From NCBI RefSeq assembly GCF_018977255.1, contig NW_024704742.1, positions 45,758,001 through 45,822,000 on the forward strand: a stretch of 64,000 nucleotides of DNA, written 5' to 3'. Shown here piece after piece: positions 1-64,000 of the stretch. The notes beneath the pieces were generated by a model, which had not been told where the DNA came from, made no database searches, and saw only the letters and a program-made list of their open reading frames with translations. Positions within the stretch are counted from its first letter, which is position 1. Each line of letters starts with the position of its first letter. This DNA comes from Callorhinchus milii. Lineage: Eukaryota. The position numbers and the translations under genes were made by a program.

Positions 1-1974
1 TTAGTTATCAACTGGCTGTATTTTGCCACAATGTGCTTAATTGACATATCACACTCTACACTGTTAACTCCTATTTTATTAGCAAACATTTTAACTTCTG
101 AACCAATATTTATTTTGCTGATAACTATTTCAGAAGTTTCGAGTAGCTGTTGAAATTTGAGAGTCCAGCCACAAATAACTTGTTCAGAGTTTGCTTTCAC
201 ATGCATAAAGGCATTCGTGAATGAGAATTGTTTACTCCTATTAATTAAAACATGCTTCACTGCCAAACTGTTCTTGTGGTCGAAACACTGTGTAGTCTCG
301 CTGTGCGGGAAAGTTGTAATGCAGGTTTAAAACCAGGATATTTGTTGAATATTTTCAATTTGTCTTCCTAGGATCACCCTACTTGTTAGGGCTGTGGCTT
401 AAAGGGTTAACAGAAGTTGAGTGGGAAGAGCCTCTGTTGTATATATTTATGCTGCATATGAGTACGTAAATGATTATGGAGATATATGTGTATATGGATA
501 CGTATATGTGATGGTGGTTTGAAGATACAGAGAAACAAAGAGAGACCAATGGACAATGGCAGCACATTTTGCTATGAGATAAAAAAACTGTCCTGAAATA
601 TTGAAGAAGTGGGTTTACTATAAATCTTAGAGATCTATAATGTTTAAGTCTACAGTTTAAAAGTTTTATGGAGATTGAAAAGGCTCTGTTTATGAAGTGC
701 AATAAGTGTGTCAGTGTTTGGTTAAAATACGGTCATTTATGGCGGTGCAAATGCAAATTTGCAATTCATTAGTATCACTAATGAGAATGATTATATTGCC
801 AGTATTTTGTTCGAGGCCCACATAATTTCACAATTTGTTTGTGTGAAACTAAACGGGCTGGGAATTTGATTTCAACTTACATTTAATAAAACGGGGGACA
901 GAGGAACATTTGTACAAAAATAAAGAGATGCGAACTGGAAGTCAAGTCTACTGCACAAGAAAATGGTGGTTATACAATATAATATCCATGGATTTGATAT
1001 AGAGCCTTAACTTGTTGTTGATATGTCTCAAAGTGCTTCACAGGATTTGCTGCAAAATTATAGTGACTGAATTCCGTAGGCCAATATGACATTGAATGTT
1101 GCATTGCTTACCCCATTGTAAATCAAAACGTTTATTTGATCAATAGGCAATGCACTGATGTGAGCAGTGTACCTTTAAGTAGTGGGACTGCAGGTAGACT
1201 TCCATTATTCTGCATGTGGTGAAGCTGATCTGAGACATTAAAGGGAGATATATCCCTGAAGAGGCAAGATAAAAATAGATACCAGGTCAACTTGACTACC
1301 ATTCCCCCCTTGCTTCCTGCTGTCTGTCTGAGACCAGGAATTAAGAACAAATCTTAGAAAAAAGTTAAAGCAAAAAAATCTTTTCCTGAGATCTGGGGTG
1401 TGAAGGGTGATATTTTCTAGCCTTTCTACAAAGTACAAAGTTATCCAAGGGGAAAAAGAATATATTTTTTAATAAAACCTGTTTGTAACAAACCTAAAAA
1501 TGATAAAGTAATATTTGTTTGAAAAACGCTGAGATATAAACAGCCAAAGGAAGTCTTTTTTTTCATCAATTTCATTTCAAAGTCAGTCCACAGCAAGCAA
1601 TTTTATGGAATCTCTATTTTGTGATCAATTCATCACATCCTGTCCAAACTAACCACTGATCTCATTAAATGCCTTTTCATATCAAGTCTCAGATTTCCTG
1701 TTTCGTTCAATTTCTTTTTCTTTTTGTCCCCCACTCCTGGATTCTCTTGTAGGAGGAGAACAATTCACTCACTCAATCTTGATGAATGCCACTTTGTGTG
1801 TTTGATTGATAACATTTTTACCAGTTTACTTCAAACACCATTTTCCAGGATATTTTAGATTTTTTTTCAATGGATCACAACACAATATATTCATTTAGTC
1901 ACTTACTCAGCAGAATTACATTTATATGAAAATATTTTCTTTTCTAGGATGTTTTCAGGGTGAATCTTAGATCT

Positions 1975-2410
1975 CGAATTGCAATGTTGGAAGTGACATA
2001 TTTCGAATGATAAGTTAAACCAAGGCCCGGTCTGCTTGTTCAAGTGGATGTTAAAGTTCTCATAGCGCTATTCAGCAAGAGAAGGGACTTCACCCAGTGT
2101 CCCGGCCAACAAATTCTCCAAATAAAATAGGTCAATCACTCTGCACAGAGATAAAATTATTTAATGAAACAGAGGAGATAGATAAACATAATTAGTTTAA
2201 TTATTCATACATTCATCATCATCTTGTTCATTTTCAAACTCTGATGGGAAGCTTATTGCTTGTGGCAAATTACAAAATAATGCAGGTGTGATATTTTTGC
2301 GGGTCATTGCTGCAGGCAAATTGGCTGTCTCATTCGCATTACACTTTACAGTATATCATATGAAGCATTTTGAAATGTCCTCTTGACATTAGAGGTATTA
2401 TATTAAATTA
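1975..2410 (+). mobile_element. Old DeuSINE-type (SacSINE1/AmnSINE1-like) copy
   Basis: gttaaaccaaggcccggtctg..gtggatgttaaag..cccagtgtcccggccaa resembles the Deu-domain SINE body; L2-like tail remnant. Confidence 0.65.
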
Positions 2411-3187
2411 TTGTATTATTAATATTATTACGTGCAGTAATATATCATAGGAACATAGGAACAGAGATATTTATGTTACGGACTGCCAATTCCTCTATCT
2501 AGAAATGGTGTTTCACCAGTCCACCATATGTGTTGCATTTTCCTTCCCCGCAGAAATTATCCAAAGGTTCACATAATATCTCCCTAGCAGCTGGATGCAA
2601 ATCTCCCGCTTTATAGACCAACTCATTTCCAGGGTTAATTGATGGGAAATTTTATTCCAGAAATTAATTTCCAGAAAAATAATTGTGCGTTATTACATAC
2701 ACTGTAAAGAATGTATTGCACTGAAACAGGTTGTTTGAAACAATTAGTGTAGCTAGCGTTTATGCACCACAGGAACCTCCACTCATCCTAATCCTTCTTC
2801 CTGCCCCAACCCCGTTATTCCTTTCTTTGTGTAGCAATTGAAAAGATGAGCAGACCTCACCCTGTATCTCTGGCAGCAGCTCACAAGCTTTAGTACTCAT
2901 CAACTTGTGCCTAATACTCTCCGGAAATAGGTAATCGGAATGTGTCCCTCCAGGGAAAGAGTGTGCATTCCTTTGCAGATTCAGGGAAATTGCTACGTGT
3001 AGATGGCATAAATGGAATTCTCAGTCTAGCTTGGATACTTTTAAGCATGGTGATGGGTTTCTGCATTTGTCAGACATCAGGCTGACTAGAAAAATGGTTC
3101 CTAACTTTTGCCTCAGAAATTGAGCCATCAACTTTCCAAACAATTGACTCATTTTTCAAATGCTATTCATTAGTCATTGTCATTCAT

Positions 3188-3543
3188 GGAGTCCTCTAGC
3201 TTTGTAGTTAGAGCACTCGCCTCACAAGCAAGAGGACCTAGGTTTGATTCCTGAGCCGGGCAAAACATTAGGCAAGTTTCCTTACCCCACACGCCTTTGT
3301 TTGTTAGTCGATTGGCAGATTGCTTTTCCTGGGGTAATAATCCCTTCAAAAAATGTTTTTAAAAAATAATAATAATTAGATCATTCAATCCACGATTGTT
3401 TGTGGGACATGCTGTGCGCAAATGGCTGCCGAGTTTTGCCCACAATATACACAGTCAATTCACTTTACAGTTTATTCTGTGAGGGCTTTGTGACATCTTA
3501 ACAATATGATAAAGTGCTATATCAAATGCAAGGATTATTATTA
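3188..3543 (+). mobile_element. tRNA-derived SINE with L2-type 3' end (long internal variant)
   Basis: GGAGTCC start, degenerate A/B boxes, core tgtttgtgggacatgctgtgcgcaaatggctgcc, tail atcaaatgcaaggattattatta. Confidence 0.88.
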
Positions 3544-4009
3544 TCACTAACTTTACATATACACACTCACAACACACATAGTAATCCATCGATGGAACTG
3601 ATAGTATTTTTGGTACAGAAAAATAGGTGTGGTACAATGCTTTAATGCTCATTTTGAGCTTACATTAAAAAATAAAGAGAGCCTCTATTTGTTTTGGGAA
3701 ACTTGCACGCTTGCTCATTATCTTTTAATATTTGGGAAAGGTAATGCTTACCATAAGGAGTCCCAGATAGGGATTCCTTGTTCCACGCTAATCTCTCACA
3801 TAGCCTACTTCTAGATAGGACAGCCTAGGCCTAGGGGTTGCTGTGATATATTTCCAGTAACTGAAACTTCCCTGTTGAAAAGATTTGGGGAGGAAAATCT
3901 ATATTGTATATCCAAATACCTTTGTGTTTTTTGGTTATAAAGTCAAGAGCTTTATTTAATTCCACACCCAAATTGGTAACCCTCCCTACCTCTTAAATCT
4001 AAAACAAGT

Positions 4010-4078
4010 ATTGCTTGCATTTGATATAGTACCTTTCATACCAGGAGGATGTCTCAAAGCACTTCACAGGATTTACTG
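4010..4078 (-). mobile_element. 3' end of an older SINE split by the L2 (continues 7918-~8000)
   Basis: Reverse complement of the SINE tail (ttgcatttgatatag...cttcacaggatttactg), resuming as taaagtg..caatttgcgcacaacaat after the L2. Confidence 0.8.
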
Positions 4079-4290
4079 GGCCTACTGACCCAGGTACTTA
4101 AACTCGACGCCGGAGCGAGTGCAGCCAGTCGGGGAGCGGCGACAGGAGAGCGCGGGGAGGAGCCTGGGCCTACTGACCCAGGTACTTAAACTCGACGCCG
4201 GAGCGAGTGCAGCTAGGCAGGGGAGGGAGGTGTGGGGACGGAGCGGGGAACTGCGACGTCATAGATTAGTTTTCAGGTGAGTGCGCGCGC
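4076..4290 (+). promoter_or_regulatory. CpG-rich L2 5' region with 88-bp-period tandem monomers (putative internal promoter)
   Basis: 50-bp identical direct repeat at 4076-4125 and 4164-4213; TATA-like TACTTAAA in each; CRE-like CGACGTCA 4254-4261; G4-type G runs 4220-4248. Confidence 0.6.
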
Positions 4291-7200
4291 ACAAAACAAA
4301 AAAAACAAAAAAACAAAAAAAAAAAAACCCTCCCCCCCCCCCCCCCCCCCCCCCAGGGCTCACATCAGAGCCCACTATGGTCCTGTTGGGTTCGATGCCC
4401 CAATCTACGGGATGATGCCATCCACCTGACCGCTCGCTCCCGGTCCCCGCGTGCGCACTATGGCTGCCGCTTTGACCCGAGCCCCCTCACCCCCTCCCTC
4501 CCTCCCCCCTCCTCTCTCCCCCCAAACCCTCCCCCTCTCCATCTATCCCGCTCTCTCCTCCTCTCTCTCCGTCCCTCTCGTCTTCTATCCCCACTTGACC
4601 CTCCCACAACCTCCCTCTGCTCCAGCCTGGGAATCCTCCGCCGGGCTCACCGCGGCACTCGGCGTTGGCTGTCCAGCAGCAGCCACACCGACTGCCCCAT
4701 TCCCCACCACACTCGCCACCCACCCCGGACACAGACCCGGGGAGTCAACCTCTCCTCCCTCATCCCCATCTCCCCACCCCTGCCTCACAACCTGGACCCC
4801 CCTCCCCTCCCACACACCCTTCTGTCAACCGCTCCCTCCACATCGGACTGCAAAATGTCCGCTCCCTCTGCAACAAGGCCCTGGTCATCAACGATCTCAT
4901 CCTTGATGAGAACGTTGATATCATGGCCTTGACAGAAACCTGGCTCACCCCAGGCGACACCTTCCCCCTCACGGAGGCCACGCCACCCGGCTACACCTCC
5001 CACCACATCCCCCGCCCCAACCGCCGTGGCGGTGGTGTTGCCCTTATCTCAAGGACACCACTTGCCCTATCCCCCTACTCCTCTGGCTCTTTCCCCTCCT
5101 TCGAGCACCTCACCCTCTCCCACCCCTCATTCCTCTCCCTTAAAATTCTCCTCCTCTACCGGCCCCCTAAAACCTCTCCCACCTTCATCTCTGACATTTC
5201 AACACTCCTCACATCTCTTTGCCTCTCCTCTGATCGCCTCATCATCCTGGGCGACTTTAACCTACACTTCACCCCCTCCTGCTCCATCTCCACAGACTTC
5301 TCTTCTCTTCTGGGCCAGTAGGCCCAGGCTCCTCCCCGCGCTCTCCTGTCGCCGCTTCCCTGCTCTCCTCACTCAACCTTTCCCTACACATAAACTCCCC
5401 CACTCACAGTCACGGCCACCCACTCGATTTGGTGATCACCCGGGGCCTCAGTGTCTCGGATGTCACTATTACCGACAAGGCCATCTCCGACCACTACTTC
5501 ATCTCCTTCACCACCTCCACCCCCCTCCCCACCTCCACCAGACCCACCACCATCTTCTACCGCCCTTGGAAGAAGTTACCCCCACAATCCCTAACCGATG
5601 CCTTGGAGTCCTCTGAACTCCTCTCCCTCTGGCCTTCAACCCTCACCGACCCCTCTTCTCCTCTCTCCCTCCTCCACAATATCCTCTCCTCCACACTCGA
5701 TACTCTTGCCCCCATCACTTCCCGCACTGTCTCCTACTCCCGCTCCTCCCCCTGGTACACCACCCACCTCCGCTCACTGAAATGCCAGGTGCGGGCTGCT
5801 GAGCGCACCTTTGTCAAATCTGGCCTAACGGTCCACCGACAAATCTGGCTGGACCTCCTCAAAATTTACCGCTCCACTCTAGCCTCGGCCAAGTCGTCCT
5901 TCTACTCCAGGATAATCCTGGAGGCGAAGAACAACCCCAGGCTACTGTTTTCCACCACATCCCGACTCCTCCGTCCCCCCCGCCACCCCGCGCAGGTCAT
6001 CTCCTCCAACCTTCACTGCGAGGAGATGCTGGATTTCCTTGAATCCAAGATCAAGGGAATCCGCTCCGCGGTCACTTCCCCTCCAACTTCCACCCACCAC
6101 CCACCCCTTCCCTCCCACACTCCTACCCATCCTCCCCTACACACCTTCGTACCCATTTCCCCACCCTCTGTCACTGAACTCATCCTATCCCTAAAACCAA
6201 CCACCTGCTCCCTTGACCCCATCCCCACTCCACTCCTTATCTCCCAGCTCCATTTTCTTGCCCCACACATCACTGACATCATAAACCTGTCCCTCTCCTC
6301 TGGCTCTGTCCCCATTCCATTAAAAACTGCCATCATCACGCCCACCCTGAAAAAACCCTCCCTTGATGCGTCGCAGCTATCAAGCTACCGGCCCATCTCC
6401 AACCTCCCCTTTCTCTCCAAGGTCTTGGAAAGAGTTGTCGCCTCCCAACTGCGCTCTTTCCTCTCCACCCATTCTCTTTTTGAACCCCTTCAGTCAGGTT
6501 TCCGTGCTGCTCATAGCACAGAAACTGCCCTGGTCAAGGTCACCAATGATATCCTGACCATCTGTGACCAGGGCTCCCTCTGTCTCCTCGTCCTCCTCGA
6601 CCTATCGGCAGCATTCGATACGGTCGACCACGCTATCCTACTCCACCGCTTGTCCTCCCACCTCAACCTTCAAGGCACTGTCCTTGAATGGTTTAGGTCG
6701 TACCTTTCCCACCGTCTTCACTTCGTCTCAACGAATGGCTTCTCCTCCACCCCCCGTACTGTCTCATGTGGTGTCCCTCAGGGCTCTGTCCTCGGTCCCC
6801 TCCTCTTCACCCTCTATATGCTCCCCCTTGGTGACATCATCCGCAAACATGGGGTTAACTTCCACATGTATGCGGATGACACCCAACTCTACCTTTCCTC
6901 CTCTACTCTCAACTCCACGACCACCGATGTCCTGACAGCCTGCCTGTCCGACATCGAGTCCTGGACGAGAGACAACTTTCTTCAGCTCAACGTGCGAAAA
7001 ACCGAGGCCCTCCTGATTGGCTCACGTCAGCGCCTCCGCACCTCAGGCGCTGACACCATCAGCATCCAAGGCTGCACTCTCCACCTCTCAAAGCCAGTCA
7101 GGAACCTCGGCGTTTTGTTCGACCCTGAGCTGTCCTTTCTCCCTCACATCCGCACCACAACTGGCACCGCCTTCCATCACCTCCGGAATATCGCCAGACT

Positions 7201-7917
7201 ACGGCACTACCTCACCCCTCACGCTGCTGAAACCCTGGTTCACGCCTTTGTCACCTCAAGGCTGGACTATGGGAACTCTCTCCTCGCCGGCCTTCCCGCC
7301 ACCTCCCTCCACAAGCTGCAGGTCATTCAGAACTCTGCAGCTCGTGTACTGTCCCGCACCAGGCTTCGGGACCACATCACTCCCACCCTCGCTCGCCTCC
7401 ACTGGCTCCCCATCCCCCAGAGGATTGATTTCAAGATCCTCATCCTCACCTACAAGGCCATTCACGGCCTTGCTCCCTCCTACCTCTCCAACCTACTATC
7501 CCCCTACCTACCTGCCCGTACCCTCCGTTCCTCTGGCTCCGGTCTGCTCCACGTCCCCCGCCCCAACCGCCCTACTATCGGTGGTCGGGCCTTCAGCCTC
7601 TCAGCCCCAGGCTCTGGAACTCCATCCCCCAGTGCCTTCGCCTTGCTTCCTCCCTTTCCTCCTTCAAGGCCGGTCTCAAAACCTTTCTCTTTGACCGTGC
7701 CTTCAGCTCCCCTCTCGACTCTCTTCCTCCTCCTCGCTCCCTCCCTTCCCTCCCCTCACCCTGACCATTTCCCCCTCCTCTCTCCCTCCCTTCCCTCCCC
7801 TCACCCTGACCATTTCCCCCCTGCTCGGGTCATGACGCAACTGTGCAGCGCCTTGGGACGTCCTCCTGACGTGAAAGGCGCTCTATAAATGGAATCTTGT
7901 TGTTGTTGTTGTTGTTG
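4079..7917 (+). mobile_element. Young, probably near-full-length L2-clade LINE inserted into a minus-strand SINE
   Basis: APE endonuclease and RT motifs; 3' stem-loop followed by (TTG)n tail; TTACTG on both sides (4073-4078, 7918-7923); the flanks rejoin into the SINE tail (..cttcacaggatttactg|taaagtg..). Confidence 0.93.
4357..7764 (+). pseudogene. L2 ORF2-type polyprotein (APE endonuclease + reverse transcriptase), about 1,100 codons, interrupted
   Basis: [71 protein letters not shown], and (shifted frame) [14 protein letters not shown]. Breaks: 1-nt frameshift near 4800, 53-bp insertion 5310-5362 carrying TAG 5319-5321, 1-nt frameshift near 7605. Confidence 0.9.
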
Positions 7918-9484
7918 TTACTGTAAAGTGCAGAGACTGGGTATTTTGCAGGCAATTTGCGCACAACAATATCCTACAAAGAACCAAGAAGTGCATGACC
8001 AAAGTCATGAGTGACAAATGACTAAATTATGCCTGCTGAAATATTTTTCTTCTTCACACACAAAACTTGTCATTGCGGGAATGATTCGCAAATGCAAAAG
8101 AAGCCAGAATTATGTTTTTTTTAGCAGAAACTGGGTCAGATGGTTCAATTTTATGATTTTAATAAGATTTGTTTAAATTATCGGACACAGCAGCCTCAAC
8201 GATTTGTGACTGGGAGGAATTCCTCTGCTACACGCTGAATGAAAAGTGCTAATTGCTTTTTACATATAGTATAGAGAGCAAATTAATGTGTGCCTATTGT
8301 AAAATTATCAGTATAATTATCAGTCCGTGAGTTTTGATTAGAATGTTAACACTTTGAATTGCTAAAAAACCAATGACTTGTTCCCACTGTTATTTTGTAT
8401 TGCAACTCTCATGACCATTAGATTTACTCAGATGACTACGGTTCTGTTTCGAGCAGACATTTCCATCAGTCTGAGTCTCGTAATGTAACAGTACCTTTTC
8501 CATCAGTTTTTAGTTTTGTTTAATCCTGTAATTCAACCTAGAATGTCTGAATAATTAGAATTTCAGATAGACGCACCTTACCCTGGTATCCCACTGCTGA
8601 CTCATTTTCTCCATTTAATCTGCCATTGTTGTCAAAATTCTCCCTGGAGTTAATTCAATTTGGAACAATCTCAGAGGATTTCGAACAGCCATGTGAATAT
8701 CTTTAATGCCATTTAAGAAAAATAGAGAAAGGCCAGATTGTAACTCGGAAACTAAACTTTATTTTTTATGAATCGAAAATTGTCAGGTGTTTTGAAGCAA
8801 AGTCATTATTCAAAATTTACCATGTTGCTGCTTACAGATGTCCTGATGCTAACTGTGTTGTCTGTGTTATTCAGTAAAGCTTACAACAATAACCCTTGCA
8901 TTTGATATACTGCATTTCTCACATTGGAAAGTACTTCATACGATTTACTCTAAAGTGTCGGGACTACATTTTGTGGAAACAACACACTAGATCGATCAAC
9001 AACAACAAATTGCATTTATAAAGTGCCTCTAAAATTGGGAGGACAACCCAAAGCACTGAAGGGTTTACATCCAAGCTGGAGATTGGAGTCAAGTGGGGTG
9101 GATGGCAAGGGGGATGGGGGTGGGAAATTGACCAAAAGCATCATCAAAGGAACGGGCCTTGAAGGAGGCAAGCAAGGGGGTAACATGGAAGGGCTCCGTG
9201 ATAGAGTTCTCGAGGGTGAAAACAGAAAGGTTTAAGGCCAGAGCTCCAATGGTGGGCAGGCAGTGCAGGAAATATGGAGAAGTTTAATATAAACAAGACA
9301 AAAATAATGCAGTGGTCAAAAGATGCAGTCGGTGATGTGATAATTATCACAAGAACAGAAAATATTGTTTTATTTTGTCCACAATGACAGGTTTGGGCTG
9401 AATGCTCGCACTTCTGAAGAATCATTTTGACATCAGCCTGTCACAACTGAATTGGTGCATTCTTACATTTTTATTACATTTTGT

Positions 9485-9776
9485 GGAGTCCTGTAGCTCA
9501 GTGGTTAGAGAACTTACTTTGCAAGAGTCCTGGGTTTGTTTCCTGGCAGGGCGAAACCTTGGGCAAGTTTTCTTACTCCACATGCCTGCTAATAATCCCT
9601 CAAGAAAAATAAATAAATTAAATAATAATTTGTCACTCAATCCACGACTATTTGTGGGATACTGCTGTGTGCAATAGGCTCACTTTTTCAATTCGCTTTA
9701 CAGTATATTCTGTGAAGTGCTTTGAGATGTCTAGAAGGTGCAAAAAGTGCTATATCAAATGCAAGGATTATTATTA
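9485..9776 (+). mobile_element. tRNA-derived SINE (short variant)
   Basis: A box TAGCTCAGTGG, same core and tail as 11790 copy. Confidence 0.88.
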
Positions 9777-11379
9777 TATTTTTTATATTAATAAGGATTT
9801 TTTAAAAAAAATTACTCCTTATATTATTTTTAGGGACTACCATTTGGGGAAGGTACACAAAATCCAGGTTGACCGAAGCCTATTCCCCGTTTGATGCTAA
9901 TCATATATTCTGTCCTGGTTATAATTATAATTATCACCAATTAATAAAATTCACTGCAGGTTCTGTATTTTTCTTTTCCCCCTCAAGTTTCAGCCATGAG
10001 CTTTCATTATATTTCGCACCCCACCTTTAAAGCTCACCTTAAGACCTGTCTCTCAACCACACTGTCAGTCTTTCCCACCCACCATCCTAAGCTTCCCCCT
10101 CACCCCCCCCTAAATTCCAGTGTCATCTGCGTCAACTCTGTTAAATGCTCTGAAGTGTTCTCCAAATGTGAACACCGCAGTATAAATCTGATATGTTGGT
10201 GTTGAACTGAGCTGAAAAAGGATCACACACAAAAAATCATGTTCTATTGGACCTGTTGTGCATTTTCTGCTTCATATCAGATTTCCAACAGTATCAATTT
10301 TTTATATTTACTAAACTTGACCAACGTCTTATGTCTCTGTTGTGAAAAAAGCTGCAGTGAAAAATAGTAAAGGTGAAAGAAAAGAATGATGGCAAGAAAG
10401 AAAAATTGATTACAAGAGAGAGAAAAATAAATCTTTAAAACCACCTACCTCTTTTTCTAACTAAACAGAAGCAAATTCTGAAGTGATATTTAGATGTTAC
10501 AATTCCTATTAGTATTACCCTATAAATTCACAACATAAATATAGTAATCCTTACAAAATGCAATTTTCTCAATATAAAATGTTTTTGCAGATGACCTGAT
10601 AAGGAGAGTCCACTAATTATTTTTCATAAGTATTATTAATCAACTTAGTGGCAAACTTCCCAAGTTGCATTGCCAGAGTAATTAAATATTGCCGCTGACT
10701 TGGAAAGTCCAATTTAAATCACACTGCGTGGTTAATGGTGCGGATGGAAGAGGGTGTAAATAAATTCAACTCATCCAGAACTTCATTGCACAGTGACAAT
10801 GTCACTGGCATTTACAGTCAAATTACAGTGTTAGTCCATAATTCGCGTACTGTGATGCAGCTGACTGATGCATCTTGTGCATCCATTCGGAAGGGTTAAA
10901 AGTAACGGAGGTGACAAGTGTTATTCTCTATGAATCATCAGGCAGAGGGAAGAAGGCTTTGTAAACTGTTTTGAAACACGAGGTGAAAGAGGAGATTACA
11001 GTCAAATTTTTTGTGAAATAAAAAAATAATTGCGAGGAAGTTAATACATCTCTCTGCAGGTAAATATTAACAGTAGGTAAATGTCAAAGGAGATCATAAG
11101 GTTCAATTTATCAAATGTACTAACTTTTAGACAGATTAAACGTTGTCACACACTAATACTAGTGAGTATAATGTATTTTCTTTTGGTCAGCGGGTTGTCT
11201 GACACATGTGGAAATCCGTCACCATCCCAAAGAGTAACCAAAACAAACAGAGAGTTCCATACATCCCATCTACAAATGGAAATTCCACAGATGTTTATTG
11301 GAATGGAATGCACCCGACTGACATTCGCATTACCAGCATGTAATGTTTATGTCATGAGCTCTGAGCTCGCTGCCTTTTG

Positions 11380-11525
11380 TTGCGGAGGACAAGTTTGCAG
11401 GGCTATACGGAGAGAGAGGGGGAGTGGGATTGAATTGGATAGCTCTTTTAAAAGAGCCAGCACAAACATGTTGGGCCGAATGGCCTCCTTCTGTGCTGTA
11501 TAATTCTATGATTCTATGATTCTAC
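11380..11525 (+). mobile_element. CR1-type 3' end
   Basis: tgggccgaatggcctccttctgtgctgta followed by (ATTCTATG)n. Confidence 0.8.
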
Positions 11526-11789
11526 GACATGTAACAGTCGCTGACCATCCTCCATATCTTGGCAGCCAATCAAGCCAAGTAAATGGTACAAAATGTCCGC
11601 ACAAAGGAACTAACAATGCTGCAGTGTCCCAATGCTTCTGAAATGAGGCAATACTTTATTAAAACTGAGAGGTAGATAAGATGCAAAAGATCTTAAAACT
11701 CGAAAGCAAGCTTCAATGTACATATCCAGTTATAAATTTACACTTGTTTTTAACTTGTAATCCTTCCAAATTCAGTTCACACAAATAGT

Positions 11790-12113
11790 GGAGTCCTGTA
11801 GCTCAGTGGTTAGAGCACTCGCTTTGCAAGTGAGAGACCTGAGTTCAATTCCAGGCAGAGGGCGAAACCTTGGGCAAGTTTCCTTACTCCACACGCTTAA
11901 TAATAATCCCTCCAAAAAAACAAAACAATAATAAATTGGTCATTTTCAATCTACGACTGTTTGTGGGACATTGCTGTGCGCAATTGGCTGCCGCGTTCGC
12001 CCACAAATATACAGTCAATTCACTTTACAGTGTGTTCTGTGAAGCGCTTTGGGACGTCCTCCCGACGTGAAAAGCGCTATATCAAATGCAAGGATTATTA
12101 TTATTGTTATTAT
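11790..12113 (+). mobile_element. Young tRNA(Ala-like, TGC)-derived SINE with DeuSINE-type core and L2 tail
   Basis: A box TAGCTCAGTGG, anticodon arm ctcgc-tttgcaa-gtgag, B box GTTCAATTCC, intact CpG-rich 3' stem-loop, (TTA)n tail, possible ATAGT TSD; a second SINE tail follows at 12130-12207. Confidence 0.92.
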
Positions 12114-14879
12114 AGTAAATCCACTTGAAAATATATTCTGTAAAGCACTTTGAGATGTCTCAGCTACATGATAAGGTGCTGTATCAAATGCAAGGCTTAT
12201 TATTATAGCATGGAAGTTTTACAAAAGATGTACAACAATGAAGAATGTACAAATCACAGAAACAGGCTATTTGGTCTAACCGGTCTGTGTCAGTGAATTG
12301 AGCAGTTGAATTTGGTAAAAATGACTCAACACATTGGGGAGTTACCATCAAAAAATCTGTATTTATTTGCACTAATTTATTTTTCATTATTTCATTGTGG
12401 GATGCTGTTCACATTTGACATTGCGGTGTACGAAGAGTGTATGTTTATGATTTTGTGGACCTGCTAGCCTGAAAAGAGACAGAGCAATAAGAGAAACTGA
12501 AGTGTACAAGAGGCCCAGAGTTTGTGGTGTGATGAGGCTGCCATTTAGTCTATTGACTCAATTGGACAATAGTTGTGTGACAATAGTTCAGCAATGCTAG
12601 ATAAAAAGCCATGTTATCATAAAGTTTCCTCATTGCAAGAATTATGAAGTACGCTTGCAAAACCAGTTAGAGCAACAAGTTAACAGTATTTCATGCTAAG
12701 ATTTCAAGAGAGGAAATGGTAGGCAAAAGAAAAAATTCTGGATTGAAGGCAGGAATTCTCAGACATTGGAACGGAACACGTCATTACAGATAGAGGAAAT
12801 TAAAAGGGTTTCAAAGAAGTGCTACTGGCAATACATTTCTAGCTGTAAAAAACTATTTCTACAGCAAAGAGATTCAATGCAGAGGCCATCAATCACCAGA
12901 TAAGAAAAATAGGTCATTCACTTCATGGGTGTTTGTGGAATTGGCGTGTTTACCTACGAAATATGCAGTTACTACATTTTTACAGTAGGTCCTGTGACTT
13001 GCTTTGAGTCATCCTCCCAACGTTAAAAGTGCTATATCAACTACGAGGGTTCTTATTATAATCAAGCAAAGGGTTATTGTTGCTGGTTCCAACATTAGAA
13101 TGTATTTTCAGTGAGGAATAAGCATTACGACTGTGCAGGATGCAACTGGTTTTGTCAGCATCCCAAACACTACAACCACAGCTCAGCAAAACACATCATT
13201 TGTCAGCATGTGGGACACTTCCTGCCCACGGGAGGATGGTCTTGCATGGCAGGACTCTTAGGATATAAGCTAATCGTCTAACATTATAATTTCAGGCAAT
13301 CAAAGTCACTTTGTCACACAACCAGCTGAGGTTAACCAATTGAGGATGCATTTCTGGATCACAATTTCCAAATATGGGAACATATCAATATAATCCAAAG
13401 TGTTGACTTGCAGCAATATATATGTAAGATGGAATAATACTGGAACACAGCCATCATGTATTACATGTCTGTAGTCATTTGCATATAGCGTTTCGCACAC
13501 AAAATATACAGTTGATTTACTTTACAATTCGAGACCTCTCAAAGACCTGATCAGGCACTATATCAAATGCAAGGATTATTATTATTATTACTATTATCAA
13601 AATGGTCCTTGTAATGATTTATCAAATGGGTGAAAATGTAATATGTGATGTGATAAATGTCACTGGTCATTCATACTGGTTGGAAAGGGACACTGAAACT
13701 CAATGAGCAGCATCAGTGGTGATGGCTGCACACTTGAGCTGGCTTTGCGCCAAATCATTTTGCCAAACTCAAGAGGGGTGTTCACACATGGAACTATTCA
13801 ATAACTATATAGTACAGCTTGGGCCACAGCTTTAGTCAGCATGATAATCACCATCAGTGACATGTCCATCAACCATAACAACTTGCCCTTACGTAGTAGT
13901 GACTTCATGAAGTTGTTTGTCTCAAAACATTTTATGGAGATGGAGTGTGAGTCAGAGCAAGTTGAGAGATGGGGTGGGGGGAGGAGGAGGGAAATAACCA
14001 AATGCACAATCAAAGGCGGGTTATTAAAATATGTTTGGCAGTGGAGAGAGAGGATGTAAGACAGGAAGATTCAGGGAGAGAATTTCAAAGAGGGAAGACA
14101 ATGTCTCTCCCACAAATTGTGGGTGGAAGGGGCAGAGGCTGTGAAGCAGGCCAGATTTAAGCAGGTGGGTGAATAAGCCTCCTGGAGATCACAGAGGTAT
14201 TAGTGGGGCAAGGAGATTAAGGTATTTGAATATTAGAATGAAGATCTTCGGATGAGGATATAAAATTCATTTCAAATATTTACTGTTCTAGTTAATAACT
14301 ACTTTGTTATGTAACCTACTAATACATAGTTTTTTATCACAGTTCAGTTCCTTACAATATGTTTTGTGGACAGCAATGCAACAAATGTCTTGGGTATGAA
14401 CATTTTAAGATATAAACCAATATTTTCCTGTTTGTTGAAACTGACATGTAATGTTAATGTGCTCGAATACATTGTGCATTCACATTGTTCATTTTCAGCA
14501 TATTACAGCATAGCAAAAAGTGTGGCAAATAATAATATTTTTTTTGCCCTCCTATCTCATGAAACCTACATATATCTGTGCTTGTTGGAAATATACCCAT
14601 GCACATGTCGGTACTGGAAAAGGCAATGCATTGTTACTCCATGAAATATGTTTGTTACCATTGTAGCTAATGTGCACCAGAGAACTATAATGGTTGGCTA
14701 CAATGAGGAAGATATGTAACACTGAAAGCCCAAACTCCAGGTTATTGGCCATTTTTCTAAAGGTCCAGTGTCTCTACAGTACCACGATGTGTCCAACATG
14801 CACATTACCTGTACATAATAACAATATATATGTAATATAGAAGCATATGCTGAGCTATGCTTCTATAGTACCTATATTG

Positions 14880-15130
14880 TTATTGAGACACCTTACAGTT
14901 ATATAGTGCTCCTCACACAAGGTAGTATCCTAGAATGCTTGACAGTGGTGGAGCTTGACGCCAAGCTAGGGGAAGGGGGGAATTGACTGTAGGCATGGTT
15001 GAATAGGAAGATGTTCAGGTATGACCTGAAGATGGGAAAGAAAGGGCAAAGCAGAGGGCTAGAGGAAGCGTGTTCCAGAGTTTTGGGGCCCAGTAGCTGA
15101 AAGTGTGGCCACCAATGGTGGAACGGAAAG
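14880..15130 (-). mobile_element. Old L2 3' fragment
   Basis: gcgtgttccagagttttggggcccagtagctgaaag is the reverse complement of the FS.LGPKLWN region. Confidence 0.6.
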
Positions 15131-16089
15131 TGTAGCAAAACTTTTAAAATGATAATATATGAGAGGAACAGTAGTTTCTGGCATTTACTTTTCCTCTCGT
15201 CTAACATTTAACTAATAAATATTCAAACATTCTCATATATCCTTGTTAAAAGTTCAAGTCAACCCACATTTACTAAATATATTAAAATCTACCTGTGTCA
15301 ATATACCAATGTTAGTTATACTGCCTGTGGAGTGACGACCTGAACAATCAAAATCAGTGTGAAGGTCTTCGACAACATTGCATATATTGCTTTGAATTTG
15401 AGAAAGGACAAAATAATTTTATTTTAGTGAGATGAATGTTTAAAGGCACAGTTTTAGCAGCTGGGAATCCATTTGCATGATATTTTTCACTGAACCAATT
15501 TAATTCATCTTCACAGGGGAATGTTTGGGCAATGCAAGCTTTGAGTAATAATGAGAGCATGATTGTACAATTTACCAATAATTAATTTAATAAGGTATAT
15601 GGGAAGATTGATGACAAATATAGTTTAATTTGACAAAGCATAAGTTATATGTTTGTGTTCCCTATGGCCAAAGAATGACAAAAAGCATTACATGTTGAAT
15701 GGGGAAGCACAAAGCAGGGCAAATCAATGAAGGGATGTCGAAGTCTATGAGCCTGTTATTAATGGTTGATTCGCAGGTGTGGAAAATGATCAAAAAGAGT
15801 AATGGGATAGCTTGCTTCATCACAAATGATAAAAATATAAGAATAAATAAACACTGCTTTGGCTGTGTTGACAGATGGTCAGAACTCATTTGAAGTATTA
15901 TGTTCAGTTTTAGATGCCCAACCCGAGGAAAGATATGCTGACCCTGGAGAAAGTCCAGCAATAATCACTAGAATGATCCTTGGAATGAAAGGAATTAAGT
16001 ATGATGAAAGATGAATAAATTGGAGTTTCATTCAAAGCAGGTGCCTTGAGCCATTTTATCTCAACCTGTCAGAATGCCCAACTCCTATT

Positions 16090-16203
16090 GCCGCGTTCGC
16101 CCACAAATATACAGTTAATTCACTTTACAGTGTGTTCTGTGAAGCGCTTTGGGACGTCCTCCCGACGTGAAAAGCGCTATATCAAATGCAAGGATTATTA
16201 TTG
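16090..16203 (+). mobile_element. 5'-truncated young SINE (3' part)
   Basis: Nearly identical to the 3' part of the 11790 copy. Confidence 0.88.
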
Positions 16204-16224
16204 CAACATTCAGCTGTATTCTAA

Positions 16225-16505
16225 ATCCACTATCCTGCCCTATTGGTGGGCAGGCCCCCACCCTTTGAAACTCCATCCCGCAGTCCCTCCACCTCGCCCC
16301 CTCACTTGCCTCCTTCAATACCCATCTCAAGACCCTCGTCTTAGACTTTGCATTCGGTTACCCTTCTACCCCTACCCTTCCTGCCCTCCACACCCCTGAT
16401 CCCAACCACCAGTTCCTGTGGGGATCCCTGATTGTCCAGCGCCTTCGGATGTCCTCCTGACGTGAAAGGTGCTATACAAATGTAATTTGTTCTTATTGTT
16501 GTTGT
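16225..16505 (+). mobile_element. L2 3' fragment
   Basis: C-rich end, stem-loop gcgccttcggatgtcctcctgacgtgaaaggtgct, TTG tail. Confidence 0.8.
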
Positions 16506-16860
16506 TTAAGGCAGCGATGAAGTTGTTCAAAGTCAGGAAGACGTTTAGGGTTGGATTGAATGTTTTGTTAATTTGACTCATTACAGACCTCAAATTTATT
16601 GAAATCTTATGCCTTTCAGCCTTTCATTTTTAAGATTATGTAGAATTGTAGGAAGTTCTTAATTCAGTCTTACTTTGGAAGCTGATAACTTTTAAGAACT
16701 GAAAGAAAACATAAAATGATTTTACAAAGCTGTCATTTTTTACAAGATATGAATTGGTAAATATTAAAAATGAGAAATAATATTAGGCTCTCAGAGTTTG
16801 TGTGCAAGTGATATCTGGCTATCATTGGATTTGACATAGCACCTTACCATGTCTTCCAGA

Positions 16861-17173
16861 TAATAATAATAATCCTTGCATTTGATATAGCGCTTTTCAT
16901 GTCGGGAGGACGTCCCAAAGCGCTTCACAGAATATACTGTAAAGTGAATTGACTGTATTTTTGTGGGCGAAATGCAGTGGTCAATTGCATACAGCAATGT
17001 TTCACAAACAGTCGTGGATTGAGTGACCAAATTATTATTTTATTTTTTTCTTAAGGGATTATTATCAGGCGTGTGGAGTAAGGAAACTTGCCCAAGGTTA
17101 CGCCCTGCCAGGAATCAAACCCAGGTCTCTCGCTTGCGAAGCGAGTGCTCTAACCACTGAGCTACAGGACTCC
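16861..17173 (-). mobile_element. Full-length tRNA-derived SINE
   Basis: Reverse complement of head (..taaccactgagctacaggactcc) and tail (ataatccttgcatttgatatagcgc). Confidence 0.92.
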
Positions 17174-17880
17174 CTAAGTATGGAATACTTATCTCAGTAG
17201 TATAAGCTACAGAAGACTAAAATCTGTTCATCTGCACAGTGTGTGTCTGTATGTGTGTTTGGGGGTAGACAGCTCATAGGTGTATGTAAAAATTGGCATT
17301 CCATTAATGTCAGTGAGAAATTTTAAGCTGCCCTTTAGAGAGCTAGCAGGACCATGCCAATTTCAATCATTACCATATCTCCACCTCTGCAATAGGATTC
17401 ATTTGGTGACACATAGGTATCAGTCTAGTGACACATGTAATACCACCTTGAAGGAAGCATAGTCATGTAGCTAATAAGTCATTGCAATTAACAGCTGGCA
17501 AAATTAAAGCCTTACCACTGTGGAGACTCGCTAATTATAAATTGTTTTTGAAGGATTTTGAAGTGCTTATTATGGAGGACTGCATGATCCTGTTCAACTA
17601 TGATCAGCATGTTGTGCATCTATTCATTACCAATTGTGCTGAGTTCTAGTGCTAAAATGCTTGCAGCAGCTTGAACACATGCCAAGGATCACAGCTCAAA
17701 TATTCATTCATATAACACTATATGCAATAAATATTTTCACACTACAGTGAGCAATATTACTGCTAAATGTCACCCATAGGAATGATGTTGGCAGGCAAAC
17801 AGAATCAGACTTTGGAGATAGATCATAGATCCACTGCGTTGGGCAAAATATCTTTACTTCCTGTGTTGCTTATACTGATC

Positions 17881-18155
17881 ATAATAATCCTTGCTTTGAT
17901 AGAGAACATTTTCACATCTTCTAGATGTTTCAAAGCGCTTCACAGAATATACTGTAAAGTGAATTGACCATATTTTGTGGGCGAAACGCAGCAGCCAATT
18001 GCGCACAGCAGTGTCCCACAAATAATTGTGCAGTGACCAAATTATTATTGTATTTCAAGGGATTATTACCCCCGGAAAAGTGATCTGCCACTCGACTAAC
18101 AACCGGGTTCCTACTTACTAGTACACAGAGGCTGGTAGAGTAAGGAAACTTGCCT
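17881..18155 (-). mobile_element. SINE, long internal variant, head lost
   Basis: Reverse-complement tail and core plus the extra segment ccccggaaaagtgatctgccactcgactaacaa. Confidence 0.8.
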
Positions 18156-19719
18156 TACCTGTTATGTACACCAGTAGTTGTTATACACTTCTGCACAAAT
18201 TTGAAATGCCACCTAATCTTAACTTATAAGACCATGTTGTGTTAAAATGTAAGGAGACCATGCAGAATTATGGAAATTTTTTAAATTCACTCCAAACTTT
18301 GGGACCAGTTATTTTTAAGACCTGTAGAAAACTAGCTCGCAAATTAGGACTGAATTTTAGTATTTTACATGTTCTGGCAACTTTAAATTTTAAGAACAAA
18401 ATGGTCTCACAGGTAAAGACTCAATGGAAATTTGGACCTTGGCAGACATCTACATACCTTCATAGTGAGCATATTACTTAATGGGTCAACAAAAACAACA
18501 TATTTACATTTATATAACACCTTTCATGTTGAGAGGATGCCCCACATCAGTGAAAGTGGTTAAAACCACTTACAAAGGAAAACCAGAAACATAGGGCTCC
18601 AAATTCTGCCTACTTTTAATCTGTAAAACTGTTTTTTCTTAAATTTAAAGATTACACAGAACTGAGGACTCTCACTTATGCATAAAAAGGTTAAGGATTC
18701 AAGTGCCACATCAGGAATTTTACCTCATAATCTAAGGTGACACTGTAGTACAGTGCTGAGTGAGCAATATGCGTCCCGCAGTTCAGGTGGATGTTAAGGG
18801 TCCCAAGGCAATATTTGACAAGAAAATAGGAATGATTTTAGCTTCCATTAACATCACTGTTGGATGCCCTGTTAATGTCCCACTGTCAAGACTCACTCAT
18901 GAAGAATGGACACTTTCTTAAGTTAGAGGAAGGCTATCACAACCTTGGAATCCTGATAATATTTTTTAAATGTGGTGCCTTTCATATTGGGAGGATGTCT
19001 CAATGCACTTCACAAGATATACTGTGAAGTGCATTGACTGTGTATTTCATGGTCCACATCTATCATTGGCTATTAATGGTAACCTCAGAAGAGATGAGGT
19101 GAAAAACATGATCAACACTTGATGATAAATTATTCTTAGAGTTTTACAACTTGATTATCGCATATCATGACAGGCATAAACCATTAGGGTTGAATTACTG
19201 GAGTTGATCAAATACATTTATCAGTAAAACTGAGTTTGTTTGTTCACGATGTCAGAGACCTTTCAATAATTAAAAAAAATCTGAAGTAGAAATTTCTCCA
19301 GTCGGACATATTTTAAATTATATATTTTTATTTGATCAGTGTGATATTCTATTATTCCCCAACATTTACCCTTTGTGGATAGTTCAGGAAGTTTGCCACA
19401 AATATAAATTTTTACTTCCCCTAGCTGTTTGGAATTAACAAATATAATTGGTTGTTTTATACTTTAGAATAAGACAACTGTGCATTTCCTAAAGGCATCA
19501 AACATTTGACATTCGTGCAGGCTTTTAGAGTTATTATCTTTTGATATGCTATAAAACTTGTACAAGTCTTGCCTTTATAAATTGTATAATCACTTAAGTC
19601 GTACATGCACTTGAAGCCCATTCAGTTTCCCACCAAAAAACACTTACATTTATTTGTACCAGTCGTATTTTATAAATTAGATAAGCACCTATATCATTAG
19701 GATTTATTGGTCCAAAAGA

Positions 19720-19965
19720 CATCCGAAATGCTAGTCGATTTGCGGTTGTTAGTCGATTTGCGGATCATTTTTGTGGGAATAATAATCCTTTTTTTTAAAA
19801 AAATTATAATAATTTAGTCACTCAATACACGACTACTTGTGGGACACCACAGTGCTCAATTGGCTGTCATGTTTTGTCCACAAATATACCGTATACAGTA
19901 TATTCTGTGAAGCACTTTGAGATGTCTTGAAGATGTGATAAGGCACTGTATTAAATTATTATCAT
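19720..19965 (+). mobile_element. Partial SINE (long variant)
   Basis: gttagtcgatt segment, core and tail. Confidence 0.7.
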
Positions 19966-20334
19966 TATACATCTTATGCAAATCATCTCCTAACGTGTAA
20001 CACTGCTACCATACTTAGTGGATTGTGGGAAACTAAGTATTGACCCGTCATGGCATGTGTACTTACCAGTTGCATTGAACGTGGGAAATGAAATCTTGAC
20101 CATTCACTGCATGCACTTACCAGCTGCATTAAATTGCAGGAAATGAAGTTTTCACCTGTCACCACAAGTGCACTTAACGGTTGTATTGAAGTATTGCATG
20201 TATGTAGGTTATTGATTAAGTCATATATTATACAACTTCTGCACATTTGCCTATAACTCATAATTCGTAAGTTATATTAAATCTTATGGTCACAACTACG
20301 ATTTTTGCAACTTTTACTGTATCTACTGTATCTA

Positions 20335-21689
20335 CTCCAATCAGGTTTCCGTGCTGCCCACAGCACGGACAGTGCTCTAGTCAAAGTCACAAACAACATC
20401 CTGACCATGTTTGACAAGGACTCCCTCTGCCTCCTTGTCCTCCTCAACCTCTCCGCTGCCTTTGACACCGTGGACCACTCCTCCACTGCCTCTCCTCCCA
20501 CCTCAAACTTCAACGTTGTGTCCCTGACTGGCTCAGGTCCTACCTTCCATACTGCCTCCACTTCGTCTCAGCAAACCGCTTCTCCTCCAGCCCCTGCACT
20601 GTCTCGTGCGGTGTTTCTCAGGGCTCTGTCCTTGGGCCCCTCCTCTTCACCCTCTACATGCTCCCCCTTGTTGACATCATCCGCAGACATGGGGTAAATT
20701 TCCACATGTGTGCGGATGACACCCAACTCTATTTCTGCCTCCACCCTCAACTCCAGGACTACTGGCGTCCTGACCTACTGCCTATCCGACATCAAGTCCT
20801 GGACGAGGGCTAACTTTCTCCAACTCAACGTCAGCAAGACCGAGGCCCTCCTGATTGTCTCGCACCAGTGCCTCCGCACCTCGGGCGCTGGCAGCATCAG
20901 CCTCCACGTCTGCACACTCAACCTCACTAAGCCAGTCAGGAACCTGGGTGTCTTGTTTGACCCTGAACTGTCCTTTCTCCCCCACATCCACTCCATGACC
21001 GGCACTGCCTACCACCACCTCCACAACATTACCAGTCTCCGCCACTGCCTCACCCCTCAGGCTGCCGAAACCCTCACCCACGCATTCGTCACCTCAAGGC
21101 TCGATTATGGGAACTCCCTCCTCATCAGCCTTCCCAACTCTTCCCTCCACAAGCTGCAGATCATCCAAAACTCTGCAGCTCGTGCACTCTCACTCACCAG
21201 GATCCGCGACCCCATCACTCCCACCCTCGCCCGACTCCACTGGCTCCCCATCCCCCAGAGGATCGATTCAAGATCTTCGTCCTCACCTTTAAGGCCATTC
21301 ATGGCCTCGCCCCCTCCTAGCTCTCTGACCTGTTGACTCCCTACCAACCTGCCCGTTCCCTCCGTTCATCGGGCTCTGGCCTGCTCCATGTGTCCTGCCC
21401 AACCCACCCTACCATCGGTGGCCGGGCTTTCAGCCTCTCTGCCCCCACTCTCTGAAACTCCACCTCACAATCCCTTCGCCTCGCTTCCTCCCTTGCCTCC
21501 TTCAAGGTCGATCTCAAGACCTTCTCTTCGATCGTGCCTTTGGTCTCCCTCCCACCTCTCTGCCTTCCCTCACCCCTACACCACCCCTCCCCCATGCTCG
21601 GGTCTCAACACCTGACTGTTCAACGCTTTGGGACGTCCTCCCGACATGAAAGGCGCTCTATAAATGTAATTTGATTATTGTTGTTGTTG
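20335..21689 (+). mobile_element. 5'-truncated degenerate L2 (RT C-terminal half)
   Basis: [38 protein letters not shown] with frameshifts; stem-loop and (TTG)n tail. Confidence 0.93.
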
Positions 21690-24609
21690 GTACTATGAAA
21701 GAAAACACAAGAACATTGACTATTAATCTATAATCATATATTTAAGTCATCTAATAATAACATTTGATGACTTGCATTTGACACACCTTATCACATCACT
21801 GGATTTTACTGTAGCATGTAGTAACTGCATTTTGTAGGCGAACACTGTAGCCAATTTGAGCACAACAATGAGTTGAAATGAAATTTACATTTTATCAGGA
21901 GAAAATAGTATTATTTCCAGGATTGACTCCAGCAGGCTGTATCTGAAATGGAATGTATTCTGAAATTCTGCAAACCAATAATATTCTTAGCAGACAAAAG
22001 GCAGACTTTTCAAAATTTAAAGTGCTCTGCATGTAAAACTGTGTCTGTTTGTTAATTTATTATTTTAAGATCAAAAGAATATTAAAAATTTTAAAATCAA
22101 CTTCAACAAGGCTGTGCATTCATTTTTCTTGAGTCAGGTGTCAAAACAGAAATCAAAGTAACTGTTTGATTTAGAATAAGATAAAAAAAAATTGTAGAGT
22201 TACCGAGTACTATAAAAGCCAAAGGTCATTGAAGAGACAGCTTGTTATTATCAGCGCCTTGGGACATCCTCCCGACGTGAAAGGTGCTATACAAATGTAA
22301 TCTTGTTGTTGTTGTTATATTTCATTTCAAATATGATATTGTGTAAATATGAATGAAATATTAGCGCATTTTGAAGGATACAATCAAATGTGTATTGTGT
22401 AAGTAGAGGAGAGATTTTAATTTTTGCTTTATTGAAGAATTACATTTCAATACATCAGTAAAACATTATCGCATTTTTCCTCTATTCATAAGACTTCCAA
22501 AATTAAATCAGTTTTTAAACACACCTTTAAGAAAAGACAATATGTTTGTTTTATCCTCGGGGGAAAGTTCTGCACTAAAACTCGGTGATCCCAAAAGTTA
22601 AACAGAACTTCAACATATTCATCATTTTCACTTATTCACCTTCAAAAGCCTAACTTCTTCCCTCCACATGCAACTTTCCCCACCACCTGGCCAACAAACT
22701 CCCAGATTAAATGATCATTCACTTCAGGGCTGTTTGTCATACATTGATGTGTGTAAATTGACGTCCGTATTCACCTAAAAATACACAGTCACTGCACTTT
22801 ATAGTGAAATCCTATTAAGCACAGATTATTGTCTATTATAGCATTACAGAAATCACTATGTCCCAGGATAATGTGTGTCTACATTTATCCTTTGGTCTGT
22901 GAAAACTGACCTCAAACTAATTCTTATCCGTTTAGTTGTGAATAAGTAAAAACAACACAGCTTCTATAAAGTAGAATATACTTTGGATATTACAACATTC
23001 ATATTTGCAAAAATAGCAGATGATTTCTGCTATGTTACTGTGATGTCCCTACAATCAATTTGCGTTAAAAAATGATTAAACTCATGGTTCAACTTCATGC
23101 TTGCTAACTTGCTTCACTGGAAACATTTTCAGTGCATTCAATTTAGATTTGGAAAGAAACACAGAGAGTGAAATTGACCGAACATAAGATTCATATTTGT
23201 TTCTGTTTAGCAATATTATATTTTTTCTTTTGTTCTCTTTTTTAGAAACTCATTTAATTTCACATTATCCAGCTGAAAAATATGTTGCTGGCAAAACTGT
23301 TATTTCAGCATAATACACAAGCTCACACTCTGAATGCTGAGAGATCTTTTTTAATTAAACAAATCACAATAGGCACTGTAAACCGTTGCTGACAATCCGT
23401 AATTTCTGTAATGATTTATAGAGCTGCATGAGCAATAAGCCTACATTTTCCGTATATTTACCCCAATAGTTGTTTCTCATAAATCATATTCTATTCAGTA
23501 AGAGCCAGGTACAACCAGCCAACCCATTGACCAGTTTGAATAAATGATGTTCAGTTCAATATTTCTGAAAAACGCTTAAACCAGCAAAATCCAATTAAGG
23601 ATCTGCAAAACAATAAAGTATTACATGAAACATTACAGATTTATAAAGTGTCTAGTGTGATATTATCCATGTACAGTCAATTTAGATTGTTGAGATTTTA
23701 TACAATATTGTGAAGAGGATACTTCTGTATATCTCTGGCTGTAGCTGAAATTAGACGAGTTTCCTTTTGGACTATATTTCCTTGCAGGTTTTCCCATATC
23801 CTATCATGAAGTCAAATTTGTGGTGCTTCATAATGCATTTGATGTGATCATATTGACTACGTTACGGGACTGTGGCAATGAGCAGTCAATTTGAACACAG
23901 GAATGTCCTGCAAATAGCCATGGACAATGTAATAAGACAGCTGCTCAAGTCATAGAGCCAATGGGGAGGATGATCCCCAGCGTTAGAGAAATAAGTTATG
24001 AGAAACAATTAGCTGAGGAATTATTTCTTTACCCAGAGGTAAATAATTAAAAACTGGAACAAATTGGCAGGAAAGGTGGATCAGACCAAGGTGCCGGACG
24101 TGTTTGATAAATCCCCAGCTTGATGCTTGTGATGGGAATATGGTAATATGGGTATTCTGGAAGGATAAGATCAAATGAGCAGAAGGGCCTCCTCGAACTG
24201 GTTTCTGAGACCCAGCTATTGACAAGAGTGTCAGATGGGACCTCTGCAGCACACGTGGGGACCAGCCAATGTGTTAAAAATCATAAGCTTGCTAAATTTA
24301 CAGGCAGTGTTAATTGGTACGTGGGTGTTAATTAGCATATCACAACTTGCAAAATTTACCCCAAAGCTCCATATGTGGTCACTCTGCCCAATGTTAAAAT
24401 CATTTCTTTCAGACTGTAATCAAATGTCCTGAAGACAGAGTTAGCATTCGATCAATCTTATTTGCCTCAGCATTGTCCTGAAACCTTGAGTGAATGATCA
24501 ATATTCAAATCCTGATTGGTTTGTTCTCTGTCTGTGTTAATGAACAGCTCTTTATTATATATGCATAATAAATGCTTCTTGATTTAAAATCTTGCATGTA
24601 CACATTGAT

Positions 24610-25010
24610 AATAATCCTAGCATTTGATATAACACCTTTCACATCAGGTGGACATCTCAAAGTGCTTGAAAGGATCTACTTTAAAGTAATTACTGTGTAT
24701 TCTGTAAGCAAACACAGCAGCCAATTTGTGCACAGCAATGTTTCACAACTTGCCATGAAGTGAATGATCAGTTTTATCAAGGGAGATGGTTGGCCATGAC
24801 ACCAGGAATAACTTTCCTTCTCTTTTCGAACAGTACCATGGAATCTTTAATATTCACCTGAACAGTTCGGTGGGAACTCAGGTTAATGTCTCATCCAAAA
24901 AATTTGCACTCCCAGAGTAATCTGTGAGCCACAATCTGGACATGAGGTTTGAACCCACAACCTTCTGACTTAGAGGTGAGAGTGCTTCCAACTGTGTCAG
25001 GTTGACACAT
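24610..25010 (-). mobile_element. Old full-length DeuSINE-type copy
   Basis: Reverse-complement tail, Deu-like core (ttggccatgacaccagg..gtaccatggaatctttaa), tRNA-like head (ttgaacccacaaccttctgactt). Confidence 0.7.
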
Positions 25011-26999
25011 TAAAATCCATCTGCTGTTCCGTCACCTATTCACTTAACTGGTTTACTGTTGAGGTTAGAAGCGTTGGTATAGCATCTGTGAATTTGCTGA
25101 TGGGTTCAGTCATGCTTATATATGTGCTACTGAGGCGTTAGAGGTGCTGATTTTGAAGTCGACAGCTTTGATGGCAGTTCTGGAGCTTCCAAAGGGATAT
25201 TTGAGTCAGTTGGGAAATTGTGAGTGTAAATGGCACCTCACTCCATGAACTTATCGCCTCTCTTTCTTATTTGAGTTTTAAATTGATCTTTGAGCAAGCT
25301 TTGCCTCATCTTCAAGTATGTGCCTCACGTCATTTGAAACAGATTGGCTTTCTTCATCCTTTAAGTCTTGTTTCACAGTTCAGTGTTGCTGGAGTCACTG
25401 CTATCTTATTCAGTCATTTTCATCTTTTGAATCATTTTACATGTCCCAGCCTGAAGGATAGTCTGGATATACTAGGATGTTAATTTAGCTTATTTGAAGC
25501 TCCTAACTGACTGGTAAAGACCAGTATCTGCCGAAGTATCTCAAAATATGGGCCAAGCTTGGAAATAGAATACAGAAATTTGGTAGTGCCATGGGATCTT
25601 TAATGTGCACCCAAACAGACTGAAAGGTCTCAATTTAATGTCATCATGCGAAGAATGGCACCTCTGACAACAATAGCAACAACAACTTGGATTTATATAG
25701 TGCCCTCCACGCTGGACAGCGTCTCAGAGTGTTGCAATGCACCCCCAGCGTTCCATTAGAGAGTCAGCTTAGACTGTGAGCTCAAAGTCTGGATTTGGCA
25801 TTTGAACGCAGAAATGGAGAATTAATTATGCTTTGACTTAACAATAAAAAAGTTGTCTATTGGATTTACTTGGAAATTGATTGAAGTTACCTCTGGTTCT
25901 AACAAATCAATTGCAACAATTTGCGACATTACATTAAAGTACACAAATGTTTTAATGTAGAAATGGAGTTTTCAAATACCACTGGCTATTTCAACAATAC
26001 AGTGCTGGAGAAAAGGGGATGCTGAAAGTCAAGGTATTTAAGGACATGTCTATGCAAATTGTACTATGTAAAGTATCAGGATGTTACCAGTAAAGCCATC
26101 AAGACCTTGTGTCCTTTAATAGAAAGGACTTCCAGTGCAATCTGTCCGATAAAGCGCTCTGGGACGCTAACCTGTGTGAGGGGCGCTATATAAATGCAAG
26201 TTGCTGTTATTGTAAAGGTAAATAGCTACATATGATTCTGAAGTTACCACTCTTTTATTCTTCTATTTGTCATGTCCACCAGCATCCTAAAGTAGTACTG
26301 TTCTTACTCTTCTATGCTATTTACTCTCGTTTGTAGCTGGGTATTAAGCTGGGTATTAATACACAGTTTCACACTGAAACCAATCATTTGTAGAAAGAAT
26401 TTCTCAGAACTCCAATAATTCCATAGCACCAGTAATTATATACAGTAATTATATTCTGTTTCGAATGATTTTCTTCATCCAGTGCTTATAATGTAACATC
26501 TTATGAGAGGATTCTATTCAGAAATCTTTTTGGGATGTCCTCTCGATGTGAAAGGTTCTATGCAAATGAAATTTTGTTGTTGTTTGTGCTGATGGCTGAT
26601 TTTCCTATTGTTCCATGAATTCTCAATTCCAAAACAAATGCTTACAAAAGCATTCTGTTTTCATGTGCACTTTTCTCTGCTTTTTAATGCAAAAGAGTTA
26701 AGTTGAAATGTGAAGAGAACTATAACCTTATGATGCTATCGACCAAAACAGATCTAAGGATGGAAAGCTTGGCAGTATTACTCTGGAACAGACTGTTTTT
26801 CAGTCCAGGAATTTAAGTTTGTTATTTCTTTCTCTTCTGAAAACTGTTGAGAATAGAAAAACTGAAACCACTAACAGTTGATCCAAGTTGGTAAAATTTG
26901 TGCTTATGAAAGTATTGATAGAGATGTGTCTGAGCTGTGGGCTGGTGGATAGTGGCAATGCTCTCATACATTTCATGCTAAGATGTGCTTTCCACCAGG

Positions 27000-27580
27000 A
27001 AGCTGACAGGGAGGCCCTGATAGCTACTGTCCACCTTGTGAGGGCTCAATCCTGTGCTTGATGGAAGTCCAATGATCGACTGGTGACCATCTTCTTTGTG
27101 GGGTTCGGAGCAAGTGGAGCTGATATGGTGAGATGGCTCTGAAGTGACATGCTTGGCAACAGTATGACAGAAATGAGCTAAACCTCGTTGGAGATCTCGG
27201 TAGTCTGCGGGTTGAGCCGGGTTTCCACAGCACTCCAGGGCATTGCTAATGTCAGATTAGCCAGCGAGACATGTTGGTAGGATGTGGAAGGGCAGACCTG
27301 TCACTGGGAGCAGGGATTCTTTTCACTCAACCCTGCAAGCCAATGCCCTATTAGGTAGAGTGGTCCAAGCTGAACAAGCAATGGAAAGCTTCCTAGATAG
27401 CACTCTCAATAGCAAGCAAGATGCATCCCTCCAGGAAGAGAGTGTGATTTCCATTCCAGATACAGGGAAATTTCCAAGTGTAGATGGCATAGATATGTAA
27501 ATCTCTGTCTGGTTTGGATACTCCGAATGGTCATATTTTTTNGCAGGTGTCAGATGCCCAGATGAACGAAAAATATATTT
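27000..27580 (+). repeat. Unclassified old dispersed repeat (longest of at least 6 copies)
   Basis: Shared core ttccagatacagggaaatttccaagtgtagatggc..tctggtttggata also at ~2855-3095, 44640-44760 (-), 45930-46340, 51010-51185, 57055-57420. Confidence 0.75.
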
Positions 27581-28199
27581 CCTGAGTTTGAATATTCACA
27601 TGAAGACAAGGCTGACAGTCATTCACATGATATTTAAAAAAGGACTTGTGTTGAGGAGAAAGCAATCTGTAGCAAATCAATACAATAGAAATATTGCATC
27701 AAAATATTAAAACTTCAGCTGGGATTGAGGCAGGGAATAATGAGCAAAATACAATATAACCCTTTTTGTTCTTTAAAAGAAGCGGATCATTTCAGTTAGA
27801 TGCTTGGCAAAAGTAAGCAACACTGAGGCTTTGAGTACAAAAAGAAATATAGCAACAATAATTTACACATATAAATGTCTGCAGAAAACATCTTAAAATG
27901 CTTTACAGAGACAGTAGAGTGGGAGACCAGGGTGGCTGGAAGATAAGGGATGAAGGAGGGAGGTGGCCAAAGGTGCAGTCAAACAGAAAGGTTTTTAGAT
28001 GGGTTTTGAAAGCAAAGCGAGAGAGAAGCTGAGAGGAAGGAGCGTAGGTGGGAGGTGACAACACAAAAATAACACGCACAACTAAAATAATTTGGTAAAT
28101 CTGTTTCAGCATTGCAGGGCTTTAGCTAAACAATTACCAAAAAAAGTCAACACAAGAAAACTGCATTTCTCTCAACTTAAAAGAATTAGTGGGTTAAAG

Positions 28200-28885
28200 G
28201 GGGAGTTGGCATCGACAAGATAGGTTGACTAACACGAAAGTGACTGAATTAAACACCAGTGGGTGGATACTATGGCATGTCCAAGTGTCAGGTTTGGAAA
28301 TGGACACTGATGATTGAGTGAAAGAAAGGGTATCCAATGCCATGTTTGAAAAATAACAATTTGCAATGTATTATTAATTCTGTCTGCTAAACATTACATG
28401 GATTTAAAGTGAAGAAAACATTTTTTTTCTGGTATGAGAAGAGAAAAGCATCCTGGGATACAATTTAAAGTGCAATCTTGTATGCAAGAGAAAATCAGTT
28501 TACTAAACTGGCAGGACATAGCTGCTGTGATTCCAGATGCTTTTCTTTGGCCCATTGGATGATGATAATTCCTGTCAGTATGTGGGGTTTGAACAAATGA
28601 AGAATGTTTAGCTATGATGACACGCTGGGTAGACAGGGTTTATATTTGTTGCAGTACAGGAAGGTTAAGGTGTGATTTGTTTGAGGTATTTAAAGTAATG
28701 AAAAGGATTGAAAACATAGATAGCGGAGAGATCCATTTCAAGAGGGCATGGACTGAAAATCAGAAGTAAGATAGAAACTAAAAACTAGGTCAGGAAACAT
28801 TTCTTCACAAAGAGGTTTGTGAAAATGTGAAATGCTTTGTCCCAGCTATAGAGGCAGAAATAATAGGGATGTTCAAAACAGATTC
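28200..28885 (+). mobile_element. Highly decayed CR1 fragment
   Basis: aggttaaggtgtgatttgtttgaggtatttaaagtaatg, ggaaacatttcttcacaaagagg (RLRGDLIEVFKIM / FFTQRVV-like). Confidence 0.55.
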
Positions 28886-28969
28886 GACCATCGTCTGTCC
28901 GTCCCCCACCACCTCTTTTTGCTATGTTAGTCAGGTAAGTTTGAATAAATTACAGCCGATTTCAAAATG

Positions 28970-29262
28970 TCTTGCTTCACGTCCCCTGTCTTGCCTGCCC
29001 CACAATTGGCCTTCAACCACTTTGCCCCCACCCTCTGGAACTCCTTCTCACAGTCACTCCAGCTCCCTCCGTCCCTTGCCTCCTTCAAGACCCATCTCAA
29101 GACCCTCCTCTTCGATCGTGCCTTTGATCACCCTCCTTCCCCTCCTCCCCTCCACCCTCCCTGATCCCGAACCCCCAGCTTGGGTCTGAAACACTGTTTC
29201 TCCAGCATTTTTGGACGTCCTTCTGACGTGAAAGGCATTGTACAAATGTAATTTTGTTGTTG
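28970..29262 (+). mobile_element. L2 3' fragment (followed by a SINE tail to ~29345)
   Basis: APTLWNS..FKTHLKTLLFDRAF; stem-loop and tail. Confidence 0.85.
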
Positions 29263-30774
29263 TATTCTGTGAAGCGCTTTGGAGTGTCTAGAAGACATGA
29301 TAAGGCGCTATATCAAATGCAAAAGGATTATTATTATTCTATTATTATTTTGAATTGGGTTCGTACCATAGACAGCCCTGAACTGCACAAAACAATCAGT
29401 TTATTGTATTTCACCAGAGTTCACTGTGTGGTGCTGCTGGAATCATAGGATAGAATCATTGAATTTTACATCAATCACAGATCTCATCCGAAGGACCGCA
29501 CCTCCCACATTGCAGCACAATCACAGCACTACATTAGCGCATCAACTTAGACTATGTGATTGCAAGTTCCGGCACGGGGCCTTGAACCCACAAGCTTCTG
29601 ACTCAGAGGTGAGAGTGCTTCCACCACGCCAAGCTGACACACTATAAAAGGCAGTCAATTTGGGTCCAGTAATGTGCCACTAACAGCCACAAAGTTAACA
29701 GCTAATTTTATCTGGCAGATTGCTGGCTAGGACACTGTGTGAAATCCCCTTTTTATGTTTTAAAAAAAATGTTTATTAGTTGTGTGCAGCCACACGAGCT
29801 TTGGAGCTCAGATTGTTAATATCTGTTTCATTACAGCAACACGCTGAAGACCCCAAGGCCACAGATACAATGAGCTGAAATGTAATCATTCCTTAACCTG
29901 TGTTTCCTATTACACTTTGATCAAAGGGGAAACTCTGCAAAAAATCAGGGTGGTAAAAGATTGATTATAGTCTGATTCAGCATGTAATCATTCCCTTCTG
30001 CTTTCTCAGCATGAATCGTTTCCTGGGAGGATAAATTGCCATCTGATAGCAATATGGTTGGGTTAAAATCTAACAGTATCCAGTTATAGAATGCATAATG
30101 CCTCACATTTCTTTCATTAGGAGGCTATTGTATCTTACTGTGCAATCCATCTTGCTCTGACTATCTGAGTATGGTGAAAACAATTGCAATGTGGCAAGTC
30201 TATGTTACTGCAAGTGAACGCAAACCTTATTCATCTGCCTAATGCCATGTATCCATTATTGTTAACCTTGATTTTTTGGGGGAGAAACAGAGTTTATAAA
30301 TTATAGAAGAAACTGGAAGTGACACCAATCCCAGTCCCTTTATCTCTTCTTTTCATACTTACTTGTTCACAAATTAAGATGACACATGTTTTTCAAGTTC
30401 ATGACCTATAATGGGTATAAAATAAACCTTTATGTTGACTTTACTTTATGCTGACCCTATTTGACCAACCAGGTGACTATCCCTGTGGAGGGGCAGGTAA
30501 ACAGAGTGTCCTTTGGCGGTACCTGAGCCGGCCTCTAAGGTGATGTACTTGACAACAGAATGTCGAAATCAAGTCAATCGTCTGTGACAATCTCAGTATT
30601 CTAGGGTAGGTGATGCGTTTTTGCATCTGTTAGACACCTAGCTGAACAAAAAGAAAATTATTTGCAATTTCCACTGTCCCTTCTTTATTAGATATAAGGG
30701 TCTTGCAAAAATGATAAAGGATTTTTGACATGCTATTCAATTATTATAATTATATTGTATTTATTGTCTGACAA

Positions 30775-30918
30775 ATAATAATAATCCTTGCATTTGATAT
30801 AGCGCCTTATCACCTAATCTAGACGTCTCAAAGCGCTTCACAGAATTTACTGTAAAGTGAATTGACTATATATTTATGGGTGAAACACGGCAGCCAATTG
30901 CGCACAGCAGTGTCCCCA
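30775..30918 (-). mobile_element. SINE 3' fragment
   Basis: ataatccttgcatttgatatagcgcc...cagccaattgcgcacagca. Confidence 0.8.
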
Positions 30919-32459
30919 TGCTGACATAATTCTACTGTAAGATTCTGACACACAGTAATTTTTGCAAGAGTTATTAGTCTATACGTTCTTGGAATGGGGA
31001 AATAAAGCTGTCCAGTTTTATATTTCAGAAAAAAAACTAATTCTGCTGCCTAAGAAAGATTTTTAAATTTATTCAGAGTAGATCTAAATGATTTCAATGT
31101 CAAAAGACTAAAGTTATAGCAAATGTGTGGAAGACTATTGGGCAACTTTGAATGAGATCAACTTTACCTCCCAATAATTACCTAAACTGATGGATTTGTG
31201 ACACTGTGTGGAAGATTTATTATGTCCTAAAATAAAGATGGGTACAAAAATAACCCAAACCTAAATTTTCATTCAATTACATTTTTGGATGAGTGACACA
31301 ATGGATAAAAAACTGAAATATTCTCTTCAATAATTTCTGAATTTCTTAATTTAATAATGTTTGACCTCAACAAACTGCCAATTACTGCAATCTTTTTGTT
31401 CTCAATAACATTATTGGAACAGACCGTGACATCTTGTGACATTTCATTTTCATTTTCAACAGCCCACAAACAAGCAGAAACTAAATAACCTATTTTACCT
31501 TAAGTGTTGTATTTGGCCTCGAGTAGTCCTCACGCTCTCCTTTTCCAACAGTAAATTTTGGTTCCATCCCTAAACCTGACAATTACAGTTCTCAGCGAAT
31601 AATATGTCATAGATGTACTATACTGTACTGATTGGACGTTTAATAATTATACAAAGTTAACAGTTACCTTAATTTTATGAGAAAAAGAGTGTATGTAATA
31701 TTAGAGTCAGGACCCATTTCTTTGCCTGAAGCATGTGTTATCTTAGATACTCTTCTGAGACTAGTATTAAATCTGTCCACTTGGGGCATTTCACTTCCTG
31801 TTTTTTATTGTATGGCATTTAGTTTGTTCAGTTATGGTCATGAGCTGGGATGTTTCAGACAGTGCTGACTCCCTGGTGGATGTTTCGTATCTTAGCCTGT
31901 GGTGTTAGCTGTTGAGACAGCACCTTTTACACTTCCTCCCCAGGCATTCTCTGAATTTCTATTCGAACCACTTCAGACACATTCTTTTTCTAACCTTTGG
32001 CTTTATTGCTGTAATCACATCCACCGCCTTCTGAGCCACACAGTAAAAAGAAAGTCTGTGTGGAAATCTTTGCATTGAACCTAATTGATTGCTTGATGCA
32101 TGTGGCTGCTTCCATCACTCTTTAATTATGGCGAATGTTCTTTTTAAATTACAGTTCTGTTAGTTTAATTAACAGAATCAGAAGGAGAAACCATACTACG
32201 AAATACAATAACCTTAAAGCTCCCTTTACAATAAACAGAGGATGTCTTATATCATGAATTAGTTTCCATGCTTTCACCTATTCCATTCTGCAATATGCCA
32301 GGCACTGTCATATTTACCCTCTGTTTGTCCCTTCTTCCCCATGGAATACCTTGCTTTACACATTCTCTTGATGACATGGCCAAAGCATGTTGTGAATGTG
32401 GGCACAAACCTGTGTCCTCTATTCCTTGGCATAATGCCAATCTAGCAAATTAAAAAATT

Positions 32460-32748
32460 GCCTTCGTTCCTCCGGGTCTGGCCTCCTCCTTGCAGTCCTC
32501 CGCTCCACGCTTGGCGGCCGTACCTTCAGCCACTATGCCCCGAGACTCTGGAACTCCCTTCCTCACTCCCTTTGCCTCGTTCCCTCCCTTCCTATTTTCA
32601 GGTCTCTGTTGAAGATCTTTCTTTTCGACTGCGCCTTTGGTCACCTTCCTCCCCCTCCCCCTGGCTTGTTCCCGGGATCCGTTGCTGTGAAGCGCTCTGA
32701 GACGCCGTCCGGCGTGGAGGGCGCTATATAAATCCAAGTTGTTGTTGA
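32460..32748 (+). mobile_element. L2 3' fragment, second family
   Basis: Tail agcgctctgagacgccgtccggcgtggagggcgctatataaatccaagttgttg. Confidence 0.85.
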
Positions 32749-33124
32749 TGTATTACCTGTTCTTCAAGGCTCAATATCTGGTTTTGTATCAATGGCATGC
32801 CTCTTAAATAATAATATAATTACATTTTTAATCTGACTATCATGGTCAGAAAGACTTCCCAAAGCTTTTCCCTCAAAATACTAAACTAAGATGAAACAAT
32901 TTTCTCTTCTTTAACCCCAAACCATCTTTCCACTCAAAATATCAACAACACTCATTCAGTCCCGTATCTAAACCAAAGAGTTTGCATATGTTCTAAATTT
33001 AAATTTTAAACTTCATATTTTTGTTGAACAGGCTATTTCTGTATGTTTTCATTGAATCTTCGTAACCTTATCAATGGTTCACTGCCAAATGTGCAGTATA
33101 ATTTGAAAATGTGCAAATTAAAGA

Positions 33125-33800
33125 TGTCAGCCTTTTTCAGCTGATAGCACTCTGACCCCTGAGTCAGAAGGCTGTAGAATCAAGCCCTGCGCCAGGACTT
33201 TAAATTCATGTCGGCTGAACCTCCAATGCAGTGACGGAGTTATGCTGCAATGGAATCATGGAAATGTACAGCACAGAGGAAAGTCATTCGGCCCATTGTG
33301 TCAGTGCAGGCTATTTTAAGAGCAATCATTTCAGTCCCATTTAACTGCCCTTTTCCAATCCTCTGTAGTTTACTCCTTTTTAAAAAATGATTGAGTTCCC
33401 TCTTGAATCATTAATATGGGTCATATTCAACCATTGTTCTCAACATAGTATTCCATACCCTATACTACTCTGTGTGTGAAAAAAAATCTTCCAACCTCCC
33501 CATTTGCTCATTTGCTTACTATCTTAAATTGATGCATTCTAATAACAACTCACTGCTCATTGCTTGAAATGCCACCCTTCGGATGAAATGTTTAACTGAG
33601 GTCCCAAGGCAGGACTTGAAAAGTGAAGGGAGTTTCTCCCAGTGTCTCAATCTACAATCCCAGATAAAATTGCCATTCATCTCATAGCTGTTTGTAGGAC
33701 TTTCTTGTGTGAAAATTTGCTGCCAAATTCACCTCAACATACAGTCATACACATTACACAAATCCTGTGAAGCACTTAGAGATTGCCTTCTCATGTGAAT
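33125..33800 (+). mobile_element. Old DeuSINE-type copy interrupted by a minus-strand CR1-type 3' fragment (~33253-33560)
   Basis: Head tgagtcagaaggctgtagaatcaagccc; body resumes at atgccacccttcggatgaaatgtttaactgagg. Confidence 0.6.
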
Positions 33801-36800
33801 GGCACACTTGAGTCCTGCTCATAACATAAACTGCAGGAGATGGTTTCAAGAGCAGAGAAATTCATACCAATGCAACAGGAACACAGCTGGTACAAATGGC
33901 ACAATGCTCAGTTGGTTTCTGAGGTCAATTCGAAGGTCATATAGTCTCCAAATTGAGTATTCTAAGGAGGCTTGCACCCATCAGGAAGAACAAAATTTCA
34001 GTCGGGCTTGGATTTAAATTCAGCTAAAAGCGATAAAGGTACAGTATAGTGACTCGCAATGGCATTCAGCCGCATTAAGAAGTTGCAAATTTGACAAAAT
34101 CCAGTGCTGTAATCAATCTGAAGCAAGATCATTCTAGTTCAGTTCATTTAATGTTCACTAAACTTGGTTAGGTTCCAATACAGTAAACACCAAATCCATA
34201 GCCTTTTTGCTCCAATCTGTGCAGACTGATCTGCACTTCCCAAATGTACATATATAACCAGTTCAGTATTTCTATCATAATAATTCTGAAACTGGCTCCA
34301 GTGGTAGAGAAAATACAATTACTTGGGAGCAATCATCTTTTATTTGTAGCTATGGTAATACAGTAGTTTATGGAAATTGCTCATCTTTGATTTTCAACCA
34401 ATCTGTTCAGTACATATTTTTAAACCGGAATCAAGCATTGCTTTTAATAAAAATAATCCTTTTGATATAGCATTGTCGAGATAACTCAAAGCGCTTCACA
34501 GGATATACAATAAGTGGTTTGACTGTATATTTTGAGGGCAAAATCATTTCAGCTAGATATCAAGAACCACTTTCACTAATGCCAGATCTCATGGCAGTGC
34601 ACGGGTTATGATCATTGCCAGTTTATGTATCATATGTTGAAAATCAATCCTTTACTCCTGGTTATCAAAATAATATTGATATTTATGATTAGATTTTTTC
34701 ATGCAATCTTATGATTCTTATATACTATAATATGACACTGTTTGCATTTGTGGAAGCTCTGTTTATTGAAAGAGGAATTTTAAGGTCTAACCTTAACGTG
34801 CCAGTCTCCTCCTAACATCCTGTTTCGAACTATCTTAATAAAAAAAATGATATATGGTCTGACTTTTACCTCTTCTTCCTAAATGCTGAGTTTAAAGGTC
34901 AAAGGATGAAAGAGTCCATGGACAGTGCACTCACACCAACAGTTGTAAAAATGCTAATAACCTTGGCAACAGTTCCACGGCTATTAGGAATGCTATAAGC
35001 CACAGATAAAGAGCGAGCAAATGTTTTCCTTATTAGTATTCTGTAAAGCGAAGAGGTTCAGAAATACTCTGAAATATCTGTGAAGATTTGCAAAACTGCC
35101 ATTTATTTTCAAATTATTGGATTACCAATTGACCAGGAAAGGAATGACGTTTTGTAGATTATGTAATTTTGCAACCCGAAGACGCATTTTGCTATTCTCA
35201 AGAAATACACAAGTTATAACTAAGACTTGCTTGCATATGTTCCAGGGGCATGGCCTTGTCGAAAAGATTATCCATGCAACTCCAAGCTTCCGCAGATTAA
35301 GTTCTGGAATAGTCTGAACCTAACAGTTTGAAGCTATCCATTAAAGACCCATTACAGCATTTAAAAAAGGGATAATGTTACTGGGATGTTAACTTTCATG
35401 GGAAAGGAAAAAAAAGAAAGTTCTCTTGTAATCTATTAGCAACAATCAATAGTAAGCACATAAAGGTGATCTGCAAAAGTATAGATCCTGCATCAATTAT
35501 TTGAAAGACAATGAGAGATCATTTTGTACAAAGGGAAATTTGGAGATATCTTCTTGACTTTTTTTTACATAAAACACCCTCTCCCTCAACCTCTCCCAAC
35601 CTAGGTGACTTCAACTTTCACTTCAACCCCTCCTGCTCTACCTCTACTGACATCTCCTCCCTCCCCTCCTCCCTCAACCTCTCCCTCCACATCCGCTCCA
35701 CCACCCATGTCAGTGGTTACACCTTCGACCTGGTGATCACTCAGGGCCTCACCGTCTCGGACCTCCCCATCATCGACAAAGTCATCTTGGATCATCACTT
35801 CATCTCCCTTAACTCCTCAATCCCTCTCCCCACTGCTACCCAATCCACCTCCTCCATGCCTGGAAAACAACCTCTGCCCCCCCAGCTCCCACTCTCTTCT
35901 CTCTGCTGCCTTAGATCATCTGAACTTCTTCCACTCTGGGCTTCCTCCCGCAATGATGTATCCTCCTTGGTTACTCTTCTTCACAAATCCCTCTCCACCA
36001 CTCTCGATGCCCTTGCTCCCCACACCTCCCAAACTGTCTCCTATTCATAAAAGTCATCCTCGTACACAAGCCACCACTACTCCCTTCTTGCACAGGTGTG
36101 TGCCGCTGAACGCACCTGGCTCAAATCCAACTTAACGGTCCATTGGCATATCTGGCTGGACCTTATCAAATCTTACCACTCCACTCTCGCCTCTGCTAAA
36201 TCGTTGTTCTATTCCAAGATATTCTTGGAAGCCAAGTACAACCCCAGGCTCCTTTTCTCCATCACCAACCATCTCCTTCACCCATCCTTTCATGCCTTGC
36301 CCATCCACTCCTCCAATGCCAACTGCGAGGTTATGCTGGACTTCCTCAAAACCAAAGTCGAGGGGATCTGCTCAGCTGCCTCTGTCCTTCCATCTACTAC
36401 CCCCTCCCCATTTCCCCCTTGCATCCTGGCCCCTATCCATCCCTCCCTCCACACCTTTGAACCTGTCTCACACTTCTCTCTCACCACCACTATAACCTGC
36501 ATGAAACCAACCACCTGCTCCCTCGAACCCATCCCTACCCTTCTCCTTACCTCCCAGCTTCATCTCCTTGTCCCTCTACTCACATACACCTCTCCCTGTC
36601 CACTGGCACCATTCTCACCCTTTAAAAACAGACACCATCACTCCTATCCTTAGAAAACCCTCCTTGGACTCATCCCTGCTCTCAAACTACCGCTCCATCT
36701 CCAAACATCCTTTCCTTTCCAAGGTCCTGGAGCCAGTTGTTACTTCCCAGCTTTGCTCCTTCCTCTCCCACCATTCCCTTCACGAACCCCGCCAATCGGA

Positions 36801-37266
36801 TTTGTGTGCAACCCACAGCACAGAAACAGCATTGTTCAAAGTGACAAAAGACATTCGGTCCATCTGTGACCAGGACTCCATCTGCCTCATCGTTCTCCTT
36901 GACCTCTCTGCTGCCTTCGACACTGTTGACCACTCTATCCTTCGCCACTACCTCTCCTTTCACCTCATCCTTTATGGTTCTGTCCTTCAATGGTTAAGAT
37001 CCTATATCTCACATCGTCTCCACTTCATCTCCATAAACAGTTTCTCCTCTAGTCCCCGCAATGTCTCATGTGGCATTCCTCAGGACCCTGTCCTTGGTCC
37101 AGTTCTCTTCAATATCTATATGCTCCCTCTTGGTGACACCATCCGCAAACAGGGGTCAATTTCCACGTGTATGTGAATGACACCCAACTCTATCTCTCTG
37201 CCTCCACCCTCGACTCCAGGACCACTGCTGTCCTGACACAATGTCTGTCCGATATCAAGTGCTGGA

Positions 37267-37994
37267 TGTTAGAAAATAAAATCAGCCAAATCTGTAAGGA
37301 AATAACGCTAATTCCTCTACCCAGATATCAGACTGTTTTATTATTATTCGTTCGTTATTCCCCAATATCCCGATGGGTCAGACCAAAGGCCGGTACAATC
37401 AACAGACCTTATAACAGAAAAACACCACTATAGATATCTCGAGTTCAAGAGTTCAACACTGTGTCTTTCCAGCACACAAGCTTGATTCTTCATGCTTTCA
37501 GTCTTCTTGCTTACAGCTTTCAATCTTCCATCTGATATCCTCAGTCTTAGTGTTTCCAGCTCTCAGTCTTCCATCTCCGTACCCTTGTCTCCGCAGCCCG
37601 GGATGGCCCCATATCCTTGGCTCCGCGACCCGGGACAGCTCCATCTCCTGTATCCTTGTCTCCATGACCCGGGACGGCTCCATCTCCCGTATCCTTGTCT
37701 CCGTGACCCGGGACGGCCCCGTACACAAAGTTATCGGAACTCTTATACCAATGTTCATCCAATCATGGTGCGGACATTAGATCACCTGTCGAAATCATGC
37801 CGGGTTCACGTGAACACCTCATGGGGTGTACGTGCCTCACACACACAAACACACTGTCCTTGAGACAGTCCGTTATCTCGTGTACATGCAGGGAGTTTCA
37901 GTCCAGCTGCCCACAACACACTTAACTTAAAAGTTAACCCGTTCGCAACATCTATTGTGATTCTAACATTATACAAAAAGTGTAAATTCTAACA
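37267..37994 (-). repeat. 3' LTR
   Basis: Direct repeat of 38724-39458, preceded on the minus strand by the PPT. Confidence 0.9.
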
Positions 37995-38005
37995 GTCCCC
38001 ACCTT
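37995..38005 (-). other. Polypurine tract
   Basis: Minus strand AAGGTGGGGAC abutting the TG of the 3' LTR. Confidence 0.75.
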
Positions 38006-38699
38006 GATACCGAATGAACATGAGATATCACAAAATTACAAAAAGAATATAATACAAAATCAGAAAAATAATACAAGGTTACACAACCTGATAGTACAAG
38101 AAGACAGATAATACAAAGTCAGAAAAATAGTACAAGGTCACACAACCTGGGAGGGAGGATGGTACTTCCAGGAGGCAAACTCTCTTAATGAGCTTCACAG
38201 TTTCACAGCTCAGTCGTAAGGTTATTTCCAGCGATCACAGTCACAATTGAAATACAACAACATTCAATTACTGTCGGACCTGGTCCCTCTCCTTACCCGG
38301 AGGTAATAGAGGATTTCCCACTGACTGTTCGAACGCCCGAAAGTTACTCCATCACTTACGCAATTTCCACATCGACACACAATATATCAACATATTCGAA
38401 TGTCGTTCACACGCACATCAGCGCACTTAAATGCCTGGTGCGATCGCCAGCGTACTCAAATGCCTGACCGTTATCGAAGCTTGGTCCCGACTACACCTTA
38501 GTGTGGCACCCACAGCTTACTCAAAACTACTGTCCTCTACTTGATATATTCAAACATTCAAGGAGACAATCACAAACTTCCTAGGTAATATAGTCAAATA
38601 TTCAGCTTTAAAAACAATCAGACGTTGATGTATTCAAACATGCAACATCATTAAACGTTCGTCAAGGCTTGATTGTACCTCCCTTGTGTGTTTACTGGG

Positions 38700-38719
38700 G
38701 AATCCTGCCGACTACGCCA
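38700..38719 (-). other. Primer binding site complementary to tRNA-Ser 3' end
   Basis: Minus strand TGGCGTAGTCGGCAGGATTC, 4 nt from the LTR; plus strand matches the vertebrate tRNA-Ser end GAATCCTGCCGACTACGCCA. Confidence 0.88.
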
Positions 38720-38723
38720 AAAC

Positions 38724-39458
38724 TGTTAGAAAATAAAATCAGCCAAATCTGTAAGGAAATAACGCTAATTCCTCTAACCAGATATCAGACTGTTTTATTA
38801 TTATTCGTTCGTTATTCCCCAATATCCCGATGGGTCAGACCAAAGGCCGGTACAATCAACAGACCTTATAACAGAATAACACCACTATAGATATCTCGAG
38901 TTCCAAGAGTTCAACACTGTGTCTTTCCAGCACACAAGCTTGATTCTTCATGCTTTCAGTCTTCTTGCTTACAGCTTTCAATCTTCCATCTGATATCCTC
39001 AGTCTTAGTGTTTACAGCTCTCAGTCTTCCATCTCCGTACCCTTGTCTCCGCAGCCCGAGACGGTCCCATCTCCCGTATCCTTGTCTTCGCGACCCGGGA
39101 CGGCTCCATCTCCCGTATCCTTGTCTTCGCGACCCGGGACGGCTCCATCTCCTGTATCCTTGTCTCCGTGACCCGGGACGGCCCCGTAAATAAAGTTATC
39201 GGAACTCTTATACCGATCTTCGTCCAATCATGGTGCGGACATTAGATCACCTGTCGAAATCCTGCTGGATTCACGTGAACACTCATGGGGTGTACGTGCC
39301 TCACACACACAAACACACTGTCCTTGAGACAGTTCGTTATCTCGTGTACGTGCAGAGAGTTTCAGTCCAGCTGCCCACAACACACTTAACTTAAAAGTTA
39401 ACCCGTTCGCAACATCTATTGTGATTCTAACATTATACAAAAAGTGTAAATTCTAACA
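38724..39458 (-). repeat. 5' LTR
   Basis: TG..CA ends with 8-bp inverted termini; minus-strand ATTGG then TATAAG (~39207-39228); AATAAA near 38794-38799; 39-bp tandem array. Confidence 0.9.
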
Positions 39459-41459
39459 TGAATGAGAGCTAACTTTCTTCAATTGAACATCAACAAGACC
39501 GAAGCTGTCTTGATTGGCTCCAGTCAGTGCCTCCACAACTCAAGCGCTGACAGCATCACCATCCAAGGATGCACACTCTACCTTATTAAGCCAGTCCGGA
39601 ACCTTGGCATCTTGTTTGACCCTCTACTTTCCTTTCTACCCCATTTGGTACCATGACCTGCTCTGCCTTCCCCACCTCCGCAACATTGCCCAGCTCTGTC
39701 CCTGTCTCTCTCACACTGCAGGCCACCAAAATCCTCATACACGCATTCGTAACATCCAGGCTTGACTACGCAAATTCCTTGAGTGTTGGCCTCCCCAATT
39801 GCTCCCTCTATAGGTTGAAGATCATCCAGAACTCTGAAGCCTGTGTCCTCTCCCGCACCAAGCTCCATTATCCTATCATCCCCATCCTCACGCGACTCCG
39901 CTGACTTCCCATCACACAGAGGATACAATTCAAGATCATGGTCCTCACCTTCAAAGCCCTCCATGGCCTTGCTGCCCCCCTACCTCTGCAACCTCCTAAC
40001 TACCTACCAACCTGCCCGCTCCCTCTGCTCAGCCGGCTCCAGCCTGCTTCACGTCCACCATTGGCGGGCAGGCCTTCTGTCATTCTGCCCCCACCCTCTG
40101 GAACTCCATCCCACAGTCCCTCCACCTTGACCCCTTGATTGCCTCCTTCAAGACCCATCACCCTCATTCTCCCACTGCCCTCCCCGCCTGACCTCCATCT
40201 TGGATCTGAAACACTGACTGTCCAGTGCCTTGGGACATCCTACCGAGGTGAAAGGCACTATACAAATGTAATTTTGTTGTTGTTTATTTCTGATCTGGTA
40301 TGACAGTAGGCTCAAGTGTATGTCTCAGCTACTAAAGCATATCTGATCACATTCAAGCCAGATTTCCAATATTTCTTAATACGAAATGTGCAATTAATGA
40401 ATTTCTAAAACATAGAATAAGCTAAATAATCTATTAGCGGTAGAGTTTCTCCTCCACTTTAGTGAGCTTCCATATTAAAACATTTTAAAAACTCAAAGTC
40501 CAGATTTGTATATGAGCATTGAAAGTAATATGTTTATAATACAATCCAATTTACATTTTTATGGTGCCTTTTGAATCGGAGAGACATCTCAAAGAGCTTA
40601 ACACTGCAGGATGGGCAACTGTGCTGGGGGTGGAAGTTGAAGGAGGTGGGGAGAGAAAAGATGACTGAAAGACTGTCAAAGATAATATATAATATTATAT
40701 TTCTGAAATTTAGAAACTGTTCCACGTATATAACCCACCTGACTCTCAGTCATTGAAATATAACTGGAAGAAAGTATTTTATCTTGTCACGATTGCCCAA
40801 GTGTTTCAGTTCTCAGTATTCATTCTGCTTTAATAAATCAAAGGCTAAGACTATTGAATAATAGTTCTACTGGACGTTTGTCAGTACTACTCTTCTGCTG
40901 ACCCATCATGAGACATTGGAGTTAGCCATATGCTGATTGCTAAAAATTTAATAATAATCATTTCATTTGCCATAGCACCTTATTGCATTGTTGACTGCTA
41001 GACCTACTGAAAAGTGGTATCCCACAGCAATGTCCTGCGAACAGCCATGATATTTTTTGGGGGATTGTAGATCAGGACACTGGTAGAAATTCCCTTGTCT
41101 TTTCAAATAGTGCCATGAGATCTTTAACATCCACTTGAACAGGCAGACGGGACCTTAGTTTAACATCTCAAAATATATTTTATTTATGTCCTTTTGATGC
41201 AAACATCCGTTAGTAAAGGCATAACAAAAATAATCAATATTTTAATGATCAAAGGATGATAGATCACATTGTTGAGTCACTCAGAGGAATGAACTTTTGT
41301 CAGATTTCTCTTCCTCCCATTGCCCAATTAAGAATGTCAGAGCATAGCTGCAATCTAAGTTATGCATATAGATCAATGACTAGATTTGAATGTTGCTTTC
41401 CAATTTGGGATGATTGCTTTGTATGAATGTAAGTATTTTATAAATAGTAATTATCTATA

Positions 41460-41798
41460 AATTTAATAGTCTGCCTGTTCAAATGGATGTTAAAGAGTAA
41501 TTTGGTGGTGTGGACTTGAACCAAAAATAGCTGGATTGGGAATGTTGGAGGTGCCATCTTTTGCCAGATCAGGTGGACATTTAAGATTGCAAGGCACTAC
41601 TCAAAAACTGGCCAACAATACCCAAAATAAAATTCATCATTCACTTCATGGCTGTTTGTGAAAATTGCTCCGTGCATACTCGAATGTCACATTTGCCAAC
41701 AAAATAGAGAGTCATTACACAACAGTGTGTCCTGTGAACTGCTTTGAGACATCCTCATGTTGTGAAAGGCACTATATCAAATGTAAGGATTATTATTA
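41460..41798 (+). mobile_element. Old DeuSINE-type fragments
   Basis: ggaggtgccatcttt, caggtggacatttaagat, core and aaatgtaaggattattatt tail. Confidence 0.6.
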
Positions 41799-44700
41799 AT
41801 CAAAAGCCACCACAACCCATAGGTTAAATACGAGACATGGTGTCAACACTAAGAATAGTGTTGGTGGGTGGGGTTCACCTCCATCATATCTGGCTAATTC
41901 CTATTCAAAAACTTAAGAATCTCTTAATTTACATTGTATCTTACGCTCATTAATGTTGTACGAAATGTCTTCTTCTGTGTGCACAATACATTAAATTATG
42001 ATGCGATCAGGTATTGAGTTATTCATTTTATACACGGTTCATAGAGCAAGGTCTGGACTAATAGATTGTATTACACATTCAAATGTTGTGAAATATTCTT
42101 ATTCCAGTGGTAAGATTTACAACCGTCCCTTAATTTATGTAAATCATCCAAACTGATGCATTTTTATGAACTAAACTTATCTGTTTTGTGTGGCTTATAC
42201 TTCAGTTATGTAAGAAATGCTGCATCTATCAAAATCCCACCAGATCCAATTTGCATCTTATTCAGGATTTAAAGTAAGAGAATAATATAAGCTTATTTCA
42301 GGTCACAGAACTCTATTTCAGCTGGTTAGAAAAGGGTGCAGAGTTATCTCCCTGATATGTGTAACAACTAGAGGTGAGCTTGCATTATGGGTCTGGCTGT
42401 CAAAAAAAAACATATTACTCTATTACTGTATTGCATTAAATGCAGCACATTGTGAACTCAAAACCATTGTGGCTATCTTCTTTCTCTAGCATTTACATAA
42501 ATTGTACACCATTATTACTTAACATGATTTCAAACACTATTAAACACGCATGTAGGTTGTTAGAAAATGTTCCTAGACATGTGCTTGCACCAATGCATTG
42601 AAAATTATATTTGAGGATTATTCACTGTTTTGTTCAGCTCCCTTGCCTTGAAGTGTATGTTAAAAATCTACCTACATTTGCTCAATTTTATTGCTTTCTA
42701 GGCACGGTTTTCCACCAAGCTGATGTTTAAACTTTGATAAGACACAAATGTAGCCTGAAGAAACTTGTAACAAATTCTACATTTCACTCTTGAGAAAAAC
42801 AAGCTCAGCGATTCCCTGGGACATGGTTTTGGAACAAAACATGGAGGGGTGGGGGCTTCATGTTGGATATCATTCACGTACTTCTTCTTGCAGCATTGTT
42901 TTGGGAGGGGAACCATAAAATGCGAGGTATATGTTTTACCCAGTATCAGAATCAAGTACTCTGAGCCAGGAATAGAATGGCCAGAGGCAGAGTAAAGCTG
43001 TTTCTGCTGCTTCCTAACAAAATGCTTGAGACCCAATCTCAGAAGAACACTCTAACTGGATCAGTGTAATTTTTTTGAAATCTTACTTCAGCCATCCTTA
43101 TTGTCTCTACGAGTGAGATTGCTAACTTGTGCTGAGTTATGAGTAGTTTTGTACTATGAATCCAAGCTCACCAGCAATCCATTTTGTGTGGAATCCTTTC
43201 TGAAGCAGAATTTTATCCATCTATCAAACTAGATTTATAAATATGCCTCAGAGGTAAGGGGAGAGTTGAGAATGGCTCTTTACTTCCTCATTTTTCTCTT
43301 TCCTTTCGCTTCTCTCTTCAAGAATGCTTCAATAATAAATAAAAATTGGTCAACCACTCCATGGCTGTTTCTAGGTACATTGCTGAGCACAAACTGGCTG
43401 TTGTGTTTCACCCACATAACAACAACAACATTACATTTATAGAGAGCCTTTCACGTCGGGATCGCCTTTCACATAATATACACTGTACAGTAAATCCTGC
43501 GAAGACTTTGGGACACTTTGAAGAAGGGAAAAGACACTATATCAAATGCAAGAATTATTACAATTCTGCACTGACTTGCAGTCACTGCCAAACCATATTA
43601 ATAATCATTGCATTTGTCAAAGTGACCATTCTACACATACAAGTATAGCTCTACACCTACACACGGAAAGAATTCCCACCTGGGTCTAGATTTACTCTGT
43701 AGCTTTTTATGGCATGCAGAATTCTTTAATGCAACCTTCATTTTCAAGCCAGTTTTCTGTAAGTTTCTTTCAAGAGTGACCAAAAAGGACTTAAAAGTTG
43801 AGATTGAATTCAATAATTTATCAAATTCTGGATGCTCTGAAATACTATTTGAGTAAACTATTTAAATTGTGCATAAACGCAAATTAATCTGAATCTTTTC
43901 TCATTGTCCGTTACACATGCATACTTTCAGCATAGAATCTGAATTCAGATCAGTCAGCAGTTAACAATCAGGATTTTTCCTTCCTTACTGCAGGCGTTTT
44001 GCATACCCTTATCACTTCACCACCAGTGATGAGCTAACTCATCATAGAGCAGGGATCAAATCTGGGGCATTCTTAGTTTGTATGACCATGCTGATGTTTC
44101 AAGCTATTTATTTTAAAGTCTTGTATTCATCCTTAAATAAAGATTGTCTTTTTGCAGTAATTTCAGTGTGCTTTTCCTAAATATATCTGCCTTTCAACTA
44201 CTTAAAGGAGTTTTTTGCTTTTGTATAGCACTAACCACGCAAAAGAATGTTTTGAAAATCATATTCAATAATACAATTGGTATTCACTCAAAGAGAGTGA
44301 GTATCAATTATACTGGAGGATACATTTTCTTTTATATTTGCGATAATAAGGCATCCTAGAGCTTTGAGTATTTGGTTGCACTGGCTAGATTCTGTGCTGA
44401 AAGGAACGATTAATAGACTAGCATTTTTAATGAGAATCAAATTAAAAACAGGTAAACTATACAAATAACAGAACATTATGCACATAATAATCACAAAATG
44501 ATACTAATTTTTCCATTTCAAATGGTGCTTTATCAGGTCATCAAAATGTGTATTTTTAGGATTTTGCTTTTAAGTAAACCTGTGTACTTGTAGGCAAATA
44601 CAGCAGCCAATTTACACACAGCAATGTCTGCCACATGGAAAATTATCACCATGCTTAAGAGAATCCATACCAGACTGGGAGTTACACATATGAATTCAGC

Positions 44701-47700
44701 TACACATAAACATTTTACCATACAATCTCTCCCTGGAAGGTCATATCTTGCTTACGTAATTCAGGAGAATATTAGACAAGGCTGGCAAAAGCCAAGGCTT
44801 CGGGACTCCAGAGTACATGTTTTGGGAATACTGCTGGAGTTCAACCAGCTAAAACTGTATAGCTTACCATTGAGAGTGCTGTCTGGCTTCCTACTGCTTA
44901 TTTCTTACTGGGATTTACTCTAGTAACTAGAAGTAAATCACATAGACCTCCAGGAAATATATTCCAACACTCCAATTTACTTGCGGAGCAGAGTTCCCGC
45001 AGGTGGACAGGAATTCTAACAGGATTCCATATTAAGGAATACAGTTAACAAATAAAACATTAGATTCAATGATACATAAATGTTGTTTTGTTACCAGAGA
45101 CTTTGTTGTCTGTAATAAATTTACTAGGTTGGGTGATCTTAATTCTGTGATTGGGAAGAAATTGCACAACAAGACTGAATCACCTTAACAGAAAGTAAGT
45201 CATTCTTAAAGAACACTTGGAAATGATTGAAATAGGATTGGGTAGTACTGTAGGTTAGTACCATCCTTTCTACAAACACACCTGCTAGTTATTGGCTCTT
45301 ATATTGTGTAACATAGAGTTACAACAACAATAACTTGCATTTAATATAGCACCCTTCAAGTGGGGTAGTATCCCATGAGCTTCAAAGCAGGCCATTCAGC
45401 CTAACTAGTCATTGCTTGTGTTTATTCCACACAAGCCCACTCCTCCTATTCCCCTCACTTATACCCTGCTTTTCCATTCTCCCTTACGTATTCATCATGT
45501 TTTTTCTTAAATATCTTGATGCTATTTGCTTCAACCACAGCTTTAAACAATGAGTTCCACATTCTCACCACACTCTACAAAAGAAGATCCTCCTAAATTC
45601 CCAATTAGAACTACCACAAGTTATCTTATAATTGTATTTATGCTCTCTAGTGTGAAGAAAGTTATGTGAAGAAAGTTTGGGTATTCTCATGTTAGTTGCT
45701 GTTGGGAAAAAGGACAATATCCCCAAACTGACTGCAGTTTGTCACAAAAATATATGTCAAAATTTATTTCATGTGTCACTGGTGATATTTATCATAACAC
45801 CATAGAATGTTGTTAAAATCTGTCCTTAATCTTGTTAATGACAGATTTAAGACAGAACCCTCGAACTCCCACAACCACACACACATATGCATGATTCCTG
45901 AAGAACAGTTTCGCCTACAGGTTTTTATGCCCGGGCACTGCTGATGGTGGAGTCAAGGGTCATCTGCAGCACTTGGAGAGGCAGACAGAGGTTGTTGGGG
46001 TTCTTCTCACTCAGCTCATATTAATCTTGCAAGCCAAAGCCCGAAAGGGTAGAGTGGTCCAAGCTGGACAAGCAATGGGAATTGAATATTGCTCTCAATG
46101 GCAAACTATGCAGTTTTAACTGATTAAATTCTAGCAGTATCCAACTGAATACCTTGGGGCCCTTGCCAATCTATGCTTCATATAGTACTCTAGATAAAGC
46201 TAGGATTTAGATAAGCAGGGTGCATCCCTCTGGGGAGAGAGTGCTCAGGGAAATATAGGTAGCATATATAAGTGGAACTGTGCCTGGTTTGGATTCTTTT
46301 AAGCATGGTAATGCATGTGGGAGACAGCCAACTGACCAAAAAATACAGTAACTCCAGAGTAAGTCTGAAGGTTGTTTTGCACATCGAATTATTCCCACTA
46401 TGTTGCAATCTAAGAAGATGGTAATGCTTGGGACGTTTCAGCAAAGTTTCAGTGTAACCACTATTCAGAAATCGGAGAAGGGGAGTATTTGAACACTGTT
46501 TCTTCAATAATGCATGTCATGGACTGTATTGTTAATGTTTATTTGCACACTTGTATATGTATACAATAAGACCAATTATAATGCGACCACTTAGATCCAT
46601 AAAATCAGACATCTCGCTGGTCATGTTATAACAATGGCGACCAGTCAACACCTGTGTCATTAGATCACTGCTGATATCAGTAAATCACACTGTGGATGCG
46701 TGATGGTGAACAACCACCATTCTCCTGAGTGTATGACTCCAGGCAGCCTTCTGTGCCTACACAATAAGCACAAGAAGTGACCAATGAATGCCAGAAGCTG
46801 GAAGGTTTTCGCACTTCCTGTGTACTCCCTTGTGCCCCTATGTTATTTATGGACTGACATTATATGTGAGGCCATTATAGCAGGATTTGACTGTGTTTAG
46901 TTATTTTCATCTCTTTGTGCTAATATCCTCCATTTAAAGTTAATTTGTTGTTGGAGTGGCACAAAACCATGCGAAATTCATTGCAAACAATTATTCTGGG
47001 TGATTGTTAACCCTCTGGCTAACTTCTTGGCAAGAATGATAAGTTTAACTACAGATCCCTTACCACCAATGACAGTTCAGAAACACTGAATATTATAAAA
47101 TCATTCATATAAAATAAAATGTCAATTTCAAGTGTATGAAAAATAAATACCATGAAATGGAATAAAAGTACATATAGAACAAATGGAAGTGATGTGACAC
47201 CTAGTAATGTCATGCCATTATAAAGGAGGCGATATCATGAAATACATTGTTCTGAACTGTATTTGCTTGAATGCTTGTGTACCCTGAAAAGGGGAAATTG
47301 TTCATGGTGTTTGTCACTGTTATTGAAGTATAGTCATCAATTCTTAGAGAAGAAAATTAGATAGATAGTTGTAAAAGAGGAATATTAAAAGGTATTAGGA
47401 GTGAATAAGAGAGATGAAGTAGGAATTACGAATAGATTAGATGACTCATATGCAGATATGCTGGGCTGAATGTTCTGTTTCTGTGCTGTAACATCCTGTG
47501 AATCTCTGATATCCTGGGCTGATAAACTAGCCCATTGTGCAATAAGGAATCCACAGAATTCCTGATACAATTTATCTGTAAAATACTCCGGAATAAAATA
47601 TGCACACCGTTCTTTTTTCACATAAACTGCTAATCGCTGACAATTTAACAGCTTCATTTATTTATGTTACTGAAGCTATATCACATGCTTTGGCACTAAG

Positions 47701-49639
47701 ATGTGGTAAATATATTGTCACTAAGGTACTCTGTTGCTAAGCAGGCACAAAATGTGCATTTTCCAAGTAAATGCTCCGATATCAATGTACAGTATAGAAT
47801 AATAGCTGATTTGGAAGTGCATTGCAAGAATATAAAACAACCTAATAGAAAACATGAGATTGAAACTTCAATGATTTATACATTCACAGTCACGAGATTT
47901 ACTATCGCTCGTAATGCACATTTCCAGACAGTTGTTTTCTAAAATATATTTTTGCATTTATTTTGAGCTTTTTATAATCTTCTGGCTCCACAATCAAATG
48001 CTGTTCAGACTTTTAACATCTACTTCACTGTTACAATGTTTTTATCTTTCTTTGCCAGGAGGTTGAGTTCTGATATTTTTCCATTGCACTGTTGTTAATG
48101 CATTTTGACCAGTCAAGAAAAGTTTGTAATGTTGGATAATTAAGTGACCACGTGATCAGAAGAGAAAAAAAAATTGTTCACTTCTGATATCCGCTACCAT
48201 AACCAGAGATTTTGCCAGTTTATATATAACCTATTTTTGGAACATTTTTATTCGATCTTAAGATAAGACATCAGCAGTTTGATATATCTTAAAACATAGG
48301 ATCCCTCACATCTCCTTCAGAGCACGTTTTTCTGGTAGCTATAAAAATCTTACTGAAGTCTAATACAAGCCTTTTCCCCTACAAAATCCTGCAGTGATTT
48401 GTCACAGAGCTATGGATAATGGTCTTGCAGTGTCACAAGCAGTTTGTGGAATGTCTCTGTTTCTCACAGAAATGCATTAGTCGGATGCAAAAAGTCCCAA
48501 AGCTTATGAAAAGCTACTTTTCCTGTCCAGTGCACTTACATAAAGCTTATATATTAACTTCAGGCACAAAGTCTGTTAGAAGGCAGTCCAGAGCAACAAG
48601 TTGATCTGACCTGGAGCAGTTAAACTACATCCTGCAATATCACGAAACAGTCAAACCTTGTTATTACAAACTACGGTTGAGGGATAATCTGAATCCAAAA
48701 CCCGGGAGCTTATTCACAAAACTAGGTTAAGTGTATGTTATTTGATGCATGCTGTAAATGGACATTGAAAATGAATTGTCTATTTTGTTCTGCAGCGTTA
48801 TAATATATTCTATTCTCTATAAAGACATTTGTAGGTATCTAATTAAAGCATAGTAGATTGCAACAATCTCATTGCTTTGCGGAGCATATAATGTAATCAC
48901 GTTACATATTATGTCACTTACCAATACAGGCCATTTGTTTATGTGCTTGTTGGCATCTCTAGGTGTGCAGTCAATGGATTAGGGAAGGTTACAGAATATC
49001 TCCAATTAAAATCAGTGGGGTTTTTTGCTGATGTTTAAGGCAGTAAGGACATTTAGAACTAAAATACTTTTCAAAGATATTGTAGCAGACATGCAAAAGA
49101 ATATGTTTGTGTATAGAGACCAACAAGTGACGATTCCTATCAAGATTACTTGGTAAAGGAACCAGAAGGAAGTCACGCTGACTTACAGGAAGTTCGACTC
49201 TCACATGATGTTAACTCAGAATGGATGGTGTCTGCAACATATGTTTGGTTACTAAAAGAGGTTCCCACTCAATTTCCTTAATAAGGAATTAGATATCGGG
49301 AAATATTAAAACCCTTTTCCATAACTTGCTCTCACATCTGGTTGAATGCTTAGTTTAGGTGCAATATCATGCCAGCTTATTAACCATCAAGGTTGGCTAT
49401 TAAAATTACCTTTGTCTTGTCCTGAACTGGAGTAATGTACTGATGCGGGTGGGACATTTTCATTTGTAAAAAAATCTTTGTCCTGCGATAAGCTACTTGG
49501 CAAAAATTTTTTTACTGAAAATGGAGGCATCCAAGAGTGTGAGCTCTCTCCAATGATTCAAATGCAATGAATGCTCAGCTAGGAGGCTCAAATATAAGAG
49601 ATAGAACTCCCCAGTACTCTTGTAGATTAAAGCACCACT

Positions 49640-50000
49640 AGCTTGTTCAGCTCTATGTCAAACAGAATAGAGATTTGCAGGTTTGAATTCCAGTCTCTAC
49701 TGAGTAAGTTGATTGCTGCTGATAGCAGTGGGTGCTGCACTTGGCTTGAACATTCTCTGACCTTGATGTGAAATCAAGGCTCTATGCTTGTGGTAACTGT
49801 CCATTTCAGAATTTTTGCTGAAATTTGTACATCTGTGAACAATTGGGCGTCAACAGATTTAGCCTTCGGCAGTGATGTTTTATGATTGAATTGCTGATAA
49901 TGTATGCTCAATATATGGCTCTTGGACAAGAAACCATAGGGTGGGCATCACCTGAAGAAGTAAACCCAACAGAGTTTCAATGCTTTCAGGAAAAGAGGTT
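49640..50000 (+). mobile_element. AmnSINE2-like relic
   Basis: caggtttgaattccagtctctactgagtaagttgat.. and 3' cccaacagagtttcaatgctttcagga resemble the family as I recall it; fragments also near 18860, 44020 (-) and 58520 (-). Confidence 0.5.
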
Positions 50001-50087
50001 TTGTTTAATGTTTAATTTGTCTTCATAAATATTTACAAAAGGTTTTCAAAGATGGTTTTCCAGCAAAGGAGAAATCTTAGCCAGTTC

Positions 50088-50386
50088 AACTGGACTGGTA
50101 GTAAATGTTTCCCAAACGTTAGCTACAAGTGGTAGAAAACTGCACATAATCTTATAACTGTATAATGGGTTTTTGATTCATCCAGTGCAAAAAAAATGCA
50201 AGATGTGCTGCAATTTAAGATAATAATAATCCTTGCATTTGATATTATCATTATCTTAAATTGCAGAACATCTTGCATTTCTTTTGCACTGGATGACTCA
50301 AAAACCCGTTATACAGTTATTATAAGATTATTTGCAGTTTTCTGCCACTTGTAGCTATCCTTTGGGAAACATTTACTACCAGTCTA

Positions 50387-50389
<3 letters not shown>
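50088..50389. repeat. Long inverted repeat (143/146-bp arms, 13-nt loop)
   Basis: Arms 50088-50230 and 50244-50389, about 10 mismatches plus one 3-bp indel by eye. Confidence 0.95.

Positions 50390-50422
<33 letters not shown>
50388..50422 (+). repeat. (TTA)n microsatellite
   Basis: Direct reading. Confidence 0.95.
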
Positions 50423-52054
50423 AGATTACAGGCAACAAAATCATCAAACTTATCTGGAAATTCTTTTGATCTTCAGATCTGTGCTTGGATTGAATTCTTG
50501 TGCCCAAGGATCTTTGCACTTGAATCCTTCCAGAAACACAGCAAAAGCTTCTCATGTTTTACAAAAATGAACTGCTTTGTTTTGGTTATGTCCTTTTCAC
50601 AGTTTCTAAAATATGTGCCATTTCAGCACAGAATATCAAGTAAACTCATTACATCAGGGAAGACTCCCAGCTGACCTAGAAGAACTCTTCTTCCTACATT
50701 CACAAAGGAAAAAACCCAAAAGATTAAACAAGAGCTAGCATTGAAGTAAAGATTGCTGGCAATAAAACAGGATACCAAACACTGTAGCAGAAGCATCACA
50801 CTTGGAATAAAGGATGGGATGGTTATTTGATAAGTAATGCCAATTACTGCAATTAAAATACATTGATCCTATTTGAATTGCCAATATTTATCAGCATCAT
50901 ATTTTTAAAACTATGATTATTGCAATATGATTCATATAGTAAAACTGCCAGTGAAACAATTTTTTACACAATTTGTAACCTGCAATTTGCAACCTGCAAT
51001 TTGCAACCTGCACCTATTAGTGGAATTAGGTGTGAAGAGTGAGTTCCTCCAGAGAAAAAGGGCACATTGAATTCCAGACGCAGGGAAATTTCCATGTATA
51101 TATGGAGGTTTTAGTCTGGTTGGAATATTCTGAACTATGGAGTTGAGTTTCTGTGTGTGTCAAACATCTAGATGACTAAAACAAAAATATTTAAATATGT
51201 AACATAATCACATGATTGGCCCAATATATCTATAGATGTAAAATGTTCCCTAAATACATGGTCAAATTTGATGCACAATTCAGAAAGGTTCGTATTTATG
51301 CAGTCTGTTTGGTTTCCCCAAGTAATCGTTCTGACAAAAAAATTCCCCTCTGACAAAAATTACCAACATTATCCTTTTTGAAGAGGACTCTATAAATGCA
51401 ACTTGTTCTAATTTATTTTTGTGAACATCTTAAATTTGCACCCTCAGATGACTAACTCGCTGACCAGTGAAAATAATTTATTCGTGTTTATTCTAGTTGG
51501 TGTTACGGTATAAAACTGAAGAGATTTTAGTAGCCTTTTCGGCTTTAACATGTTTCTGCTTCCCGATCCTGCTCTATTTAAGTGCTATTGAATGGCTAGA
51601 TGCTTCATCACTGTTATTGGATCTGTTTCTTATCTTTCACTAATTTTTATTTGTTGTGGCTTGTGACTGTGAACATTACAATTTCCCTAGATATACAATC
51701 AAATTGGACAATTAAGCACAACAATATTTTTGGCACTGCTTGTCACTAGAAAACACTCAGTCAAACTGACAGATAACTAGCAAACCCCCAGAGGCTAATA
51801 CAAACAAATAGATATGCAGTGAGGAATGAAAGTGAAAATATGCAAGTGTCCTTGTGTTGCTTCAGTTTATATACTGATCGATTGGAGCGTCCATTTATAA
51901 TTTGTAGACTGAGATACAATTAAACTTAAATACTCAGGCGTTGGGGAAATTGATATTGTTCAAAGATAAATTATTAAGTGGATGGGCTAAGTATTGAGAT
52001 GCAATTTCATGTGGCTATAAGTACATTTATCAGCATTGGTGCTGGAAACATAAT

Positions 52055-52680
52055 AATAACAACTTGCACTTATATAGCGCCCTCCACTCAGGGTAGCGTC
52101 TCAGTGCGCTTAACAGTGGCGGAGCCTGACTCTGAACGGGAGGTAGGGGCGGTGGTAGGGGAGGTGGCCGTAAGGTGCGGTTGAAGAGGAAGGTTTTCAG
52201 GCAGTGCTTGAAAAAGTGGAGAAAGTGGGCAAGGCCGAAGGTTTGAGGGAGAGTGTTTCAGAGTTTTGGTGCATAGTGGCTGAAAGTGCGCCCTCCGATG
52301 GTGGGGCGGAGGGTTTGAGGGATGAGCAGGAATCGGGTGCCAGTTGAGCAGAGGCACTATGTGGTGGAGTGGGAAGTGAGGAGGTCGGAGAGATAGGGAG
52401 GTGCCAGAAAGTGAAGGGATTTGAACACGAGTGTGAGGATCTTGACGCTGATCCGTTCGGTGATGGGGAGTCAGTGGAGCCTGGTCAGAACTGGTGAGAT
52501 ATGGGTGTGGAGTTTGTATGTGGGCAAGTATGTGGGTGAAAGAGTTCTGAATGAGCTGGATCTTTTGAATAGCGGACTCTGGAGATCGGCGAGGAGTGGG
52601 TTTGAGTAATCCCAGCTAAAGGCGACAAACGCATACACAAGGGTTTCGGCTTCATTTGGGGTAAGATACGTTCAGAGGCA
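52055..52680 (-). mobile_element. L2 3' fragment
   Basis: Reverse-complement tail and G-rich RT C-terminal remnants. Confidence 0.8.
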
Positions 52681-53305
52681 AGACACAGTAAATGTATGTC
52701 TGCTCACCAAGTGGAAGAAGGGTTTGTGATTATTAACTCTTCACAGTGTCCAGTTATTGTGGTGTTTTTAATAGCCCAATTAAGTGGTGGGAAGTATTTA
52801 AAAATCTTTGGTTTTCAAACTGCAAAAGAATACATTGAAAGACTTCATTTGATCAATTTGCAAGTCTCGGACTTTCAAAGAGATTCTGGGAGAAGGGATG
52901 GGTGGACCACTTGATCAGATGGTCTTCTCCTGATTGAAATGGTGGCCATGTTACTATGATAGATTAGAAAGGACTCAGACAAGAACAATGGGAGATTTCT
53001 GAGACACAGAATACTAACTTAAGATCCTGAGAGCGTTCACAACTTTGTTCTCAGCTCCCTCTTGCCCATAGTCTCATCTTACTGTAAGAGAAAATACATT
53101 AATTTGATACAAATGTCAGTTAGATCAGAAGTTCACTCATGGAAAAGGTTCATATTAATTATTTCTTACTCCACTGAGAACAGTACCATGCTTATTTCAT
53201 CTATTATGCCGTGAATCTCTGGAGCTTCTTGTCCCCTCACTGCCCATCTTCAAATCACACTTGAAGCCTATTCTCTTGAACCATGCCTTCAGTCACCACC
53301 ACCCC

Positions 53306-53355
53306 CACACACACGCACACACACACGCACACACACACACACATGCACAAACACA
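53306..53355 (+). repeat. (CA)n microsatellite
   Basis: Direct reading, imperfect. Confidence 0.95.
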
Positions 53356-54689
53356 CCTTTCCTTTCTGGCTTGGCTACTATTGGCTTCAGTGCTCCTGTG
53401 CTCAGGAGCAGAAAACACTAATGGAAAATTGTGAAAATGTCACCTATGGAATAGAACCAGTCAAGGCTAAATAATAAATGCCTGGACTGGTGGATTGATA
53501 TCCTAACATTTTCACTTGATTACTTTATGAGTTCAGAGAGATATTGCACAACCTCAAAAGATTACATTGGGGGAAAGGTTCCCACAGAGCAAATTAAACT
53601 TGGTCTACAGGGTAGAGCTGACTCGATGACCTGATCAGATTGGCTGGCCCCAAAGCCTCAAAGCCAATACCTAATTTTGTCTTGGTCTAAGGGGTACAAA
53701 ATTTGACCTTCTGAGGCAGATGAATCCTTGGAAAGCACAATTAATCAAATTGAGCCAAATATACTGTCTCAAATTCATAAAAATGGTCATTTCCGGATCA
53801 AAATAGAATGATGCCAAAAAATAGCTTGAAACAGAAAAGGGACACAGTATTTAGCAAGGTGGATCACTAGACCTCCTGAGTGCCACCTCCATGATCGTAT
53901 TCCTGAACCTTAAATAAGGTTTCTTAAATAAGAGATGGAATGTGTTTAGGAATACTACAAATTTTACCTCTGATAAAAATAATTAGGCAATTTCTAATTC
54001 TTTCGTTGGTGATAACATTTACAATATTCCTGAACATGGAAGATCCAGGTAAACAAAAGTAATTGATAAATGAGTGCATGTTTAATTGATTTGTTCCTAC
54101 ATTTTGTATGGAGCCCAAATTGTAGCATGTGACATTATCACCAATGGTAATATCAAATGGCACAATTTTGCCCCTATGTCTGCATTGGTAACCATCTTGA
54201 TTATTTTATAAGTGTTATTTATGTGCTTCCCTTACTAAAGGCATAGCACTCTTGAATGTCTACATAGCTTTGTAGAGAAGGGGCATAGGGTGCCAATATG
54301 TGAATTATTGACTAACATTTGTGAAGGTAAGGCTGACATTTGTAGAGATTCCGTGACTAAATGAAAGAAACACAAATGGAAATGAACGTGGAGAACATTA
54401 ACTGTATATTCTTTCCAAAGGAGCAATTGAAACTGAAAATTAATTGTATATTATTATATAAGTGAGCCAGAAATTTTAAAAAATGGATGAAACTGATGAT
54501 CAAGCAGTGGAAGTGTTATCACAGCAAACTGCCATCATTTTTCACCCACAAAATGCACAGTCAATGCACTTTTACAGTATATCCGGTGAAGCGGTTTGAG
54601 ACATCTCAAGAACGTGATAAGGCACTGTATCAAATGCATGAATTATTATTACTATATTATTATCATAAAAATTTACAGAGCAAAAGGAG

Positions 54690-55050
54690 GCCTTTCAACC
54701 CATTGAGTCTGCACAGTGTGGAGAGGTGTTGGCAGGGAAGGAGGAACAAGACCATGGAAGGATTTCAAGGCAAAGATGAGGATTATGAATTCAGTACTCT
54801 GGGGGCTGGGGAGCCAGTGGTGTCTGGCGACAGTAGGGTGATAGGGTCACGGAGTCTGGTGCGAGAGAGGACATGAGCTGCAGAGTTCGGATGATCTGCA
54901 GCTTGTGGAGGGAAGCGTTGGGGAGGCAGACAAACAGGAAGTTGGTGTAGTCGAACCTAGATGTAAGAAATCCATGGATAAGGATCTCAGTGGCCTGAGG
55001 GGAGAGGCAGTGGCGGAGCCGGGAGATATTGCGGTGGTCAGGGAGGAAGA
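54690..55050 (-). mobile_element. L2 internal fragment
   Basis: Reverse complement resembles the SRLDY..LHKLQII..LHWLP region. Confidence 0.7.
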
Positions 55051-55379
55051 ACGGATCATGGCATCATTGCACTCAGTCTCTAGGTGTGGGGAGTACTGGC
55101 ATTTTAACACCATTTATTGCCTGTCCCTGGTGGCTCTGACAAGGTGGTAGTAGGCTTTCTCTTTACAAATGTGTAGTTTGCCAGCCATTTTTCAGAGGCA
55201 TACAGTATCCATACTGGAGTATGAATGTCTGATACAGGAGTCACAAGTAAACCAGATCATGTAAGGATGGTAGATTTACTTTCCTTATCATGAATTAGTT
55301 GTGATTTTATGAAATTCCAGCAGTTTGATGGCTATTTTTTCAGGAGCTAGTTCAGATTACAAATTTGCGAGAAAATGAT

Positions 55380-55660
55380 GTCTTTTGGATGAACTGTTCA
55401 TTCAAATTCTCACCTGCCTGCTCAGATGGATACTAAAGATCCAATGGCACTATTTGAAAAGAGAAGGACGTTTCTCCCAGTGTTGTGGCCCAGCCACTCT
55501 TCAGATAACATTGGTCACTTCACTGCTGTTGATGGGACATTGTTGCAACTGCTGCATTTGCCTACAAAATACATAATCATTACACTTTACAATAAATTCT
55601 GTGAAGTACTTTGAAACATTCTCCTGATGTAAAAGGTGCTACATCAAATGCAAGGATTTT
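55380..55660 (+). mobile_element. Old DeuSINE-type 3' half
   Basis: gatggatactaaagatccaatggcactatttgaa..cccagtgttgtggcc, tail atcaaatgcaagg. Confidence 0.65.
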
Positions 55661-58600
55661 TTTTCACTTTCAGTCAGAATGTTAAAACTACACAACGTTT
55701 TAGTCTCAAATCAACATGAAAACAAACCACAATATCTGCGAATACTAGTTGTTCTCCATTCTTTTCCTTTAGTTTGGGTTCACCATCCCAAGTACTGAGA
55801 GAAAGTTCCTTTGAATAGCTCCTTTGTTGCTTGGGGTAATTTAGCTCTCAGTTTTCCCTCAAGTAGCTATTTCCTCACCTGATTTGCATTCCTACACCCC
55901 CCCTGTCCATAGCCTTTCATTCTCTTCACTCAAAGGTCTGAATCCAGGAAAGGTGTATTGACAGAGGTGTCCCATTTCTAGGTCTCCTTTGGCAACGACA
56001 GAAACCACAAATTACATTCGTATAGCGCCTTTCACATCGAGAAGATGTCCTAAGACATTCGACAGTCAAGGTTTTGAAAAATTTTACAACTCAACCCTGT
56101 TGCACACCACTAACTAGTATTGGCCTTCTAAACTTAACTAACTAAGCAGGGTTGGAGTCTGAAACATTTACTGTTCTCTATGGCTCACTGTGACACAACA
56201 GTCAATTTACAGATTTGAGGCAACTTATACAATATTTTTAATCTAAAATAAGTAACTATCACTCCTAATGAATAACACTTGGCTGGTTTGCACCTATAGG
56301 ACCAATTTAATAATCTGTATGGCCTAAAGATTAAGATGAAAATAAAATATAATTGACTTTGACAGTGTTGTTAATTACTGGCTGTGGAACCTTGTATCTG
56401 GATTAATGTATTTTACTGATCAAACAGCACTGAAGTCACTGCATGTGCATATATATTGGGAGATGGTTTGCGTATAAGTGTGAACAAACATGACACTTTC
56501 CCTGGTGATATTATTAGTTTGTCTTCAATTCCTCCTCTGTCCCTGTCTTGGTTGATGTCTGGCAGTGAGTGAATCCCCCTGACTTTGTCACAACGATTGA
56601 GTTTGAAGCCAACCTGCGGCCACTATTGGACTTGATGCCCTATGGATTTCACAGCTAGTTCCCAGGACACTAGCTTACTTCAATATCAAAAGTGTCTTGG
56701 CCTCTATCATCTTTTCTGGTAATCTGTTCCAGCTGCTCATTATCCTCTGTATAAATAAATAATGTACTTTCTGGTGTCTGTCCTGAACTTGCCCAGCACA
56801 ATGCTAAATACGTGCACTAATGCCCTGTTGCCTTGGTGAAGCTAAAATAATTTGTTGCTTGCTTTTTTTCTATCCCATTTAGCATCTTATATACTTGTAT
56901 AAAATTCTCTTCCAAGACTTCTGTTTTCAAGAGACTATGCTCCTCGGGGGCAAAGTAAGTGTGGTCTCCTTGTAGTTCAACAGCCCGTTTATTGGCAATG
57001 GAATGCTGCAATTGAATATAAACTTTCTGGTTCTTGAGCAAAGCAGATCCATAGTAATCCAGGGCACTGCTGATGGCAGACCAGCTAGCCTGGCATAGCA
57101 GCAGCAATTGAAGACAGTATGGGGTCAGGGACTTTTCCCACTCGAAACCCTGCATTAACCCTGCAAGCCAAAGCTCTCAGTGGCTCTAGCAGTATGCCCA
57201 CACACACTCTGGGGTTCCAATGATTGGTTGTTGCCAACCTACGCCTAATACTCTCAGGAAATAGGTAAGCACATTTTTCTGGGGCAAGAATGCATATTTC
57301 ATTCCAGATATAGGAATTTCCATGTGTAGATGGGATGCAATGAATTTTCAGTTTGGTTTGAATTGTCTTAAGCATCTTAATGGGTATCCACTTGTGTCAG
57401 ACACCCAGCTAATTAAAAAAAAGTCTCTTTTCAAGGTAGAAGAATCTTATTGTTCATTCTCTAACACTGGGGATCAGCCTCAGAGTTTACCTCTGCACTG
57501 CCTCCAGTTCCTGGGGAACCTTCTTATTCTGGTGACCAGATTGTAAGCAATACATCAGGTGTGGCCTGATCAGAGGTTTGTACAATTTGAGCATGACTTC
57601 TTGGATCTGAACGCAGTTAATTTGGTACGGTAGTTTGGCTGATCAATCTTATCCTTCTGGACTGTTTCTTTGCTGGAGATGAAATACGGTGAATGGCTCA
57701 CCAGACTGTCTCTTGCAGTATTGTGTGTTTTTAAGAAACATTGTCAATATCACAATGTAAAGGTTCACTTAGCGATTCAGAACATAATAGACTATTGCTA
57801 CTTTACAATGTGTCTACACAATTCCATCAAATGTGACTGGGACCCGTTATCTATTTTGGGAAATAGGCAATGAAAGAAAAATGTGGAAATTATTTATGGG
57901 GGAAACTATTACATTATATATTATCTCCAAAACAAATAAGGGAAACCAAGAGAAGGAAGAAAGAAGGTAGGAATATGGATCTATGCTTAGCCATTTAGGT
58001 AAAAGTGATTGATTACGGATAAGAGTTAGAATCATGGATATTTTACAAATATGACGGAAGATGCTTGTTTTAGTTATTTAGGGTTAGTAGCATGATTATG
58101 TATTACATTTCAGTAGGCTATTAATAAAATGCAGCATTATTGTATATTTTAGGGTCACAATGAGTGAACTGGAAGCTTACATAGCTGATCAACTTCCTTA
58201 CTAACTTCTTTCTTTATTTCCTATTTCTTTCGGCAATAAAATTAGTCTTCTGCTCTGAGAAATGAGCACTCCAGTACATTACAGGCAGTAGGGCCATCTT
58301 CAAACAAAATATTAGCTCCAAATAATAATAAAGATTTTTTGAAACATCATAAAACACTTGACAGGTAATTGCTGTCAAGTGTCGTGACTGTGCAATTTGC
58401 AGGCAAAGCAATCTGAATTGCAACAAGCCAGATGCTATCGGAAACATCTGAACACTGCTTATGTATAAAATATTTGGATTTAAACCTCCTTTTCAAATAT
58501 CTGAATTTTTTTCCTCTCAACTCAATTTTCCTCCTTTATTTTCCTATCTATTTCCTGAAGCAGTGCCATATGCTGAAGTACGGTTCAAAAGCTCCACATA

Positions 58601-59937
58601 TTTGAATACGAGTAGAGAATAGTGACTTGTCACCAGCACAGAACAGCACAAGCTTGATCGAATTCAAGAACTGCATACCTGAATATGTAATCACCTAGAA
58701 TTGTTTTTGTGTTAGTGACAGGAATGGTAGATTTTAAAAAAATGCTGTCTGTGCCAAAAAGCCAGTTTTATAGGCCTAGAGGTTCATGTAGGCATTGCTT
58801 TGAATTAGACAGCGTATCATCTTGTACGTTGCATGATGGAAAAGAAAACCCATGGTGATTAACGTTTACATTGCATTCTCTTCTGGCTCCAGAATTTTAA
58901 AAAATGGTCTCCTCGACAATTTCATACATTATGCATACCAAGTGAAAGTGAAAATAATAATAATATCCTTGTGTGTAATAGAAGATGAATGGATTGAATT
59001 ATGAAGCAAACAATCGTTGAGAAGAAGCATTCAGATGGGTTTTAGCTCTTTCTTCGACTTTTCTTTTAGCTGTTGGAAATCATAAGCCTGTAAGTGACCA
59101 CAGATGCTTCTGTTGACCTTGTCACATCCAAAGAAGATCAAATAAAAAACATGCACAAACTCATATGCACATTTTCCTTTTTTCAGGAAGAAAGTGTTTG
59201 ATTTAGCTCCTGTTCTGAACATGGAAATAATACGAATAACTTGAAAGTATTACCATCTGGTTAGCTAAGCTTTGTAATTTAATTTGAAGTGACACAAATA
59301 AATCAATAGGATGAAATGGGGTAATGTTCAAAGCCTGAGACAAGACATGGTATCAATTAATATGCTTATTTATAGATCTGAGTTATCCTGTTTATTACCT
59401 ATCACCTAACTCAACTGTATTTTCGCTTTATTGAGAAGGACGTTCTATGAAAAGCTTCAAAGTTTGTGTAAATGAGAAACTTATTTCCAACCTTGCTTTA
59501 AGTGTAATTTCCAGTGAATTAAATTAAAACATTTTTGCCATTTATGTTACACCCTTTAAAATAGCCATTTAAATATTATTAAAAGGAAAGTCAGGATGAA
59601 TGTTTTATTATAATTCTTGCATTTAACCTTTGCCTTTGGAGCTCCTTTACTTCAGGTAATCCACTCCCGAATTGAGTGCTGCTGATCCTGTAATCTGGCG
59701 GAAGAGCCTCCAGGGTTTCTTGAGAACATAAACACGTCAGCACCTTCTTGACTACAAGGTAAAGCAGATGTGCATTAAGGTACTTTTCAACATCAAAAAT
59801 GGATGCTCTTCAGTAAATTACTATTGGATTTCCTTTCCGCAATTAATGGCAAGATATCTAAACAAATTAACATATAAAGAAGACCACTCTATTGCATTTC
59901 CCAGGCCAGGGCAATGAGATACTCAAATTGATGCACA

Positions 59938-62900
59938 CAATAACAACAACAACTTAGATTTATATAGCGCCCTCCACACCGGACGGCATCTCAGAGCGCT
60001 TCACAGTAACAGACCCCGGAGCCAAGCCGGGGAGAGGAGGAGGAGGGTGACTAAAGGCACGGTCGAAAAGAAAGGTCTTCAGCAGGAACCTGAAAATAGG
60101 AAGAAAGGGAACGAGGGGAAGGGAGTGAGGAAGGGAATTCCAGAGCCTCGGGGCGTAATGGCTGAAGCCACGGCCGCCAAGGGTGGGTGGAGGACTCAGA
60201 GGATGAGAAGGAGGCCAGACCCGGAGGAACGAAAGCAAAGGGTACTGTTTTGAGGAGAGAGGAGTTCAGAGAGGTAGAGGGGTGCAGAGAAGTGGAGGGA
60301 CTTCAATACAAGGGTGAGGATCTTGAAGTTGATCTTCTCTGGGATAGGGAGTCAGTACAGTCTGGCAAGGACTGGGGAGATCGAGGAGCAGAGTTTCGTA
60401 CGGGTGAGAATGCGGGTGGCAGAGTTATGAATGATTTGGATTTTATGGATGGTAGTGGATGGGAGACCGGCGAGGAGAGCATTAGAGTAGTCCAGCCGAG
60501 ACGTGACAAAGGCATAGACCAGGGTTTCAGCGGCTTCCTGAGAGAGGTTTTGGCAGAGACGGGCAATGCATCGGAGGTGGAAGAAGGCGGTGCTGGTGAG
60601 GGACCAGATGTGGGGGAGAAAGGATAATTGGGGATTGAACCTGACGCCTAGGTTGCGTACGGGTTTGGAGAGTTTTAGGGGGAGGTTGGGTAGGTGGAGG
60701 TGGTGAGAGCCGTGAGATTTTAGATGTTGACGAGAGCCAAAGAGTATGGGAGTATGGCTTCCATCTTGTCAACGTTCAGCTGAAGGAAATTTGCACTGAT
60801 CCAGCCCCTGAGATTTGACAGGCAGGCTGACAGAACATCAGGGGACTGGGGGTCGCAAAGATAGGTGGAAAAATAGAGTTGAGTGTCGTCCACGTACCTC
60901 TGTGGATGATATCCCGAAGAGGGAGCATATAGATCAGAAAGAGGAGGGCGTCAAGGATGGATCCTTGGGGTAACCCGCAGGTAACCGGGTGAGAGAGGGA
61001 GGAGAAGCCATTTGTGCAGATGTACTGCTGGCGATTTGTGAGGTAGGATTCGAACCAGGCGAGTGTGGTCCCACTAAGGTGGATGATGGAGCAAAGGCGG
61101 TGGAGGAGGATGGCGTGATCGACTGTGTTGAACGCCGCAGCGAGGTCCAGGAGGACAAGGAGGCACAGATAGAGAGGATATCGTTTGTGACTTTCACAAG
61201 CGCAGTCTCTGTACTGTGGGCAGGGCGGAAACCGGACTGGAGGGGTTTGAAGAGGGAATGGGAGGAGAGGTGGGCGTGAAGTTGATTATCAACAATGCGT
61301 TCTAGAACTTTTGCAAGGAAGGGCAGGTTTGAAATAAGGCATTAGTGGCCGGGGTTTGAGGGATCTAGGGAAGGTTTCTTGAGGAGGGGGTGATGACAGC
61401 AGTTTTGAGGGGGGCAGGGATTGATCCAGAGGAGAGGGACTGTTTGATGACATTAGCCAGTAGTGGGCAGAGGAGGGGGAACTGGGTGACAGCAGTTTGG
61501 TGGGGATGGGGTCGAGGCAGCAGGTGGTGGGTTTCATGGAGGAGATGGTGGGTGAGAGGGAGGCGGGAGAGATCGGGGATGAAGGAATGTAGGATGGGGG
61601 TCGTGGTAGGAGCAGATGATGGGGAGGGTGAGGAGGACAGAGAGGGCGTGGTGGTGGGTGACAAGAGGCAGGTGGATGAGGCTGACTGGCGGATGTTGTG
61701 AATTTTAGATGTAAAGAAGTCCATGACCTCCTCGCACTTGGCATTTGATGTGAAGATTGAAGAGGCCTGAGGGGGTGCATGGAGGAGGTAGCGAGTGGTG
61801 GAAAAAAGGATTTTAGGGTTGCATTTAGCCTCCAAGATGATGTTGGAGTAGAAGACCATTTTTGCATGTGTCAAAGAACGGCGGTAGCTGTAGAGATGCT
61901 CGAACCACAGTTGGTGGTGAACTGTCAGGCCAGTTTTCCGCCATCTGTGCTCGAGCAGCCAGATTTTGGTTTTTAGGCGGCGGAGATAGTTGTTATACCA
62001 GGGGGATTGGGTGGGTTTAGAGATGGTCCTGGATTTCGGGGGGAACGAGGGATTTGAAGGTGGAGGAGAGGCGATCATGGAGCAGCTGGACGGCTACTTC
62101 AGGATCTCCTCGAGTGTAAGGCCAGAGGGATAGGATGTTTGATGAAGTGAGGGCTTTTGTGAGGGTCTCAGGTGGTAGCCTTTTCCATGGGTGGTAGAGG
62201 ATGGTTGAGGGCTTGGTGAAGGAGAGAAGGATGTGAGAGGAGAAGGAGATGAGGAAGTGGTAATAATGAGGTCAAGGGCATGACCACGGTTGTGGGTTGG
62301 TGAATTTATATGAAGAGTGAAGTTTGGGGAGGAGAGGAGGACAGTGAAGTCGGAAGAAGTGATGCAATGGGAGTTTAGGTGGAGGTTAAAATCGCCCATT
62401 ATGAGCAGGCGCTCGGAGCAGAGGGACAGGGAAGAGAGGAGAGTAGAGATGTCTGTGTGGAAGTAGCCGGGCGGCTTAGGGGGGCGGTAGACAAGGAGGA
62501 TTTTCAATGGGAGAGAGGGGTGGAAGAGAGTGATGTGCTCGAAGGAGGGGAAGCAGCCAGAGGAGTAGGGGGTAAGACCAAGGGAGGCTTTGGAGATGAG
62601 GGCCACCCTACCGCATGTTGGTTTGGACGGGGGGTGTGGTGGAAGGTGTAGCCTGGAGAGGAGGTTTCCACAAGGGGGATGGGGTCATTGGGGGAGAACC
62701 AGGTTTCAGTGAGCCCAAGAATGTCAAGGTGCTCGTCCAGGATGAGGTCATGGATTGTGAGGACTTTGTTTGAGAGGGAACGGATGTTTTGGAGGGATAT
62801 GCGGGTGGGTTTGCTGGAGGGAGGGGAGGGAGGAGAGAGTGAACCGGAGAGGATTTTAGGGTATACGGGAGAGATGGTTGTGGAGAGTAGTGTGAGTGGA

Positions 62901-63262
62901 GAGTTGGGGAGGGTACGTATGAGGGAGGGGGAAGTTGGGTTTGCCTTAAGGAGGCGGTTTGTGCAGATGGAGTGAATGATTGGACACTTGGGGTTGCTGC
63001 TCTGGGTCGACCAGTGCCAGGAGCCACGGTGGGCCCGGCGGAGAATGCCCAGGCTGGAGCAGAGGGAAATGGTGATGGGGTCAAGGAGAGAGAGAAGGCG
63101 GGGAGGGCAGTGGGAGAGAAGGACAGAGTGGGAGTAGCGGATAGAAGGGGGTGGGAGGAGAGACATTTGGAGTGGTGGGGGAGGCTTGGGTCGTGACGGC
63201 AGCCAAAACGCGCACGCAGAGACCGGGAGCGAGCGATCAGCGGGACGGCATCAGCCCTCAGG
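59938..63262 (-). mobile_element. Long degenerate L2 of a second family (different 3' stem-loop)
   Basis: Minus-strand LGILRRAHRG, QNIRSL, LTETW, GDFN, SPWYN, KVTNDIL in broken frames; tail gagatgccgtccggtgtggagggcgctatataaatctaagttgttg. Confidence 0.92.
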
Positions 63263-64000
63263 CTCAGATAAAATGTACTGTATAATGTACACAAGTGAGA
63301 GCAATTGTGGGAAATGGAAAATGAAGATGCATGTTGTATGAAGGAGGTTTGTTTATTTAGAATGATAGAACCATACCAAATCATGGCACAGGAGAAGGCC
63401 ATTCAACCCGTTGTGTCTGTGCCAGAATCCAAGGAAAGGGCAGGTAAATGCGAGTGAATGGAATGCTGTTGTGGCAAGGATTGCCATTTGAGCAAGAATT
63501 CTTCTTCCTCTTTGTAAAGCATTTTAAATTAAAAGTGCCCCTGAATCCAAGGTGCTTAACTGGATGTTTGCAAATGGCTACATCTGGGTCACTTCGGTTA
63601 ATCATCCCGTTACGTTTCAACCTTCTTAGCATGAATTCCCATTATACATCCCCATAACCATGGCTAGTAATTTCACTGACAGGGGGATTTCACTTTGCTG
63701 CAGTCTTGAAACACACAGTAGAATATGTTTACTGATGAGAACTTGCAGAGCAGCATGTTACATACTTTTAAGAATTAAATTCATTATTCATGTGGGGATA
63801 TTCAAAATGAATGCAAAATAATTCGCCCATAAAACACACAGTCTCTCCACTTATCCTATGCAATAATTTGAGAGATTATCTTCTGAAAGGCACTATACCA
63901 AATGTAAGTATTATTTTTATTATTATAAAAGGACCACATTGTTTTGTTTGCCCACAGTCAGTTGAGATCTCTTGACTATGATTTTGCAATATATTTACAA

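Follow-up and report, generated by a model that had tools for sequence, protein, structure and literature searches.

In FoSTeS/MMBIR events the nascent strand moves, by means of microhomology, onto an inverted template close by and later returns; the rearrangements normally explained in this way range from kilobases to megabases. Quasi-palindrome switches act over tens to hundreds of bases, and their usual outcome is a replacement of sequence. Reverse-complement inserts are given as the signature of snap-back synthesis in the available part of a report that also describes templated inserts with short priming homologies and repeated rounds of priming (PMC5068794). For C. elegans Pol theta, the same part gives a mean insert of about 10 bp, with about 85% of templated inserts derived from 10 bp or less from the break, about 3% from distant sites, and snap-back products as a minor class (PMC5068794). 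Four further papers, in their available portions, deal with template-directed extension in cis and with quasi-palindrome mutations that arise by template switching (PMC4912351, PMC7954356, PMC8794818, PMC7202029). Experiments have documented LINE-1 insertions that contain internal template switches, inversions and hairpins of self-annealed cDNA, according to the accessible text of PMC11702581.

The 53-nt insertion analyzed here lies in a LINE copy of Callorhinchus milii, within a window of 64,000 nt (the whole stretch of DNA under study). Like inserts of Pol theta alternative end joining (PMC5068794, PMC4912351, available parts), it is a reverse-complement copy of sequence from the same molecule, with a small extra filler that hints at more than one round of priming, a copying error within the tract and apparent microhomology at one junction. 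Those inserts mostly measure about 10 bp and come from within about 10 bp of the break, whereas here 47 nt were derived from 1.1 kb away with no deletion; such a patch is atypical for the Pol theta pathway, which counts against a switch of this kind. The perfected imperfect repeat and the inverted product recall quasi-palindrome switches (Ripley-type, or four-point switches of the Loytynoja type) as presented in the available sections of PMC7202029, PMC7954356 and PMC8794818, but in this case the correction stands at the end of a 47-nt patch moved by 1.1 kb, and the outcome is a net insertion. As in LINE-1 twin priming, 5′ inversions and RT switches, inverted own sequence is found inside a LINE, with apparent junction microhomology or small duplications (PMC11702581, accessible text). 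In twin priming, however, the 5′ part is itself inverted, whereas here the 5′ end is complete and direct, and an extra inverted duplicate of 5′-UTR sequence lies in the ORF. A 53-nt scar also differs from the usual scale of FoSTeS/MMBIR. The insert is a tidy natural example of polymerase template switching and involves no new kind of biology.

Host element and its family

The element carrying the insert is a LINE, a non-LTR retrotransposon of EN+RT type that is putatively L2/CR1-like. Its frame 4599..5321 matches the Pfam profile Exo_endo_phos (E 7.1e-14, profile positions 4-156 of 225), and the downstream frame 5261..7888 matches RVT_1 (E 9.4e-37, Pfam profile search). In intact copies the APE-type endonuclease domain is followed by the reverse transcriptase domain in one long frame, and the family shows a high copy number, 5′-truncated copies with a common 3′ end, and a microsatellite 3′ tail. 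The name L2 is that of the initial annotation; the class is assigned here from domains, copy structure and tail. The distinguished parts of the element are as follows.

4076..4163, forward strand: 5′ monomer 1, 88 bp, direct repeat with 88-bp spacing
4164..4251, forward strand: 5′ monomer 2, the last one, continuing into the unique 5′ UTR; its second half is diverged from monomer 1
4460..7762, forward strand: span of the family EN+RT frame, 1096 codons in intact copies
7897..7920, forward strand: (TTG)n 3′ tail and element end, where family alignments stop

The 88-bp period recurs in the monomer arrays of other family copies. A first look at the assembly gave 7452 candidate members; among the scored copies the start points vary, and all ends lie at about 3840 of 3845. 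Intact members contain a single EN+RT frame of 1096 codons, which is uninterrupted in 12 of 20 sampled full-length copies, and many copies have no private substitutions. The family is extremely young and probably active. Apart from the added patch, the insert-bearing copy is collinear with it from monomer 1 to the tail, and its 5′ segment is not inverted relative to the 3′ segment, as it would be after twin priming.

Position and composition of the insertion

The initial annotation placed a 53-bp insert at 5310-5362 and described it as an inverted copy of the 5′ monomer junction that stops the endonuclease frame and ends in a perfect hairpin. A direct count bore out the homology over 51 nt, with two mismatches between the reverse complement of 5310-5360 and 4131-4181, though not over the full 53 nt. 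A repeat search delimited inverted-repeat arms at 4117-4181 and 5310-5374 (65 nt, 88% complementary). The 53-mer occurs once in the 64-kb window, against an expectation of 0 from 100 shuffles. Alignment of 24 other family copies at the site showed that exactly 53 nt are missing from every one of them and that the empty site is identical in all. The block itself begins at 5302-5306 and ends at 5354-5358; its removal reproduces the family empty site exactly. Excision of 53 bp was also said to restore a 22-letter peptide, which is indeed encoded by 24/24 copies, but a cut at 5310-5362 leaves 2 synonymous nucleotide differences. The copy near 35640, given as the L2 match of this peptide, is a diverged, 5′-truncated relative. 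The insertion consists of the following features.

5306..5358 (equivalent starts 5302-5306, ends 5354-5358), forward strand: 53-nt insertion relative to the family, from the family alignment and a register table
5306..5309, forward strand: junction filler TCTT, up to 8 nt (5302-5309), repeating the adjoining CT-rich target; non-monomer
5310..5356, forward strand: 47-nt templated tract, antisense to 4135-4181 except for a mismatch at 5315
5310..5327, forward strand: perfect hairpin CTGGGCC-AGTA-GGCCCAG, predicted DNA energy -8.0 kcal/mol
5319..5321, forward strand: in-frame TAG closing the endonuclease frame 4599..5321
5355..5360, forward strand: candidate right-junction microhomology, target CTTCCC versus monomer antisense CTCCCC (5/6, CT exact)

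The hairpin and the stop codon are thus present as first described. The templated tract is identical to 4135-4181 at 46 of 47 nt; position 5357, previously counted as a second mismatch, is target sequence. Near-identical to sequence of the same molecule and absent from the ancestral state (24/24 copies), the tract has the character of a templated insertion. It spans two monomers, starts exactly at the hairpin foot, and lies about 1.1 kb downstream of its template, in the endonuclease-coding region. No deletion accompanies the insert, and the patch has no tail and no clean target duplication at its ends, although the 4-nt CTTC is present on both sides. In the filler region the family site reads CTTCTCTTC and the insert-bearing copy CTTCTCTTCTCTT. 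The left junction shows no microhomology, and 4-8 nt of CT filler stand in its place; this lack of microhomology counts against a switch at the DNA level. An intramolecular RNA duplex of the insert with the 5′ UTR, suggested earlier, is thermodynamically plausible, with a predicted energy of -122.7 kcal/mol.

Among 40 places scored for the insert flanks, only this copy has the insert; of the remaining 39, 37 have both flanks joined (empty site), one has the right flank only and one is the local monomer. The view that the insert is a polymerase-made antisense copy of monomer sequence, private to this copy and breaking the endonuclease frame, is upheld. It was also said to have knocked out the element, which overstates its part: the frame is broken, but the insert is not the sole lesion, because 1-nt deletions relative to the 1096-codon family frame are also found at 4530, 4770 and 7608, all in C runs, together with an in-frame 6-nt deletion at 6118. 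The frame breaks are 4530 (-1), 4770 (-1), 5306-5358 (+53) and 7608 (-1), and the insert cuts the endonuclease domain short with a stop codon, in a copy that has frameshifts at three further places. Private changes amount to 6-7 substitutions in about 3,500-3,800 nt and are located on both sides of the patch. By comparison across copies, the insert-bearing one has 6 substitutions and 2 indels, and 26 of the 28 others sampled have 0-3 substitutions. This excess of private changes would also fit an error-prone birth of the copy, which counts against a DNA-level reading.

Template and hairpin

Two features of the 5′ monomers concern the template.

4135..4181, forward strand: template tract, running from the end of monomer 1 through the hairpin that opens monomer 2, with the rare variant G4141, A4142, G4148
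4164..4181, forward strand: quasi-palindrome CTGGGCC-TACT-GACCCAG, with a C.A mismatch at 4169/4176

Searches of the assembly (991 Mb) with the 51-mer at no more than 1 mismatch and with the 47-mer at 0 mismatches found the insert alone. At no more than 1 mismatch, the 47-mer is present at 12 places, namely the insert and 11 monomers, the local one included. The conserved junction 32-mer has 436 exact occurrences, so the local variant is carried by about 2.5% of junctions. At 29 other loci, 0/72 monomer junctions came within 1 mismatch of the insert core (5 had 2 mismatches, 33 had 3, 30 had 4, 3 had 5 and 1 had 7). The local monomer, with its rare variant, is the best template in the whole assembly, and this variant allows the template to be placed on the same molecule. 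The initial annotation had taken the two mismatches as a hint of a monomer variant not present locally. No monomer of the assembly fits better than the local one, and neither mismatch supports that view: 5357 belongs to the target, and 5315 is a change that perfects the hairpin.

The quasi-palindrome at 4164..4181 is predicted to form a DNA hairpin of -3.2 kcal/mol on the sense and -4.5 kcal/mol on the antisense strand. At 5315 the insert has C where the template predicts T, which turns the imperfect 7-bp stem into a perfect one (-4.5 to -8.0 kcal/mol). The junction-side arm of 5310..5327 is fully complementary to the inner arm and not to the template's own arm; the position at which the imperfect repeat has become perfect is the one that the opposite arm predicts. 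The G/C of the insert is A/T in all 72 sampled monomers and in all 11 variant monomers. The perfect 18-mer occurs twice in the assembly, in the insert and in one normal array monomer of a different variant. Since the single true difference perfects the stem, a switch through the hairpin is indicated. At the private substitution rate, 47 nt should contain about 0.08 random changes, and 2 of the 141 possible single changes perfect the stem, giving a chance probability of about 0.002 by our own arithmetic, which is post hoc reasoning.

Search for further inverted patches

None of the 29 sampled loci contains another ectopic inverted monomer patch, and in 29/29 all monomers are co-oriented with their element. 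By eye, no opposite-strand junction pair closer than about 13 kb was seen among the first 100 places listed out of 436. Junctions lacking the normal next base are limited, in the assembly, to the insert and one point-mutated array monomer. Neither an exact source monomer nor another ectopic insertion was found genome-wide, and no second dispersed copy with the same ends was recovered; all these searches cover exact or near-exact matches, diverged or shorter patches being outside their reach. The 980-nt downstream flank matched the locus alone, besides short old-repeat matches in its first 82 nt, and revealed no second allele.

Two other routes were considered and rejected. Gene conversion from a neighbouring inverted copy was ruled out because the ORF site and the monomers share no flanking homology, and insertion of a short retrotransposed cDNA because the patch lacks the family 3′ end and tail.

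Among the pieces listed from contigs of four public runs, none bridged either insert junction. The family empty form, a 5301->5355 joint skipping 53 nt, was present in 4/4 runs, as were monomer-array joints; these contigs are uninformative about the locus because they collapse repeats. Among the public sequencing runs listed, none contained at least half of the sampled words, and none is recorded as RNA.

Origin of the insertion

A real, one-off template switch in cis, whether at the DNA level or in a reverse-transcriptase setting, probably gave rise to the insertion. We tentatively favour a DNA-level switch after integration, in which 47 nt of 4135-4181 would have been copied in inverted orientation, only slightly above the reverse-transcriptase setting. 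A growing DNA 3′ end would leave its template at about 5305/5359 and anneal to the monomer region in inverted register; entry to or exit from the monomer template via the quasi-palindrome would lead to one arm being copied from the other, and the polymerase would return to the original template by microhomology. The setting may have been a replication fork, with a strand switch as in FoSTeS/MMBIR, or else a resected break end on which snap-back synthesis took place before microhomology end joining.

The same cis switch might instead have occurred during the retrotransposition that created the copy, which would then have been dead on arrival, a possible though somewhat less likely course of events. 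The plus-strand polymerase (element RT or a host enzyme) would leave the cDNA at about 5305, copy 47 nt of displaced sense RNA or nascent strand from the 3′ foot of the 5′-UTR hairpin, and return to the cDNA by microhomology. By definition, the source RNA and the integrated copy share the rare monomer variant, so template identity is explained equally well. The extreme youth and probable activity of the family, with 12 of 20 full-length frames uninterrupted, and the lesion-rich state of the copy (the private 53-nt insertion, the 6-nt deletion and three 1-nt deletions in C runs) speak for it. In the sense reading the change at 5315 is A-to-G and falls on an A.C mismatch of a stem, as RNA editing (given the preference of ADAR) followed by reverse transcription would also produce; a 7-bp stem, however, is short for editing, and A-to-G accounts for just 1/7 private substitutions, which gives no hint of hyper-editing. 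The best-documented cases of RT jumping are at template ends rather than at internal positions such as this one, and it further weighs against this course that an inverted patch is present in 0/29 other loci and that the assembly has no other junction at the hairpin foot except one point-mutated array monomer. LINE-1 template switches and cDNA hairpins are nevertheless on record (PMC11702581, accessible text). It is unlikely, more specifically, that the RT switched from cDNA to the 5′-UTR hairpin of its own RNA in second-strand synthesis, with the A-to-G change due to nascent-strand fold-back or A-to-I editing; if so, the monomer hairpin would be a preferred template-jump landing site in an active LINE family of the cartilaginous-fish type.

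That the 53 nt are chimeric or mis-polished sequence absent from the animal is improbable. The thousands of near-identical family copies, the three 1-nt deletions in C runs, typical of long-read errors, and the lack of a public contig seen bridging the junctions would suit an artefact, but the patch carries the rare variant of the local monomer and not the common one, its junctions are structured, and private substitutions of the copy flank it; consensus collapse would yield the common empty form rather than a unique inverted patch. Still less credence can be given to a template in trans, i.e. antisense monomer RNA or the monomer of another element with a variant absent locally. Two apparent mismatches over 51 nt and the abundance of monomer arrays prompt this idea; the local variant, however, would turn up in only about 2.5% of monomers chosen at random, no monomer in the assembly surpasses the local one, and, with one mismatch being target, the other is a base absent from 72/72 sampled and 11/11 same-variant monomers. 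The proposal, also made in the initial annotation, that the monomer, whole or in part, inserts by itself as a small mobile unit is close to refuted. The start of the patch exactly at the hairpin foot and the CTTC on both sides would agree with it, but the patch straddles two monomers instead of comprising one unit and has neither tail nor clean target duplication, no other ectopic copy was found, the second perfect-hairpin 18-mer lies inside a normal array, the only other junction without its normal next base is the point-mutated array monomer, and monomers are co-oriented with their element at all 29 sampled loci.

Significance of the insertion and its host family

As one private scar in an already damaged repeat copy, the insertion does not affect the host. 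It is valuable as a clean natural specimen, in which the copying difference stands exactly where hairpin-mediated switching predicts. Should more self-templated inverted patches be present across the family, they would form a useful record of template switching by the LINE polymerase or by host repair. The LINE family, very young, with many uninterrupted frames and 88-bp 5′ arrays, is perhaps of more use to specialists than the scar.

The LINE element and its family

The window (C1:45758001-45822000 within the 991-Mb assembly) contains a LINE, whose long single coding region matches the Pfam domains Exo_endo_phos (E 7.1e-14) and RVT_1 (E 9.4e-37). Its features are as follows.

about 4076-7920, + strand: LINE, composed of monomers, endonuclease and reverse transcriptase (EN+RT) coding region, and tail
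4076-4163 and 4164-4251, + strand: two 5′ monomers of 88 bp each (direct repeat D5)
3′ of the monomers, + strand: 5′ UTR with A- and C-runs
7897-7920, + strand: (TTG)n tail, the end of the element

The LINE family is both very young and abundant. With the complete element as query, 7452 first-look candidates were obtained in the assembly, and in the 40 scored the identity to the element was 97% for full-length copies (counting gaps) and 99% for 5′-truncated ones. When this copy and 28 others were aligned, 0-3 private substitutions per about 3,500 nt were counted in most, and many had none. An uninterrupted EN+RT frame of 1096 codons is present in 12 of 20 sampled full-length copies, corresponding to 4430-7762 of this copy, with an ATG at 4460. 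On the basis of these open frames, the copies with 0 private substitutions and the number of candidates, the family (sampled at 4076-7920 and at loci L025-L053) looks active now or very recently. The empty form, i.e. the family sequence lacking the insertion described below (joint 5301→5355), occurred at high word depth in contigs of a run only guessed to be RNA; going by these contigs, the family may be transcribed.

At the 5′ end of some other copies, the monomers form arrays that keep the 88-bp period; this copy has two units and one copy on contig C13 more than 20. Each monomer begins with a quasi-palindromic hairpin. Long arrays are located as follows.

C13:9078185-9080226: 88-bp monomer array (part in L032)
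C1:47281850-47282956: 88-bp monomer array
C1:137746840-137748015: 88-bp monomer array

Several minor features were also recorded. At 4290-4356 in the 5′ UTR, an A-rich run gives way to a long C-run, and this segment differs in length between copies; compared with the majority, this copy has 10-11 additional A-rich bases and three additional C. A 45-bp tandem duplication (96% identical) lies at 7724-7813, just 3′ of the family stop codon, and is apparently family-wide, as the alignment has no indel there. An older dispersed repeat occurs in inverted copies on both sides of the element (3436-3471 and 7920-7955), and the downstream 82 nt (7921-8002) have many genome matches of 74-92% identity. 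C-rich LINE fragments of related but diverged families are located at 20698-21336 (+), 35505-39700 (+), 52088-52615 (-) and 60166-63402 (-), with 66-75% identity to this element in the comparisons made.

A private insertion within the endonuclease domain

The initial annotation described an inverted copy of the monomer junction in the endonuclease domain, and this was confirmed: aligned to 4131-4181, 5310-5360 in reverse complement has 2 mismatches in 51 nt. A repeat search extended the arms to 4117-4181 and 5310-5374 (65 nt, 88% complementary). The 53-mer occurs once in the window, where none is expected by chance. As had been proposed, the insert supplies the stop TAG at 5319-5321, which closes frame 4599..5321, and the peptide restored by its removal is encoded by 24/24 family copies covering the site. 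All 24 lack exactly 53 nt and have one identical empty site, so the insert is private to this copy.

The proposed excision of 53 bp was correct in size, but not in its placement at 5310-5362, since the true block starts within 5302-5306 (ambiguous because of a 4-nt CTTC); excising 5310-5362 leaves two synonymous nucleotide differences from the family sequence. With the start thus corrected, the insert comprises the following parts.

5306-5309 (up to 5302-5309), + strand: filler TCTT, repeating the adjacent CT-rich target
5310-5356, + strand: templated (monomer-derived) tract, 47 nt

The second reported mismatch (5357) is target sequence, not monomer. At this end, target CTTCCC overlaps monomer antisense CTCCCC, a microhomology of 2 nt exact or 5/6.

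Source of the template

The mismatches had been taken to indicate a non-local monomer variant, but assembly searches point the opposite way, to the local monomer. At ≤1 mismatch, the 51-mer retrieved only the insert, while the 47-nt core was found in 12 places: the insert itself (0 mismatches) and 11 monomers, including the local one (4135-4181), all differing from the insert at one same base. The conserved junction 32-mer occurs 436 times in the assembly, and the local variant thus represents ~2.5% of junctions. All 72 junctions from 29 other loci have at least 2 mismatches to the insert (2 mismatches in 5, 3 in 33, 4 in 30, 5 in three and 7 in one). Opposite 4141, 4142 and 4148, where the local monomer has rare bases, the patch shows their complements. 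The support for a same-molecule template, or for one on the source RNA of this copy, is therefore about 40-fold stronger than that for a random monomer.

The remaining difference is at 5315, which is C where a copy of A4176 would read T. The monomer start is a quasi-palindrome, CTGGGCC-TACT-GACCCAG, with a C·A mismatch, whereas the stem in the insert, CTGGGCC-AGTA-GGCCCAG, is perfect (predicted DNA hairpin -8.0 kcal/mol versus -4.5 for the unmodified antisense monomer). The uncorrected base is present in 72/72 sampled monomers and 11/11 of the same variant; the perfect 18-mer has just one further occurrence in the assembly, within an array on contig C995, in an ordinary monomer belonging to another variant. 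This copy has 6-7 private substitutions per about 3,500-3,800 nt, so ~0.08 random changes are expected per 47 nt, and of the 141 single changes possible in that stretch only 2 would give a perfect stem. Calculated post hoc, the probability of a chance origin is around 0.002. The correction lies in the arm abutting the junction. In the simplest reading, the hairpin was the point at which the polymerase moved onto or off the monomer template, one arm being copied from the other, which is the classical signature of quasi-palindrome template switching (PMC7202029, PMC7954356, PMC8794818).

Origin of the insertion

The insert is a real template-switch scar, open to a neat interpretation, and sits in a single, already damaged member of a young LINE family; it adds an example to an already known mutation type and reveals no new mechanism. 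It is a private, self-templated, inverted 47-nt patch with filler on one side, microhomology on the other and a hairpin correction at its end; the enzyme and timing of the switch are inferred. Two settings rank close together, and the one placed first, tentatively and at somewhat below even probability, is a DNA-level switch after integration. At a stalled fork, the nascent strand would have moved to the other template strand ~1.1 kb off and then returned; alternatively, a resected break end may have undergone snap-back synthesis followed by microhomology end joining. Published work names reverse-complement inserts as the signature of snap-back synthesis (PMC5068794) and ascribes to polymerase theta priming from a single base to a short stretch, repeated rounds of priming, and errors near 1 in 30 (PMC5068794, PMC4912351). 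Against a DNA-level setting, the former paper places ~85% of templates ≤10 bp from the break, with inserts averaging ~10 bp and distant templates contributing only ~3% (PMC5068794). The same cis switch might, with a probability of about one in three, have occurred during the retrotransposition that created this copy: the plus-strand polymerase would have jumped off the cDNA to displaced sense RNA or a nascent strand, landing at the foot of the 5′-UTR hairpin, and then returned to the cDNA. This accounts equally well for the variant identity, and suits both the unusual private lesion load of this copy and LINE-1 insertions from experiments, in which template switches at internal sites and self-annealed cDNA hairpins are described (PMC11702581; second-strand synthesis, PMC7617806), but near-exact searches found no second such patch in the family.

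The local rare bases leave a template in trans, for example antisense RNA or a monomer of another element, very improbable. Still less credible is a mobile mini-unit, as had been suggested, and we found no evidence for monomers moving on their own. In 29 other loci no monomer is opposed in orientation to its element, and no opposite-strand junction pair closer than about 13 kb was present among the first 100 of the 436 places. Apart from this insert, the only place in the assembly where the 28-mer junction lacks its normal next base is an array monomer on contig C47 with a G-to-A point change. These recurrence searches relied on near-exact matching, which would miss diverged or shorter patches. 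Contigs of public runs contained the empty form and monomer arrays but none bridging the insert junctions, and the assembly has no alternate haplotig of the locus; an assembly artefact is nevertheless considered unlikely.

Further lesions and consequences

Compared with the family frame, this copy has lost single bases in C-runs at 4530, 4770 and 7608, as well as 6 bases at 6118. Each of the three single-base deletions is shared with one other copy or a few at most, and they may represent real slippage or assembly homopolymer errors. The insert does break the frame in the endonuclease domain, but the view that it knocked out the element is too strong, because it is not the sole lesion of this copy. 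The domain is split by the patch: the Pfam match before the stop covers profile positions 4-156 of 225, and the remainder resumes in the +2 frame. Patch and monomer form an inverted repeat of 47-51 nt with arms 1128 nt apart, the RNA of which could pair with a predicted energy of -122.7 kcal/mol.

What the first reader, a model, noticed from the sequence alone, without database searches (positions are those of the whole stretch)
50088..50422. Fold-back palindrome whose loop is a SINE 3' tail: footprint of aborted target-primed reverse transcription
Seen: arms of 143 and 146 bp at about 93% identity. The apex ATAATAATCCTTGCATTTGATAT is the reverse complement of the SINE terminus (ATATCAAATGCAAGGATTATTAT), and a (TTA)n run like the SINE tail follows the right arm. 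Inference: RT copied about 25 nt of SINE RNA, then switched to flanking DNA, giving an inverted duplication. The product could form a cruciform or, if transcribed, a long dsRNA (ADAR or Dicer substrate). With the 5310 insert, this suggests a template-switch-prone L2 RT.
Basis: partly seen in the sequence, partly recalled or inferred. Interest (0 to 1): 0.7.

Follow-up and report, generated by a model that had tools for sequence, protein, structure and literature searches.

The report
Aborted SINE insertion that folded back
A jumping element began inserting, stopped after about 25 bases, and the new DNA end folded back and copied about 145 bases of neighbouring DNA in reverse, leaving a long palindrome that is most likely a one-off scar of a known kind with no sign of function.

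Summary
The palindrome is real: arms 50088-50230 and 50244-50389, 133 of 146 columns matching, 13-nt loop. The apex 50220-50245 is the exact reverse complement of the 3' end of the local tRNA-Ala SINE. New here: a candidate 6-bp target-site duplication (TAAGAT, 50216-50221 and 50421-50426; chance 0.3-0.45%) brackets a 199-nt insert, so the left arm is host flank and the right arm the copy. The fold-back uses 2 nt of microhomology inside the new tail. The outer junction, AG(TTA)nTAAGATTA, copies a site inside the arm, so the (TTA)n run is probably locally templated, not a second SINE tail. The duplication and that match share letters and are not independent. No other contig lies on the left arm in 4 of 4 runs, so a MITE is unlikely; the right arm is not confirmed outside the window. 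Best reading: aborted L2-driven insertion, snap-back synthesis, microhomology joining. This is a known class (R2 snap-back, L1 templated insertions, ZfL2 extra nucleotides). Earlier scan notes report related SINE-plus-inverted-host-copy events elsewhere in this genome. Nothing shows that the RT did the DNA copying, or any function.

The parts
50088..50215 (.). Left arm: inferred original host DNA (3' flank of the SINE in its own orientation), template of the copy
   Evidence: One long contig runs through it from the left flank in 4 of 4 runs, and bin 50104-50167 has only that contig's depth; no other copy in the window
50147..50159 (-). Site inside the left arm whose reverse complement, AG-TTA-TAAGATTA, matches the outer junction with the TTA run collapsed
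   Evidence: 13-nt match; 0 of 21,146 overlapping window segments reach 10 (test designed after seeing the match)
50216..50221 (+). Candidate target-site duplication, left copy (TAAGAT); its last AT overlaps the SINE tail (possible priming microhomology)
   Evidence: 6-nt match across both junctions; chance 0.33% (47 of 14,082 random flanks) and 0.45% (33 of 7,322 local flanks)
50220..50245 (-). 3'-terminal 26 nt of the tRNA-Ala-derived SINE, including about 3.7 ATT units; reads as first-strand cDNA on +
   Evidence: heads of full copies called tRNA-Ala and tRNA
50231..50243 (.). 13-nt loop, wholly SINE-derived
50244..50245 (+). 2-nt (AT) microhomology at the fold-back point, pairing with 50229-50230
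   Evidence: Sequence against SINE copies
50246..50389 (+). Right arm: inverted copy of the tail start, the duplicated site and 128 nt of flank; inferred snap-back product
   Evidence: seen in the window only
50388..50420 (+). (TTA)11 run at the outer junction
50421..50426 (+). Candidate target-site duplication, right copy (TAAGAT), directly after the run

Best explanation
A one-off scar of an aborted SINE insertion by L2-type machinery, finished by local templated repair. (1) The + strand is nicked after 50221 and primes reverse transcription on the SINE's (AUU)n tail (inferred from the tail's orientation and the duplication). (2) cDNA stops after about 24 nt (the truncation point is shown). 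(3) The cDNA 3' end folds back on its own tail through 2 base pairs, closing a 13-nt loop, and is extended on the strand it is attached to for 144 nt (the product is shown; the order is inferred). (4) The two ends are joined through a short patch templated from 50147-50159 or its new copy, with stutter or later expansion of TTA; the 6-nt staggered cut is filled in as a duplication (inferred). Whether the L2 reverse transcriptase or a host polymerase such as Pol theta did steps 3 and 4 cannot be told. The arms have since drifted apart, with no sign of function.
For: Exact 26-nt SINE 3' end cut at the fold point. 6-bp direct repeat at both insert boundaries, chance 0.33-0.45%. 8 of 16 other SINE/L2 copies examined gave junction words of 5-7 nt, some probably by chance, no null run. 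ZfL2-1 duplications peak near 5 bp (PMC4245944), 20 of 25 ZfL2-2 inserts had one (PMC2666801), and zebrafish L2 5' junctions show 1-2 bp microhomology or extra bases copied from flank or LINE DNA (PMC4760211). Pol theta extends stem-loops from two terminal pairs (PMC11292364). Outer junction matches an arm site over 13 nt; 0 of 21,146 segments reach 10. Left flank, arm and tail to 50240 lie on one contig in 4 of 4 runs of one study.
Against: No empty site was seen, so the duplication is inferred from one sequence. The duplication and the 13-nt junction match share the letters TAAGAT: if the patch alone made them, the duplication is chance and there may be a deletion instead. Growing one or two TTA units to 11 needs extra stutter. 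An exact tail does not date the SINE piece: 6 of the 17 other tails listed are also exact over 26 nt. A 144-nt copy is longer than the short patches described in the Pol theta and SD-MMEJ passages read. Only 1 of 32 tail hits in the window shows such a copy.
Confidence: 0.55

Rival explanations
1. Same aborted insertion and snap-back, but the (TTA)n run is a second cDNA primed from the opposite target end on the SINE's (AUU)n tail (twin-priming-like), then annealed to the end of the copy. This is closest to the first reader's view.
For: The run has the tail's unit, lies in the opposite orientation and abuts the candidate duplication. It explains 11 units without later expansion. Inserts made of two oppositely oriented RT products are described for L1 (PMC11702581 section 7).
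Against: It leaves the 13-nt match to the arm site as chance (0 of 21,146). Perfect ATT tails on the window's SINE copies reach 16 nt at most in 18 hits, against 33 here. ZfL2-1 gave no 5' inversions in either cell line, ascribed to its short overhang (PMC4245944).
Confidence: 0.17
2. A SINE or SINE remnant was already here. A later break or replication template switch inside it folded back at the self-complementary AT-rich tail, copied the flank and removed the rest of the SINE. Retrotransposition only supplied the substrate.
For: SINE tails are dense (24 SINE-type hits in 64 kb), so roughly 1% of random fold-backs would centre on one (my estimate). Template switching makes hairpins in one step (PMC10710096 passages). 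The outer junction fits SD-MMEJ, which needs no retroelement (PMC2943611 passages).
Against: The return point would have to fall exactly on the old SINE's 5' duplication, leaving no SINE body; the 6-nt repeat sits directly at both boundaries.
Confidence: 0.17
3. The right arm is an assembly artefact or an allele private to the assembled individual.
For: The right arm has been seen only in the window; no independent sequence confirms it.
Against: The arms differ by 10 substitutions and one in-phase 3-nt indel, with a longest identical stretch of 24 nt, unlike a read-level fold-back or a very recent event (inference). The left contig enters the tail in 4 of 4 runs and never breaks at the arm's outer end.
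Confidence: 0.08
4. The palindrome is a multicopy MITE or foldback element with long terminal inverted repeats.
For: Size and long inverted arms resemble a MITE (recalled).
Against: At 80% likeness only one contig's depth lies on 50104-50167 in 4 of 4 runs, while up to 69 contigs per run lie on the known repeat near 51070. No other copy in the window. No duplication flanks the palindrome's outer ends: no shared word lies at both ends and the longest is 6 nt, far from them. No look-alike note in the scan index.
Confidence: 0.03

Closest known systems
Snap-back 5' junctions of R2-protein insertions (PMC11371274; passages)
   Same: [quoted passage not shown]
   Different: Engineered R2 in human cells at rDNA, often after full-length cDNA. 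Here an L2-type SINE in a germ line, with 24 nt of cDNA and synthesis running through the tail into 128 nt of flank.
L1 templated insertions (bioRxiv 10.1101/2024.08.27.596794; passages)
   Same: Non-element DNA copied into the insert, typically under 250 bp and within 15 bp of the site; 22 cases among about 3,600 insertions classified.
   Different: Human tumour L1. The orientation of those templates is in a supplementary figure that I could not see.
5' extra nucleotides of zebrafish L2 elements, 'annealing' pathway (PMC4760211 passages; PMC4245944 parts 2-4 of 5; PMC2666801 passages; Kajikawa 2012 not read)
   Same: Same LINE clade; duplication near 5 bp; 1-2 bp microhomology; extra bases templated from flank or element DNA, with a host polymerase suggested.
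   Different: The passages read give no case of a long inverted copy forming a palindrome, nor their length range.
L1-associated foldback junctions (PMC11702581; passages and section 7)
   Same: The TPRT-extended 3' end self-anneals into a hairpin, with cDNA at the turning point and 2-bp microhomology in one example.
   Different: Those are large rearrangements resolved by replication; this is a 199-nt insert rejoined to the opposite target end.
Snap-back SD-MMEJ and Pol theta stem-loop extension (PMC2943611, PMC11292364; passages)
   Same: Hairpin priming from two pairs; a junction contained in an inverted repeat of nearby sequence.
   Different: Described patches are short; no retroelement is needed.
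CmiSINE / SacSINE1-CM with partner L2-2_CM (PMC5499810; passages and section 8)
   Same: tRNA-Ala head, tail shared with an L2; 48 of 56 columns alike between SINE and L2 tails in this window.
   Different: I did not compare with the consensus sequences. The families share one tail, so 26 nt cannot be assigned to one of them.

Membership tests
TPRT insertion (L2-mobilised SINE) | Intact element 3' end with repeat tail at one boundary | tested here: met
   Exact 26 nt with ATT tail
TPRT insertion (L2-mobilised SINE) | Short target-site duplication at both insert boundaries | tested here: inconclusive
   6-nt repeat, chance 0.33-0.45%, but the same letters are explained by a templated patch and no empty site was seen
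TPRT insertion (L2-mobilised SINE) | Empty orthologous site | not testable with these tools
   No genome held; no relative among the runs listed; no joint across the insert
TPRT insertion (L2-mobilised SINE) | Partner LINE with a shared 3' end in the genome | tested here: met
   L2-type copy 4076-7920 with endonuclease and RT domains; 48 of 56 tail columns alike; its terminal repeat is (TTG)n, so it need not be the actual partner
Snap-back / templated 5' junction | [quoted passage not shown] | tested here: met
   50246-50389 is the reverse complement of 50088-50228
Snap-back / templated 5' junction | Microhomology at the switch | tested here: met
   2 nt at the apex; 2 nt is also frequent by chance
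Snap-back / templated 5' junction | Copy made during integration, not later | not testable with these tools
   Needs outgroup alleles
SD-MMEJ-consistent junction | Junction inside one half of a repeat of at least 4 bp within 20 bp (criterion in PMC2943611) | tested here: inconclusive
   13-nt match only after collapsing the TTA run; the nearest partner (50315-50330) is about 60 nt away, beyond the paper's 20 bp
Twin priming | Inverted part is derived from the element RNA | tested here: not met
   The inverted 144 nt is host flank; only the TTA run could be RNA-derived
MITE / foldback transposon | Multiple genomic copies | tested here: not met
   One contig on the left arm in 4 of 4 runs at 80% likeness; single in the window
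MITE / foldback transposon | Duplication flanking the outer ends of the inverted repeats | tested here: not met
   None at the ends
Functional hairpin RNA (miRNA, endo-siRNA, ADAR substrate) | Transcription and processing or editing | not testable with these tools
   No RNA data were laid; no Rfam match here; no host exon among 138 of 388 unmasked reading frames scanned
CmiSINE / SacSINE1-CM | Match to family consensus (head, CORE or Deu body, tail) | not tested
   Consensus not available to me; only the tRNA-Ala head of other copies was checked

The most novel reading that the evidence does not exclude
Snap-back at this exact point is a recurrent outcome for this SINE family, because the cDNA pauses where its end can pair with its own (AAT)n start. 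The genome would then hold hundreds of single-copy palindromes with the same 13-nt SINE loop, missed by repeat annotation because under 30 nt of SINE remains. They would be a standing source of long hairpin RNAs (raw material for miRNA, endo-siRNA and editing) and a countable fossil record of how L2 insertions are aborted and joined. With about 520,000 SINE insertions (PMC5499810), a rate like that of L1 templated insertions (22 in about 3,600) would give thousands of templated events, of which these would be a subset.
Probability: 0.2. Interest if true: 0.5.

Novelty: new member of a known kind. Interest (0 to 1): 0.22.

Why it matters
As a single locus it matters little: a neutral scar. It is an unusually complete germ-line example, with the cDNA stop, the fold-back point, the copy length and the final join all readable in 200 bases. 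It extends snap-back junctions, described in R2 and L1 experiments, to an L2-type SINE in a cartilaginous fish. It would matter more if a genome-wide count showed a stereotyped class, which would link aborted retrotransposition to the birth of long hairpins.

Tried and rejected
Right arm in public runs: not covered in 4 of 4 runs laid (bin 50296-50359 depth 2.5, 0, 2.2, 5.0; bin 50360-50423 depth 0; the tool skips 50380-50430). The shares of words held (0.81, 0.80, 0.77, 0.77) fit missing right-arm words (expected 0.80-0.82) better than present ones (0.92-0.94). I draw no conclusion from this. The piece would be a short path between two very deep repeats, these contigs are described as lossy and simplified by SPAdes-like rules (10.1101/2024.07.30.605881 passages), removal of such short connections is recalled and not read, and hairpins can drop out of libraries. 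A differing allele is not excluded either. No RNA holder listed. No whole genome was held, so the genome-wide enrichment test could not be run. A metagenome scan for the tail gave 2 loci, both isolated 21-34-nt matches without SINE body. A search for a duplication at the palindrome's outer ends and for arm extension beyond them found nothing (local score 18 against a shuffled mean of 19.5). The two next-best inverted-flank scores among 32 tail hits (35, 37) were gappy AT-rich matches. Host gene: 138 of 388 unmasked reading frames of 40 aa or more were scanned with Pfam; one hit below cut-off (zf-RING_14, 48398-48601), so intron or intergenic is unresolved. Strand bias of arm differences: of 5 transitions, 3 give G-U pairs on + and 2 on -, no signal (read). 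Five literature searches (listings only, open-access library) showed no paper on SINE-tail-looped palindromes in cartilaginous fish; subscription papers are not covered. Scan index by sequence, near, relatives and words gave no matching locus.

Full report
Setting. The window is repeat-rich vertebrate DNA with a tRNA-Ala-headed SINE and several L2-type LINE copies; the copy at 4076-7920 carries endonuclease and RT domains. Earlier scan notes call the genome elephant shark (not checked by me). The SINE fits the description of CmiSINE/SacSINE1-CM, which share a tail with L2-2_CM (PMC5499810, passages and section 8); the consensus sequences are in a figure and a supplement that I did not see. No whole genome was held.

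Observation. The arms are 50088-50230 and 50244-50389: 133 of 146 columns match, with 10 substitutions and one 3-nt indel. The loop is 13 nt. Folding z-scores are about -30 as RNA and as DNA. It is by far the strongest hairpin in the window. Positions 50220-50245 are an exact reverse complement of the SINE's last 26 nt. The SINE match stops at 50245, and the right arm starts at 50244, so two bases (AT) belong to both. The right arm first copies the tail itself, then the flank.

TAAGAT lies at 50216-50221, directly before the tail, and at 50421-50426, directly after the TTA run. A match of 6 or more across both junctions arose in 47 of 14,082 random flanks and 33 of 7,322 local flanks. This makes 50222-50420 a 199-nt insert: 24 nt of SINE, 144 nt of copy, 31 nt of run. 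The length fits L2-clade biology: ZfL2-1 duplications are 1-8 bp with a peak near 5 (PMC4245944). In this window 8 of 16 copies examined gave 5-7-nt junction words, clearest at 11790, 16089 and 4076; no null was run for these.

The outer junction reads AG, (TTA)11, TAAGATTA. The right arm holds AG, (TTA)2, TAAGATTA at 50315-50330, and the left arm the reverse complement with one unit at 50147-50159. With the run collapsed this is a 13-nt match; none of 21,146 overlapping 111-nt segments reached 10 (a test made after seeing the match). The copy ends on AGTT, which can pair with AACT in that site, so the patch would explain where copying stopped. This resembles synthesis-dependent microhomology joining (PMC2943611 passages), though the partner site is farther away than that paper's 20-bp criterion. 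The caveat is that the duplication and the patch use the same letters. One coincidence of about 0.3-0.8% is needed either way. I favour a true duplication because 20 of 25 ZfL2-2 inserts had one (PMC2666801), but a small deletion cannot be excluded.

Copy number. Contigs of four runs of one study were laid at 80% likeness. One long contig runs from the left flank through the left arm into the tail, ending at 50240, in 4 of 4 runs; bin 50104-50167 has exactly that contig's depth. The known repeat near 51070 draws up to 69 contigs per run. A right-flank contig is laid from 50431 in 4 of 4 runs. No joint skips the insert. The right arm itself has no independent confirmation; what was tried is under Tried and rejected.

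Mechanism. Shown: the truncated tail, the 2-nt overlap, the inverted copy, the two repeats at the outer junction. Inferred: nick after 50221; about 24 nt of reverse transcription; intrastrand fold-back; 144 nt of DNA-templated synthesis; joining through a local patch with TTA stutter; fill-in of a 6-nt stagger. The enzyme for the DNA-templated steps is open. Pol theta extends stem-loops from two pairs (PMC11292364 passages), and a host polymerase is suggested for ZfL2 extra bases (PMC4760211 passages). Arm divergence (JC 0.073) gives 33-37 My at 1.0-1.1e-3 per site per My, 95% range 17-65 My (rate from PMC5499810). The same paper cites a rate about six times slower, and conversion between arms or error-prone synthesis would shift the estimate, so this is only 'not recent'.

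The 5310 insert. It is 53 nt long relative to two other L2 copies, breaks the frame between the endonuclease and RT parts, and 51 nt of it are an inverted copy of the same element's 5' region at 4131-4181. A jump along one RNA gives same-orientation pieces (PMC11702581 section 7). An inverted piece from 1.1 kb upstream needs the opposite strand, so second-strand synthesis, later repair or an antisense RNA (inference). It does not show a switch-prone RT, and that L2 ends in (TTG)n.

Is it a pattern? Only 1 of 32 tail hits in the window has an inverted copy of its 3' flank at its 5' side (score 220 against 16-37; a few rows share an element). A second, older hairpin at 14817-14884 abuts the 3' end of another L2-type fragment (score 42 against 23-26 as the best of three shuffled windows). 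That is one extra case in a different geometry. Earlier notes describe related events elsewhere in this genome (e1-7812105, e1-7791279, e1-7812720); they are unchecked leads.

Function. None found. No Rfam match here, no host exon among the 138 frames scanned, no strand bias in arm differences. A 13-nt loop and a longest perfect stem of 24 bp argue against ready cruciform extrusion (recalled knowledge). If transcribed it would fold into long duplex RNA, but transcription is untested.

Comparison and verdict. It is not twin priming in the strict sense and not a MITE. New member of a known kind; interest 0.22. The bolder reading, a stereotyped genome-wide class of SINE-looped palindromes, is not excluded (0.2) and is easy to test with the genome.

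Noticed in passing
window 14817-14884: Second significant hairpin (29 and 31-nt arms, 8-nt loop) directly after the 3' end of an L2-type fragment on the minus strand (14888-15127), where the tail would be; possibly a fold-back at a 3' junction.
   Followed up: partly
window 4076-7920: Apparently full-length L2-type element with a candidate TTACTG duplication, an 88-nt-spaced repeat in its 5' region, a 53-nt inverted self-copy near 5310 and a 45-nt tandem duplication near 7724-7820.
   Followed up: partly
window 50421: In run X4 the right-flank contig appears to begin exactly at the first base of the candidate duplication (648 long, 638 laid from 50431), while in X1-X3 it begins 22-23 nt inside the TTA run. 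A second allele could cause this, but the left contig does not break at 50221 and no joint is listed.
   Followed up: partly
window 50189-50196: The A run has 8 bases in the window but 2 more in 4 of 4 runs; the right-arm copy is 8 long.
   Followed up: no
window 50220-50255 (contigs from other loci): One or two contigs per run match the apex to 50255 and then go back to 50220, which suggests tandem SINE tails at other loci (tables 5 and 5c).
   Followed up: no
window 19000-19037: Perfect 15-bp hairpin inside a degraded SINE fragment, at the SINE's own imperfect stem; possibly perfected by a template switch.
   Followed up: no
window 37267-37994 and 38724-39458: 730-nt direct duplication at 95% with internal 39-nt tandem repeats, inserted within an L2 copy.
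   Followed up: no
window 11790-12206 and 16800-17173: Full SINEs followed by a second SINE tail (12111-12206 on +; a degraded tail near 16840 on -).
   Followed up: no
window 50969-51012: Three tandem 14-nt units next to a dispersed repeat at 51021-51184.
   Followed up: no
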